A stretch of 45,606 bases of DNA, taken from contig JBHLNT010000015.1 of the NCBI GenBank assembly GCA_048941265.1, positions 1-45,606 on the forward strand, given 5' to 3'. Positions 1-45,606 of the stretch are shown here, in pieces. A program made the translations under genes and the position numbers. The notes beneath the pieces were generated by a model. That model did not search any database and was not told the DNA's origin. It worked only from the letters and a program-made list of their open reading frames with translations. The stretch is from Promethearchaeota archaeon. Its GTDB lineage: Archaea > Asgardarchaeota > Lokiarchaeia > Sigyniarchaeales > SOKP01. How positions within the stretch are numbered: position 1 is the first letter of the stretch; the number at the start of each line of letters is the position of its first letter.

Positions 1-75
1 CTAATTGAAGAAATTATAATGAATTTAGATAGAATATGATAACTAAAACAAGATTATTAATTTTAGGTAAAAAAA

Positions 76-690
76 ATGAGCGGATTAAATTTTATAAAAA
101 TATATCTAATGATTGTAATTATTGTACATTTGATTTCATTTATAGCTCCTTTAATCGTAATTAAGAAGAAAGGAAACGATCCACATGGTATTCATAAGGG
201 AAATTCAATCTTAGCAAGATTAACTCCAGTTTCATATTTTTTATTGATAATTTTCATTATGTTATATCTATTTTTTGACACAATAATAGAGGTCTTCTGG
301 ACGTTTCAATGGTTAGCTATTGATAGCATAACTATTATTGGAATTATTATGGTTGCCATTGGATCTTTCATTGAAATAGTTGCCACTAGAAGGCTTGGTA
401 TTAACTTTAGAATTGAGCTTCCAAAAGAACAAACAGAGCTGGTTGTCAATGGAATATATAGACTTATGAGAAATCCCATAGCTTTCTCTCTTTATTTATT
501 CGTACTCGGAATTTTTCTCATGATTCCAAATGTAATCTCATTAATAATATTCATAATGATTATCATGACTTTTAATGCAAAAGTTAGAAATGAAGAGAAC
601 TTTCTGTCAGAGAGATTTGGGAAGGATTATGAAGCATATAAAATGAAAGTTGGGCGATATTTTCCTATTAAATTTAAAAAAAGGAAATAA
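76..690 (+). CDS. Isoprenylcysteine carboxyl methyltransferase (ICMT/PEMT) family membrane protein
   Basis: Several TM helices plus the motifs LVVNGIYRLMRNP and EE-x-L-xx-RFG-xx-YxxY-xx-KVGRYFP. Confidence 0.85.
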   Translation: MSGLNFIKIYLMIVIIVHLISFIAPLIVIKKKGNDPHGIHKGNSILARLTPVSYFLLIIFIMLYLFFDTIIEVFWTFQWLAIDSITIIGIIMVAIGSFIEIVATRRLGINFRIELPKEQTELVVNGIYRLMRNPIAFSLYLFVLGIFLMIPNVISLIIFIMIIMTFNAKVRNEENFLSERFGKDYEAYKMKVGRYFPIKFKKRK

Positions 691-714
691 TTGAAGCATG
701 AGGATTTAATTCTA

Positions 715-1353
715 ATGAAAATTTTAGCTATTATTGGGAGTCCTCGGAAAAATGGGACAGTAAGTAAGCTTGCGCAGAATATTTTAGATGCAGCTGAAGT
801 CAATGGGCATTTAACTGAATTAATAAATCTCTATAATTATGAAATAAAACCATGTATAGGAGATTGGGCGTGTGTTAAACAAGGCAAATGTCATATTCAA
901 GACGATTTTGAAATAATTTTTCATAAATTAAAAGAAGCCGAGATAGTAATTTTGGGGAGTCCTGTTTATTGGGCAAATATTTCGGGTGTTATGAAAACTT
1001 TTTTTGACCGTCACACTGGCTATGCTATGTTTAAACCCCCTAATGCTCAAAATTTTTATAAGCTCTCAAGATGGCAAAAGATAAAAACAATATTAAGACT
1101 AATGAGGGAATTTGGACCAATTGATCCTCGATTTAAAGAAAAAAAATATATTCTAATAACCGCGGCAACTGTTCCATTTAAGAGAATAATGGGAGAAATC
1201 TCTCCAACTATCAATGCGATGAGGAAATTTGCAAAGAAACTCAAAGGAAAAATCATAGGCACGTTGATTTATACGGATACTCTTTTTAAATTTAAAAAAA
1301 ATAAAGAAAAGATAATGTTAAACAAAGCCTATAATCTCGGAAGAAAACTTTAA
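715..1353 (+). CDS. Flavodoxin-like / iron-sulfur flavoprotein (NADPH-dependent FMN reductase family)
   Basis: MKILAIIGSPRKNG, C-x2-D-x2-C-x5-C, GSPVYW. ATG at 715 with GAGGA at 700-704 is preferred over the TTG at 691. Confidence 0.85.
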   Translation: MKILAIIGSPRKNGTVSKLAQNILDAAEVNGHLTELINLYNYEIKPCIGDWACVKQGKCHIQDDFEIIFHKLKEAEIVILGSPVYWANISGVMKTFFDRHTGYAMFKPPNAQNFYKLSRWQKIKTILRLMREFGPIDPRFKEKKYILITAATVPFKRIMGEISPTINAMRKFAKKLKGKIIGTLIYTDTLFKFKKNKEKIMLNKAYNLGRKL

Positions 1354-1440
1354 TGTTTTTTTAATAATTAAGAATTGAGAAATTGGTGATCTTAAATTTT
1401 CAAGCAAAAAACTACACAAAAAGTTGAGTACGGAAATTGG

Positions 1441-2175
1441 GTGCCCAAGAACCTATTAGGATTTCTATTATTTTTGTCTATAATTCCGGCAATGATTACG
1501 CTATTTCATTTGATATTAATAATAAAGATAATTTTATGGGGTATTGCTGGCTTTTTCTTTTTATTTTTTCTTTTCATGCTTTATATTTATTTTGTTTTTG
1601 CTAAAAATGACAATAACTTACAAAATACTTTATGGGATATCGTTTTGGAAAAATTATCCTGGGACGGAAATGGAAAAGTTATTGATATTGGAACTGGAGC
1701 TGGAGCAATTGCTATAAAATTAGCAAAAAAATTTCCTAATTCTGAAGTTTGGGGAGTCGATAAGTGGGGAAAGGGATGGAATTATTCTAAGACTTTATGT
1801 GAGAAAAATGCCAGCATAGAAGGAGTATCGGGTAATGCTATTTTTCAAAAAGCTAGTGCGTCTAATCTTCCCTTCAAAGATAATGAATTTGACGCGATTA
1901 TTAGTAATTTTGTATATCATGAAGTGCGTGACGTTAAGGAGAAAACAGATACAATTAAGGAATCCTTAAGAATTCTAAAAAAAGATGGTAAATTTGCGCT
2001 TCAAGATTTGTTTTTACATGAGAAAAAATTCGGTAAAATCAAAAATTTGAATAATAAATTTAAAGAATGGGGCGTAAGAGAAATAAATTCATTTAACCCT
2101 TTAATTGAAATTAAAATGAATTGGATTTTACGTCGTATGTTTAGAAATAGCTTAATATTATATGGTAAAAAATAA
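1441..2175 (+). CDS. Class I SAM-dependent methyltransferase with N-terminal TM helices
   Basis: VIDIGTGAG motif I, ASNLPFKDNEFDAIISN. True start is probably upstream (see findings). Confidence 0.88.
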   Translation: MPKNLLGFLLFLSIIPAMITLFHLILIIKIILWGIAGFFFLFFLFMLYIYFVFAKNDNNLQNTLWDIVLEKLSWDGNGKVIDIGTGAGAIAIKLAKKFPNSEVWGVDKWGKGWNYSKTLCEKNASIEGVSGNAIFQKASASNLPFKDNEFDAIISNFVYHEVRDVKEKTDTIKESLRILKKDGKFALQDLFLHEKKFGKIKNLNNKFKEWGVREINSFNPLIEIKMNWILRRMFRNSLILYGKK

Positions 2176-2193
2176 TTCTAATAGAAGAGAATT

Positions 2194-2592
2194 ATGGTTT
2201 CTGAGCGAATATGGAAAACATTATGGTTATTTTTAGGGATTACTTTTATGCTTATCTCTATTTTTATGATGCTTTTAGCGCCCACGCTTGCTTCAATAAC
2301 AGGAACAGAACCATTCTCAGATCGTGCTAGAGCCATGATAAGTTTTTTCTGGATTTGGATGTTCATATATAATGGAATAGGATTCTCTCTTCTTTATAAA
2401 AACACAGAAAAATATGAGATTTTATTAATTTTAGCAATTCCTGCAGGAATCGCATTTACAATCCTTCAATTAATCTATATAACTCTAGGATATTTTGAAT
2501 TAGTTTTAACTGAAGTAATTTGGGCAGTAAGTTCATTAGTATGGTCAATATTATGTATTTTATATTTTATCGATAAAAAAGGGAAATCCTAA
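2194..2592 (+). CDS. Hypothetical 4-TM membrane protein
   Basis: ATG start, four hydrophobic segments, co-oriented with upstream genes. Confidence 0.7.
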   Translation: MVSERIWKTLWLFLGITFMLISIFMMLLAPTLASITGTEPFSDRARAMISFFWIWMFIYNGIGFSLLYKNTEKYEILLILAIPAGIAFTILQLIYITLGYFELVLTEVIWAVSSLVWSILCILYFIDKKGKS

Positions 2593-2840
2593 TTCTTTTT
2601 CAAATTTCTAATAAAAAAAGAGAGAAAATGATGGATAAAGCTTATAAATTAGGCAAATTCCTTAATTCAAGAATTTAATTTGGAGGAATTTTATAAGAAT
2701 TAAGAGAGAAATGAAGTAAGAATTTTTAAATGAATAAAAATGAGAGTTATCTATAATAATTGGTCTACTAAATATTAATAAACAACAGAATTATTATTTT
2801 TAATAAAATAATATTATATTAATAATAAAGTGAAAAATAA

Positions 2841-3344
2841 TTGGAAATTGAGAAGAAATCTGCACATGAAAGAGAGGTACCTTATTCTCATTTAATCCAA
2901 GGGTTATCCCCAATAATTTTCATAATAATCTTGCTTTTAGATTCATTTGTATTGTTTTTTTCTGTTTATTTGAATAATCTTATTCCTTTTTTTATACGAT
3001 TGGGATTATGTATTGTCATATTAAGTATAGCTTTGAGTTTAATAATTCTGTCTCATCGAGCAATCTTCAGCAAAAATCAACCCTCAGACACCTTGATTAC
3101 AGATGGTCTTTTAAAATATGTAAGAAATCCTCTGTATCTTGGTGTTTTATTAATTTATGTCGCTTTTCTTTTTCTTAGCATTTCATTGATTTCGATTGCG
3201 GTATTTATCGTAATTTTTCTAATATATAATCGAATGGTGAATTATGAGGAAAAAGTGCTTGAAAAAATTTTTGGAGAGGATTATTTAAAATATAAAAAAA
3301 GAGTTTCGAAGTGGATTCCTAATCCCTTTAAAAAGTCCAAATAA
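2841..3344 (+). CDS. Second ICMT/PEMT family methyltransferase
   Basis: LITDGLLKYVRNPLYLG, YEEKVLEKIFGEDYLKYKKRVSKWIP. Confidence 0.85.
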   Translation: MEIEKKSAHEREVPYSHLIQGLSPIIFIIILLLDSFVLFFSVYLNNLIPFFIRLGLCIVILSIALSLIILSHRAIFSKNQPSDTLITDGLLKYVRNPLYLGVLLIYVAFLFLSISLISIAVFIVIFLIYNRMVNYEEKVLEKIFGEDYLKYKKRVSKWIPNPFKKSK

Positions 3345-3526
3345 AAAATGAAAATAAATAAGAACTATTTTTTTAAAATTTTTAATTTCTTAAAATCAAT
3401 AGAATTATTAGGTTTGAAATAATTTAAATAAGGTAGGAATTTTGAATATAAAATAAGATATACAGAAAAGATTTATAAACCAACTTAACACTTTTTATAA
3501 ATATTACATTCAAATGGTCATCTTAA

Positions 3527-4453
3527 ATGGAAGAGTATAAATGTGAAGTCTTAATCATTGGTGCTGGACCAGCTGGTTTAAATGCAGGGGTTTATTGCGG
3601 GAGAGCAAATAGAGATACTATCATACTTCAGGGAAAAGAGTTATCCGCCTTGGAAAGAACCAAAGAGATACAAAACTGGCTTGGAATTCCGAAAATCGAA
3701 GGTTCTAAACTCTTAGAGCAATTTAAAAAACATACTGAGAGCCATGAAGCTGTTAAAATTGTTAAGGGAGATGTCATCAGTCTCATGATGGGAATGGGCA
3801 TGAATATGATCTCAACGAGATCTGCCACAATTTCTTCTGACGTTGTCATTATTGCAACTGGTTCCGGGCAGCGAAAAGAAGTAATTAAGGGAGAAAGTAA
3901 TTTAGTAGGTTACGGAGTTTCTTATTGTGCTTTATGCGATGGACCTCTATATAGAGAGAGAGTAGTATATTTATATGGGACTGATGAAGAAGTTATTGAA
4001 GACGCCTTGGTGCTTAATCAAATGGGATGTATTGTTAATATAATTACTCCCGTTGGAATAAATGAATTACCTGGAAAAATTAATGAAGTTAAAGAAAGGA
4101 AAATTAATATTATAGACAAAACTGAAATCTTGGAAGTGATTTCAAAGTCTGATGGCCTCATTGAAAAAATTATTTGTAAATCAGTTGAATCTGAGGAAAT
4201 AAAAGAATATGAATTGGATTGTTTATTTATTTTTTCTCATGTTCCCTCAAATTCTATATTTAAGAAAGCTGGTATAGAATTAGACGAAAAAGGCAATATA
4301 AAAGTTGATGAAAATCAACAAACAAATCTTAAAAGCGTTTTTGCAGCAGGGGATGTTACTGGAGGCACTTTTCAAGTTATCTTCGCTGCAGCTGAGGGTG
4401 CGCGGGCTGCTTTGAATGCTTTGAAATATCTTAGATCTATCAAGAAAGAGTAA
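3527..4453 (+). CDS. trxB: Thioredoxin reductase-like flavoprotein
   Basis: IIGAGPAG FAD motif, GVSYCALCDG active site, VFAAGDV. Confidence 0.88.
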   Translation: MEEYKCEVLIIGAGPAGLNAGVYCGRANRDTIILQGKELSALERTKEIQNWLGIPKIEGSKLLEQFKKHTESHEAVKIVKGDVISLMMGMGMNMISTRSATISSDVVIIATGSGQRKEVIKGESNLVGYGVSYCALCDGPLYRERVVYLYGTDEEVIEDALVLNQMGCIVNIITPVGINELPGKINEVKERKINIIDKTEILEVISKSDGLIEKIICKSVESEEIKEYELDCLFIFSHVPSNSIFKKAGIELDEKGNIKVDENQQTNLKSVFAAGDVTGGTFQVIFAAAEGARAALNALKYLRSIKKE

Positions 4454-4533
4454 AATTTAGTTTATTTTTTAAAGTTATCACCTAGATATTATAGCATCTT
4501 ATTTTTGTGTTATTCTTGTAATACTAACATATT

Positions 4534-5454
4534 ATGGTTGATTACAAAATTTCGGATTTTATGGATGACTACTTAATTGCGAAAGAAGTTGAAGAAGGAT
4601 GTGCATCTTCAACTGTAAAAGCATATAGATATGACCTTCAAAAATTTATTAATATTGTGGGAGACCAAGAGGTCAATTCGCCTTTAATGAGGCAAAAAGT
4701 TCGGTTATTCTTGAAGAAACTTAAAGATAAAAACTATACCAAAAAAGGTATAGCTCGAAAAATAGCCTCTTTACGTTCTTTTTTTAAGTTTTTAACTTTA
4801 AACGAATTTATTGATAAGAATCCATTGGATGTAATTCGAACTCCAAAGATTAAACTCGAAGAAAGTTTACCCAAATTTTTATCTCTTCAGGATATTGAGG
4901 TTATATTTGAAAAATTAAAAGATAGGACTTTGTTTAATTCGCGAAAGTGCGAGCGATATTATTTAATTATTCGTTTGTTTTATTCAACTATGGCAAGAGT
5001 GAGCGAACTATGTAATATTAAGATACGGGATGTTGATTTTGAAAAAGGATATATCCGATTACGGGGAAAGGGGAACAAAGAGCGGATTGTACCTGTAGAC
5101 CGAGGAACCATTAAAGCTCTTAAAGAATATTTAAGGAATAGGATTTACTACGAAACTGAAGATTATCTTTTGGTTAATACGAGAAATGAAAAACTTAATC
5201 CACGCGTAGTACAAAATGATATAAAAACAATAAAAGAAAAATGCGGATTTCAGGATTCTAAGATCATCACTCCACATGTTTTCAGACATACAGGAGCCAC
5301 ACATCTAAGACGTTCAGGTATGGACATTAGTGAATTACAGGATATTTTGGGACATAGTAGTCCAAACACCACAAGAATTTATGCGAAGAATGATATAACT
5401 AAATTAAAACAGTCTTATAGCCAAATGCATCCATTAAATAACAATAGTTTATAA
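4534..5454 (+). CDS. xerA: XerA-type tyrosine recombinase
   Basis: N-terminal core-binding domain (STVKAYRYDL, ARKIASLRSFFKFL) and intact catalytic residues R (ARVSE), K (GKGNKER), HxxR (HVFRH), H (LGH), Y (TRIY). Confidence 0.9.
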   Translation: MVDYKISDFMDDYLIAKEVEEGCASSTVKAYRYDLQKFINIVGDQEVNSPLMRQKVRLFLKKLKDKNYTKKGIARKIASLRSFFKFLTLNEFIDKNPLDVIRTPKIKLEESLPKFLSLQDIEVIFEKLKDRTLFNSRKCERYYLIIRLFYSTMARVSELCNIKIRDVDFEKGYIRLRGKGNKERIVPVDRGTIKALKEYLRNRIYYETEDYLLVNTRNEKLNPRVVQNDIKTIKEKCGFQDSKIITPHVFRHTGATHLRRSGMDISELQDILGHSSPNTTRIYAKNDITKLKQSYSQMHPLNNNSL

Positions 5455-5468
5455 AATAACATAAATTA

Positions 5469-6464
5469 TCAGAAGAGCCATATCCCTAAGAATATAAATA
5501 TAGGAATATAAATAATTGCCATCATGGTGATTGTAAATACGCAGAAACCCGAAAATTCGTAGTCTAATTCAAAATATTCAGCATAAGCTACATTAGAGAC
5601 AGCAGGAGGATCAACAAATAAAATCATTAGAATGATAAGAATGATAGGACTCATTTCAGAGGAGAATTTTAGAAGTTGCACAAGTATTAAAAAAAGAACG
5701 AAGGAATAACCTACTCTGACTATTAAAACCATAATAAAATCCTTATTTATGATGAATTGACGAAACCTACTAAAATCAAAATTGACAAGTAATAAACCAA
5801 TTATTAAGGCTCCGAAAATTGAAGTGATTGTTGAGAGAATTTCATTGAATGTAATATAAATTTCTTGAGTAAGCCTAATACCAAGGAGATTTAATATCAC
5901 ACTTATAATTAAAGCTACCGTTGGCGGAAAAGTTATCAATTCTTTTAAACTATCCAGGTAGGTTTTCGTTTTTTTCCCATAATATATACACTGATACGTT
6001 AATAAGGTGCTTCTTAAAATTTGCGCAGATAATGAAAATATGACTAAAATTACAATATATCCCGGACCAAATAAACTCAAAACTATGGGTAATGGAAAAA
6101 GAAAAGCATTTGGAAACGATACTATACTTAAAATTGATCCTTTTCTTTGATTATCTTCTGTTCCTTTTTTTCTTAATATGATTAAATATGCTACAAATTG
6201 CGATGTGAATACTAGAATGATTTGAAAGATAACTATATTAATAATTACTGAAATTTCTAAGGATTCATTTGGAATTAGAAAAGCAAATAGCACCAATGGA
6301 GGAGCAAGTATAAACAATAGAATAAAAGACAAGTATTTTCCTATTTCTTTACTTTTACTCTTAAATATTCTTCCAAAAATATATCCTAAAGCAATGACCA
6401 AATAGAAAATTAATAAGGCAAAGAATAAACCGTTCATGAAAACGAAAATGCTTAAAATTTCCAA
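5469..6464 (-). CDS. AEC (auxin efflux carrier) family membrane transporter
   Basis: About 10 TM helices, FPNA-x3-LP and PPA helix-crossing motifs. Confidence 0.75.
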   Translation of the reverse strand: MEILSIFVFMNGLFFALLIFYLVIALGYIFGRIFKSKSKEIGKYLSFILLFILAPPLVLFAFLIPNESLEISVIINIVIFQIILVFTSQFVAYLIILRKKGTEDNQRKGSILSIVSFPNAFLFPLPIVLSLFGPGYIVILVIFSLSAQILRSTLLTYQCIYYGKKTKTYLDSLKELITFPPTVALIISVILNLLGIRLTQEIYITFNEILSTITSIFGALIIGLLLVNFDFSRFRQFIINKDFIMVLIVRVGYSFVLFLILVQLLKFSSEMSPIILIILMILFVDPPAVSNVAYAEYFELDYEFSGFCVFTITMMAIIYIPIFIFLGIWLF

Positions 6465-6682
6465 TAATTAGGTTGACATGTAAAAAATTTCATTGATTAT
6501 TAACTTTTTGAAACAGTAGGCTGGACGTTGGCTCGTGTTTTAACTTTATATAAGATAATTATTTCCTTAATTAATAGATAAATAACAATTACCCATATTT
6601 ATAAGAAAGTTTAAACTTTAAATGTTCTATATTTTATTATAAATTGATAATTAAATAAATAATATCCGCGATATGAACAAAA

Positions 6683-7873
6683 ATGGACGAAGACGCCTTT
6701 AGAAAGGAATTTGGGCAGCAAACTGTCTTTAGACAGGCAGGCTCTCTTGATTTGAGCTATGTCCCTCCTAAATTATATTGTCGTGACGAGGTAATAAAAT
6801 CATTAATTTATAATTATAGAAGAATTTTGGAAGAAAAAGAGCCTCCATCAATTAATTGTCTATTGTTAGGCAAAGGAGGAGTTGGAAAAACTGTTACCGC
6901 GAAATACTTTGGGACTAATTTTAGAAGCATTGCGCTTGAGAAGGATGTGAATCTTTTTATTGAGTATTACAACTGCATAAATTTCAGGAGTAAGTCAAAA
7001 ATCATTAGAGAATTACTTGCCAAGTATACTCACGGTTCTGGAAGAGGATTTTCTGACGATGAAGCATTAAAGTTAATCTTAACCAAATTGATCAATGATG
7101 ATGCCTATATGTTCTTAGTAATTGATGAAGTCCAGATCTTAAAATCTGAAGACGTGTTGGCTTTTTTGGATATCGCGGAAACGTTCGGACATCATAATGC
7201 AAAACTTTCTGTTTTATTAGTTTCAAGAATTAAAGACTGGATGCGAATAGAAACAGAGAGAATTCTTAGCCGATTAAACGAGAAAATTATATTAAAACCT
7301 TATGACTTTGATGATTCCAATTTAATTTTACAATATCGAAGCGAAATAGCGTTTAAAGAAAACGTGGTCAATGATGACATTTTGGCAATGGTTAGCCAAA
7401 TTGTAGTAGAAAACAAGAATATGAGACATGGAATCGAAATTTTAAGAAAATGTGGGTTATATGCAGATAGAGAAGGTTTAAACCGTATATCTGCGGATAT
7501 GGTAAGAGAAGCATCTAATGAAGTATATCCTACTTTTAGGGCAGATATTATCGATCGTTTGAATGAGCAGGAACTGCTTGCACTTTATGGAATTGTAAGA
7601 ACTCTCATCAATAATGATGAGCCATACGCCTTAGTAGATGATGCCTTTGACGAATATGAAGCAATATGTGAAAATTATTCGATTGAACCTCACGTGAAAA
7701 TGAGCTATCGAAAGTATGTCCGCCAATTGAGAGACTTAAAAATAATTGCGTCTAAGACCGTTCGAATTGAAGATGCCCAACGAGGGAGGCATCTCAAAAT
7801 TACCCTTTTAGATATCCCACCAAGAAAATTAGAAGAATTACTTGATGATTTATTTAAAAAAAAATTTGCTTAA
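6683..7873 (+). CDS. cdc6: Orc1/Cdc6 replication initiator (AAA+ plus winged helix)
   Basis: LDLSYVPPKLYCRDE, Walker A GKGGVGKT, Walker B VIDEV, PYD, C-terminal wHTH with RGR. Confidence 0.93.
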   Translation: MDEDAFRKEFGQQTVFRQAGSLDLSYVPPKLYCRDEVIKSLIYNYRRILEEKEPPSINCLLLGKGGVGKTVTAKYFGTNFRSIALEKDVNLFIEYYNCINFRSKSKIIRELLAKYTHGSGRGFSDDEALKLILTKLINDDAYMFLVIDEVQILKSEDVLAFLDIAETFGHHNAKLSVLLVSRIKDWMRIETERILSRLNEKIILKPYDFDDSNLILQYRSEIAFKENVVNDDILAMVSQIVVENKNMRHGIEILRKCGLYADREGLNRISADMVREASNEVYPTFRADIIDRLNEQELLALYGIVRTLINNDEPYALVDDAFDEYEAICENYSIEPHVKMSYRKYVRQLRDLKIIASKTVRIEDAQRGRHLKITLLDIPPRKLEELLDDLFKKKFA

Positions 7874-7911
7874 CTTTCATTAGAATTAAAAATACGACAG
7901 CTATCAATAAA

Positions 7912-7958
7912 TTTCACTCTATTGGATTTTTCTGCTATTTTTACATACAATAATTTAA
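7912..7958. repeat. Direct repeat A, left copy (47 bp; 26-bp identical core TTTCACTCTATTGGATTTTTCTGCTA)
   Basis: Matches 12873-12919 at 43/47 positions. Confidence 0.9.
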
Positions 7959-7992
7959 CATTTAAATTGTCAAGTGTAATCTTTAATAATAC

Positions 7993-8019
7993 TCCAATTT
8001 TGTAAACAATAAAGGGGGG
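7993..8019 (+). promoter_or_regulatory. ORB-like element with G-string; possible replication origin downstream of cdc6
   Basis: TCCAATTTTGTAAACAATAAAGGGGGG resembles the archaeal ORB (TCCA...AAAC...GGGGG) but with non-canonical spacing; 120 bp from cdc6. Confidence 0.4.
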
Positions 8020-8279
8020 CCATTATAGCAAATAGATATGGATTTTTACGGGGCATAGCAATATTTATACTATTTTGGTTCTGTATTCCCTTTTTTTGGA
8101 TATCTGTAGTGAGGGATTGTGTTTCGGAAATAGAGGAAATTGAGAAAATTTTTTCAGAACGTATTAATAAATTTAAGAATAGAAATATGCAATTTAATAC
8201 CTAATTTAATAAATTGGAATTTTTATCGAAAATTAAAAAAAGGAATTAAAAATGAAAAAAATAAAAATTTTAATTATAT

Positions 8280-11200
8280 CTAATTTTTTAGTATTTCAAT
8301 ATTATCTAGGGCTTGGTTGATTTCGAAAAGTAATCTGTCGGCTAATTCTTGAGAAATTTTTCCCTTATCTAATAAATGATTTATAACGCACTTAGCTTTG
8401 TCTAGTTTAATAGAAGCGCTAGTTAAAAAATGTTTAATATCATGATCCAATGAAATTTTAAAAATTGATATTTCAAGCATCGTAACTGCCCCTCTAATAT
8501 AATTGCTAAGACACCAGCAATAGCACCAATTTAGTTCCTCTTCTATCATATCGTTAAGATTAAGTAAATCAACTTCAATTAATGCTATAGAATATCCTTG
8601 TTCTGTTCCAACTGAATTACCCATCAAAAGAATAATATTATTCCTAATAATGTGAATAAAATTAATCATATATTCTGCATTTTCGTCGTTTATAAAGTTT
8701 AATCTATTTATTAATTCGATTTTAAACTCTGTAATTTTTAAATAGATTTGTGCAATTACATCATAAAAAAGAGCACATTTACATTTTCCATTTTCAATGA
8801 AATAATAAGCTTCTTGTAATCGTTCTTGGGTTTTATCTAATATATGAATAAAAATTCGACTAATACAACTAGAAACATTCGCCTGAATATAATCTTTTAA
8901 TTCATCTATTTGACTATTAACAAAATCATATAAAAAGTCTAAGGTGAATTCAAGCATTGCTGATGCTTCGGAAGTTTCCTCATCTCCCGCCCAATCTTTA
9001 TCGTTATTAGTTGCAAACACGAATAAGGTGTAATTTCCAACCTTCAATGGGAGTATTAATTGATAAGTTATATTTTCCTCAAGTAGACCTGAAAAAATAA
9101 TATTGTCATTGTTATCTAAGATTATATATGTTCCTGTTGCTATACTATCGAGTATTCCATCATTATCTTCAATCTCTAACACCCATCCCAGTCCTTTTTC
9201 TGATATTAATATTTCTGGAGGAGTTATATCATCGTCTAAAATTGTTAATTCAATACTAGCTTCAGACCACATCAACTTTTTAGTAGTATTTTGATAAGCA
9301 ATTAATTGAAGTTTAATTTCTTTAGAAATCTCAGGAACACTATTCGATTTAAGTGCTATTTGCAATTTTAAACTTTTTACTTCATTTTTGCTTAATAAAA
9401 TATAATAGTTTCCTTCTTCATTTTTTTCTAATTCTGTATCATTGCTATAGAAAATGCTATAAGTGAGATAATCTGGTAAATTTGTTATTACAAGAGTGGA
9501 TACGATATAATCATAGTTATCTTCTAAGATTTGCCCTACTAAATTTTCAATATTGATTGAAAAATTAACATTTGTACCATCATATAAAACCTTCTTTTCC
9601 ACATCTACTAAAGTAAGCTGAATTTGATTTTTCTGTAATGCATATCGTTCAAAACTCTTCGCGTAATAATAAATCGATAAAAATTCGTCTCGATATGTGT
9701 TAAAAAATAAGTCTAGAGAAGAATCCTTTATTATATTAGCTAATAAACTTGCATTATAAAATTCTTCATTTAAAATTAGGTTTGTCAACGTATTTAGTTG
9801 GTCTAAAAGTGTATTGATTTCTAGTTCAATTTCTGGTCCTGATAAGGGAGATAATCCTAATTTACCTACTGAGATATATTGATTGGTCTTTATATTCTCT
9901 TCAAGTAAACTTAGGCATAATTCATCGATAGACTCAAAAATATGGGAACTTCTCATTGCCATTTCATTTAATAACTCCATGTCTTTATGTTCTATAGAAT
10001 TAATAGCGATTTCTTTATTCTGCATATCTTTTAAGACATTAGTCTCAATATTTCTAGTTATTTCAAATTCTGTAACAAAATCTTTATATTTAGGATCAAA
10101 TTCGAACTCAAATTCTGGAGATGTTAAAATATCCATATCAATATCAGAAAAATATAAGGGATTATTATTTGTCTCAGATTCAATAGAATTCATAAAAGAA
10201 ACGTAATAATATTCTAACTGTTTTGATGTCTCGATCATTTCATATGAAAATTCTTGAATGTTTTGAGTTTGAAAAGAGCATGCTGAAAAATTATTGCTAG
10301 CGAAGGCAGTGTTATATCTATTATTCGCAATTATAAGATTAGTAGTTAATCTTTCTAAATCTAATAATGAATCTATTATTGCCTTTCCTTGTATTGCAAT
10401 TGAATTATGAGCCTGAATTTCCTCATAAAGTTCTGGAAAACGTTCATATGGATAAGAAACCACATCAACATTAGGTTTTTCATAATAATTATTATCGGGA
10501 GGATCTTTTCCGTTCACAATGTCTAATATTGCGGTGTCCTTATATATATCAGTTGCTACGCCTATACCGGTAAGAAGACATAGTAGAAATGTCGGGCAAT
10601 AATCCATAGAAGAAACAGAAAACATTAAATCACTAAACATTTCATAACTGATAAAATTTCTTAGAGCATCTCTCTGAGAATCATCAGGTATTAATCCAAT
10701 TCCAGTATAATATATTAAATCCTCTGAATCAACTAATTCCCAATCTTCTGGATCCATTATTAACATTTGTCGTACATTAGTCCATTTATTATATGGATTG
10801 CCTCGAATATAATGATAATCATCCACATCCTCATTTAAATGCCACCACCATTTAGAAGGGTCATTCCAATATTTTTCTGCGCCATAAGCTTCTAAAATAC
10901 CGAAAAAAAGCCCCATAAATCCTCCTAAATTTGAAATTTTTGCCCCTAAAATATCTGCGCTATACACTAAAGAAAGCCAATCTTCAATATCTTTACTTTC
11001 ATTTTCCATTGTTTTGATAAAATCTAATGCTGTAGGAGGTAAGGGAATACCCAGAGCAGCAAACACATATTGCGCAAAAATTCTAGAATTCAAAAATTGT
11101 GCTTCCAATTCTGTAGCATCCTTAATTCCTTTTGTCCAATCATCCCAAATAACGCCAGAAGTATCCAAAATTTCTAAAGTTTTAATAGATATTTTACATA

Positions 11201-12749
11201 TTTCTATACTTTTAGTCTCGCCAGGATTTATCTCAACCCAAAAATGAAAGTCAAAGTCATCTTTTTTTAAATCTACTTTGGTATCATATGTGAATATTGC
11301 ATCCATGCTTTCTGCTAGATTCATGGGATCAATTAAATCACCATCATATATGTCTTTCTCTTCAGATTGGTTATATCTATAGATATTATCGAGATTTTGT
11401 AATAATGTAAAATCCAATCCCATCATTTTTGGGATTAATCCTCCAAATTTAACTCTTATAGGATATTCTTCCGTATTTTTAAATTCCATTGATATTGTGA
11501 TTTCGTTCTTTTGGTGATGCTCCTTAAAAGAATAAACATTGGTAGAATTATATTCATCACAATTTAGATATATACCTTTTTTTTTATCCAACCCCTCAAT
11601 TTTTACGGTTGCTAAATCCCCATAAAGAGGTAATGACCATGGAAGACGTCTATTTAATTTAAATTGAAAACAAACTTCACTACTATAATCATTGGGCCTA
11701 TCATGATCGTTATCCCTAAAACAAACACCGAATTCTAAAAGATAAAAATTTGGATATGTATCATAAACATCAGATAAATAAAATTCATAAGTACCAATTT
11801 TTCCTCCTTCGTGTTCATTAGTAGGTACAAATAAAAACCAATTGTTTTCTGAATACTTGCCCCTCCATTGTGCACCTGAAGGATCCTTTGCTTCAATAGC
11901 GATTTTCATATAGGTGCTATCACTATAACTAATATCGGATACATCATAGATCACATTATTTTCCAGTTCAGTTTTTTCGTTCCAGTGCCCAGAAGGGTAG
12001 ATCCAAGTTCTTATTTCTGGAGGTGTAACATCGTCATCCGTAATGTCATAGCAATTCCATATATAATCTTCTACAGGATATTCTACTCCAAATAAAGTAC
12101 ACCAATGAACTAATTCCGCATCAGCATTATACTCTATATAACCCGTATCTATATATATTGGATCAAGCTCAATAAATGTCCATTTATCATCGAAGACGTT
12201 CTTATCACATAGCCATGGAAAAAAAACTTCTTTCCAAACCCTGTCTTTGAAATTATCTTTACTTAAATAGAGCTCAGCGCAATAGATACATTCTAAACCC
12301 TTTATTCCAAATGAAATTTCAAATTTTATTTGCTCATCATTCGCATAAATTGGATCAATATAACCATCTGTAGTTGCTGTTAATTTCGTTCTAGCAATTT
12401 CATAACTTTCTTCTTTCGTTATTGTACCATTATATAAACCCCAATGTAGAATGGTAGCAATTTGAATTTTATTCTGAATTTGAGGATCATTAATTATTTC
12501 ATCGTTTAGTTGTCCATCTCTATAACCTAAATCAATAGTATATTGTTTCCATTCATTATACCCCCAATTTTCTTTTTCATCTTCTATAACTGAAAATTGA
12601 CTATTTTCAGATGAATCCACATCATCTGAGGAAATGGGACTCTCATTTTGTTTATTTGAATTATTTTTAATTGTCGTTGAATTTAGATATAAATTCGGGA
12701 GAAAAAGAATTAAAAGTATACCAAAAACTATTGTACTTTTACTTTTCAA
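8280..12749 (-). CDS. Large (1489 aa) secreted/surface hypothetical protein
   Basis: N-terminal signal-like helix, TTG start after AGGCGA SD-like site, twice-repeated DDD(V/I)TPPEI...(D/N)NDxDxxxD modules, central hydrophobic helices. Confidence 0.8.
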   Translation of the reverse strand: MKSKSTIVFGILLILFLPNLYLNSTTIKNNSNKQNESPISSDDVDSSENSQFSVIEDEKENWGYNEWKQYTIDLGYRDGQLNDEIINDPQIQNKIQIATILHWGLYNGTITKEESYEIARTKLTATTDGYIDPIYANDEQIKFEISFGIKGLECIYCAELYLSKDNFKDRVWKEVFFPWLCDKNVFDDKWTFIELDPIYIDTGYIEYNADAELVHWCTLFGVEYPVEDYIWNCYDITDDDVTPPEIRTWIYPSGHWNEKTELENNVIYDVSDISYSDSTYMKIAIEAKDPSGAQWRGKYSENNWFLFVPTNEHEGGKIGTYEFYLSDVYDTYPNFYLLEFGVCFRDNDHDRPNDYSSEVCFQFKLNRRLPWSLPLYGDLATVKIEGLDKKKGIYLNCDEYNSTNVYSFKEHHQKNEITISMEFKNTEEYPIRVKFGGLIPKMMGLDFTLLQNLDNIYRYNQSEEKDIYDGDLIDPMNLAESMDAIFTYDTKVDLKKDDFDFHFWVEINPGETKSIEICKISIKTLEILDTSGVIWDDWTKGIKDATELEAQFLNSRIFAQYVFAALGIPLPPTALDFIKTMENESKDIEDWLSLVYSADILGAKISNLGGFMGLFFGILEAYGAEKYWNDPSKWWWHLNEDVDDYHYIRGNPYNKWTNVRQMLIMDPEDWELVDSEDLIYYTGIGLIPDDSQRDALRNFISYEMFSDLMFSVSSMDYCPTFLLCLLTGIGVATDIYKDTAILDIVNGKDPPDNNYYEKPNVDVVSYPYERFPELYEEIQAHNSIAIQGKAIIDSLLDLERLTTNLIIANNRYNTAFASNNFSACSFQTQNIQEFSYEMIETSKQLEYYYVSFMNSIESETNNNPLYFSDIDMDILTSPEFEFEFDPKYKDFVTEFEITRNIETNVLKDMQNKEIAINSIEHKDMELLNEMAMRSSHIFESIDELCLSLLEENIKTNQYISVGKLGLSPLSGPEIELEINTLLDQLNTLTNLILNEEFYNASLLANIIKDSSLDLFFNTYRDEFLSIYYYAKSFERYALQKNQIQLTLVDVEKKVLYDGTNVNFSINIENLVGQILEDNYDYIVSTLVITNLPDYLTYSIFYSNDTELEKNEEGNYYILLSKNEVKSLKLQIALKSNSVPEISKEIKLQLIAYQNTTKKLMWSEASIELTILDDDITPPEILISEKGLGWVLEIEDNDGILDSIATGTYIILDNNDNIIFSGLLEENITYQLILPLKVGNYTLFVFATNNDKDWAGDEETSEASAMLEFTLDFLYDFVNSQIDELKDYIQANVSSCISRIFIHILDKTQERLQEAYYFIENGKCKCALFYDVIAQIYLKITEFKIELINRLNFINDENAEYMINFIHIIRNNIILLMGNSVGTEQGYSIALIEVDLLNLNDMIEEELNWCYCWCLSNYIRGAVTMLEISIFKISLDHDIKHFLTSASIKLDKAKCVINHLLDKGKISQELADRLLFEINQALDNIEILKN

Positions 12750-12872
12750 ATTAATTTCGCCTATTTTTTAAGAAATCATTTTTAATAAAATTGGATTAAT
12801 TAATATTTATTAAAATCGATTATTTAACGTTTGTGGTAAATAACCTTTACATCTTTTTGTTTTGCAGCATTC

Positions 12873-12919
12873 TTTCACTCTATTGGATTTTTCTGCTACT
12901 TTTTCATAAAATAATATAA
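12873..12919. repeat. Direct repeat A, right copy
   Basis: Matches 7912-7958 at 43/47 positions. Confidence 0.9.
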
Positions 12920-13169
12920 TTATTATTTTATTGAAATATCAAATTCTCTTTTTGGCAAAAGACTTTCTGATCCAATAAATGCGGTGATGACCATTTCAAA
13001 GGATCCAAATAAAAGTGAATTTGAAACAATTTGCTCAATTATAAAGGAATGGGCAAATAATAGTTATAACAAAAATCTCATTCCCGAGGAAATAGTGAGT
13101 TCCTTATTAAAAAAATTAATAGACGCGGGAGATCCAATCGCCAAACAAGCTTTTGAAGCCAAAAATTAA
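12915..13169 (+). pseudogene. Probable 5'-truncated remnant of a Lokiarchaeia-expanded domain (EFxxxCSxxxxW...LLKKLxxAGDPIAK)
   Basis: Motif recalled from Loki proteins; frame is open from 12915 with no good start; begins at the edge of repeat A. Confidence 0.5.
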
Positions 13170-13295
13170 ATTATTGTAATTATCGTTATGATATATTGAT
13201 TTTTAAATCTAAAGTTCTGAAAGATTATACAATGTCGCCGAAGAATACTAACTAACTTTAAGGAGAAAGTTCAGATATTAAAAATCGTGATTATA

Positions 13296-13526
13296 TTAAT
13301 ATTTCTCTTTCTCTGCTTTTGATTTCGAGTACCATTCAAGCCAATCCTTTCTACGCGCTTTTTTCTGGGAGTAATCATCGTCAGAATTAATGTTTTGTGT
13401 CCTTATCTTTTTCCAGTAATCATCTAATTCTGATCGCTTCAAAGACAATCCGCAAGAACTGCAAATCAGTGATTTAGTTGCTGATTCGAATTCCATCTTC
13501 CCTGCACATTCTGGACAGCGAGCCAT
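13296..13526 (-). CDS. Small zinc-ribbon protein
   Basis: CPEC...CSSC, ATG start, charged helical tail. Confidence 0.8.
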   Translation of the reverse strand: MARCPECAGKMEFESATKSLICSSCGLSLKRSELDDYWKKIRTQNINSDDDYSQKKARRKDWLEWYSKSKAEKEKY

Positions 13527-13585
13527 ACGTTTTCCTATTCAAACTTTTAATTTTTTTAAATTATATTATAGTATTTAGAATAAAT

Positions 13586-13607
13586 TAACGCTAAAATAAT
13601 TATTGAA
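13586..13607. repeat. Direct repeat B, left copy (TAACGCTAAAATAATTATTGAA)
   Basis: 22/22 identical to 13920-13941. Confidence 0.9.
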
Positions 13608-13710
13608 TTAATTGCATAATTGACATAAAATCCAAAATTCGGATTATTATTTTCCGAATCATTTAAGATTAATAGTTTTTGTTAAAAATATCAGAATCTT
13701 ATTTCCGATA

Positions 13711-13728
13711 AAAGAGAAATTATATATA
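13711..13728 (+). promoter_or_regulatory. BRE/TATA promoter of the candidate ncRNA
   Basis: Purine-rich AAAGAGAAA followed by TTATATATA, ending about 23 nt before the GC-rich block at 13751. Confidence 0.7.
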
Positions 13729-13750
13729 TTTGAATATCTATTATTTATAT

Positions 13751-13871
13751 GTAGTTCGCGACGACTGCGGTTGCTTGAGCATAAGAACCCCGGTCAAGGT
13801 TATTGCTAGGGCTCTCCTAGACGGACCTCCGCGATAACAGGTAATTCTGTTCTCAAGCCAGAATTACCACA
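13751..13871 (+). ncRNA. Unclassified ~120-nt structured RNA (three-way junction, 3' hairpin, loop-loop pairing)
   Basis: Sharp GC-rich island with no listed ORF; stems 13756-60/13830-34, 13763-72/13786-95, 13797-800/13825-28, 13806-10/13816-20, 13840-49/13859-68; upstream TATA and downstream T tracts. Confidence 0.7.
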
Positions 13872-13885
13872 AAAAAAGCTATATC

Positions 13886-13908
13886 TTTGTTTTGTCACTA
13901 ATTTTTTT
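13886..13908 (+). terminator. Possible oligo(T) terminator of the ncRNA
   Basis: TTTGTTTTG and TTTTTTT tracts just downstream of the structured block. Confidence 0.4.
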
Positions 13909-13919
13909 CGACAGTCTCA

Positions 13920-13941
13920 TAACGCTAAAATAATTATTGAA
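13920..13941. repeat. Direct repeat B, right copy
   Basis: 22/22 identical to 13586-13607. Confidence 0.9.
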
Positions 13942-14146
13942 AAAATAAATTTGCATTATTAATAATTTCAAGTAAACATTCTACTTATATATTTTAAAAT
14001 CGAAAAATTGTAAAGTGAGAACTATTGACATCTAAGGTATACTTTTTTACAGCTCGGGCTCACACCCGTCAAGAGAGTATGAGTAAAATCAAGGGACCAT
14101 TAGCCCTTAAGCATTTAGGTATTGAAGAAAAGATACCATAATACAT

Positions 14147-14386
14147 TTAATAGATGGTGAAGAATGTGGATCGATCTCAGTTCCATATGTATTACGTATG
14201 ATTTCGTCAACAGGATTAGATATCGGGAAAGATGGGCTCTCACCTGTAACTGATGATTACAAAGCACCATTCAAATTTCCCGGAACAATTAAAAGAGTCC
14301 ATGTAGATTTACCTCGGTACAGACCAGCTTCACAAGATCGTGAGGATGAGAAAGTCCGATTCCGCACTGAAATGTCCAAACAATAA
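14147..14386 (+). pseudogene. C-terminal remnant of an arylsulfatase
   Basis: LIDGEECG...GLDIGKDGLSPVTDDYKAPFKFPGTIKRVHVDL...RFRTEMSKQ resembles arylsulfatase C-termini; similarity extends upstream of the ATG at 14198; in-frame stop at 14123. Confidence 0.7.
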
Positions 14387-14503
14387 TGAAATCTTAAAAA
14401 AAAGATTGGGTTAGAAAAAGACAAGATAGGAGTATTAAACCTAAAGCCTATTTTAATAAAAAAAAAAAGAATTTGAAAGGTTAAAATTTTCCTTAAACTT
14501 ACT

Positions 14504-14818
14504 TTATTCTTTTAGTTTTTTAGCTAATTTCATAAGAGGGGGGATAACTTTAACTACTGGAGATGCAGGAGTCGTTTTAACAAACTTGAAAATACCTGGT
14601 TTAGTGAGTCTCCACATTGCAAATGCCTCTATAATTTGTTCCTCAGTATCTGCTTCTAATATTAATACACCCCAAAAATCTGAGTTACTCACATACCAAG
14701 CGATTTCTTTAGTGCCTTCTACTGGCCATAATTTCTTACTTACAATTTTTTGGGCAATTTCAGCTAATTCTGCTGGATCGAAATCAGGATTGAGTTCCCA
14801 ATATGTTATAAAAATCAT
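14504..14818 (-). CDS. Small hypothetical protein (DUF3303-like alpha/beta fold)
   Basis: ATG with AGGTGA SD; FITYWEL...W..S.FWGVLILEADTEE pattern. Confidence 0.7.
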   Translation of the reverse strand: MIFITYWELNPDFDPAELAEIAQKIVSKKLWPVEGTKEIAWYVSNSDFWGVLILEADTEEQIIEAFAMWRLTKPGIFKFVKTTPASPVVKVIPPLMKLAKKLKE

Positions 14819-15102
14819 TTAATCACCTTTTTATTAATTATCAATAATAAGCTTCGGATTTCGAAGTAATTAAATACAATATGGAAGAAAATTTAAATAT
14901 TTACACTTTTGTATAGAAACTATTAAGTTTTGATTTTAACTAATTTAATTGTAATTCTTATAGCAAATTGAAAAAATTTATTAAAATTTAAACTTTGAAA
15001 TTAAAATATTATATAGAAAAATTACAAATAAGAACATTCATAATATAAAGAGAGGCGATTTTAATTCCCGAAAGCAGTAGCATATTAAATGACATTAATA
15101 AG

Positions 15103-16038
15103 GTGTTTATTCCATGTAGAACTGTTTTAGAAATGGAGGCAATAATCTCTTTATATCTATTAAATTCTAATTATGATAAAATTAAGGATATACCAGATTC
15201 CCGACCATCTAGTGATCGGCTAATAGATATATTAGCTGTAAGGGATCAACAGTTGTTCGTAGATATTATAGATTTTTTTATCAATCGTGCAATTCCAAAA
15301 GTAAAACCCGTAGTTATGTATGCTCGAGAACACCATGAAAGATTTAGAATGGGAAACGTTGCTCCATATGCGAAAACACGAGTTTGTGTCTATCTCGCTT
15401 TACATAGATTAAAATTGAAATTCTTAATAATTAAAAATTTCATAGATACATTTAAATCTAATAATTATAACTTAGATTCTTTCTATGAAAACGAGATAGA
15501 GGAGGATATGACTTTTCTGGCGGCGCTTTCAAAAGATTATTATAAAAAAAATAAAATGAATCTTAGGTTAATGATACAGAAGAGAAGAGTTTCAGAAAGA
15601 GTACAAAAGTTACTAAATGATAAAGACGCCATCACCAGTGAAAAATTATTCAAAATGGCTACTTTCAAAGTTTATCTTGAAAGAGCTAATATAATAAAAT
15701 TTATCATGAGAGAAATTAAAGCATCCATTTTTGTGTGCAAATTAATGTTTGCTAAAATGGACCTTCATAACCCTTTTTCTTTTACAGAAGAAACTGCTTT
15801 GGATTTAGAAGAGATTATGATTAGTAATGATTTTATCCCAGAATTACTACCTGCTATTTCAAAAAGTCTTCGGACAAATAATATCACTCAACTTGAGGAG
15901 TGTATTAATGCATTTGACTTCTTAATGGATAAAGTTTTAAATGGGATTAATAAAGCTATAGAAATTACTTCTGGGGGTCAATTCCAGATTGGGTTATACG
16001 AGACGATATATGATACCGGAAATATTTTTGCATTTTAA
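15103..16038 (+). CDS. Hypothetical alpha-helical protein
   Basis: 311-aa ORF in AT-rich DNA; no recognised motif; start may be upstream. Confidence 0.7.
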   Translation: MFIPCRTVLEMEAIISLYLLNSNYDKIKDIPDSRPSSDRLIDILAVRDQQLFVDIIDFFINRAIPKVKPVVMYAREHHERFRMGNVAPYAKTRVCVYLALHRLKLKFLIIKNFIDTFKSNNYNLDSFYENEIEEDMTFLAALSKDYYKKNKMNLRLMIQKRRVSERVQKLLNDKDAITSEKLFKMATFKVYLERANIIKFIMREIKASIFVCKLMFAKMDLHNPFSFTEETALDLEEIMISNDFIPELLPAISKSLRTNNITQLEECINAFDFLMDKVLNGINKAIEITSGGQFQIGLYETIYDTGNIFAF

Positions 16039-16235
16039 CTGAACTCTTCCATCAAAATATCTATCTTTAAAAATCTTTAAATATAAGATAAGATCTATAT
16101 TTCTACTAAGTTTTTTAAAAATTCACGGGTAATTTAAAAAAAATATAAAGAGTTGATGCTATTATTTCAGAAGGTATTTCACCAATTCCCATTGATATTG
16201 TATTTACTATAATATTTACTTTAATATCTTTAAGT

Positions 16236-16886
16236 TTGGGGATAATCATGATTCTTAAGTATTACAAATATAAAATTAGGGAGCTTATTTATGCTGGTGT
16301 GACATGGTGTATTATTACAAGCCCATTTTGGGCAGATATTATTTCATACTTATGGTATTTAACGCTTAAGGTGCCGTTGAGTGATTTTTATTATTTTATA
16401 CTCAGTATAGGATTTATTCCCTTAGCTCACGTAACATGGATGGTCTTTTTTACCTCATTCTTTCTAAAAAGATACCAAAAAGAAGTTGTTTCATTGTTTT
16501 TAATTGAAGCAATTATTTTTGAAATAGTCTTTATTTATTTTCTCATAGTGGAACCCTCAAGAATTGCGACACGTATACCATTAACTAGTGTAGAATGGAC
16601 AACATTCATTTTAATATATTTAATTGCTTCCATTTTACTTTTTTTATTGACTGGCATTACTTTCACTTTGCAATGTTTTAATTCTGATAATGCAGAAACT
16701 CAACTAAAGGGGAAATTTCTTATTTTAGCATTCTTGAGTTTTATGGTAGGCATCATTATTGAAATTATACCGATATTTTTCGATTTTAAATATGTATTAA
16801 GTAGAATAATAATTCTTTCAGCAGCAATAGAATTTTATATTGGTTTTATTTTACCCACTCAGATAAAAAAGATTTTTTTGAAATAA
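16236..16886 (+). CDS. Multi-pass (probably 7-TM) membrane protein
   Basis: Six clear TM helices plus a first helix that extends upstream of the listed start. Confidence 0.75.
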   Translation: MGIIMILKYYKYKIRELIYAGVTWCIITSPFWADIISYLWYLTLKVPLSDFYYFILSIGFIPLAHVTWMVFFTSFFLKRYQKEVVSLFLIEAIIFEIVFIYFLIVEPSRIATRIPLTSVEWTTFILIYLIASILLFLLTGITFTLQCFNSDNAETQLKGKFLILAFLSFMVGIIIEIIPIFFDFKYVLSRIIILSAAIEFYIGFILPTQIKKIFLK

Positions 16887-16991
16887 AATTTCAATTGATT
16901 TTCAAAGTAATAATTATATTAAAATAACAAAATAACAAAACTAGTATTATCAATCAAAATTCTAAAAGGTACTTTATTAAAAGGTTTTTTT

Positions 16992-17693
16992 ATGGTTAAT
17001 TATAAAGCTATTATTAAAGATTTACAAAAAAAATATTCTGATGCTAGTAAAGTGGCTATTATAAGTAAAGATGGAAAGAACCTTTTCTCAACTGATAACT
17101 GGAATATTAGTAGTGATATAAAGAGTGTCTTGTCTAATTGGGCAAGCGGAAATGCACAATTTGTATCAATAGATGGGATTCGATACTCTATCTTACAGAT
17201 GGAACCAGAACGTTTCATTGCTACAAATCGTCACAATCAAGGTCATTTAATCGGAGCAACTAGTCCAGATGGAACGATATGTATATTAGCCCATATCAAA
17301 CCAAAAGCAAAAGCTTGGTATCATTCAGCTTATCCATTTGTCGCTAGAGCTGCTGCGATGATGGCAAAAGGTTCAAAATCAAAATCATTAGAAATTAAAA
17401 CAAGTAAAAAGAAATCAAAGATTAAGAAGCGAAAAAAGGAAGCAAAAGCAGTGCTCTTAGATGCTACGGGGGAAGAATCTAATACATATGAGAACACAAA
17501 TTTCGTAATAAAAGAGGGACCTCAAATCGACCCCTATCTCAAATTGGAAATTGAAAATTTTCTTCAATGGATAAATGATCCTAATGGATTATCATCTTAC
17601 ATCTCCTATTATTTAACCCAAAATGATCAAGAGAAAATTCAAGCATTAGCCATTATATACAAGACACTCCATAGAATTCTTTCTAATGAATAA
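16992..17693 (+). CDS. Asgard profilin-like protein with C-terminal extension
   Basis: VAIISKDGKNLFSTDNWNIS...IDGIRYSILQMEPERFIATNRHNQGHLIG matches the Asgard profilin pattern (AII..DG....T.NW.I / G..Y......ER...TN....GH). Confidence 0.75.
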   Translation: MVNYKAIIKDLQKKYSDASKVAIISKDGKNLFSTDNWNISSDIKSVLSNWASGNAQFVSIDGIRYSILQMEPERFIATNRHNQGHLIGATSPDGTICILAHIKPKAKAWYHSAYPFVARAAAMMAKGSKSKSLEIKTSKKKSKIKKRKKEAKAVLLDATGEESNTYENTNFVIKEGPQIDPYLKLEIENFLQWINDPNGLSSYISYYLTQNDQEKIQALAIIYKTLHRILSNE

Positions 17694-17877
17694 AGGCATC
17701 TAAAAATTAATTGATTTGACTAATCAAAATATTAAGAGAATAAAATCCCAACCTTTTTAGAATTTAAATACGGTTATTAGAATAATTATTATCGAGGCAG
17801 TAATAGAATTCTATGTCTATTTATCTTAAGCTCTTAGATAAAAAATTTTTTTTAAATACATCCTAAAGTATAATATA

Positions 17878-18363
17878 GTGATAAAAATGTCCAACAATAT
17901 GAATCTTGAGTTAAAAAGTTTAAAAATTTACCAACTAGGTTATGTATACAAAGATATAGAAAAACAAGCAAAAATTATGGAATCTTGTTTCGGAGTATCA
18001 AAATTTAACGTTTTTGATCCGGTTGATGTCAATGTAAATTATCGCGGAGTTGATAAAGTAATTAAAATGAGAGCAGCATTCGGTCGAATATTTGATACTG
18101 AAATTGAATTACTCCAACCGGTAGAGGGAGATTCAATTTATACCGAGTTTTTAAATCAAGGGAGAGAGGGATTGCATCATATTTGTTATCAAGTTGACGA
18201 TTTACAGCCCATAATTAATGAATATAAAGAAAAAGGCGTAGAAGTCTTACAATCAGGAAAAGTTATTACAGTGTCATACGCTTATATGGATACTGAGAAA
18301 GATTTTGGGATAATAGTCGAATACGCAGCGGAAAAGAAAAGAGGGAAAAGAAAAAAAGGGTAA
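17878..18363 (+). CDS. VOC family (methylmalonyl-CoA epimerase/glyoxalase-like) protein
   Basis: QLGYVYKDIE, EIELLQPVEGDSIYTEFL, EGLHHI, YMDT. Confidence 0.85.
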   Translation: MIKMSNNMNLELKSLKIYQLGYVYKDIEKQAKIMESCFGVSKFNVFDPVDVNVNYRGVDKVIKMRAAFGRIFDTEIELLQPVEGDSIYTEFLNQGREGLHHICYQVDDLQPIINEYKEKGVEVLQSGKVITVSYAYMDTEKDFGIIVEYAAEKKRGKRKKG

Positions 18364-18398
18364 AAATCAGCAAATATTTTTTTTTCAAGTTCTTTTTT

Positions 18399-19736
18399 TT
18401 ATGATGAGATGCTTAAATTTTTGAAAGCAATGAAAGGAAATAGAGAATTAAGAGAAAATTCACGCTCCTTTGAGATATATTGACAATTTTTTATCATTTC
18501 TAATACATTTCCGCTTACATTTCCTCCCTTTATTGGATATTCAATGTGGCCATTTTTAATGAAGTACCCATTTCTAATTTCTGTTCCAAAAGAACCTGAA
18601 AATCTATCAGGATTTAACCAGGAACATTTTTCAATTAGGTAACCTTCCCTTATGCTCGAAATCATCTCCCCTTTTTCCATATCACCCGGTAAAATCTCGA
18701 GATTGGAAATGGAATTTATTACTGATCCATCCTCGATTTTAATGCCATTACCAGTAGATTCCATATTTCCCATAATTGCAAACTTTTGATCATAGAGGCG
18801 ATTTTTAAAAATCCCATTTTTAATAACTTCACTTAACTTATGTGGGTTTCCTTCTCCGTCCCATGAATTACATCGCAATCCGCCTTCAAGTAATCCATCA
18901 TCACGTAAGGTAAAAGTATCTGAAGCAACTTTAGCATCTACATTTAGAGCAGAAATTTTCTCATGATATGCTTTTCCTAAGGCATGAAACCCAATAACTG
19001 GATTAATCGCATTTTTTAGCACATTTGGTGGAAAAATTACAATCGCTTGTTTATTTGGTTTTGGAATTTTAGCTTTTAATGTGTCTGTTGCAATTCTTGC
19101 CCATTTATTTACGCGTTCTTCAAAATTTAAGTGTTCTTTTTCTTTAATATATTCAATTTCCCATGCTTCACTTAATTTTCCATTACTCTGAGCCTTCAAT
19201 GCCATTTCAATATAAAAGAAGGTTTTTGACGCTTCCAAATTCAAACCAGTATTATTTTTAAGAGTTTTATTTTGAATATGAATTCTAAATCGGCCAAACG
19301 TAGGATCTATTTCCTTATGCTCACCAATCTCCTTTAAGATTTTCTCACTCATATCGTTTTTAAATCCAATAGGGTCTTTTGTAATGCTTTGATCTGCGGT
19401 TTTTATTGGATTTAAAGATTTTTGTTTTGGAAAATAATACTTTGAACCATTGTTTTCTTTTGATAATAACTGACAGATCTCAATATTTTTTTCGATATGT
19501 GGTAAACTCAGTGAATTTCCTTTTACGATTCCAATACCCGTTCCATCCACTTTCTGAGTTAAAATTCTAGCAACATATTCTATGTCCTTAACTTCTCTTA
19601 CAGCATCAATTTTATGTTTCAAAAATTCCGTTTCATATATCTCTTGTTCAACGAAAAAAATCTCGTATTCTCGAATTTTTTTTGATTTCAAGCTTTTTTC
19701 AATTTCCTCAATAGCTTCTACACTCACTTTTTTCAC
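18399..19736 (-). CDS. pmbA: TldE/PmbA metalloprotease subunit
   Basis: WDGEG, STGNG, NLEILPG, GYFIKNG..EYPIKG; no HExxH; overlaps the tldD stop codon. Confidence 0.88.
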   Translation of the reverse strand: MKKVSVEAIEEIEKSLKSKKIREYEIFFVEQEIYETEFLKHKIDAVREVKDIEYVARILTQKVDGTGIGIVKGNSLSLPHIEKNIEICQLLSKENNGSKYYFPKQKSLNPIKTADQSITKDPIGFKNDMSEKILKEIGEHKEIDPTFGRFRIHIQNKTLKNNTGLNLEASKTFFYIEMALKAQSNGKLSEAWEIEYIKEKEHLNFEERVNKWARIATDTLKAKIPKPNKQAIVIFPPNVLKNAINPVIGFHALGKAYHEKISALNVDAKVASDTFTLRDDGLLEGGLRCNSWDGEGNPHKLSEVIKNGIFKNRLYDQKFAIMGNMESTGNGIKIEDGSVINSISNLEILPGDMEKGEMISSIREGYLIEKCSWLNPDRFSGSFGTEIRNGYFIKNGHIEYPIKGGNVSGNVLEMIKNCQYISKEREFSLNSLFPFIAFKNLSISS

Positions 19737-21115
19737 CCCGGACTTATTAAGGCACTTTTAGCTCTTACATAACTCCCTCCTGAAGTAACAGGAACAAAAT
19801 CTTCTTCTCCTTTTCCGCAGGTACCTGGACGTAACATCAATTTATCGTCACTAATAGCATCGATATTTTGTAATAGTTGTAAAACTGAACCGCTTAATGT
19901 AATAGCTTTAAGTAATTTAGTTTTCTCGCCATTTTCTATAAGATATCCTTTTTTAGAAGTGCATTGCATCCCACCACCTAAAGGATCTTCCATTCCAAAA
20001 TACCCACGAACTAACAATACTCCGTGTTTAATTTCTGAAATCATCTCTTCGAGTTTAAAATCTCCCGGTTCAAAATAAGTATTTGTCATTCTGACGAATA
20101 CTGGATGCGCAAAAGTTTCTCGACGACCATTCCCTTTTGGCACAGAATTTAAAATTGAAGCTGTCCTCCGATTATGTATAAAATCTTTTAAAATTCCATT
20201 CTCTACTAAAACATTTTTCCCTGCTCGAATTCCTTCATCATCAAAGAAATATGATCCATATTGACCATTTATATTCGGAGCATCGCATATTACACAAATA
20301 TCTGAAGCTACTTTTTTACCTAAATGCTCTTTTAAATAACTTCGGTCTCGTAATACTTGATCGGCTTCCAAACCATGGCCAAAACTTTCATGTGCAATTA
20401 ATCCTGCCATATCGGCGTCTAAAATAATAGGAAATTTCCCTGATGGCGGACTTTCAGCTGCAAGCATATCTAAGGAATTTTGGATTATTTGATCTAAACT
20501 TTTATTAAAGACATCATCAACGAGTTCATATCCTTGTTCGGCACCAATTGAAAAATAATCAAAATCTATTTTAGAACCTTCTTTGGCTACAGGTTGGATG
20601 AATAACCTAATTCTTGGCAACACTTGTCGTAATTGGCAGCCCTCATTATTTACAAAAATACGGATTGTCAGACCTTCGCCATAACCTACTATTGGATTTA
20701 TGATTCTTTTATCAAAATTTTTTATGTAGTCAAAGAGTTCTCTAATTTTTTTTATTTTATCGTTAATAGGAATTGTAGAGGGATCGACTTTCGTTTTGAC
20801 CTCTTTATTTATCTTCCACCCATCATATTCCGTTATAGCATCTCCTTTACTAGTTCCTATTGGAAGTTTTTTTGTAATGCTTTTTAAATCTGTCTCATCC
20901 TGGATTGCTACTTCATGCCAAGAATCTAAAAATGTTCTGGCAACGATACCAGATTTTTTGGCATTAATGGATATAGTTTCCTCAGAACGCGATTTTGTTA
21001 TTCTAACTATTGAAGTTGAATCATATAAAATATCAAAGTATTGATTGGTACGTTTAAAATTATTTGAAATCTCTTCAAAAATTGATATAATTTCATCATC
21101 GGATTTATCTATCAT
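19733..21115 (-). CDS. tldD: TldD metalloprotease
   Basis: HESFGHGLEAD, FDDEG, GNGRRE, RMTNTY, GTCGK. Confidence 0.93.
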   Translation of the reverse strand: MIDKSDDEIISIFEEISNNFKRTNQYFDILYDSTSIVRITKSRSEETISINAKKSGIVARTFLDSWHEVAIQDETDLKSITKKLPIGTSKGDAITEYDGWKINKEVKTKVDPSTIPINDKIKKIRELFDYIKNFDKRIINPIVGYGEGLTIRIFVNNEGCQLRQVLPRIRLFIQPVAKEGSKIDFDYFSIGAEQGYELVDDVFNKSLDQIIQNSLDMLAAESPPSGKFPIILDADMAGLIAHESFGHGLEADQVLRDRSYLKEHLGKKVASDICVICDAPNINGQYGSYFFDDEGIRAGKNVLVENGILKDFIHNRRTASILNSVPKGNGRRETFAHPVFVRMTNTYFEPGDFKLEEMISEIKHGVLLVRGYFGMEDPLGGGMQCTSKKGYLIENGEKTKLLKAITLSGSVLQLLQNIDAISDDKLMLRPGTCGKGEEDFVPVTSGGSYVRAKSALISPG

Positions 21116-21196
21116 AATATCATTAATTTACGTGAATTTTTTAATTAAGGATTTCTTGTTTTAAGAATTTTAAGATAATTAAGGTTAAATAGTAAT

Positions 21197-22642
21197 TTAT
21201 TCAATGTCCAGAATATCTTTAATTAATTGTTTTTTCTCTTCCAGGTTAGCTTGACGGGCTATCATTATTCTCTGTGCTTGTGGTGAGCCTGCGCCATGCA
21301 TTGATTCTACTTTGTAACTCACAGCTGCTACTCCCATACTTAAATTTTCGATGAATCTTAATAATTTATATCTATCTTCAACCGAAATTCCATCACAAGT
21401 TGATAGATATTTTTTTAAAAGCGGTCCAACTTCCTCAGACTTAAGATCTGCTTCAGAGGGAAGAGTACATATAATTCCTCCAACGAGATCATCTGCTAAT
21501 CGTGCGATTTCATAGGGAAACCGAGTAACATTTTGCTTGCATACATTTGCCAATAACATGTCCATTTCATAATTTCCAGCTTCTCTTTGGAATCCTTCAG
21601 AGCTACATGCAATTCCACAACAATACAGAGATTCATTTAAATGGATCATTTCTGTTAATTTGTCTTTAATATGAGAAGCTTTATCAACACCCTGGTATTC
21701 CGTAATTAGAGCTGTAGCCCCGATCAATACATCTCCCACACCTACTTTACAACCACCATAACTTTGCCTGTGAAAACCCGCAAATCTGTTAACCAATTCA
21801 CCAGAAAATTGAACTTCTCCCTTCATAAAAATATCTTCATTAGGAATGAAAACATTATCAAAGACCACGAATATCTCTTGACCACCATATTTATAATTTC
21901 CAACTTCAAATTTGCTTTGCTCCATTTTGCGAGTGTCAGATGCTTGTCTTCCATATATCATTGTTATTCCTTTTGCGTTGGTATCAACTCCAAAACTTAT
22001 AGCATATTCTTCTTCCCCCGGGCGTAATGTTAGGGTAGGCATGATAATTGCACGATGAGAATTTAACCAACCAGTTTGATGAACTTTAGCACCTCTAACA
22101 ATAATTCCCTCATCAGACTCATCAACAATATGTAAAAATTGATCTGGATCATTTTGTGCACTGGGTCTTTTTCCACGGTCTCCTTTAGTATCAGTCATCG
22201 CTCCATCGACCATTAAATCTTGATTTTGAACTTCAATCCAATAATTTTTAAATCTCTCATGATAATTTGTATTAAATTCTTTGTCAATCTCATAGGTTAC
22301 CGAATATAACGCATTAGCTGCATCAAATCCTACACATCTTTGGAAACAACACGCAACTTTTTGTCCTACAAGTCTTTGCATCTGAACTTTTTTTATCAAA
22401 TCATCGACTGATTGATGGATATGGGTAAATCGATTAATAGTATTTCCTGTCAAATGTGATTTCGCTAACATTAAGTGTTGATATTTAGGATTTTGTGCTA
22501 GTTCATAAATTTTTTTAACGGTATTAATTGACGGTTTTATGATAGGATGATTCCAGAATTCCTTAACCTTTTCACCAAACATATAGAGATTTACGTCTCT
22601 TTTAATGCTTGCTTCATATTCTTCAGGAGTTTTTAATGTCAT
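21197..22642 (-). CDS. abfD: 4-hydroxybutyryl-CoA dehydratase / vinylacetyl-CoA isomerase
   Basis: CFQRC and HRQSYGGCKVG [4Fe-4S] ligands, MTDTKGDR, ESMHGAGSPQAQR. Confidence 0.9.
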   Translation of the reverse strand: MTLKTPEEYEASIKRDVNLYMFGEKVKEFWNHPIIKPSINTVKKIYELAQNPKYQHLMLAKSHLTGNTINRFTHIHQSVDDLIKKVQMQRLVGQKVACCFQRCVGFDAANALYSVTYEIDKEFNTNYHERFKNYWIEVQNQDLMVDGAMTDTKGDRGKRPSAQNDPDQFLHIVDESDEGIIVRGAKVHQTGWLNSHRAIIMPTLTLRPGEEEYAISFGVDTNAKGITMIYGRQASDTRKMEQSKFEVGNYKYGGQEIFVVFDNVFIPNEDIFMKGEVQFSGELVNRFAGFHRQSYGGCKVGVGDVLIGATALITEYQGVDKASHIKDKLTEMIHLNESLYCCGIACSSEGFQREAGNYEMDMLLANVCKQNVTRFPYEIARLADDLVGGIICTLPSEADLKSEEVGPLLKKYLSTCDGISVEDRYKLLRFIENLSMGVAAVSYKVESMHGAGSPQAQRIMIARQANLEEKKQLIKDILDIE

Positions 22643-22782
22643 TTTCTTAAATCACTCTTTATTTTTTAAACATAATTAAATCTCCTATATTAATTTGGTT
22701 TTTATGGAAACTAGTAATAAATCAAAGAAAAGATGAAATTTAAAAGGAATTACTTTATAATTCTATATTCTAGATATTGTTT

Positions 22783-23691
22783 TTATATAGTGACAGTTTT
22801 TTTTTTTGATTTTTCTTGTTCAGGGTTTTCTTCCAACAAACTTATTCTTTTTTCTAAAACTGTGCTGGTTTCGATGAGATTTGTAATTTTATTCTTGATT
22901 TCCTTAATTTCATTTTGCATACTCCCCAATTGGTTCAATATCCAGCCTAAAACATCATTTTCCTTAACTGGCTCTAAAAACCAATTAAAAATATTTATGG
23001 TAAACTTACGGTTATCAAAAAGACTCAGCCCAATGTTTAAATGATTTGAGAAGATATCTATATCACCTAGAGCAACTACTTTTCCCCGCCCATATTCGGT
23101 ATATGCTGCCATAATTTGTGGTTGAGTATCTTCTTCTTTTGACCATTTATTTTCTAAATCGTTATAGACTTCTGTCCAAGATTGCTTTGAGTAAAATAAT
23201 GGTTTTGAATTTTTCTCTATCAGTAATGAACAACTTCCTCCCAATATTATATCTCTTAATTGTTTTGTTATGGAATGATCTTCGAAATTTTGAATAGTAA
23301 GTATACTATCGCAATTTTGATTAATTTTATTATATTTCTTAACGATATTTTTTTGGAAATAAATGCCAAAATACTTACCAGAGATGTCATTAAGGTTAGT
23401 TTTTTGAAGATGATCTGCTCCATAATCACTTATTAATAAGAGATTACCTCCATCTCTTATAAAATCAACAATATTTTTAATTTCGATACTTGAAAAAAAA
23501 TTATCAATAGGATTTCCAATGATTAGAATATCTATACCCTGAATTTGTTTTTCTGTTAAATTTTTGTTTTCATTAGTCCTTACTTTCAAGTTTAAAGATT
23601 TTAATAAATCAAAAAATTCAGAAAACTCCTCTTCTTGAATATTTAGCATCTCATTATGACTTAGATCAATTAGCACAGTTTTTTTTGGCAT
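22783..23691 (-). CDS. GIFT (GldG/IFT52-like, DUF4350) domain protein with C-terminal coiled coil
   Basis: LIDLSHNE, DILIIGNP...F...E...I.DFI..GG.LL, TNLN....FGI.F, GRGKVVALGD.DIFSN, DN.KF..N...W. Confidence 0.7.
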   Translation of the reverse strand: MPKKTVLIDLSHNEMLNIQEEEFSEFFDLLKSLNLKVRTNENKNLTEKQIQGIDILIIGNPIDNFFSSIEIKNIVDFIRDGGNLLLISDYGADHLQKTNLNDISGKYFGIYFQKNIVKKYNKINQNCDSILTIQNFEDHSITKQLRDIILGGSCSLLIEKNSKPLFYSKQSWTEVYNDLENKWSKEEDTQPQIMAAYTEYGRGKVVALGDIDIFSNHLNIGLSLFDNRKFTINIFNWFLEPVKENDVLGWILNQLGSMQNEIKEIKNKITNLIETSTVLEKRISLLEENPEQEKSKKKTVTI

Positions 23692-23922
23692 GGTTCACCA
23701 AAAATTAAATTTAGTTCCCATAATAAGTCTAAAGCTTTAAAGAAAATTTACCTATAAAAATCATTCCATATCATTTTCCAACACTAAAAAATTTTATAAA
23801 TTTTAAAGAATATTCAATGTTGGAACATATTTTTGATATTTATATCGATTAATTATTGCTTATCAAAGAGTAATAATATTATTATAAAGAAATAAAAATC
23901 TTAAAATTTTGATGGATTGTGA

Positions 23923-26207
<2,285 letters not shown>

Positions 26208-26472
26208 TAAATATTTAATTTTAGAATTAATTGAATTAATTTCTTCTAAAGAAGCTATAAATAATAAAAATTTCTCAAGAATTCTACTTGATTAAATGTT
26301 TCAGATCTCAAATTTTATAATTTCAAAGAATATTTTACTTTTCAATTTTGAGGTTATAACAAGATGCTAGTAAATATCTTTAATTTATAAAGACATCACT
26401 AAAAAATATCCTCATATTGTTCTAGATTAGTCCAATTTAATAAAAAATTAAAATTATGAGACAAAATTAAAA

Positions 26473-27123
26473 ATGGATCCATTATATAATGAATTCTTAG
26501 AATATATTGATAAAGAAGATAAGGAGAAATGCGTAGAATTTGTACTTGCGAAATTAGATAATAAAGAACTTGATGTTCCGACTCTTTATAAAGAAATCTT
26601 AGAACCAACCTTGAATAGATTTTACTGTGATGTTGAAGAAGAAAAACTTTGCATCTGGAAAGAACACGTCAGAACTTCAATAGTGAGAACTTTAATCGAA
26701 TTATGTTATCCATATATTTTAAAGGAAAGAAGAGAAAAAAATATTAAAATTTTAAATCAAAAAGTATTCATCGGGTGTCCTGCAGAGGAATATCATGAAG
26801 TCGGAGCAAGGATGATTGCAGATATTTTTGTTCTTAATGGATTTGATGCCGTATTTGTCGGTGCTAACACCCCAAGAGAAGAAATCCGTGATGCGATAAA
26901 TTCTCTCAAACCAAAGTATATTGGAATATGTGTTACTAATTATTTCACATTGGTAGAAGCTGAAAAAGCAATTTCTTTAATAAAAAAACATACTGAATTT
27001 GATGGGAAAATAATAGTTGGAGGTTCTGCATTCCAAAACAATCCTGAAAATTATAAGAAGATTGGTGCTGACATTTTGATAAAAGATTTTGAAGAGATTG
27101 AGAATCTGGCGAAGGAGGGATGA
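26473..27123 (+). CDS. Cobalamin-binding domain protein (CarH-like cap plus Rossmann domain, no HTH)
   Basis: WKEH in the helical cap, PAEEYHEVG, FVGANTP, IVGG. Confidence 0.85.
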   Translation: MDPLYNEFLEYIDKEDKEKCVEFVLAKLDNKELDVPTLYKEILEPTLNRFYCDVEEEKLCIWKEHVRTSIVRTLIELCYPYILKERREKNIKILNQKVFIGCPAEEYHEVGARMIADIFVLNGFDAVFVGANTPREEIRDAINSLKPKYIGICVTNYFTLVEAEKAISLIKKHTEFDGKIIVGGSAFQNNPENYKKIGADILIKDFEEIENLAKEG

Positions 27124-27126
27124 AAA

Positions 27127-28305
27127 ATGAGCTTACCATTGAGAATTGCATTAAGATTCTTAAGAAGGGGTAAATGGCAAACACTTTTAATTGTGATTGG
27201 TATTTCAATTGGAGTTTCTGTTCAAATATTTGTTGGGATTCTGCTTAATAGCTTACAATCGAGTTTATTAAATAATTATATCGGAAATTCTTCTCAAATA
27301 ACAATCTTATCTGATAATGATGATCCTCTTATTGAAGGTTATGACGATATTGTTGAAGATCTCGAAGATTTTGACGAATTAACTGTAATATCTGTTGCAA
27401 ATGATCAAGTTGGCACAGTCCTAATAGGAACAGAATCTAAAAATGTACTACTCCGAGGATTTGAATTTGAAGATGCAGATAAAATCTATAATATTGCTGA
27501 AAGAATTTATGAAGGGGAAGAACCTGATGATGATTTTGAGGCTATTATAGGAAATGAATTGAATGATGAATTAGAGCTTGATGAGGGAGATAGATTAACA
27601 ATATTCGGATTTATTACATTTAGAAACACCACAATAGCTTTAAATAGAACTTTTGAAATTGTAGGATTTTTTGATCTTGGTACTGGCTCAATAAATTCAC
27701 TATGGATAATAACAACATTAGATTCTGTACAAACTATGTATAATACAAGTGACACAGTTACCTCGATAGAAATGCAGGTTCAAGAAGATTTACTTTATGA
27801 AGCTGACGAAATTGCTGATAAAATAGATGATAAATTAGACCTAAAAGATAAAAATCTAAAAATAACTAATTGGATTGATGAGAACGAGAATTTATTAAAT
27901 GGTCTACAAAGTCAAAGTTTATCCAGCTATTTCATCCAATCGTTTGTATTGATTTCAGTTGTGATAGGAATTGATTCTGTTTTAGCTATCTCTGTAGTTC
28001 AGAAACAGCGGCAACTGGGTATCTTGAAAGCAATGGGTATAAATAATAGAACTGCCAGTTTAATATTTATATTTCAAGGTTTATTTTTAGGAATTGCAGG
28101 GGCTATTGGTGGGATTTGTTTAGGAATCTTCTTCTTATGGGGTTTTACACAAGCATCTCCAAGTGATTTTATTGTAATTAATTATGATCCGATATTTATT
28201 TCAATTTCAGCCACTATAATTATTATTTCTTCTGTTATTGCAGCACTTAGTCCGGCAATTAAATCATCTAAATTAGATCCTATTGATATTATCAGAGGTG
28301 AATAA
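27127..28305 (+). CDS. ABC transporter permease, MacB/FtsX/LolE family
   Basis: N-terminal TM, large acidic extracellular domain, QKQRQLGILKAMG, LDPIDIIRGE. Confidence 0.9.
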   Translation: MSLPLRIALRFLRRGKWQTLLIVIGISIGVSVQIFVGILLNSLQSSLLNNYIGNSSQITILSDNDDPLIEGYDDIVEDLEDFDELTVISVANDQVGTVLIGTESKNVLLRGFEFEDADKIYNIAERIYEGEEPDDDFEAIIGNELNDELELDEGDRLTIFGFITFRNTTIALNRTFEIVGFFDLGTGSINSLWIITTLDSVQTMYNTSDTVTSIEMQVQEDLLYEADEIADKIDDKLDLKDKNLKITNWIDENENLLNGLQSQSLSSYFIQSFVLISVVIGIDSVLAISVVQKQRQLGILKAMGINNRTASLIFIFQGLFLGIAGAIGGICLGIFFLWGFTQASPSDFIVINYDPIFISISATIIIISSVIAALSPAIKSSKLDPIDIIRGE

Positions 28306-28307
28306 AT

Positions 28308-29051
28308 ATGGCGAATAGCGTAGTGAAAGTAAAAATTAATGAGCAAATCAAAGAAAAAGAAAAATATGACTATATCGTTGAACTTAAACACATTGATAAA
28401 TTCTATTATACTGGTGCTGCGAATCAAGTGCTATTTGATATTAATCTCCAATTTAAAGAGGGAACAGTTAATTCTATTGTAGGTCCATCAGGTAGTGGTA
28501 AATCAACACTTATGAATATAATAGGTACATTAGACAAACCAACAAAGGGAGAGGTATACATTGCGGGGAAAAGAACAGACCAGATGTCCAAAAACGAATT
28601 AGCAATATTGAGGAATCAAACTATTGGATTTGTATTTCAATTTCATTATCTTTTACCTGAATACACTGCTCTAGAGAATGTACTCATGCCTTTTGAAATC
28701 AGTAGAAAAAAAGTGACAAGCGAGATAAAAGAAAAAGCTGCAGATTTGATGAGATTCATTGGTATTGAAGAAATTAAGGATAATTTAGCTACAAAAATGA
28801 GCGGAGGACAACAACAAAGGACAGCCATCGCTAGATCACTGATGAATAATCCAAAAATATTACTTGCTGATGAACCTACAGGTAATTTGGATACAGAAGC
28901 GACAGATAAAGTCTATAACTTATTTAGAGATATAAATAATGAATTAGGTACAACGATCATAGTAATCACTCATGAACGCAGGATCGCTGAAAAAACGGAC
29001 AGGATCATAGAAATTAGAGATGGTAGAATACATTTAGATTTATATAAATGA
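28308..29051 (+). CDS. ABC transporter ATP-binding protein, LolD-like
   Basis: GPSGSGKST, MSGGQQQR, LLADEPTGNLD, ITHE. Confidence 0.95.
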   Translation: MANSVVKVKINEQIKEKEKYDYIVELKHIDKFYYTGAANQVLFDINLQFKEGTVNSIVGPSGSGKSTLMNIIGTLDKPTKGEVYIAGKRTDQMSKNELAILRNQTIGFVFQFHYLLPEYTALENVLMPFEISRKKVTSEIKEKAADLMRFIGIEEIKDNLATKMSGGQQQRTAIARSLMNNPKILLADEPTGNLDTEATDKVYNLFRDINNELGTTIIVITHERRIAEKTDRIIEIRDGRIHLDLYK

Positions 29052-29147
29052 TTTTTATTTATTTTTTTTATTAATTTTTAAAAATATAAAAGATTACTTC
29101 AAAAACTGTTTTAATAAAAAAAGAAATTAAAGAAAAAAATTAGTAAC

Positions 29148-29645
29148 TTAACTTTCAACGCTTACCAGGTTATCTAGTTTTTTTCCACAGTAAGAGCAAT
29201 AGACGTATCCATCTTTATTTAGTTGACGGATCATTGAATTAGTAAATTCAATTCCACATTCGGGACAATATCTTACAAGTTCAGATTCGTTTTGTTCAAT
29301 AGTATTTGCCACGGAAATTAGTGCAGGTTGAGCTACTATCAGTTCAGTTGATTCAGGTTCCTGTTTATTAGTCTCATTTTTTCCAATTATTAAATTATAT
29401 ATCCAAGTCAATAATCTGTAAATCCCTATTGCAATACCTTTAATAAGATAATACACACCTTTCAGTATGTAATAAATTAAGTAAGCGATGCCTTTGAGTA
29501 AATAATATACGCCAATTAATACAAGAATAACTATTGTGGCGATTCCTACACCGACTATTATTTGATAAATTAAGGGTAAGCTCAAAAACCAAATTACGAA
29601 ATCATGCCAGTTAAAACTATACGATTGTAAAATCATACTCCTCAT
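29148..29645 (-). CDS. Membrane protein with C-terminal zinc ribbon
   Basis: TM and amphipathic helices with repeated YYL(L/I)KG, then CPEC...CSYC. Confidence 0.75.
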   Translation of the reverse strand: MRSMILQSYSFNWHDFVIWFLSLPLIYQIIVGVGIATIVILVLIGVYYLLKGIAYLIYYILKGVYYLIKGIAIGIYRLLTWIYNLIIGKNETNKQEPESTELIVAQPALISVANTIEQNESELVRYCPECGIEFTNSMIRQLNKDGYVYCSYCGKKLDNLVSVES

Positions 29646-29759
29646 CTTCTTTGATTTTTTACTTATTTATTCTTAAATAAAAGGTGTAAATAGTGAATAA
29701 AAAATAAACTGGAGTCCAATTTTTAACTTTTATGAATTATCTTATTTTTAAAAAAAAGC

Positions 29760-30308
29760 TTATTTAAAACAAACCAACCCAAACCTATATGCATAGTGTA
29801 TGGGCGGCCATTCCATTTCAATATTTGCATTTCTGACCGTCTGATCTACATTTATCCCTATAGCTTCCATGGAGTAGCGTGGCTGGTATCTACATGGATC
29901 TCCACTATCATAGGTACAACTTTTTTTTTCCTTATAACAGATTCGACAGAATCCATCCCATAGAACTAGCTTCTCTTCAAATTTATTGTTAAATTTGCTA
30001 AGGAACTCGTTTATTTCTTCTTCTAAATGATCTCTTAAAATATTTTTCCGATAAAAAGAATTAAGTATTTTCTCTTTACTTCGTTTAGATTTTTTTTTTT
30101 TATTCTTCACATATTTATCTAAATTAAATTTATAATACATGAGGTAAAATTCTTTGAAAGTCGAAACCTTTTCTTCTAAGTACGGTGCTACAGGTGGACA
30201 TGCATGTGAATGACCATAATTTGGGCATTTAAATTTGGGATTATTACAAAATGTTTGCACCTTCGGGTCAAAAACAATTTTATCAAAGGAAATTTTAATG
30301 TAGGGCAT
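29760..30308 (-). CDS. DUF2284 metal-binding protein
   Basis: C...CPNYG....CPP, CRIC....C......C, RYSMEAIGINV. Confidence 0.85.
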   Translation of the reverse strand: MPYIKISFDKIVFDPKVQTFCNNPKFKCPNYGHSHACPPVAPYLEEKVSTFKEFYLMYYKFNLDKYVKNKKKKSKRSKEKILNSFYRKNILRDHLEEEINEFLSKFNNKFEEKLVLWDGFCRICYKEKKSCTYDSGDPCRYQPRYSMEAIGINVDQTVRNANIEMEWPPIHYAYRFGLVCFK

Positions 30309-30378
30309 TTAATAGAGTCAATTTTTTCTATTTTTCTATAGTAAATACGAAAATCCAATTAAGTTTTTCTCTTAAGTT

Positions 30379-31320
30379 TTATCGGTTTCTTTCTGGTGAA
30401 AATTTTAATACCATTATGTTAGCGATTAGTATTAGAGCGCCACCTATAATAGTGAAGATTGATAGGGATTTAACAACCAGAATCGTTAGTATTGTAGCCA
30501 CTATCGGTTCAATATAAGATAAGATTATAATATTTCCCCCTTTATCATTTTTTACTCCTGCGTTATATAATGCAAAAGCCAATGCTGTTGGGATTAAACC
30601 TAAAAGCATTGCGATAAGAATATCGATAAAAGTCAATTTCAGAAGTTCTACAGCTCCGAATAATAAAAAAGGAAATATTAAAAAAAGGAGATGCCACCAT
30701 GCAAGGAAAACATCGAAATCTCCTTTCGCTTTTAGATTCTGACTATTACTAATTCTTTGTTTATAGATTATCTTTTTATAAAAAACAAAAATTCCTAAAG
30801 CTAACCCTGAAAGAAGTCCTGTAAATAAACCAAAAGAAAATATATGGTCATTCCAAAATTCCATAATAGTGGCTACTCCTATTAATGCTACTATAAAACT
30901 CAGCATGCTTATTTTCGATACATCATCCATTTTTGTTATTATGATAAAAATAAGGACAAAAATTCCACTGGTATATAATAAGAACGCTGCTATTGCATAA
31001 CCATGGATAGTAATGGTATAAAAATAAAAGTATATTACAACGGGATAAACTAATCCACTAATTATAAGGGGCTTCGAATGTAATTTGAAAGATTCATTTA
31101 AAAATTCACGGGAGAACGAATGAGTTTTAATCATGAAAAATGTAAGAAATAAAGCCCCAAAAATACCTCTTAATAATACTATAGTATAAACTTGATAATT
31201 TCCAAGAAGTGTGACGAATAAACCAACAGATCCCATACATGTCGCCGACATTAACATGCATAATTTGGAAATTGAGGGGCTAGCCTTCTTTTCTTTAGAA
31301 TCTTCAATACCATTATTCAT
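30379..31320 (-). CDS. EamA/DMT family transporter
   Basis: Ten TM helices, LLYTS, LGLIPTALAFALY, SYIEPIVA. Confidence 0.88.
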   Translation of the reverse strand: MNNGIEDSKEKKASPSISKLCMLMSATCMGSVGLFVTLLGNYQVYTIVLLRGIFGALFLTFFMIKTHSFSREFLNESFKLHSKPLIISGLVYPVVIYFYFYTITIHGYAIAAFLLYTSGIFVLIFIIITKMDDVSKISMLSFIVALIGVATIMEFWNDHIFSFGLFTGLLSGLALGIFVFYKKIIYKQRISNSQNLKAKGDFDVFLAWWHLLFLIFPFLLFGAVELLKLTFIDILIAMLLGLIPTALAFALYNAGVKNDKGGNIIILSYIEPIVATILTILVVKSLSIFTIIGGALILIANIMVLKFSPERNR

Positions 31321-31521
31321 TATTAAGTAGAATTTATTATAACATTAATTATGTTGTTTTTTCGATTATTTGGAGGTTGAATTTGTATAATCTCTAATTT
31401 TAAAATACTAATTTACATTTTTGTAAGTAAGATTTTTAACTCAAATTATCTGATATAATTATATCCAATAAATCTAAAAAACTATACAATTGTGTAATTA
31501 ATTTCAAGTAGGCGAAATTTA

Positions 31522-33504
31522 TTGAGAAAAACAAATTTAAATAAAAAATTTTTACTCTTATTACTAATTTCTATACTACTGATGGCGATTAATAGAATTC
31601 CAAATGCAATTTACCATCCATCCATTCAGCCTCAGGATGATTTAATTACATTTAAAAGAAAGGAACCTCAAATATCTTATTCAACCAATTGGACTCCCAA
31701 TGGTACAGGAGTATGTACATATACCCTTGCTCAATGGTATCCTCAAATATGCAGCGATGATGCGGGTGGCGCGATTATAGCATGGAGAGATTTTAGAGAT
31801 TTAATATCTACTGGGACAGATATTTATGCTCAACGGGTTGATCCTATTGGATCTAGAAAATGGACGTGGAATGGTAAGCCTATATGCACGGCTGATGATC
31901 ACCAGACAAACCTTCAAATATGCAGTGATGGAGACGGGGGTGCGGTTATAGCATGGGAGGATTATAGAGGAAGTGATATAGATATTTACGCTCAGAAGGT
32001 CGATTCAGATGGCAACCCCCTGTGGATGTCTAATGGTAATGTCATTTGTAATGCAACTTCCGATCAAGAGAACCTCCAATTATGCAGTGATGGAGATGGG
32101 GGCGCGATTATAGCATGGGAGGATTATAGAGGAAGTGATATGGATATTTATGCTCAATGGATAAATTCAAGTGGGCATACAAAATGGGGAGGCAACGGCA
32201 CAATTATATGCAATTCGAACAATAACCAAAAAAACGCTCAAATATGCAGTGATGGAGAGTTTAGCGCGATTATAACATGGGAGGATTATAGAGGAAGTGA
32301 TATAGACATTTATGCACAAAGAATTAATAAAACTGGAGGTATGGAGTGGGCAACTAATGGTACTGCAGTATGCACATACACAAATAATCAAACAAATCCT
32401 CAATTATGTAGTGATGGGGCCAGTGGTGCGATCATTACCTGGAAAGATTTTCGAAGTCAACCTTATTATGACGTTTATGCTCAAAGGATTAATGCAACAG
32501 GAGGTAGAGAGTGGACCACTTCTGGTGAGATAATATGCAATGAAAATTGGAATCAAGAGAATATTCAAATATGTGGCGATGATGCGGGTGGTGCGATTAT
32601 AGTATGGGATGATATGAGAAATATATTTTCTACAGGTAAAGATATTTATGCCCTACGAATTAATTCGGAAGGGAGTACAGATTGGACTGAAAATGGTGAA
32701 GAAGTATGTGTGGCAGAAGGTACTCAAAGTATGCCTCAACTAACTAGTGATGAGGGAAGCGGTGCGATTATTACATGGTTAAACAGTAGTGGATCAGACT
32801 CTGATATTTATGCTCAGAGAATCAGCTCAACCGGAGTTACTAAATGGGCTTTTAATGGTGAGATAATTAGCAACGAATACAATAGCCAAGAAGAACCCCG
32901 AATATGTAAAGATGGATCTGGAGGTGCAATAATTACATGGCAAAATAACTCAGGGAGTACAACATTGATGGATATATTAGCTCAGCGAATGAAAAACGAT
33001 ATTCCTGTATCAATCAATCCAGCACCTGTAAATACGACCCTCAGTGGATCTCATAAAATTAACTGGAGATTATCTGATGACGGTGGTGGAGGCCAATATC
33101 GCGTTTGGGCGAACAATACCGCTGGGGATATTTATCTATGGATAGACTGGACATCATGGGTGGATAAAAATGATACTAATCTAGGTGTTCCAATTAACCG
33201 TATTGCGACAGGATCTTTCAACTATACGATTGAGTATTATGACGACCAGAATCAGTTTGGTATGAACGGCTCAGTAATCGTTACAATAACAAGGGACCCG
33301 ATAATTGTTGTTGGAGAGGGCGACAACGATGACGACGACGACAAATCTCAAGACACTTTTATAGACGACTTAATAAGGGAAGGACTTATTATTCCTATAG
33401 TTGGAGGTATCGTATCTGCGGTAATATCCGGCTTTATCGGAATTTTATTTTGGAAATATCAGAAAAAAAAAGAAAAAGAGGAAAAGCGAACCTCAGGAGT
33501 TTAA
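31522..33504 (+). CDS. Membrane-anchored surface protein with eight ~56-aa beta-propeller-like repeats
   Basis: Signal helix, 8 copies of (QICSDGxGGAIIxWxDxR...DIYAQR), C-terminal TM and basic tail. Confidence 0.85.
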   Translation: MRKTNLNKKFLLLLLISILLMAINRIPNAIYHPSIQPQDDLITFKRKEPQISYSTNWTPNGTGVCTYTLAQWYPQICSDDAGGAIIAWRDFRDLISTGTDIYAQRVDPIGSRKWTWNGKPICTADDHQTNLQICSDGDGGAVIAWEDYRGSDIDIYAQKVDSDGNPLWMSNGNVICNATSDQENLQLCSDGDGGAIIAWEDYRGSDMDIYAQWINSSGHTKWGGNGTIICNSNNNQKNAQICSDGEFSAIITWEDYRGSDIDIYAQRINKTGGMEWATNGTAVCTYTNNQTNPQLCSDGASGAIITWKDFRSQPYYDVYAQRINATGGREWTTSGEIICNENWNQENIQICGDDAGGAIIVWDDMRNIFSTGKDIYALRINSEGSTDWTENGEEVCVAEGTQSMPQLTSDEGSGAIITWLNSSGSDSDIYAQRISSTGVTKWAFNGEIISNEYNSQEEPRICKDGSGGAIITWQNNSGSTTLMDILAQRMKNDIPVSINPAPVNTTLSGSHKINWRLSDDGGGGQYRVWANNTAGDIYLWIDWTSWVDKNDTNLGVPINRIATGSFNYTIEYYDDQNQFGMNGSVIVTITRDPIIVVGEGDNDDDDDKSQDTFIDDLIREGLIIPIVGGIVSAVISGFIGILFWKYQKKKEKEEKRTSGV

Positions 33505-33584
33505 TTTTTTTATATCCTTTAATTAATTTTTTTTTAAAAATTTTAATTTTCAGAGAGTTGTATTCGAAAAGAAATTTAGATAAT

Positions 33585-34652
33585 TCAAGTGAATACTTTT
33601 GTAATAAACGGGCTTGTCATTGCGCCCAGAAGCGCTTCATAATTTACGTTAAATCGCAGCTCATCACCTATTTTAAAATCACAGTTTCTTAAATCGACAA
33701 TTATATAATCGCTCGAAGCACTCAATATTTCTATTTTGTTCTTAGGGGATAATCCTTTTTCTTGCACATCCTGCCTTCCCGCATTGAGAAGCGCATGATT
33801 TCTATAACCTTCTTTTGATTTATCTTTATTTTGGAAAATTGACGGTTCTCCAAATGCGTTCGTAGTAAATGTTCCTTTCGGATATAAGGGTTTTTTCTTT
33901 ATTTCTACGATTTCTGCCACGAACGTAAATGCATCTTGATAATACTTAGGGATTGGTTCCTCTTTAATTCCCTCTACTCCTAATAATATGATCGTTCCAA
34001 TCCTTAGATTGTTGATTAATCCTTTTTCGTTAGTAGACATTATCCAATTATAATTAGCCGAGTTCCCTCCCGAAATAAATTGAAACTTCAATCCAAAATT
34101 TTCTTGAATTTTCCCAGCAATTTCAGAGAATTCGTTCATATTATTTTCATCGGGTATTACTCCAGCAAAGCATTTAAGATTTGTTCCAATGCCTAATAAC
34201 TCAATATTTTTTAATTTGAGTACATTTCCAACAAAATTTTCAAGGTCTTTTGGCATTATCCCTTCACGTAAATCCCCCATTTCCACCATGAGGATCACTC
34301 CATGGATTTTATTTTGTTGTAGGGCTTCTTCCGAAAGCTTTTCTATTGTTTTAAGTTCAGTATTTAGACTAATATCAGTATATCTAATAACAAGAGGGAT
34401 TTCTCTAAGAGAGGGATTTCTAATTAATACAAATTTAGCGTTAACACCTGCTTCTTTCATTCGAATAATATTTCCTATTCTAGAATCTCCAAGATAGTTT
34501 ATACCTGCTTCTATTAATGTTTTTGCGATAGGAGGATTTCCTAATGTAACTTTTGTAACCCCAATAATGGAAATATTTTTGGATTCTAAAGATTTCTTTA
34601 AAATTGTCGCGTTATATAAAATTTTCTTAAGATCTATCTCAAGATAAGGCAT
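33585..34652 (-). CDS. orr: Ornithine racemase-like PLP enzyme (alanine racemase fold)
   Basis: GVTKV (PLP lysine), DSR, MVEMGDLREG, GTNLKC, ISGGNS, NLRIG, GRQD. Confidence 0.8.
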   Translation of the reverse strand: MPYLEIDLKKILYNATILKKSLESKNISIIGVTKVTLGNPPIAKTLIEAGINYLGDSRIGNIIRMKEAGVNAKFVLIRNPSLREIPLVIRYTDISLNTELKTIEKLSEEALQQNKIHGVILMVEMGDLREGIMPKDLENFVGNVLKLKNIELLGIGTNLKCFAGVIPDENNMNEFSEIAGKIQENFGLKFQFISGGNSANYNWIMSTNEKGLINNLRIGTIILLGVEGIKEEPIPKYYQDAFTFVAEIVEIKKKPLYPKGTFTTNAFGEPSIFQNKDKSKEGYRNHALLNAGRQDVQEKGLSPKNKIEILSASSDYIIVDLRNCDFKIGDELRFNVNYEALLGAMTSPFITKVFT

Positions 34653-34710
34653 ATCAAGCCATAGTTCTTTACTTTTTAATAATTAAAAAAGTGAAAGACA
34701 TAATTTCAAT

Positions 34711-34867
34711 CTTTTATTTTTACTAATTTTTTTGTTTCAAAACTCTTATAGGCAGAATGTAAAACCTATAATGCATTTAGCCCATCCAAACCAGTCGCTT
34801 TAGGTTCCTCATTACTCATGACAGCATTTGCAAAAACTTCCATTTGGATAGCAAAATTACTATTGAA
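34711..34867 (-). pseudogene. C-terminal remnant of a Gfo/Idh/MocA oxidoreductase with an in-frame stop
   Basis: Minus-strand translation FAIQMEVFANAVMSNEEPKATGLDGLNAL*VLHSAYKSFETKKLVKI; TAG at 34768-34766. Confidence 0.65.
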
Positions 34868-34900
34868 TTACCTTATAAGTTCCATTTAAAATAAATATTT

Positions 34901-35455
34901 TTAATCCAGATAAAACAAATCGACGGCGAATGGAATCTTACGCCTGTGGAAATAAAGATTTTCTAAGGAGGTGAAAAAAATATGATTAAAAAAACTGTTT
35001 TTTAAACTTTTAAGACTTAAAGTTTCTATTTTTACCTCATCTAAGGAATTTTCAAAACAATTTATACCTAGTTTTTTAATTTTTTTAATAATTATTTGTT
35101 TACATATAAAAGGGTCAATCTTTGCTAAAAATTCTATTAAATTAATTAAGAATTGATCTTTTTCTCTTTTAATCGCATATTTAATTGGATTGATTGCTTT
35201 TAAAGAAAAGATTTGTAGTGCTTCAAATGCAGCAATTCTGATTGACTTATTTAAGTCTGAAATTAACAAACTTTCTAATAATTTAAATACTTTAGGATCA
35301 GTATCTCTAATTCCTTGCAAAAGCTTTAGACATTTTATTCTTAATAATTCATCGCTACTGTTTTCAATGATAGTAATTAAGAGATTTGAAGCTGAACGTT
35401 TATCTAATGCCTTGTTCTTATAATTCCTATAAATTGATTCCGGATTTAAATGCAT
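34901..35455 (-). CDS. HEAT-repeat-like helical protein
   Basis: LITIIENS....RIKCL..L / FKLLESLLISD....IR.AA..AL / A..PIKYAI. Confidence 0.7.
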   Translation of the reverse strand: MHLNPESIYRNYKNKALDKRSASNLLITIIENSSDELLRIKCLKLLQGIRDTDPKVFKLLESLLISDLNKSIRIAAFEALQIFSLKAINPIKYAIKREKDQFLINLIEFLAKIDPFICKQIIIKKIKKLGINCFENSLDEVKIETLSLKSLKNSFFNHIFFTSLENLYFHRRKIPFAVDLFYLD

Positions 35456-35591
35456 TTCTTAAATTTATTAAATCGAATTTTCATATAATATTATAGACAG
35501 CCAATTATAAAACTATTGTTTTAGTTCTTATAAAGTCTTTTCTCATATAAGTAATAAAGTATTAGAAATAAAATTAAACTTCAATTTCAAA

Positions 35592-35864
35592 TTATGATTT
35601 TTCATTTTCGGTATTATTATTTAAAATATCAGTGGAATCTCCCTTTCTGATGTCATTATCAAAATAAACATAAACTAACACAACCCCAATAATAATCAAC
35701 AGAGCAAATAAATTAATTCCAATCATAGCTATGATGCAAATAGTTATTGTTATTGCAATTATCGCAGAATATAAAATAACTTGTTTCTTGGTTAATTCAA
35801 TTGGTGAATCTTCTGGTTTTTGAATTTGAAGATCTTCAAGATCTTGATTTTTCTTTTCACTCAT
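35592..35864 (-). CDS. Small 2-TM membrane protein
   Basis: ATG start, hydrophobic hairpin between charged termini. Confidence 0.65.
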   Translation of the reverse strand: MSEKKNQDLEDLQIQKPEDSPIELTKKQVILYSAIIAITITICIIAMIGINLFALLIIIGVVLVYVYFDNDIRKGDSTDILNNNTENEKS

Positions 35865-35954
35865 TAATTGAGTTAAATGCTTTTTTATTTTTAATTGTTC
35901 TTTAAACTAAGTTATAAATGAACGAGATTCATATTAAAAGACTGTTATTATAAA

Positions 35955-37397
35955 TTAGGTAATTTTTGCTCCGCAATTAGGACAAACAATTACATTTGAA
36001 ACAGTACAACCACAAATAACACACATTTTTATAGTAGTCCTTTTTTTCGGAGGTTTTAGTTCAGTAATTGATTTTTTTTCTGCTAAAATCCGGGATTCTG
36101 GTAGGTCTTTAATTATTTTTTTGCGACTTTTTAGATCCTCATTTACAGCAATTTCTTGTCCAAAATATCCTCCAACTCTTACTTTTTTCATAATTGGGGG
36201 ACTTGGAGGGGGTGGTTTGGTTATTAGTGATGGGGGACTTGGAGTTGATGGAGTAATCTCTATTTTTTCAAACTTTTCTTCAATTTCGTCCTCTTTTTCA
36301 TAGATTTCTTCAACCGGATATTCCTGAGGTATGGGTTCCTCAATATATTGTTCTTCTTTGATTTGATGTATATTATCTTCTCTCTCTTGAGGTATTAGCT
36401 CAAGTTCATTAACTGTTTTTCGAATTTCAAGAGGTGCTATCTCCGATATCTCTTGAACTTTAATTACTGGTGGTTCTCCAAATTCTTCCTCATAGACTAA
36501 GTTTACATACTCCTCATCGAGCTTTAAAAGTGTCTGACACTGTGGGCATCTAAATATGTGGTTATATCCAAAATTATTGGAAATTGCATATTTTGCAATT
36601 TCACATCCGTGAAACTTAGAACCGCAATTGAAACATTTTTTAATCTCATCAGAAAATGCTCCACATACAGGACAAACTTCTAACGAGCATATTGAGCAAA
36701 TTTCTTCATCATCTGGTGAAAGGCTTATTAAATCAACTGCTAACTTTTCGTAGAAAGACTTATCCTCTTTTAAATATTGTTGTTGTCTTGGGTCTGGGCG
36801 GATAATATTAAATTCTCTCTTACTTTTAATTAAGGAGCTAAGTACATCCTTAAATTGCAGAAAACTATTGCAAAGAAATGTCCCTCCCTGAGTTTCACTA
36901 GTAATTACTTTTAACTTAACTTCATCGAGATAATTAGTTCTTTCCCCTAAACGAATAACATCAATAATCGTTAAAAAATCTAAATTCTTTGATTTAATGA
37001 TTAAATCGTATAAAGCATTATGATATTCTTCAGATTTCTCGCTAGGGGTATCAGAGATAACGATTACTCGATAAACTTTCTTAATTTCGCGACTTTTTCT
37101 AAAAATATATGATAAAATCTCAAATAAAGCATTTTCAATGTAGCTTGAACTTTTTGGTCTAGTATCCCATTTCTCATCAATGATTTTTATAATTGAATTA
37201 GAATCCTTTTCATCATATAAAGATATTGGGTTATCATCTTCTTGAAAAATTACAATACCAAAACTGGAATCAACTAAATTGAGTTTCTCTTCTACAAATT
37301 TTTTTATTGTGTTAATTAATATCTCTTTTTCAATAAATTCAGTAGTTAAGTCTATACAAAAGATAACTTCTTCCGAAGTGATGGAATTTCCTGTCAT
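35955..37397 (-). CDS. vWA domain + RING/PHD-like Cys cluster + Pro-rich linker + zinc ribbon protein (paralog 1)
   Basis: VIFCIDLT / FGIVIF / RVIVISD / IDVIRLG / ETQGGTF vWA pattern; CxxC-CxxC-CxxC-FHxC-CPxC; terminal CxxC-CxxC. Confidence 0.8.
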   Translation of the reverse strand: MTGNSITSEEVIFCIDLTTEFIEKEILINTIKKFVEEKLNLVDSSFGIVIFQEDDNPISLYDEKDSNSIIKIIDEKWDTRPKSSSYIENALFEILSYIFRKSREIKKVYRVIVISDTPSEKSEEYHNALYDLIIKSKNLDFLTIIDVIRLGERTNYLDEVKLKVITSETQGGTFLCNSFLQFKDVLSSLIKSKREFNIIRPDPRQQQYLKEDKSFYEKLAVDLISLSPDDEEICSICSLEVCPVCGAFSDEIKKCFNCGSKFHGCEIAKYAISNNFGYNHIFRCPQCQTLLKLDEEYVNLVYEEEFGEPPVIKVQEISEIAPLEIRKTVNELELIPQEREDNIHQIKEEQYIEEPIPQEYPVEEIYEKEDEIEEKFEKIEITPSTPSPPSLITKPPPPSPPIMKKVRVGGYFGQEIAVNEDLKSRKKIIKDLPESRILAEKKSITELKPPKKRTTIKMCVICGCTVSNVIVCPNCGAKIT

Positions 37398-37450
37398 TAT
37401 AATTATTTTTTTAAAGTAATGAACTTCTTTAAGTTTTACAATTCTAATGT

Positions 37451-37470
37451 AATTTCTATATAAATTTTAA
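37451..37470. repeat. Direct repeat C, left copy (AATTTCTATATAAATTTTAA; TATA-like on the minus strand)
   Basis: 20/20 identical to 37546-37565. Confidence 0.8.
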
Positions 37471-37545
37471 TTTCTTTCCTATTGAACCACTCTGTATTTT
37501 ATTTTTCCTATATTTTACACTTCTAATATAAAAAAGAAATAATGG

Positions 37546-37565
37546 AATTTCTATATAAATTTTAA
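37546..37565. repeat. Direct repeat C, right copy
   Basis: 20/20 identical to 37451-37470. Confidence 0.8.
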
Positions 37566-37630
37566 GATTTGAAAAATAATTAGATTATTACTATTTAAAG
37601 ATAAAAATAATGAGATGAAAACAAATTAAC

Positions 37631-40600
37631 TTATATTTTAATCTCACTATCACACACCCAACACTTTTCTCCTTTTTTTTTCAAAGCTTTAGCACACCTA
37701 ACGCAATAAAATGCATTACATTTTGGGCATAAGTAATTTGCACCTTCAATTAAACCTTTATGGACGATACATAGAATTTTTCTATCCTCGATATCGACTT
37801 CTGATTCAGTCTTTTTCAATTCCTCTTTTTCTATTTCTGATGGTACTGCTGTAGTTGTTAATGTTGGGGTTGTTGTTGCTGATTTCTTCATTTTATGAAA
37901 TTCTTTTTCTTTTAGAACTTTTAGGGGTTTTATAAGGACCTTACTTTCTAAAGGTTTCAGTTTTGATTTTTTTCCTATTGAGCCACTCTGTATTTTTTTT
38001 TTCCTAATTTTTGCAGAATAAACCACTCCAGAAAGTATGACTACAGCGATGGTTATTAGGATAATAATCATTATTATAAAAATCTCGGTTTCGAACAATA
38101 TTTTATCTTTTCCATCATCTCCGCCATTAGAACTTCCATCCATTTCTTGTTTTGAACTTAACTCTTTTATTGGAATAAATTTACTTCTTAAATACATAAT
38201 TTCAGTATCAGTACCCCATACTCCATCAGTGTCATCTTGCCAGACTATATGAAGGTTATTAGAGCCATCCACAGCAATCTCAGGATAAAAGCTATCTTCT
38301 GTATTCCAGCCCCATGCATTATTATATCCATCAGAAATAACCGTAGCGTTTGACCATCCAACTCCTATAGTGTAATTCGCATACATAATCTCAATATCAA
38401 AACTCCATATACCATTTGAATTATCTTCCCAAACTACATGAAGATTATTAGAGCCATCCACAACGATCTTAGGGTTATAACTATCTTCTGTATTCCAGCC
38501 CCATGCATTATTATATCCATCAGAAATAACCGTAGCGTTTGACCATCCAACTCCTATGGTGTAATTCGCATACATAATCTCAACATCTGAAGCACTACCT
38601 CCCCATATCCCCTCCGTTTCGTCTTGCCAAACAATGTGAAGGTTGTTAGAGCCATCCACAGCAATGTCAGGACTCCCACTGCTACCGAAATTCCAGCCCC
38701 ATGCATTATTGTAACCATCAGAAATCACTGTAGCATTTGACCAACCTACTCCAGTAATATATTTAACATACATAATTTCAGTATCAGTACCCCATACTCC
38801 ATCAGTATAATCTTGCCAGACTACGTGAATGTGATTTAAACCATCTACAGCTATTTTGGGTTGCCAACTGTTCCTGTCATTCCAATATTTAGCATTATAT
38901 CCGTCAGAAATCACTGTAGCATTTGACCACTGACCTGTTGCTGCTGTGTATTTAACATACATAATTTCATCATCATTAACGCTATCAGACCATATCCCCT
39001 CAGTTTCATCTTGCCAAACTACGTGAAGATTATTAAAACCATCTATTGCAATATCAGGATTTTGACTTGATTCATTATTCCACCCCCAATCTCCACCATA
39101 TCCATCAGAAATTACAGTAGCATTTGACCATCCTACTCCTTCTGTGTATTTCGCATACATAATTTCGGTATCAGTACCCCATATACCATCGGTACCGTCT
39201 TGCCAGACAGCATGAAGAGTGTTAGAGCCATCTACAGCAATCTCAGGGCTACAGCTCTCATCATTATTCCAATCCCAAATATCTTGAAATCCATCAGAAA
39301 TTACAGATGCATTTTTAAATTCTTTAATAAACTGATCTAACAGTGTAACTTTACAGTACATGATTTCAGAATCTGAAAAGTCTTCCCTCCATATACCATC
39401 TGTTCTATCTTGCCAAACTATGTGAAGATTGTTAGCACCATTAATTGCTATATCAGGATACAAACTATTTCCTGAATTCCAATATTCACCTTCATGTCCA
39501 TCAGAAATCACAATTACGTTCGACCATCCTAATCCTTCAGTGTAGTTAGCGTACATTATTTCAGAATCTATACCCCATTTACCACTTGTATAATCATGCC
39601 ATACAACATGAAAGTCGTTCGAGCCATCAACAGCTATTTGAGGATTATCGCTGGAAGCAGTATTCCAGTATTCATCATTATATCCATCAGAAATAATGGT
39701 AGCGTTAGACCATTGATCTATTGCTGGTATGTAATAAGCATACATAATCTCACTATCTGAAGTACCTCCTCCCCATATACCCGGAGTGTCATCTTGCCAG
39801 ACTACATGAGGATTATTTAAGCCATCCAAGATAATATCAGGATTAAAACTTTTCCCTGTATTCCAAAATCCATTATCATATCCATCGGAAATAACAGTTG
39901 CATTGGACCATTGATTTGTAGCAACTGTAAAATTAGTATACATAATTTCAATATCAGTATTACCACCCCATATTCCTTCTGTATTATCTTCCCAAACTAT
40001 GTGAAGATTATTAGCACCATCTACAGCAACTACTGGATGTTCGCTATTTCCAGTATTCCAGTATTCACCCTTATATCCATCAGAAATCACTGTAGCGTTA
40101 GACCAACCTGCTCCATTAGTATAGTTTACATACATAATTTCTGTATCCGTACCCCATTTACCATTAGTATCATCTTGCCATACTACGTGAAGGTTATTAA
40201 CACCATCTACAGCAATTTGTGGATGTTTGCTATTTCCAGTATTCCAGTATTCTCCCTTATATCCATCAGAAATCACTGTAGCATTAGACCAACCTGCTCC
40301 ATTAGTATAGTTTACATACATAATCTCGAAATCTTGATCACCACCACCCCATATACCTTCTGTATTATCATACCATATGACATGAAGGTTATTAGCACCA
40401 TCTATTGCAATATTTGGAAATACACTAATTCCCGTATTCCAAAATTCGCCTTTGTAACCATCAGAAATTACAGTAGCATTTGACCATCCTACTCCTTCTG
40501 TGTAATTTGCATACATAATTTCGGGATCTGTAAGTCCTCCCTCACCCCATATACCAGGTGTTTGATCTTGCCAGACTGCATGGATAATATTAGACCCATC

Positions 40601-40861
40601 TATAGCAATCTCAGGATAAAAACTTTCTTTAGTATTCCAATATTCATTATTATATCCATCAGAAATCACAGAAACGTTAGAATAATTAATAATTGATGAG
40701 CGAATGCTTGGAAATTCTCTATCAGGAGTAATTGAAATAACTTGTTCAGATGATTCTATTTTAGGAACTGAATAATTAGATATTAAGAGAGCTGTTATAA
40801 GATTTCCTAAAATTAATAATATAAAAATTAATGAAATTTTTCTTATTAACATCTTTTTCAT
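37631..40861 (-). CDS. Receptor-like membrane protein: 13 beta-propeller-like repeats (7+6), TM helix, cytoplasmic RING-like zinc finger
   Basis: Signal helix; repeats SNATVISDGY...P.IAVDG.NNLH.VWQD.T.G.WG.D.EIMY; TM; CIVH...CPKC...CVRC...CWVC. Confidence 0.88.
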   Translation of the reverse strand: MKKMLIRKISLIFILLILGNLITALLISNYSVPKIESSEQVISITPDREFPSIRSSIINYSNVSVISDGYNNEYWNTKESFYPEIAIDGSNIIHAVWQDQTPGIWGEGGLTDPEIMYANYTEGVGWSNATVISDGYKGEFWNTGISVFPNIAIDGANNLHVIWYDNTEGIWGGGDQDFEIMYVNYTNGAGWSNATVISDGYKGEYWNTGNSKHPQIAVDGVNNLHVVWQDDTNGKWGTDTEIMYVNYTNGAGWSNATVISDGYKGEYWNTGNSEHPVVAVDGANNLHIVWEDNTEGIWGGNTDIEIMYTNFTVATNQWSNATVISDGYDNGFWNTGKSFNPDIILDGLNNPHVVWQDDTPGIWGGGTSDSEIMYAYYIPAIDQWSNATIISDGYNDEYWNTASSDNPQIAVDGSNDFHVVWHDYTSGKWGIDSEIMYANYTEGLGWSNVIVISDGHEGEYWNSGNSLYPDIAINGANNLHIVWQDRTDGIWREDFSDSEIMYCKVTLLDQFIKEFKNASVISDGFQDIWDWNNDESCSPEIAVDGSNTLHAVWQDGTDGIWGTDTEIMYAKYTEGVGWSNATVISDGYGGDWGWNNESSQNPDIAIDGFNNLHVVWQDETEGIWSDSVNDDEIMYVKYTAATGQWSNATVISDGYNAKYWNDRNSWQPKIAVDGLNHIHVVWQDYTDGVWGTDTEIMYVKYITGVGWSNATVISDGYNNAWGWNFGSSGSPDIAVDGSNNLHIVWQDETEGIWGGSASDVEIMYANYTIGVGWSNATVISDGYNNAWGWNTEDSYNPKIVVDGSNNLHVVWEDNSNGIWSFDIEIMYANYTIGVGWSNATVISDGYNNAWGWNTEDSFYPEIAVDGSNNLHIVWQDDTDGVWGTDTEIMYLRSKFIPIKELSSKQEMDGSSNGGDDGKDKILFETEIFIIMIIILITIAVVILSGVVYSAKIRKKKIQSGSIGKKSKLKPLESKVLIKPLKVLKEKEFHKMKKSATTTPTLTTTAVPSEIEKEELKKTESEVDIEDRKILCIVHKGLIEGANYLCPKCNAFYCVRCAKALKKKGEKCWVCDSEIKI

Positions 40862-41178
40862 TCTTAATTACCCAATAAATTTTCTTTATTTTTTATTGGT
40901 GAGTTTTAAACAACCCTTATTAACATTTAATAATGCACTATTAGAAGTTCCCTGTTGGTAACTAATGACATTAAATATTGTTTATAAACTAATGGTTAAA
41001 TATATTTAAAAAATTTTCTAGCTATTAGTCAATTTAATTCAATAAAAGACCGAAAATCTCACTATTTATACAGATTTTATGAGATATTATAAAATTTAAT
41101 AATCAAATCAATAATAGAACATATAAAATTTTTCAACGTAAGTATTGATGGTTTATGATAATTTACTAAAAATTTGTT

Positions 41179-42492
41179 TTAAAAATCATGTCCACATTGC
41201 GCACATTTCTTTGCATCAAAACTGATTGAATTACCACAAAGAGGACATATCTTTATTTTACTTTTTTTAGAATTTTGATTGTTAGAAGGATTCCAATAAT
41301 TAATTGACTGCAAATTTTTATAATTTTTCTCAGCTTGAGTTAATGTTTTCTTTGAAGTTCTTTCATATACTAATTTATCTCCAACTTTTTTCACTGTAAA
41401 AACTGCTCCAAAATAACCACCAATATATACTTCTTTTTTCTTAGCTTTTTTTGATTCTTCTTTTTGGGAATCTTTAGGTACGGGTGTGGAATCATCCAAC
41501 TTTATGATTTCTTGTCCTTTATGACTATCATCGAATTCATCTTTTTCGAGATAATCCCTAACAGAAATGACTTCAGATTCATCCATTACTTCAGATGAAA
41601 TCTCAACAATTTCATCTTCTTTGATTTTTAAAAGGATATCACATGACGGACATCGAAAAATGTGAGGAATACCAATATTATGGGTAATAACATAATTCAA
41701 TACACAGCAATTATGAAAAGCTGCTCCACATTCTTCGCACAGGTGAGGAACATCATATATATCTGTACAAACAGGGCATACTCTATCTTGACAAAAAGAA
41801 CATTTTAAATTTTCCCATGATTGAGGGGCTTTCAATGATTTTGCTAGGTTATTATAAAATAAATAATCATCTCTGCTTATTTTTAACTGATCTGGTTTGT
41901 CTGTGAATGTGGATACTAGTTGTTTGTTTTTTACAAGTTTTCCACTAATTTCTTGCAATTCTTTTTTATCTTGAATATAAAACATTCCTCCCTTAGTATC
42001 ACTTGCTAAAATGTTCAATTTGACATCATCTTTAAAAAACCTCTGACCAGTTTCAGCAACTCGAATAATGTCTATGAAAGTAGGAAAAATTTTAATCTTT
42101 GAAACCAATTCAAATAAAGCTTCTTGATAATCCTCGGCAAGATCGCTTGGAGTATCAGTTATTATAATGATTCTGTTGAATTTAGACTTCTTTCTAATGG
42201 TTTCTGCAATGTAGCTACAAATATAGAATAATCCGGATTCTAGCAAACTTTTCTTTAATCGATATTGCCAATTTTCTTCAATAGCCTTAATGATTATTTC
42301 TGAATCCTTTTTATCTTTCATAAAGATCGGATTTCCCTCATCCTGGAATATTAAAATGCCGTAATGTCCCTTAATATTGATTTTATTTTTCTCTTGAATA
42401 TAAAGCTTCAAAAATTTTATAATGTCTTTTTTTTTAAGCATGTTCTTTGTAAGATCTAAATAAAAGAATACATCCTCGTAAGTAGTTCCCAT
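41179..42492 (-). CDS. vWA domain + RING/PHD-like Cys cluster + zinc ribbon protein (paralog 2)
   Basis: Aligns by eye with 35955-37397 along its whole length (EDVFFYLDLT, ITDTPS, IDIIR, VCPVC, HIFRCPxC, GGYFG). Confidence 0.8.
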   Translation of the reverse strand: MGTTYEDVFFYLDLTKNMLKKKDIIKFLKLYIQEKNKINIKGHYGILIFQDEGNPIFMKDKKDSEIIIKAIEENWQYRLKKSLLESGLFYICSYIAETIRKKSKFNRIIIITDTPSDLAEDYQEALFELVSKIKIFPTFIDIIRVAETGQRFFKDDVKLNILASDTKGGMFYIQDKKELQEISGKLVKNKQLVSTFTDKPDQLKISRDDYLFYNNLAKSLKAPQSWENLKCSFCQDRVCPVCTDIYDVPHLCEECGAAFHNCCVLNYVITHNIGIPHIFRCPSCDILLKIKEDEIVEISSEVMDESEVISVRDYLEKDEFDDSHKGQEIIKLDDSTPVPKDSQKEESKKAKKKEVYIGGYFGAVFTVKKVGDKLVYERTSKKTLTQAEKNYKNLQSINYWNPSNNQNSKKSKIKICPLCGNSISFDAKKCAQCGHDF

Positions 42493-42616
42493 TCAATAGA
42501 TACCTCATTAAATATTTTTTATCTTACAAACATTAAAAAATAATTAATATATATAAAAATATTAATTAAAAAAGAACTTATAGTATTCTTGAAGAAATCA
42601 AATTAAGTGAAATTAT

Positions 42617-44596
42617 ATGGACGATTTTTTAAAAGCTCTTCAGCTTAGCGAGGATGCCATCAAAATCTATAAGGAGAGTTTAGGGAGGCCTCCTTTAACG
42701 TACTATGAATTATACGCCTTATTACCTAATTTATCAGCCGAGGATTTTTCGAGTATCATAAATGAATTAACTGAGACGGATTTACTAATTCAAATCGTTC
42801 CCCAAAAAAAAGGAGTTCTTCTGCATTATATAGCAATTCCACCATTTACACCAATTTTAAATTATTATTCAAATATTCATGCGAATTTAACTAACATACA
42901 AGATGCGGTTTCAGGCTTATTATCAAATTCTTTAAGTCAAATTTTTTCTAAAAACGATAATCTCGAATTAAAAGCCCTACTCACGAGTTTTAATGAGATT
43001 AAGAAAGATGTTTTGGAAGATTTCTTAATTCAAAAACAAGACTCTAAAGACATTTTTGAAGATTTTGAAAAAATCAAATCAAATCTAAAAAAAACTTTAT
43101 CAAACTTTAGACTTACGAGATCTAAACTCCAAGAAAAAGTTACAGAACTTACCCAAACTCAATTTTCAGGATTAATTCATAATCTGACAAGAATAAAGTC
43201 TGTTTTAATTGATAATATAAAATCATTGGAACTTAAGAAAAAAGAAGAAGGAGTATTAGTCGTTATTGAAAATTTGTTTAAAGATGAAATTCGAAAAGTA
43301 TTGGCAGAATTTATCTCAAATACTGAAGAATTAATTAAAAAAGAATTTCAAGATTTTGAGGAATCAATTAACATTAAAATAATTGATCCCGTTAATAATT
43401 TAGTTAATAATGCAATCCAATCTGGAAATGACCTTAATTTATTATTCTTAAATATCCTTAGCAAATTGGAAAAAACTTTAAATCAAATTCAAAAATCTAT
43501 TAAAGAAGATCAAGAAAATCTTGTAGAAAATTTGCATAAAGTAGAAAAATACATTTTAGAAAATGCTAATGAAATTGTAAAAGACTCCATGAATCAGGTT
43601 TCAGGCCTAAGTGAGCCTATAGAAAACATTATGAGACAATTTCTTGAAAAAAATCTTCTTTCATATAAAAGAGGAATAGATAATGTTTGGTTAATTAATT
43701 CTAAGGTTAAAATTAATGAGGAAATAGTGAATTTAATTTCTAACTCTAAAAACAATATTATTATTATCCTTCCCAAGATAGAAAATTATCTAAATTTAGA
43801 CCTATTTCAAAATATCCCCGAAAACTTAAAAGTAAAGATCGTTTCCTCTGATCCCCATACAAATAGCATAGTAAAGAGTTTTAAGACAATTAAAAATATA
43901 GAATATAGGGCTCTAAAAAATGAGAATATTATAGCAATGAGCGGAGATGATAGCCATATTAATATCAATGTTCTTAATACTGAGTCGAAAGATGTCTTAA
44001 ATGATATTGCAGGGATTGGGAGTAATTATAGACCATTAATTAGTGTTTTATCTCGAATAATAAATGCAGTTTGGGTGGCTGCTGAACCTGATTATGGGCA
44101 TGCTGTTAAGGAAATAAAGTCAATCCCTAGTCCATTTGAAAAACAATTGCCTCCCGAAAAAGTAATCTCAGTTACTCCAGTCAAACAACAAATAAAAACT
44201 GAAATTCAGCATGTTACAGCAAATGTCGAACCACAAACAGTTATTTCAAAAGAGGTGCCTGTTACCCCTGAAAAAATTGAGTCTACAATTCAAACTCAAA
44301 TAAGTAGTGGATTCATATCAAAAATTCACCCCAAAGCAGGTGATCAAGCAGGTATGATGATAAATACAGCATTCAATATGTTGCTTTCCAAATTGAACGT
44401 CATTACGGGTGAAGTCTTTAGTAAAGAATTGCAAGACGTCTCAGATATTATCTTAGAACGTAAAGGATTCTCAGTAACCCTCCATAGTGTAAGAAGTATG
44501 ATTAATAAACACAAAGAACGAGATACTCTTTTGGATGAGATGGAAAAAATGGAGATTTTCGACGCAATAGAGGAATGGAAACAAAGATTATTTTAA
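42617..44596 (+). CDS. TrmB-like protein: N-terminal wHTH, long coiled coil, PLD-like effector domain
   Basis: LQLSEDAIKIY...LT..EL wHTH, YIAIPP, heptad region, VWLINSKVKINEEIVNLISNSKNNIIIILP. Confidence 0.7.
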   Translation: MDDFLKALQLSEDAIKIYKESLGRPPLTYYELYALLPNLSAEDFSSIINELTETDLLIQIVPQKKGVLLHYIAIPPFTPILNYYSNIHANLTNIQDAVSGLLSNSLSQIFSKNDNLELKALLTSFNEIKKDVLEDFLIQKQDSKDIFEDFEKIKSNLKKTLSNFRLTRSKLQEKVTELTQTQFSGLIHNLTRIKSVLIDNIKSLELKKKEEGVLVVIENLFKDEIRKVLAEFISNTEELIKKEFQDFEESINIKIIDPVNNLVNNAIQSGNDLNLLFLNILSKLEKTLNQIQKSIKEDQENLVENLHKVEKYILENANEIVKDSMNQVSGLSEPIENIMRQFLEKNLLSYKRGIDNVWLINSKVKINEEIVNLISNSKNNIIIILPKIENYLNLDLFQNIPENLKVKIVSSDPHTNSIVKSFKTIKNIEYRALKNENIIAMSGDDSHININVLNTESKDVLNDIAGIGSNYRPLISVLSRIINAVWVAAEPDYGHAVKEIKSIPSPFEKQLPPEKVISVTPVKQQIKTEIQHVTANVEPQTVISKEVPVTPEKIESTIQTQISSGFISKIHPKAGDQAGMMINTAFNMLLSKLNVITGEVFSKELQDVSDIILERKGFSVTLHSVRSMINKHKERDTLLDEMEKMEIFDAIEEWKQRLF

Positions 44597-45363
44597 TTTG
44601 ACTCTTTTGTTTGTTCAAACTTATTAAAAAATCCCGAGATTATAAAGATCAGTAAAAGAAAGAAACCCCCCAGAGAAATAATACTCATAATCATTGAAAC
44701 TGTAAAATCGGGATTCATAGCTCCAATTATTGCGAATATGGTTCCAAGAGGAGCAAGTATAAGCACAATAATATACACTTTCTTGTCTTTTTCACCGAAT
44801 CTAATATGAGTTGTGATGTTAAACCACCCTATTAGTATCATTAAAAAAGGAATTAGGTATAGAGATACCTCTGGAAATGGATGTTCTATTCCGCCTAAAG
44901 CGAAGGCATAAAAGTAATTGGCGCAATAAAAAACTATTAATAATAAAGCAGAGAGGGGTGTTGGAACTCCTACATAGCCAGGAGTATCTTCAGTTGTGAT
45001 ATTAAATCGCGCCAATCTAAGTATCGCGCCTAATGCAAAACAAATACAACCAATGATAAGAATTATATCATAAAAACTTCCTGTTTTAAAAGCTTGAAAC
45101 GCCAATACAGAAGGGGCTATCCCAAACGTTAATGAATCACTTAGAGAGTCTAATTCAATCCCGAATTTATTAACAGTGCCTGTTTTACGAGCAACATAGC
45201 CATCCAGTAAATCAGTGCCAAGAGAAATTGCTACGAAAAAAAATCCCAAAGATAGAAAGGATCGGTTGCCAATAACAGCGCAGATTAGCGCGAGTAATCC
45301 CATAGTTGTTCCAGAAAGCGTTATATAATCTTTTAATTTTAAAAGTCTTGGTATGCTAGTCAT
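44593..45363 (-). CDS. pssA: CDP-alcohol phosphatidyltransferase (archaetidylserine synthase-like)
   Basis: DLLDGYVARK....KFGIELDSLSD, FGIAP, LRLARFN, GVPTP. Confidence 0.88.
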   Translation of the reverse strand: MTSIPRLLKLKDYITLSGTTMGLLALICAVIGNRSFLSLGFFFVAISLGTDLLDGYVARKTGTVNKFGIELDSLSDSLTFGIAPSVLAFQAFKTGSFYDIILIIGCICFALGAILRLARFNITTEDTPGYVGVPTPLSALLLIVFYCANYFYAFALGGIEHPFPEVSLYLIPFLMILIGWFNITTHIRFGEKDKKVYIIVLILAPLGTIFAIIGAMNPDFTVSMIMSIISLGGFFLLLIFIISGFFNKFEQTKESN

Positions 45364-45546
45364 TTTCTGATTGAAATTTTGATTTAATCTCTTTATTAAA
45401 TTATACTTTTTTTCTATTATAACATTTTCAAATATATTAAATGTAACTCTTTATAATTTTAGATTATTATAAAAAATTTTTATAAAAAAAGGCTGATATT
45501 AATAAATTATGGCTTTTTTCATTGATCCTTAATGCGTGATTTTTAA

Positions 45547-45606
45547 TTGAACTGTCCAGAATGTGGTAAGAAGATAAAATATAGAGATCAAAAATATTGT
45601 GAAAAA
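45547..45606 (+). CDS. 5' end of a zinc-ribbon protein, truncated by the window edge
   Basis: TTG start then NCPECGKKIKYRDQKYCEK. Confidence 0.6.
   Translation, partial: MNCPECGKKIKYRDQKYCEK

Follow-up and report, generated by a model that had tools for sequence, protein, structure and literature searches.

A 312-base insert with a candidate small RNA between exact 22-base direct repeats at a promoter-proximal motif in an Asgard archaeal genome

Genes and repeats at the locus

The window, that is the whole 45.6-kb stretch of DNA that was analysed, comes from an Asgard (Promethearchaeota-type) genome, has a GC content of 30.3% and carries Cdc6/Orc1, an XerA-like tyrosine recombinase and other archaeal genes. 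The feature studied here has as its left neighbour a gene for a 76-amino-acid zinc-ribbon protein (13296..13526, minus strand), whose ATG lies 59 bases from the first of two direct repeat copies. The protein matched Pfam Zn_Ribbon_TF, under the curated cut-off. Fifty-one homologues were found, the named ones coming from Promethearchaeota, Lokiarchaeota, Hermodarchaeota or Hodarchaeota MAGs, and 26 zinc-ribbon sequences were taken into the alignment. For comparison of the surrounding DNA, the best 80 of 103 confirmed zinc-ribbon loci were used; the source genome was not among them. The zinc-ribbon gene was found in all 80 loci, with its starts located by tblastn, and the closest among these best 80 of 103 were L001 (91% protein identity) and L002 (88%).

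On the right side lie the remains of two genes. A stub of a DUF362 (Fe-S) gene (14079..14141, plus strand) retains the first 20 codons, MSKIKGPLALKHLGIEEKIP, followed by a stop, and is cut at approximately 14135; the C-terminal stub of a sulfatase gene (14141..14389, plus strand) lies on the other side of the deletion. The segment 14135-14400 aligns to L001 6456-6191 and L002 6458-6193. Compared with these two loci, 3.27 kb are deleted at approximately 14135 and most of the DUF362 and sulfatase genes is gone; the intact genes of L002 encode 392 (DUF362) and 755 amino acids (Sulfatase) as assigned by Pfam. Many loci share a conserved DUF362 leader (14050-14090 in the window, approximately 9775-9815 in L001 and L002). 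The leader of L001 and L002 contains ACTCATAC ... GTATGAGT, with a predicted 8-bp stem enclosing the start codon, and two changes are present in the 5' arm of the window copy. Judged from its sequence, this stem could be a translational control hairpin.

Beyond the zinc-ribbon gene, the 5.4 kb from Cdc6 to the zinc-ribbon gene (7874-13296) are missing in L001, L002 and L003, where the gaps between the two genes amount to approximately 127-556 bases in alignment coordinates. The segment encodes a 1489-amino-acid ORF (8280-12749, minus strand) for which no relative was found in the 80 loci. This ORF is bracketed by a second exact direct repeat of the window, the 26-base TTTCACTCTATTGGATTTTTCTGCTA (7912-7937 and 12873-12898); the match extends in register over roughly 20 further bases, with 3 mismatches. 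In L002 a degenerate form of the 26-mer was found, at the Cdc6 side only, and no clean empty site for the 26-mer-flanked segment could be demonstrated in L001-L003. With the feature between the 22-mers, this makes two novelties bounded by repeats inside 6 kb, a hint that one process recurs in this genome. That these genomes commonly acquire repeat-flanked insertions was rejected, since only 3 isolated exact repeats of at least 20 bases within 8 kb were found in the 80 loci, using a filter that dropped pairs with flanks at least 50% identical, the 26-mer pair of the window included. An isolated exact 22-base direct repeat, TGTAGATATGTATAAAATTAAG, is present in L036 at 9696 and 14129 (4433 bases apart), and this pair could delimit a comparable repeat-bounded segment.

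Several smaller features were seen in the same comparisons. Approximately 40-60 bases past the zinc-ribbon stop codon, GAAGAAT..T..ACTAA.. is shared between the window (13240-13258) and L001-L003 (approximately 10255-10290), the rest of that spacer being unconserved. The DUF3303-like gene of the window (14504-14818) is found elsewhere in L002, at 10442-10756 between Cdc6 and the zinc-ribbon gene (37% identity); at the DUF3303-like site L001 has no DNA similarity, and the alignment gap is 173 bases vs 653 in the window. This displacement is another sign of local gene shuffling. Far from the feature, an exact 20-base direct repeat, AATTTCTATATAAATTTTAA, occurs at 37451-37470 and 37546-37565 (95 bases apart); the pair is intergenic, flanked by an ORF that ends at 37397 and by the 3' end of a 1076-amino-acid repeat-rich ORF (37631-40861, minus strand).

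The repeat that delimits the feature is the 22-mer TAACGCTAAAATAATTATTGAA, which occurs as exact copies at 13586-13607 and 13920-13941, both on the plus strand. The copies are 334 bases apart from start to start and enclose 312 bases of DNA (13608-13919). No further copy was detected in the 45.6-kb window on either strand with up to 3 mismatches. The chance expectation for a 22-mer was 0.01 matches, and two or more matches were obtained in 0 of 100 dinucleotide-preserving shuffles. Exact matching and shuffling thus confirmed the perfect 22-bp repeats around 312 bp that had been reported in the first-pass annotation. Its remark that TTGCAT follows shortly after each repeat was also borne out, the hexamer being found 4 bases after copy 1 (13612-13617) and 10 bases after copy 2 (13952-13957). 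Outside the 22-mer, the likeness of the flanks was at chance level, with the right-flank score matched by 755 of 2000 shuffles and the left-flank score by 512 of 2000. Since the flanks are no more alike than shuffled DNA, the repeat is sharply bounded, and a tandem duplication followed by divergence was ruled out.

The empty site and its motif in related loci

The left flank (13297-13607) aligns to 10230-9922 of L001 and 10230-9921 of L002, and the right flank (13920-14135) to 9943-9727 of L001 (85%) and 9942-9727 of L002 (82%). With both relatives the alignments end at 13607 and restart at 13920, and the homologies of the two flanks overlap by exactly the 22-mer (L001 9922-9943, L002 9921-9942). 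The 22-mer is therefore single in L001 and L002, with 1 mismatch (TAAAGC vs TAACGC in both window copies). L003 and L055 likewise have one 22-mer between the same two genes, without the RNA. On the opposite side of the spacer, the relatives carry a divergently oriented DUF362 Fe-S gene (Pfam). In the window the start codons of the two genes are separated by 552 bases, and subtraction of 334 leaves 218 bases; the corresponding spacer has 217 bases in L001 as well as in L002.

In 63 of the 80 loci a divergent DUF362 match was found whose N-terminus lay no more than 5 kb away, and the spacer was 180-321 bases long in 57 of these and 763-2378 bases in 6. The other 17 loci comprise one with the gene 6278 bases off, one with a match lacking the N-terminus and 15 without DUF362, three of which have less than 510 bases of upstream DNA. 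Because the spacer is this short (180-321 bases) in 57 of the 63 loci that have the gene pair, the short state is ancestral. In the six loci with an enlarged spacer (L036, L037, L059, L054, L042 and L077), the growth to 763-2378 bases came from protein-coding genes; by reading alone, the inserts of L037, L059 and L077 carry a small-GTPase-like gene. No long flanking repeats were found at these six enlarged spacers, the longest being 14 bases, which by a rough estimate is within chance for AT-rich DNA. Insertions have thus recurred in the spacer that separates the zinc-ribbon gene from the DUF362 gene.

The 22-base overlap in the relatives and the agreement of 218 with 217 bases indicate a precise, lineage-specific insertion accompanied by target duplication, and an insertion with a 22-base target duplication is well supported at this site. 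The exact ends of the insert (13608..13919 as written, plus strand) may be shifted by up to 22 bases owing to the repeat. The first-pass annotation had proposed a target-site duplication or an attL/attR pair and had suggested a search for a site with a single repeat. Such an empty site was found in four relatives, the RNA was syntenic in none of the 80 loci and the 22-mer was uncommon, all of which fits that proposal. The two junctions share an identical core, of which the empty site has one copy (1 mismatch in L001 and L002), as is expected of att sites.

The repeat is related to the promoter of the zinc-ribbon gene. Copy 1 (13586..13607, plus strand) contains a 16-base core, TAAAATAATTATTGAA, which in 28 of 80 loci was found, with up to 2 mismatches, no more than 120 bases upstream of the zinc-ribbon ATG, compared with 7 of 1600 shuffles. 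When up to 3 mismatches were allowed in the same upstream region, 47 of 80 loci were positive vs 78 of 1600 shuffled regions. In 1.22 Mb of DNA from the loci, the core with at most 1 mismatch had 12 occurrences, 10 of them at the zinc-ribbon promoter and 1 at -127. Within the window, the two repeat copies were the only occurrences at up to 2 mismatches. The motif is partly palindromic (direct reading located the palindrome AATAATTATT inside the 22-mer), and in the relatives it lies at the same distance from the zinc-ribbon ATG as copy 1. On these sequence comparisons, the duplicated target is a promoter-proximal motif of the zinc-ribbon gene, conserved and, in the DNA searched, specific to this locus; it may be the TATA/BRE of this gene or a factor-binding site. 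That the 22-mer might be a common genome-wide motif, a concern raised earlier, was not borne out in the window and the 80 loci. After the insertion, copy 1 is as far from the zinc-ribbon ATG as the native motif is, and copy 2 (13920..13941, plus strand), also an exact match, is followed by the native DUF362 upstream region.

The two repeat copies differ at 0 of 22 bases, whereas the flanks diverge by approximately 15-19% from L001 and L002, which argues for an event after the split from these two species. Six bases outside the conserved core, variable among species, are also the same in both copies. The insertion is probably much younger than the split from the L001 and L002 species, as far as these sequences can date it; the timing is coarse because the nearest genomes are from different species (approximately 84% DNA identity).

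The insert and its candidate small RNA

The left part of the insert is AT-rich and contains a hairpin with the 7-bp stem ATTCGGA / TCCGAAT (13637..13659, plus strand). As DNA, 13608-13700 did not fold significantly better than shuffles (z -1.28, 21 of 200 shuffles as good). An A-rich stretch with TTATATATAT follows (13710..13729, plus strand) and was read directly as a putative archaeal BRE/TATA-like promoter, approximately 22-30 bases upstream of the structured stretch. The latter is a candidate small RNA (13750..13872, plus strand) with a predicted three-way junction, closed by the stem 13756-13760 / 13830-13834, and a perfect 10-bp hairpin predicted at 13840-13849 / 13859-13868 with a 9-base loop. 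The plus strand of 13750-13872 folded at -43 kcal/mol with z -3.17, and 0 of 200 shuffles were as good; the minus strand was marginal (z -1.85, 10 of 200 shuffles as good). Seven bases of the hairpin loop are complementary to 13773-13779, a match reached by 55 of 5000 shuffles.

The composition of this stretch also stands out. Among windows of 100 bases, 13750-13849 ties for the highest GC content (0.53, compared with a mean of 0.30 and a standard deviation of 0.07). Two other windows with at least 0.51 GC (38601-38700 and 31861-31960) lie inside listed ORFs, and the stretch is the most GC-rich intergenic one in the 45.6 kb. Downstream are T tracts (13871..13908, plus strand), consisting of A7 at 13871-13877 (T7 on the minus strand), TTTT at 13890-13893 and T7 at 13902-13908. 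Archaeal RNA polymerase terminates at T tracts, and those found here are likely to act as termination signals for both directions. No ORF longer than 36 amino acids was found in the insert.

Relatives of the RNA were sought in several ways. Rfam 15 gave 0 matches at the gathering score in the whole window; at E<=10, the region 13000-14600 gave 3 weak matches (E 2.5-8.4), none of them on 13750-13872. There were 0 tRNA or tmRNA genes in the window. When the RNA and the cassette were searched by blastn and short-word blastn against the window and the 80 loci, only the repeat and chance words of up to 16 bases were recovered. A single-sequence covariance model run over 1,264,739 bases (window and 80 loci) detected only the RNA itself and its own hairpin on the other strand. 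A phage collection returned four hits attributed to chance, which lie in the AT-rich part and span 11% of the query, and a plasmid collection returned no match to the insert. The insert is thus present once in the 45.6-kb window and in none of the 80 related loci. A derivation of the RNA from the deleted DUF362 and sulfatase genes was ruled out, as it showed no blastn similarity to L001 and L002, which carry both.

The RNA being without relatives, its structure is likewise without covariation support, and its status as a gene rests on composition, fold and signals instead of conservation. The first-pass annotation had described an RNA gene with its promoter. The fold, the promoter-like stretch and the T tracts agree with that description, an Rfam family was not found for it, and the gene is a plausible reading from which transcription of the candidate RNA is presumed. 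We consider it somewhat unlikely that the GC-rich stretch is foreign or decayed DNA that merely folds, such as the end of a larger integrated plasmid or virus. The lack of an Rfam match and of a homologue in the 80 loci, and with it of conservation or covariation, would suit such an origin, and passages of PMC11529989 describe Asgard integrated elements that decay, some of which hold sub-elements. However, decayed DNA would not account well for a plus strand that folds better than 200 of 200 shuffles next to a marginal minus strand, for a BRE/TATA-like stretch at the right distance with T tracts downstream, for the lack of any reading frame above 36 codons, or for the 7-base complementarity of loop to stem that few of the 5000 shuffles attained.

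Origin of the insert and comparison with known systems

A history can be proposed from these observations. In the ancestor, the zinc-ribbon and DUF362 genes would have been divergent across a spacer of approximately 217 bases containing one 22-mer. Foreign DNA of 312 bases would then have entered at the motif, and because the motif was duplicated on insertion, both flanking genes would have kept their own upstream sequence. The cargo would be a self-contained unit consisting of the BRE/TATA stretch, a structured RNA of approximately 120-155 nt and T tracts acting both ways. The most likely route would be integration by an enzyme supplied in trans. In one version, recombination would take place between identical AT-rich, partly palindromic 22-base att cores, with either a 334-base circle or a larger integrated element, later reduced by deletion, as the intermediate. 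In the other version, cuts staggered by up to 22 bases would be followed by fill-in. The stagger could also have been shorter than 22 bases, because the 22-base repeat apparent in silico at the Nitrosopumilus koreensis casposon is a 13-base duplication plus chance identity, as stated in passages of PMC8464041.

We therefore favour one precise, fairly recent insertion of a promoter-RNA-terminator unit, most likely by a trans-acting enzyme, and assign this reading a probability of roughly 0.6. The acting enzyme and any ability of the insert to move again are inferences, and a mobile element is a plausible reading. The earlier designation as a mobile unit went further than the data: it needs more than one insertion event, and the searches gave a single copy in the 45.6 kb and no copy in the 80 loci. 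What the locus offers is a well-documented single event.

The insert itself and the window were searched for features of known elements. Terminal inverted repeats were absent in all 23 possible registers (best, 14 of 30 positions), and the longest terminal run was 5, which comes from the palindrome inside the repeat. Neither the insert nor the 39 scanned ORFs of the window yielded a transposase or a reverse transcriptase, and the only recombinase in either was the XerA-like gene (4534-5454), the single Phage_integrase-family gene among the 39; a Cas1-like domain was not found in these ORFs. The first-pass statement that the window has no transposase or reverse transcriptase, with XerA as its only recombinase, thus holds for the 39 ORFs scanned. 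The XerA block aligns at 83-84% with L001 and L002, which argues for an ordinary, housekeeping-like resident gene and lends it no special link to the cassette.

Other assignments were tried and rejected. Integrons are reportedly present in Archaea; an integron cassette was rejected as the core sites RYYYAAC / GTTRRRY are absent from 13500-14050, the plus strand being searched. The DNA of the junctions and of the left part of the insert folds no better than shuffles, so a hairpin-ended element is unsupported. A guide or bridge RNA was rejected, complementarity between RNA and target being at most 6 bases, a value reached by 488-490 of 500 shuffles. An element derived from IS200/IS605 or a TnpB guide RNA was rejected on account of the 22-base duplication, the left hairpin that is not significant and the absence of an Rfam match. 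Very long target duplications may occur in IS1634; the literature consulted showed a 6-base case only and gave no support for them. In one study target duplications of IS elements were 4-9 bases (passages of PMC8024623) and those of casposons are approximately 13-14 bases (passages of PMC8464041), and by this comparison 22 bases are long for a transposase duplication.

The main rival to enzymatic insertion holds that a stray fragment was taken up when a chromosome break with ends staggered by 22 bases was repaired, the duplication arising by fill-in; this would have been a one-off event leaving immobile DNA. The area is prone to rearrangement, with the 3.27-kb deletion 215 bases away and the 5.4-kb insertion beyond the zinc-ribbon gene, and genes were inserted in the same spacer in six other lineages; an insert that is single-copy in all DNA searched, without inverted repeats and without an enzyme, would also be expected of a captured fragment. 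The junctions, however, are clean and the restored spacer is at most 1 base off L001 and L002, whereas bases are usually lost or gained in end joining. A captured fragment would moreover have had to contain promoter, RNA and terminator together and to exceed every other intergenic stretch of the window in GC content, and no source for it was found in the collections searched. On balance we regard such a capture as unlikely.

An assembly artefact, in which the contig was misjoined through a short shared word, is very improbable: the source is probably a metagenome assembly and the repeat length is near common small k-mer sizes, but the 312 bases would need the same 22-mer on both sides elsewhere, both flanks match the single locus of the relatives to the base, and no second copy of the insert is present in the window. 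It is even harder to believe that the cassette and both repeats are ancestral and that recombination between the repeats removed the cassette from the relatives; such recombination would leave one copy, as in L001 and L002, but many independent precise losses would be needed to leave short spacers in the great majority of gene-pair loci, which span many species down to 27% DUF362 identity, and the RNA in 0 of 80 loci, and the repeats are identical even at the positions variable among species. Just as little credence is given to the 22-mer being a regulatory site (a transcription-factor box or TATA region) at two promoters without any insertion; the core is indeed a conserved, partly palindromic promoter-proximal motif with AATAATTATT, but the relatives have one copy and no intervening DNA, the copies also agree at the six bases that lie outside the conserved core, the motif is nearly confined to this promoter in 1.2 Mb of related DNA, and it has no other occurrence in the window at up to 2 mismatches.

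A bolder form of the favoured insertion reading would place the insert, as a still active element, in a class of miniature integrative elements of archaea that has yet to be described. Such an element would be approximately 334 bases long, with a structured RNA as its only cargo and with neither inverted repeats nor an enzyme of its own; it would target a conserved promoter motif and duplicate 22 bases, leaving the genes on both sides with their promoters. We regard this as distinctly doubtful; if it were true, the RNA could take part in maintenance or mobilisation of the element. To our knowledge, little is known about the gain of small genes and about non-coding RNAs in Asgard archaea. The locus provides a base-pair-resolved case in which a promoter-RNA-terminator unit lies at a conserved bidirectional promoter, with both neighbours undisturbed and the empty site kept in relatives. 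If more copies exist, it would represent a very small, enzyme-less type of element with an unusually long target duplication and offer a way to the recombinase responsible for such insertions. Should it prove single-copy, the locus would still be a clean example of the birth of an orphan RNA gene in a genome.

Among known systems, several resemble the enzymatically inserted cassette in part. IMEX-type elements exploit the host Xer recombinase and have no recombinase of their own. The cassette is similar to them in lacking a recombinase and in having flanking copies of a site and an Xer gene elsewhere on the chromosome; it differs in that its 22-mer is a promoter motif at one gene in many species, with no evidence of dif. 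By direct reading the 22-mer is also without the usual dif form, two arms around a 6-8-base spacer. SINE-like elements are retroposed small structured RNA genes with a target duplication of approximately 15-20 bases. In contrast, the insert holds approximately 140 bases of upstream promoter DNA, its A tract (13871-13877) sits 42 bases from the repeat instead of abutting it, and no reverse transcriptase was found among the 39 window ORFs scanned.

The cassette is like a MITE in being small (312 bases), non-coding (no ORF above 36 amino acids) and intergenic, in its exact duplication of the target with an empty site in relatives, and in its presumed dependence on an enzyme in trans. It differs from MITEs in having no terminal inverted repeats, a far longer duplication of atypical length and no further copies in the window and the 80 loci. 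With casposons, as described in passages of PMC8464041, it shares an archaeal host and integration at a specific sequence, with duplication of an AT-rich target longer than 10 bases, and the same passages report that the casposase takes substrates from 7 nt to approximately 4 kb in vitro. Casposons have terminal inverted repeats, a Cas1-like gene and a 13-base duplication (approximately 14 in family 2) according to that text, whereas the cassette and the scanned ORFs have neither of the first two features. A MITE or a casposon-like element was ruled out by the lack of terminal inverted repeats in the 23 registers. Aloposons, which integrate at tRNA genes according to passages of PMC8813620, are not a match because of that target.

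Integrated elements of Asgard archaea are a further comparison. In passages of PMC11529989, Yucahu-i and mini-Yucahu of Atabeyarchaeia are bounded by an 11-base AT-rich att motif, and one such sub-element of 2.6 kb excises. The cassette resembles them, as there described, in its identical AT-rich direct repeats and the empty site in relatives, and a small sub-element of theirs can likewise lack its own integrase. Elements of the Yucahu type are larger (2.6-11 kb) and carry protein genes, their parent has a tyrosine integrase and their circles were seen in reads, according to the same passages; the cassette, in contrast, has 312 bases, no protein gene and a 22-base repeat, and is known from assembled sequence alone.

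Follow-up and report, generated by a model that had tools for sequence, protein, structure and literature searches.

GC-rich islands in the AT-rich genomes of archaea offer a composition-based way of finding noncoding RNA genes. The genes found in this way have sharp GC boundaries, a strong fold, a TATA-like box and an oligo-T run, and as a rule they are conserved among relatives. As for RNA architecture, the pRNA of phi29-type phages is about 120 nt long, is built around a three-way junction, has complementary loops that link molecules to one another, and is expressed from its own promoter on a mobile genome. The Alu domain of the SRP RNA is likewise a small three-way junction, with a tertiary pairing between two junction hairpin loops, and SINE-type insertions are derived from it. 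At the level of DNA, MITEs, casposons and other transposons that duplicate their target can leave a short noncoding insert between exact target duplications; in most IS families these are 2-14 bp long, shorter than the 22 bp described below. Archaeal elements flanked by att sites integrate by means of tyrosine recombinases and are bounded by identical direct repeats of some tens of bp.

The locus examined here resembles each of these systems in part. It lies in a window of 45,606 nt (the whole stretch of DNA that was analysed, contig JBHLNT010000015.1 of a Promethearchaeota archaeon), in which an earlier note had singled out the island at 13751-13871 as a stand-alone, possibly new Asgard noncoding RNA or ribozyme. 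In its sharp GC boundaries, strong fold, TATA-like box and oligo-T run, the island is like the archaeal noncoding RNA genes found by composition; in contrast with those, it is absent from all relatives. What is new here is that the island lies on a 312-bp lineage-specific insert bracketed by a duplicated 22-nt motif.

With the phi29 pRNA the island shares a length of about 120 nt, a three-way junction and two mutually complementary loops. However, the complementarity spans 4 nt in the pRNA and 7 nt in the island, the host is an archaeon, and no packaging or other viral genes were found near the island. Rfam presumably includes a pRNA family, and the island matched no Rfam model; the likeness is a resemblance only. 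The comparison with the SRP Alu domain and SINEs extends to a three-way junction with loop pairing, an insert of about 300 bp, a long target duplication and a run of A residues after the RNA. Nonetheless, the SRP Alu domain pairs two junction hairpins, whereas the island would pair P2 with a separate 3′ hairpin, there is no SRP model match, and the A7 run of the insert lies 42 nt from the repeat rather than adjacent to it. Furthermore, the insert carries 143 nt of upstream DNA with a putative promoter, which points to transfer at the level of DNA and not of RNA.

Compared with a MITE or an IS-derived element, the insert has the target-site duplication (22 nt), but it lacks terminal inverted repeats and is present in a single copy. 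The duplication is also longer than the 15 bp reported for casposase in a casposon review (PMC9939771). The att-flanked elements are similar in having identical direct repeats at both ends and one specific, conserved site. However, the target here is not a tRNA gene, and the insert contains no integrase; the nearest XerC/D-like gene (4534-5454) lies 8 kb away, by Orc1/Cdc6. Since the 312 bp hold no gene of any kind, an att-flanked element could be present only as a deletion remnant. The portions available to us of the literature on Asgard mobile elements with target duplications and on Asgard noncoding RNAs contain nothing comparable.

Results

The island occupies the spacer between a Zn-ribbon gene and the remains of a divergently oriented gene. 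The features of the locus are given below; the BRE/TATA-like element, the palindrome and the terminator-like tail were read from the sequence.

13296-13526, minus strand: TFIIB-type Zn-ribbon gene, intact, 76 aa (Pfam Zn_Ribbon_TF, E 7e-6)
13586-13607: direct repeat, copy 1 (TAACGCTAAAATAATTATTGAA); its left flank aligns with the spacer of relatives
13608-13919, plus strand: lineage-specific 312-bp insert between the repeat copies; an alignment gap in relatives
13637-13659: 7-bp palindrome, ATTCGGA-N9-TCCGAAT, in the AT-rich left part of the insert
13710-13728, plus strand: purine-rich stretch and TTATATATA, a BRE/TATA-like element 22 nt upstream of the island
13751-13871, plus strand: GC-rich island, predicted RNA (GC profile, ViennaRNA fold)
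13871-13908, plus strand: A7 followed by T3/T4 and T7 tracts, an oligo-T terminator-like tail
13920-13941: direct repeat, copy 2; its right flank aligns with the spacer of relatives
14025-14141, plus strand: DUF362/4Fe-4S remnant, first 38 codons (intact, 410 aa, in relative G001)
14126-14386, plus strand: sulfatase remnant, last ~87 codons (79% identity by tblastx to 10021-10281 of the G001 locus, L078)

Two exact copies of the 22-nt motif are present in this genome, starting at 13586 and 13920 and thus 334 nt apart, and only one copy is found in the spacers of the relatives G001, G003 and G008. In alignment A3 of these spacers, one gap of ~336 columns lies opposite the insert in all three relatives; the outer flanks of the repeats align with the relatives, and the inner 312 nt align with nothing. 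The island is not ancestral; it sits on an insert that is present only in this lineage. That insert, which includes the island together with the TATA-like box, the AT-rich DNA leading up to that box and the T tracts, is found once in its own genome by BLASTN, nhmmer and tblastx, and likewise by the covariance model described below. It contains no ORF above 35 aa. There are no terminal inverted repeats at 13608-13919, and elsewhere only weak, AT-rich pairs that are 71-76% complementary. A tandem duplicate of the spacer together with the start of the gene was considered and rejected, as no similarity extends past the 22-27 nt repeat. The repeat around the island is unusual: of the 28 noncoding GC islands of the genome, 1 has an exact flanking repeat of at least 14 nt, and when 450 nt to either side of 3000 random 120-nt segments were examined, only 0.27% had a repeat of 22 nt or more. 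Isolated repeat pairs also occur elsewhere in the genome, for example C89:4963/5653, C123:7286/7670 and C284:24643/25461.

Because a contig from an independent study (record 10 of DNA run X3) spans 13637-13980 with 0 differences, the right junction of the insert is not an assembly artefact. Contigs of DNA runs X2 and X3 also cover the island with 0 differences; as contigs from other samples show no difference anywhere in the stretch, they carry no information on selection. Among the contigs listed from four DNA runs, where cover is thin, none has an empty site that skips 13608-13941. One X3 contig joins 13560 to 14830 by way of 35 other letters (at an 80% threshold); a relative whose genes are ordered differently may be its source.

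Throughout the genus the divergent spacer carries a conserved form of the 22-nt motif (roughly TAAWGCTAAAATAWTTATTGRA; 13575-13613 and 13920-13946 of the window; L042-L049), which is probably a regulatory site common to the two divergent genes. In four metagenome runs the duplicated motif attracts contigs of other organisms as well. A near-palindrome with 14-nt arms, 86% complementary, covers the junction between repeat copy 1 and the insert (13598-13621); it could be a clue to the insertion or an AT-rich chance match.

The Zn-ribbon gene next to the spacer is conserved and single-copy in 36 of 41 genomes, its own included, with amino acid identities of 91% in G003 and 88% in G001. In the six nearest relatives examined (G003, G001, G008, G002, G005 and G009) an intact gene of ~400 aa begins 120-160 nt upstream of it on the opposite strand; the spacers of G001, G003 and G008 measure 150-200 nt. 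This divergent gene in G001 encodes a 410-aa DUF362/4Fe-4S protein and is followed by one for a 755-aa sulfatase (Pfam Sulfatase). Here a deletion of ~3.26 kb relative to G001 (L078 6762-10020) has fused the DUF362 remnant out of frame to the sulfatase remnant. The observation in the earlier note that no intact gene lies downstream of the island was therefore correct, since the DUF362 gene is reduced to its first 38 codons (14025-14141).

Other segments of the locus also differ from those of the relatives. A segment of about 5.3 kb (8005-13290) separates Orc1/Cdc6 from the Zn-ribbon gene and contains a 61-aa ORF and a gene of 1489 aa with only a weak Y_Y_Y match; it is absent from this place in G001 and G003, which have a DUF3303 gene or nothing there. 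Likewise, 14401-15033 is not at this place in G001 or G003; it holds a DUF3303 paralogue (14504-14818, minus strand), and the paralogue of G001, with 38% identity by tblastx, lies on the other side of the Zn-ribbon gene. The deletion and the two differing segments show that the locus has been repeatedly reshuffled in this lineage, and together with the dead downstream genes these segments indicate that non-functional DNA is tolerated there. Farther to the left, a XerC/D-type recombinase gene (4534-5454) lies near the Orc1/Cdc6 gene (6683-7873), and their closeness suggests that a replication origin may be near. To the right, 31914-32285 and 38192-40650 are rich in exact, collinear repeats spaced 162-198 nt apart or at multiples of this distance; they are repeat-domain coding sequence inside ORFs of 660 aa and 1076 aa.

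The island itself is as sharply bounded as the earlier note had described it. The GC profile gives 53% in 13750-13849, compared with 0.15-0.20 at 13550-13749 and 0.17-0.26 at 13850-13999. The island from 13751 to 13871 likewise has 53% GC in a genome of 30.5%, and the coding regions in the profiled interval 12500-15500, at 0.29-0.42, lie well below it. Its predicted helices, all on the plus strand, are the following.

13756-60/13830-34, plus strand: P1, 5 pairs
13763-72/13786-95, plus strand: P2, 9 of 10 pairs, with a C.C mismatch and the pair U13766-G13792
13797-801/13824-28 and 13806-10/13816-20, plus strand: P3, 5 + 5 pairs around an internal loop
13840-49/13859-68, plus strand: P4 hairpin, 10 of 10 pairs, uninterrupted

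These helices had been drawn by hand, and the minimum free energy (MFE) structure calculated with ViennaRNA, which is also the centroid, reproduces them: a three-way junction followed by a perfect 10-bp hairpin. All pairs of P1, the outer part of P2 (P2a), P3 and P4 have probabilities of at least 0.77. The sole departure from the hand fold is a set of four weak pairs inside the P2 loop (13774-77/13782-85), and freeing the loop of these costs 2.1 kcal/mol. The plus strand has an MFE of -42.4 kcal/mol (z -3.28), and equally good folding was obtained in 1 of 200 dinucleotide shuffles; the minus strand folds more weakly, at -40.2 kcal/mol (z -2.30). The plus-strand fold contains three G.U pairs (U13766-G13792, G13777-U13782 and U13801-G13824), the first of which had earlier been taken to favour that strand. 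The folding models point the same way, and the plus strand is the favoured one for a predicted RNA.

The loop of P2 (GCUUGAG, 13773-79) is, as had been noticed before, the exact reverse complement of the loop of P4 (CUCAAGC, 13852-58); beyond these seven nucleotides there is one mismatch and then a further A-U pair. Seven contiguous pairs between the loops arise in 0.3% of two-loop shuffles and in 0.1% of random loops with the composition of the island. Complementarity of any 7-mer anywhere in the island arises in 24% of whole-island shuffles, so that the probability of about 0.001-0.003 is meaningful only given the two loops, and it is post hoc. In energetic terms, the 7-bp duplex between the loops is worth -8.9 kcal/mol, as against the 2.1 kcal/mol for freeing the P2 loop. 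From this we infer a 7-bp kissing interaction between P2 and P4.

It is also worth considering the signals on either side of the island. The box TTATATATA lies at 13720-13728, behind the purine-rich AAAAGAGAAA and 22 nt ahead of 13751, and fits TTTAWATA with 1 mismatch at -32/-30. However, 18% of random genome positions whose upstream 60 nt are equally AT-rich have a TATA-like 8-mer at -36 to -24, and the promoter call for the island is weak. On the 3′ side there are an A7 tract (13871-13877), T3/T4 tracts (13886-13893) and a T7 tract (13902-13908), and the A7 is able to pair with the first U tract (inverted-repeat pair I10). Thus the strings that the earlier note had read as a promoter and T tracts are where it had placed them, but the box loses some of its force against this background. 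In the left part of the insert the 7-bp palindrome, together with a third TTTCCGA at 13702-13708, may be a site for a regulator.

No known RNA family accounts for the island. A comparison of the whole window with Rfam 15 (4227 families) gave no match at the gathering thresholds. With E values up to 10 allowed, a search of 13500-14150 gave no match on the island, and one of 13740-13900 returned only U7, on the minus strand, with E 4.8. Nothing points to the ribozyme that the earlier note had suggested, as no known ribozyme model matches the island.

Homologues were sought in several collections. With BLASTN the best match of the island outside its own copy in 60 relatives has an E value of 0.0115 and consists of short pieces only, and in 399 other genomes of the phylum there is none at E up to 0.01. 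A covariance model (R1), built from the single sequence with 34 pairs, found nothing outside its own copy in 60 genomes of the family. Two weak matches to R1 among 150 genomes of the phylum have alignments full of non-canonical pairs and deletions, and were set aside as chance. The pattern of the two complementary loops does not occur in the viral contigs; in species-representative genomes it has 12 matches, 9 of them in unrelated bacteria, and the other 3 were rejected as homologues because they are one coding gene of three Archaeoglobaceae MAGs. Searches for exact 17-22-mers of the island gave 0 and 0 matches in metagenome contigs, and 0, 71, 1 and 2 in viral contigs. The 71 fall into ~15 groups of related coding contexts, one of which shares 22 nt with the island, reads LLEHKNP, and lies inside an apparent phage polymerase gene; none of these fits R1 beyond the word itself (the best reaches 14 bits, E 1), and they are not regarded as homologues. 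BLASTN against phages and plasmids yielded only AT-rich chance matches outside the island.

This scarcity is not a matter of sensitivity. Two other GC islands of the same genome served as positive controls: for C189:14541-14675 BLASTN gave full-length matches of 90-92% identity in G001 and G007 and partial ones in G008 and G011, and for C92:5186-5306 matches of 81% in G001 and G003. Since a search that detects both of these does not detect the island in the relatives, its absence there is real, and it agrees with the empty site seen in their spacers. Homologues, which the earlier note had proposed to collect, are missing from every genome and contig collection searched, and with the orthologous spacer of the nearest relatives lacking the island, an RNA of the whole lineage or a conserved new class is no longer tenable. 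Of the stand-alone new noncoding RNA proposed in the earlier note, the likeness to an RNA gene and the lack of a known family remain; against it is the finding of a single-genome orphan on a lineage-specific insert.

Discussion

The explanation we favour, to which we give an even chance, is that the insert was acquired horizontally as a self-contained small-RNA unit. In this scenario, the 312 bp that entered the divergent-promoter spacer by the Zn-ribbon gene in this lineage only, duplicating the conserved 22-nt spacer motif, would be foreign or ectopic DNA. The insert would have three parts: ~140 nt of AT-rich DNA that leads up to and includes a BRE/TATA-like box, the transcript, and the oligo-T tracts. 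The TATA-like box would drive synthesis of a transcript of ~120-155 nt from near 13750, and the archaeal RNA polymerase would stop at the oligo-T tracts that follow the island. The RNA would fold into a tight three-way junction (P1-P3) followed by the 10-bp hairpin P4, and kissing of the P2 and P4 loops may dock P4 onto the junction domain or link two molecules head to tail. Because all relatives lack the island, such an RNA would be an accessory and not a housekeeping RNA, and most plausibly it is a passenger or remnant of a virus, a plasmid or another mobile element. Candidate routes of insertion are transposition with a staggered cut, att-type recombination followed by internal deletion, and capture during break repair.

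It is tempting to go further and regard the insert as a mobile cassette that carries an RNA gene and comes from an archaeal virus or plasmid not yet described, encoding a new class of RNA of ~120-150 nt that compacts or oligomerizes by means of its 7-bp loops, and inserted by a mechanism (22 bp duplicated, no terminal inverted repeats) that is itself undescribed. We consider this larger proposal doubtful, and equally doubtful the analogy that it invites with packaging or copy-control RNAs. Nonetheless, if the RNA is made and folds as predicted, the locus would be a rare case of a structured RNA gene observed shortly after it had entered an archaeal chromosome horizontally, while sister species still preserve the empty site, and the 22-bp duplication without inverted repeats would point to a route of insertion not yet described for archaea. 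For now the island is a candidate accessory RNA and not a conserved new RNA family, as an orphan of a single genome cannot support one; as it stands, its practical value is cautionary.

The most serious competitor of a small-RNA unit is that the insert is inert captured DNA, a 312-bp filler or the remnant of a degraded element, in which the fold is a fossil or partly fortuitous and any transcript is functionless. We judge this the less probable of the two, and still a realistic prospect. It is consistent with an insert that is lineage-specific, single-copy and without homologues, that adjoins two dead genes and other rearrangements, and whose promoter has the 18% background given above; moreover, unlike the two control islands, which are conserved at 81-92% in relatives, the island does not show what is usual for a functional cellular RNA. 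On the other hand, neutral DNA of 53% GC should decay in a genome of 30.5% GC, and yet all 34 modelled pairs are intact (the C.C mismatch inside P2 was left out of this number). The island also begins at promoter distance from the TATA-like box and ends at T tracts, the fold has a z of -3.3, and the match between the loops has a probability of ~0.002. These four points, however, would suit an inert insertion just as well if it were recent.

An improbable alternative is that the island is the decayed remains of a protein-coding gene whose GC content was higher. Other gene fragments are present at the locus, and 13751-13834 is an open stretch of 28 codons; the earlier note had itself named a decayed coding sequence as what would undo the RNA call. 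Nevertheless, all three plus-strand frames are closed within the 121 nt of the island, tblastx of the island finds nothing in its own genome or in the G001 and G003 loci, and four stop-free segments (three on the plus strand, one on the minus strand) have no match in Pfam, where segments of 21-30 aa give low power. The GC content lies far above that of the local coding sequence, and the stems are perfect. On such features the island looks like an RNA gene and not like coding sequence.

Another possibility is that the island belongs to a known class and was missed, whether as a tRNA broken by an intron, as an H/ACA or C/D guide RNA, or as a fragment of one of these. Rfam and ARAGORN miss many RNA genes in this genome (only 2 of 20 islands matched tRNA, and ~10 look intron-bearing), and an ACA follows each of the two structural domains (13837-39 and 13869-71). 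Even so, ARAGORN finds no tRNA in the window, with introns allowed at the 80% threshold still none, and at 60-70% thresholds gives only mismatched, implausible tRNA models on the island. A tRNA forms a cloverleaf that has an acceptor stem of 7 bp and a T arm (GTTCRAWYC); neither a T-arm nor a D-arm sequence is seen on either strand of the island. In an archaeal H/ACA sRNA a pseudouridylation pocket interrupts the hairpin, which also contains a K-turn or K-loop and has ACA after it. In the island, P4 is an uninterrupted 10-bp stem without such a pocket, the first domain is a three-way junction, and no tandem G.A K-turn was seen by eye; an H/ACA sRNA was rejected. Box C/D sRNAs carry a C box (RUGAUGA) close to the 5′ end and a D box (CUGA) close to the 3′ end. 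With 1 mismatch allowed, no C box (RTGATGA) lies in 13424-13916 on either strand among the matches listed, which are the part of 363 matches in the window that, sorted by position, extends past this interval. Furthermore, a guide RNA or tRNA with a housekeeping role should also be present in relatives. The searches with Rfam and ARAGORN and for C boxes thus agree with the earlier reading that the island fits no tRNA, 5S, SRP, C/D or hammerhead pattern, and a missed known class, already largely refuted, is very unlikely.

Least probable of all is a cis-acting 5′ leader or riboswitch brought before the DUF362-sulfatase genes, a rejected candidate that gains something from the position of the island 154 nt upstream of the DUF362 remnant on the same strand, but that must contend with intervening T tracts and a second TATA-like box (13985-13995), with downstream genes that are dead here (DUF362 being cut after 38 codons) and that relatives run without the island, and with the lack of any match to a riboswitch model.

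It is informative to view the island in light of the other GC islands of this genome. There are 58 that are sharply bounded, and 28 lie outside open frames of at least 100 aa; ARAGORN identifies 8 of these 28 as tRNAs. The 19 others (the island itself omitted), together with one inside an open frame, were compared with Rfam, which gave 2 matches to tRNA and 2 weak ones to the tRNA-like part of tmRNA. By eye, ~10 appear to be tRNA genes whose D or T loop is interrupted by introns, one is 5S-like, two could not be named, and the rest are short coding stretches. A GC island without an Rfam match is therefore common in this genome. At the same time, GC islands here are mostly RNA genes, which raises the prior probability that the island encodes an RNA, at least in its donor.

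Several of these islands merit mention for their own sake. The tRNA introns at non-canonical positions, in the D loop or the T loop, are found in L080, L082, L085-L089, L091, L095 and L096; on the 5.0-Mb genome ARAGORN reports 10 tRNAs without and 27 with the intron search, and Rfam misses most of the intron-bearing ones. A 5S-rRNA-like stretch was recognized by eye at C237:27961-28051 (L093); it has no Rfam match at E up to 0.01 and may be a diverged or interrupted 5S gene. Finally, the two control islands, C189:14541-14675 (L090) and C92:5186-5306 (L084), have no Rfam match either, and with identities of 81-92% in relatives they are better starting points for the discovery of noncoding RNAs than the island at 13751-13871.
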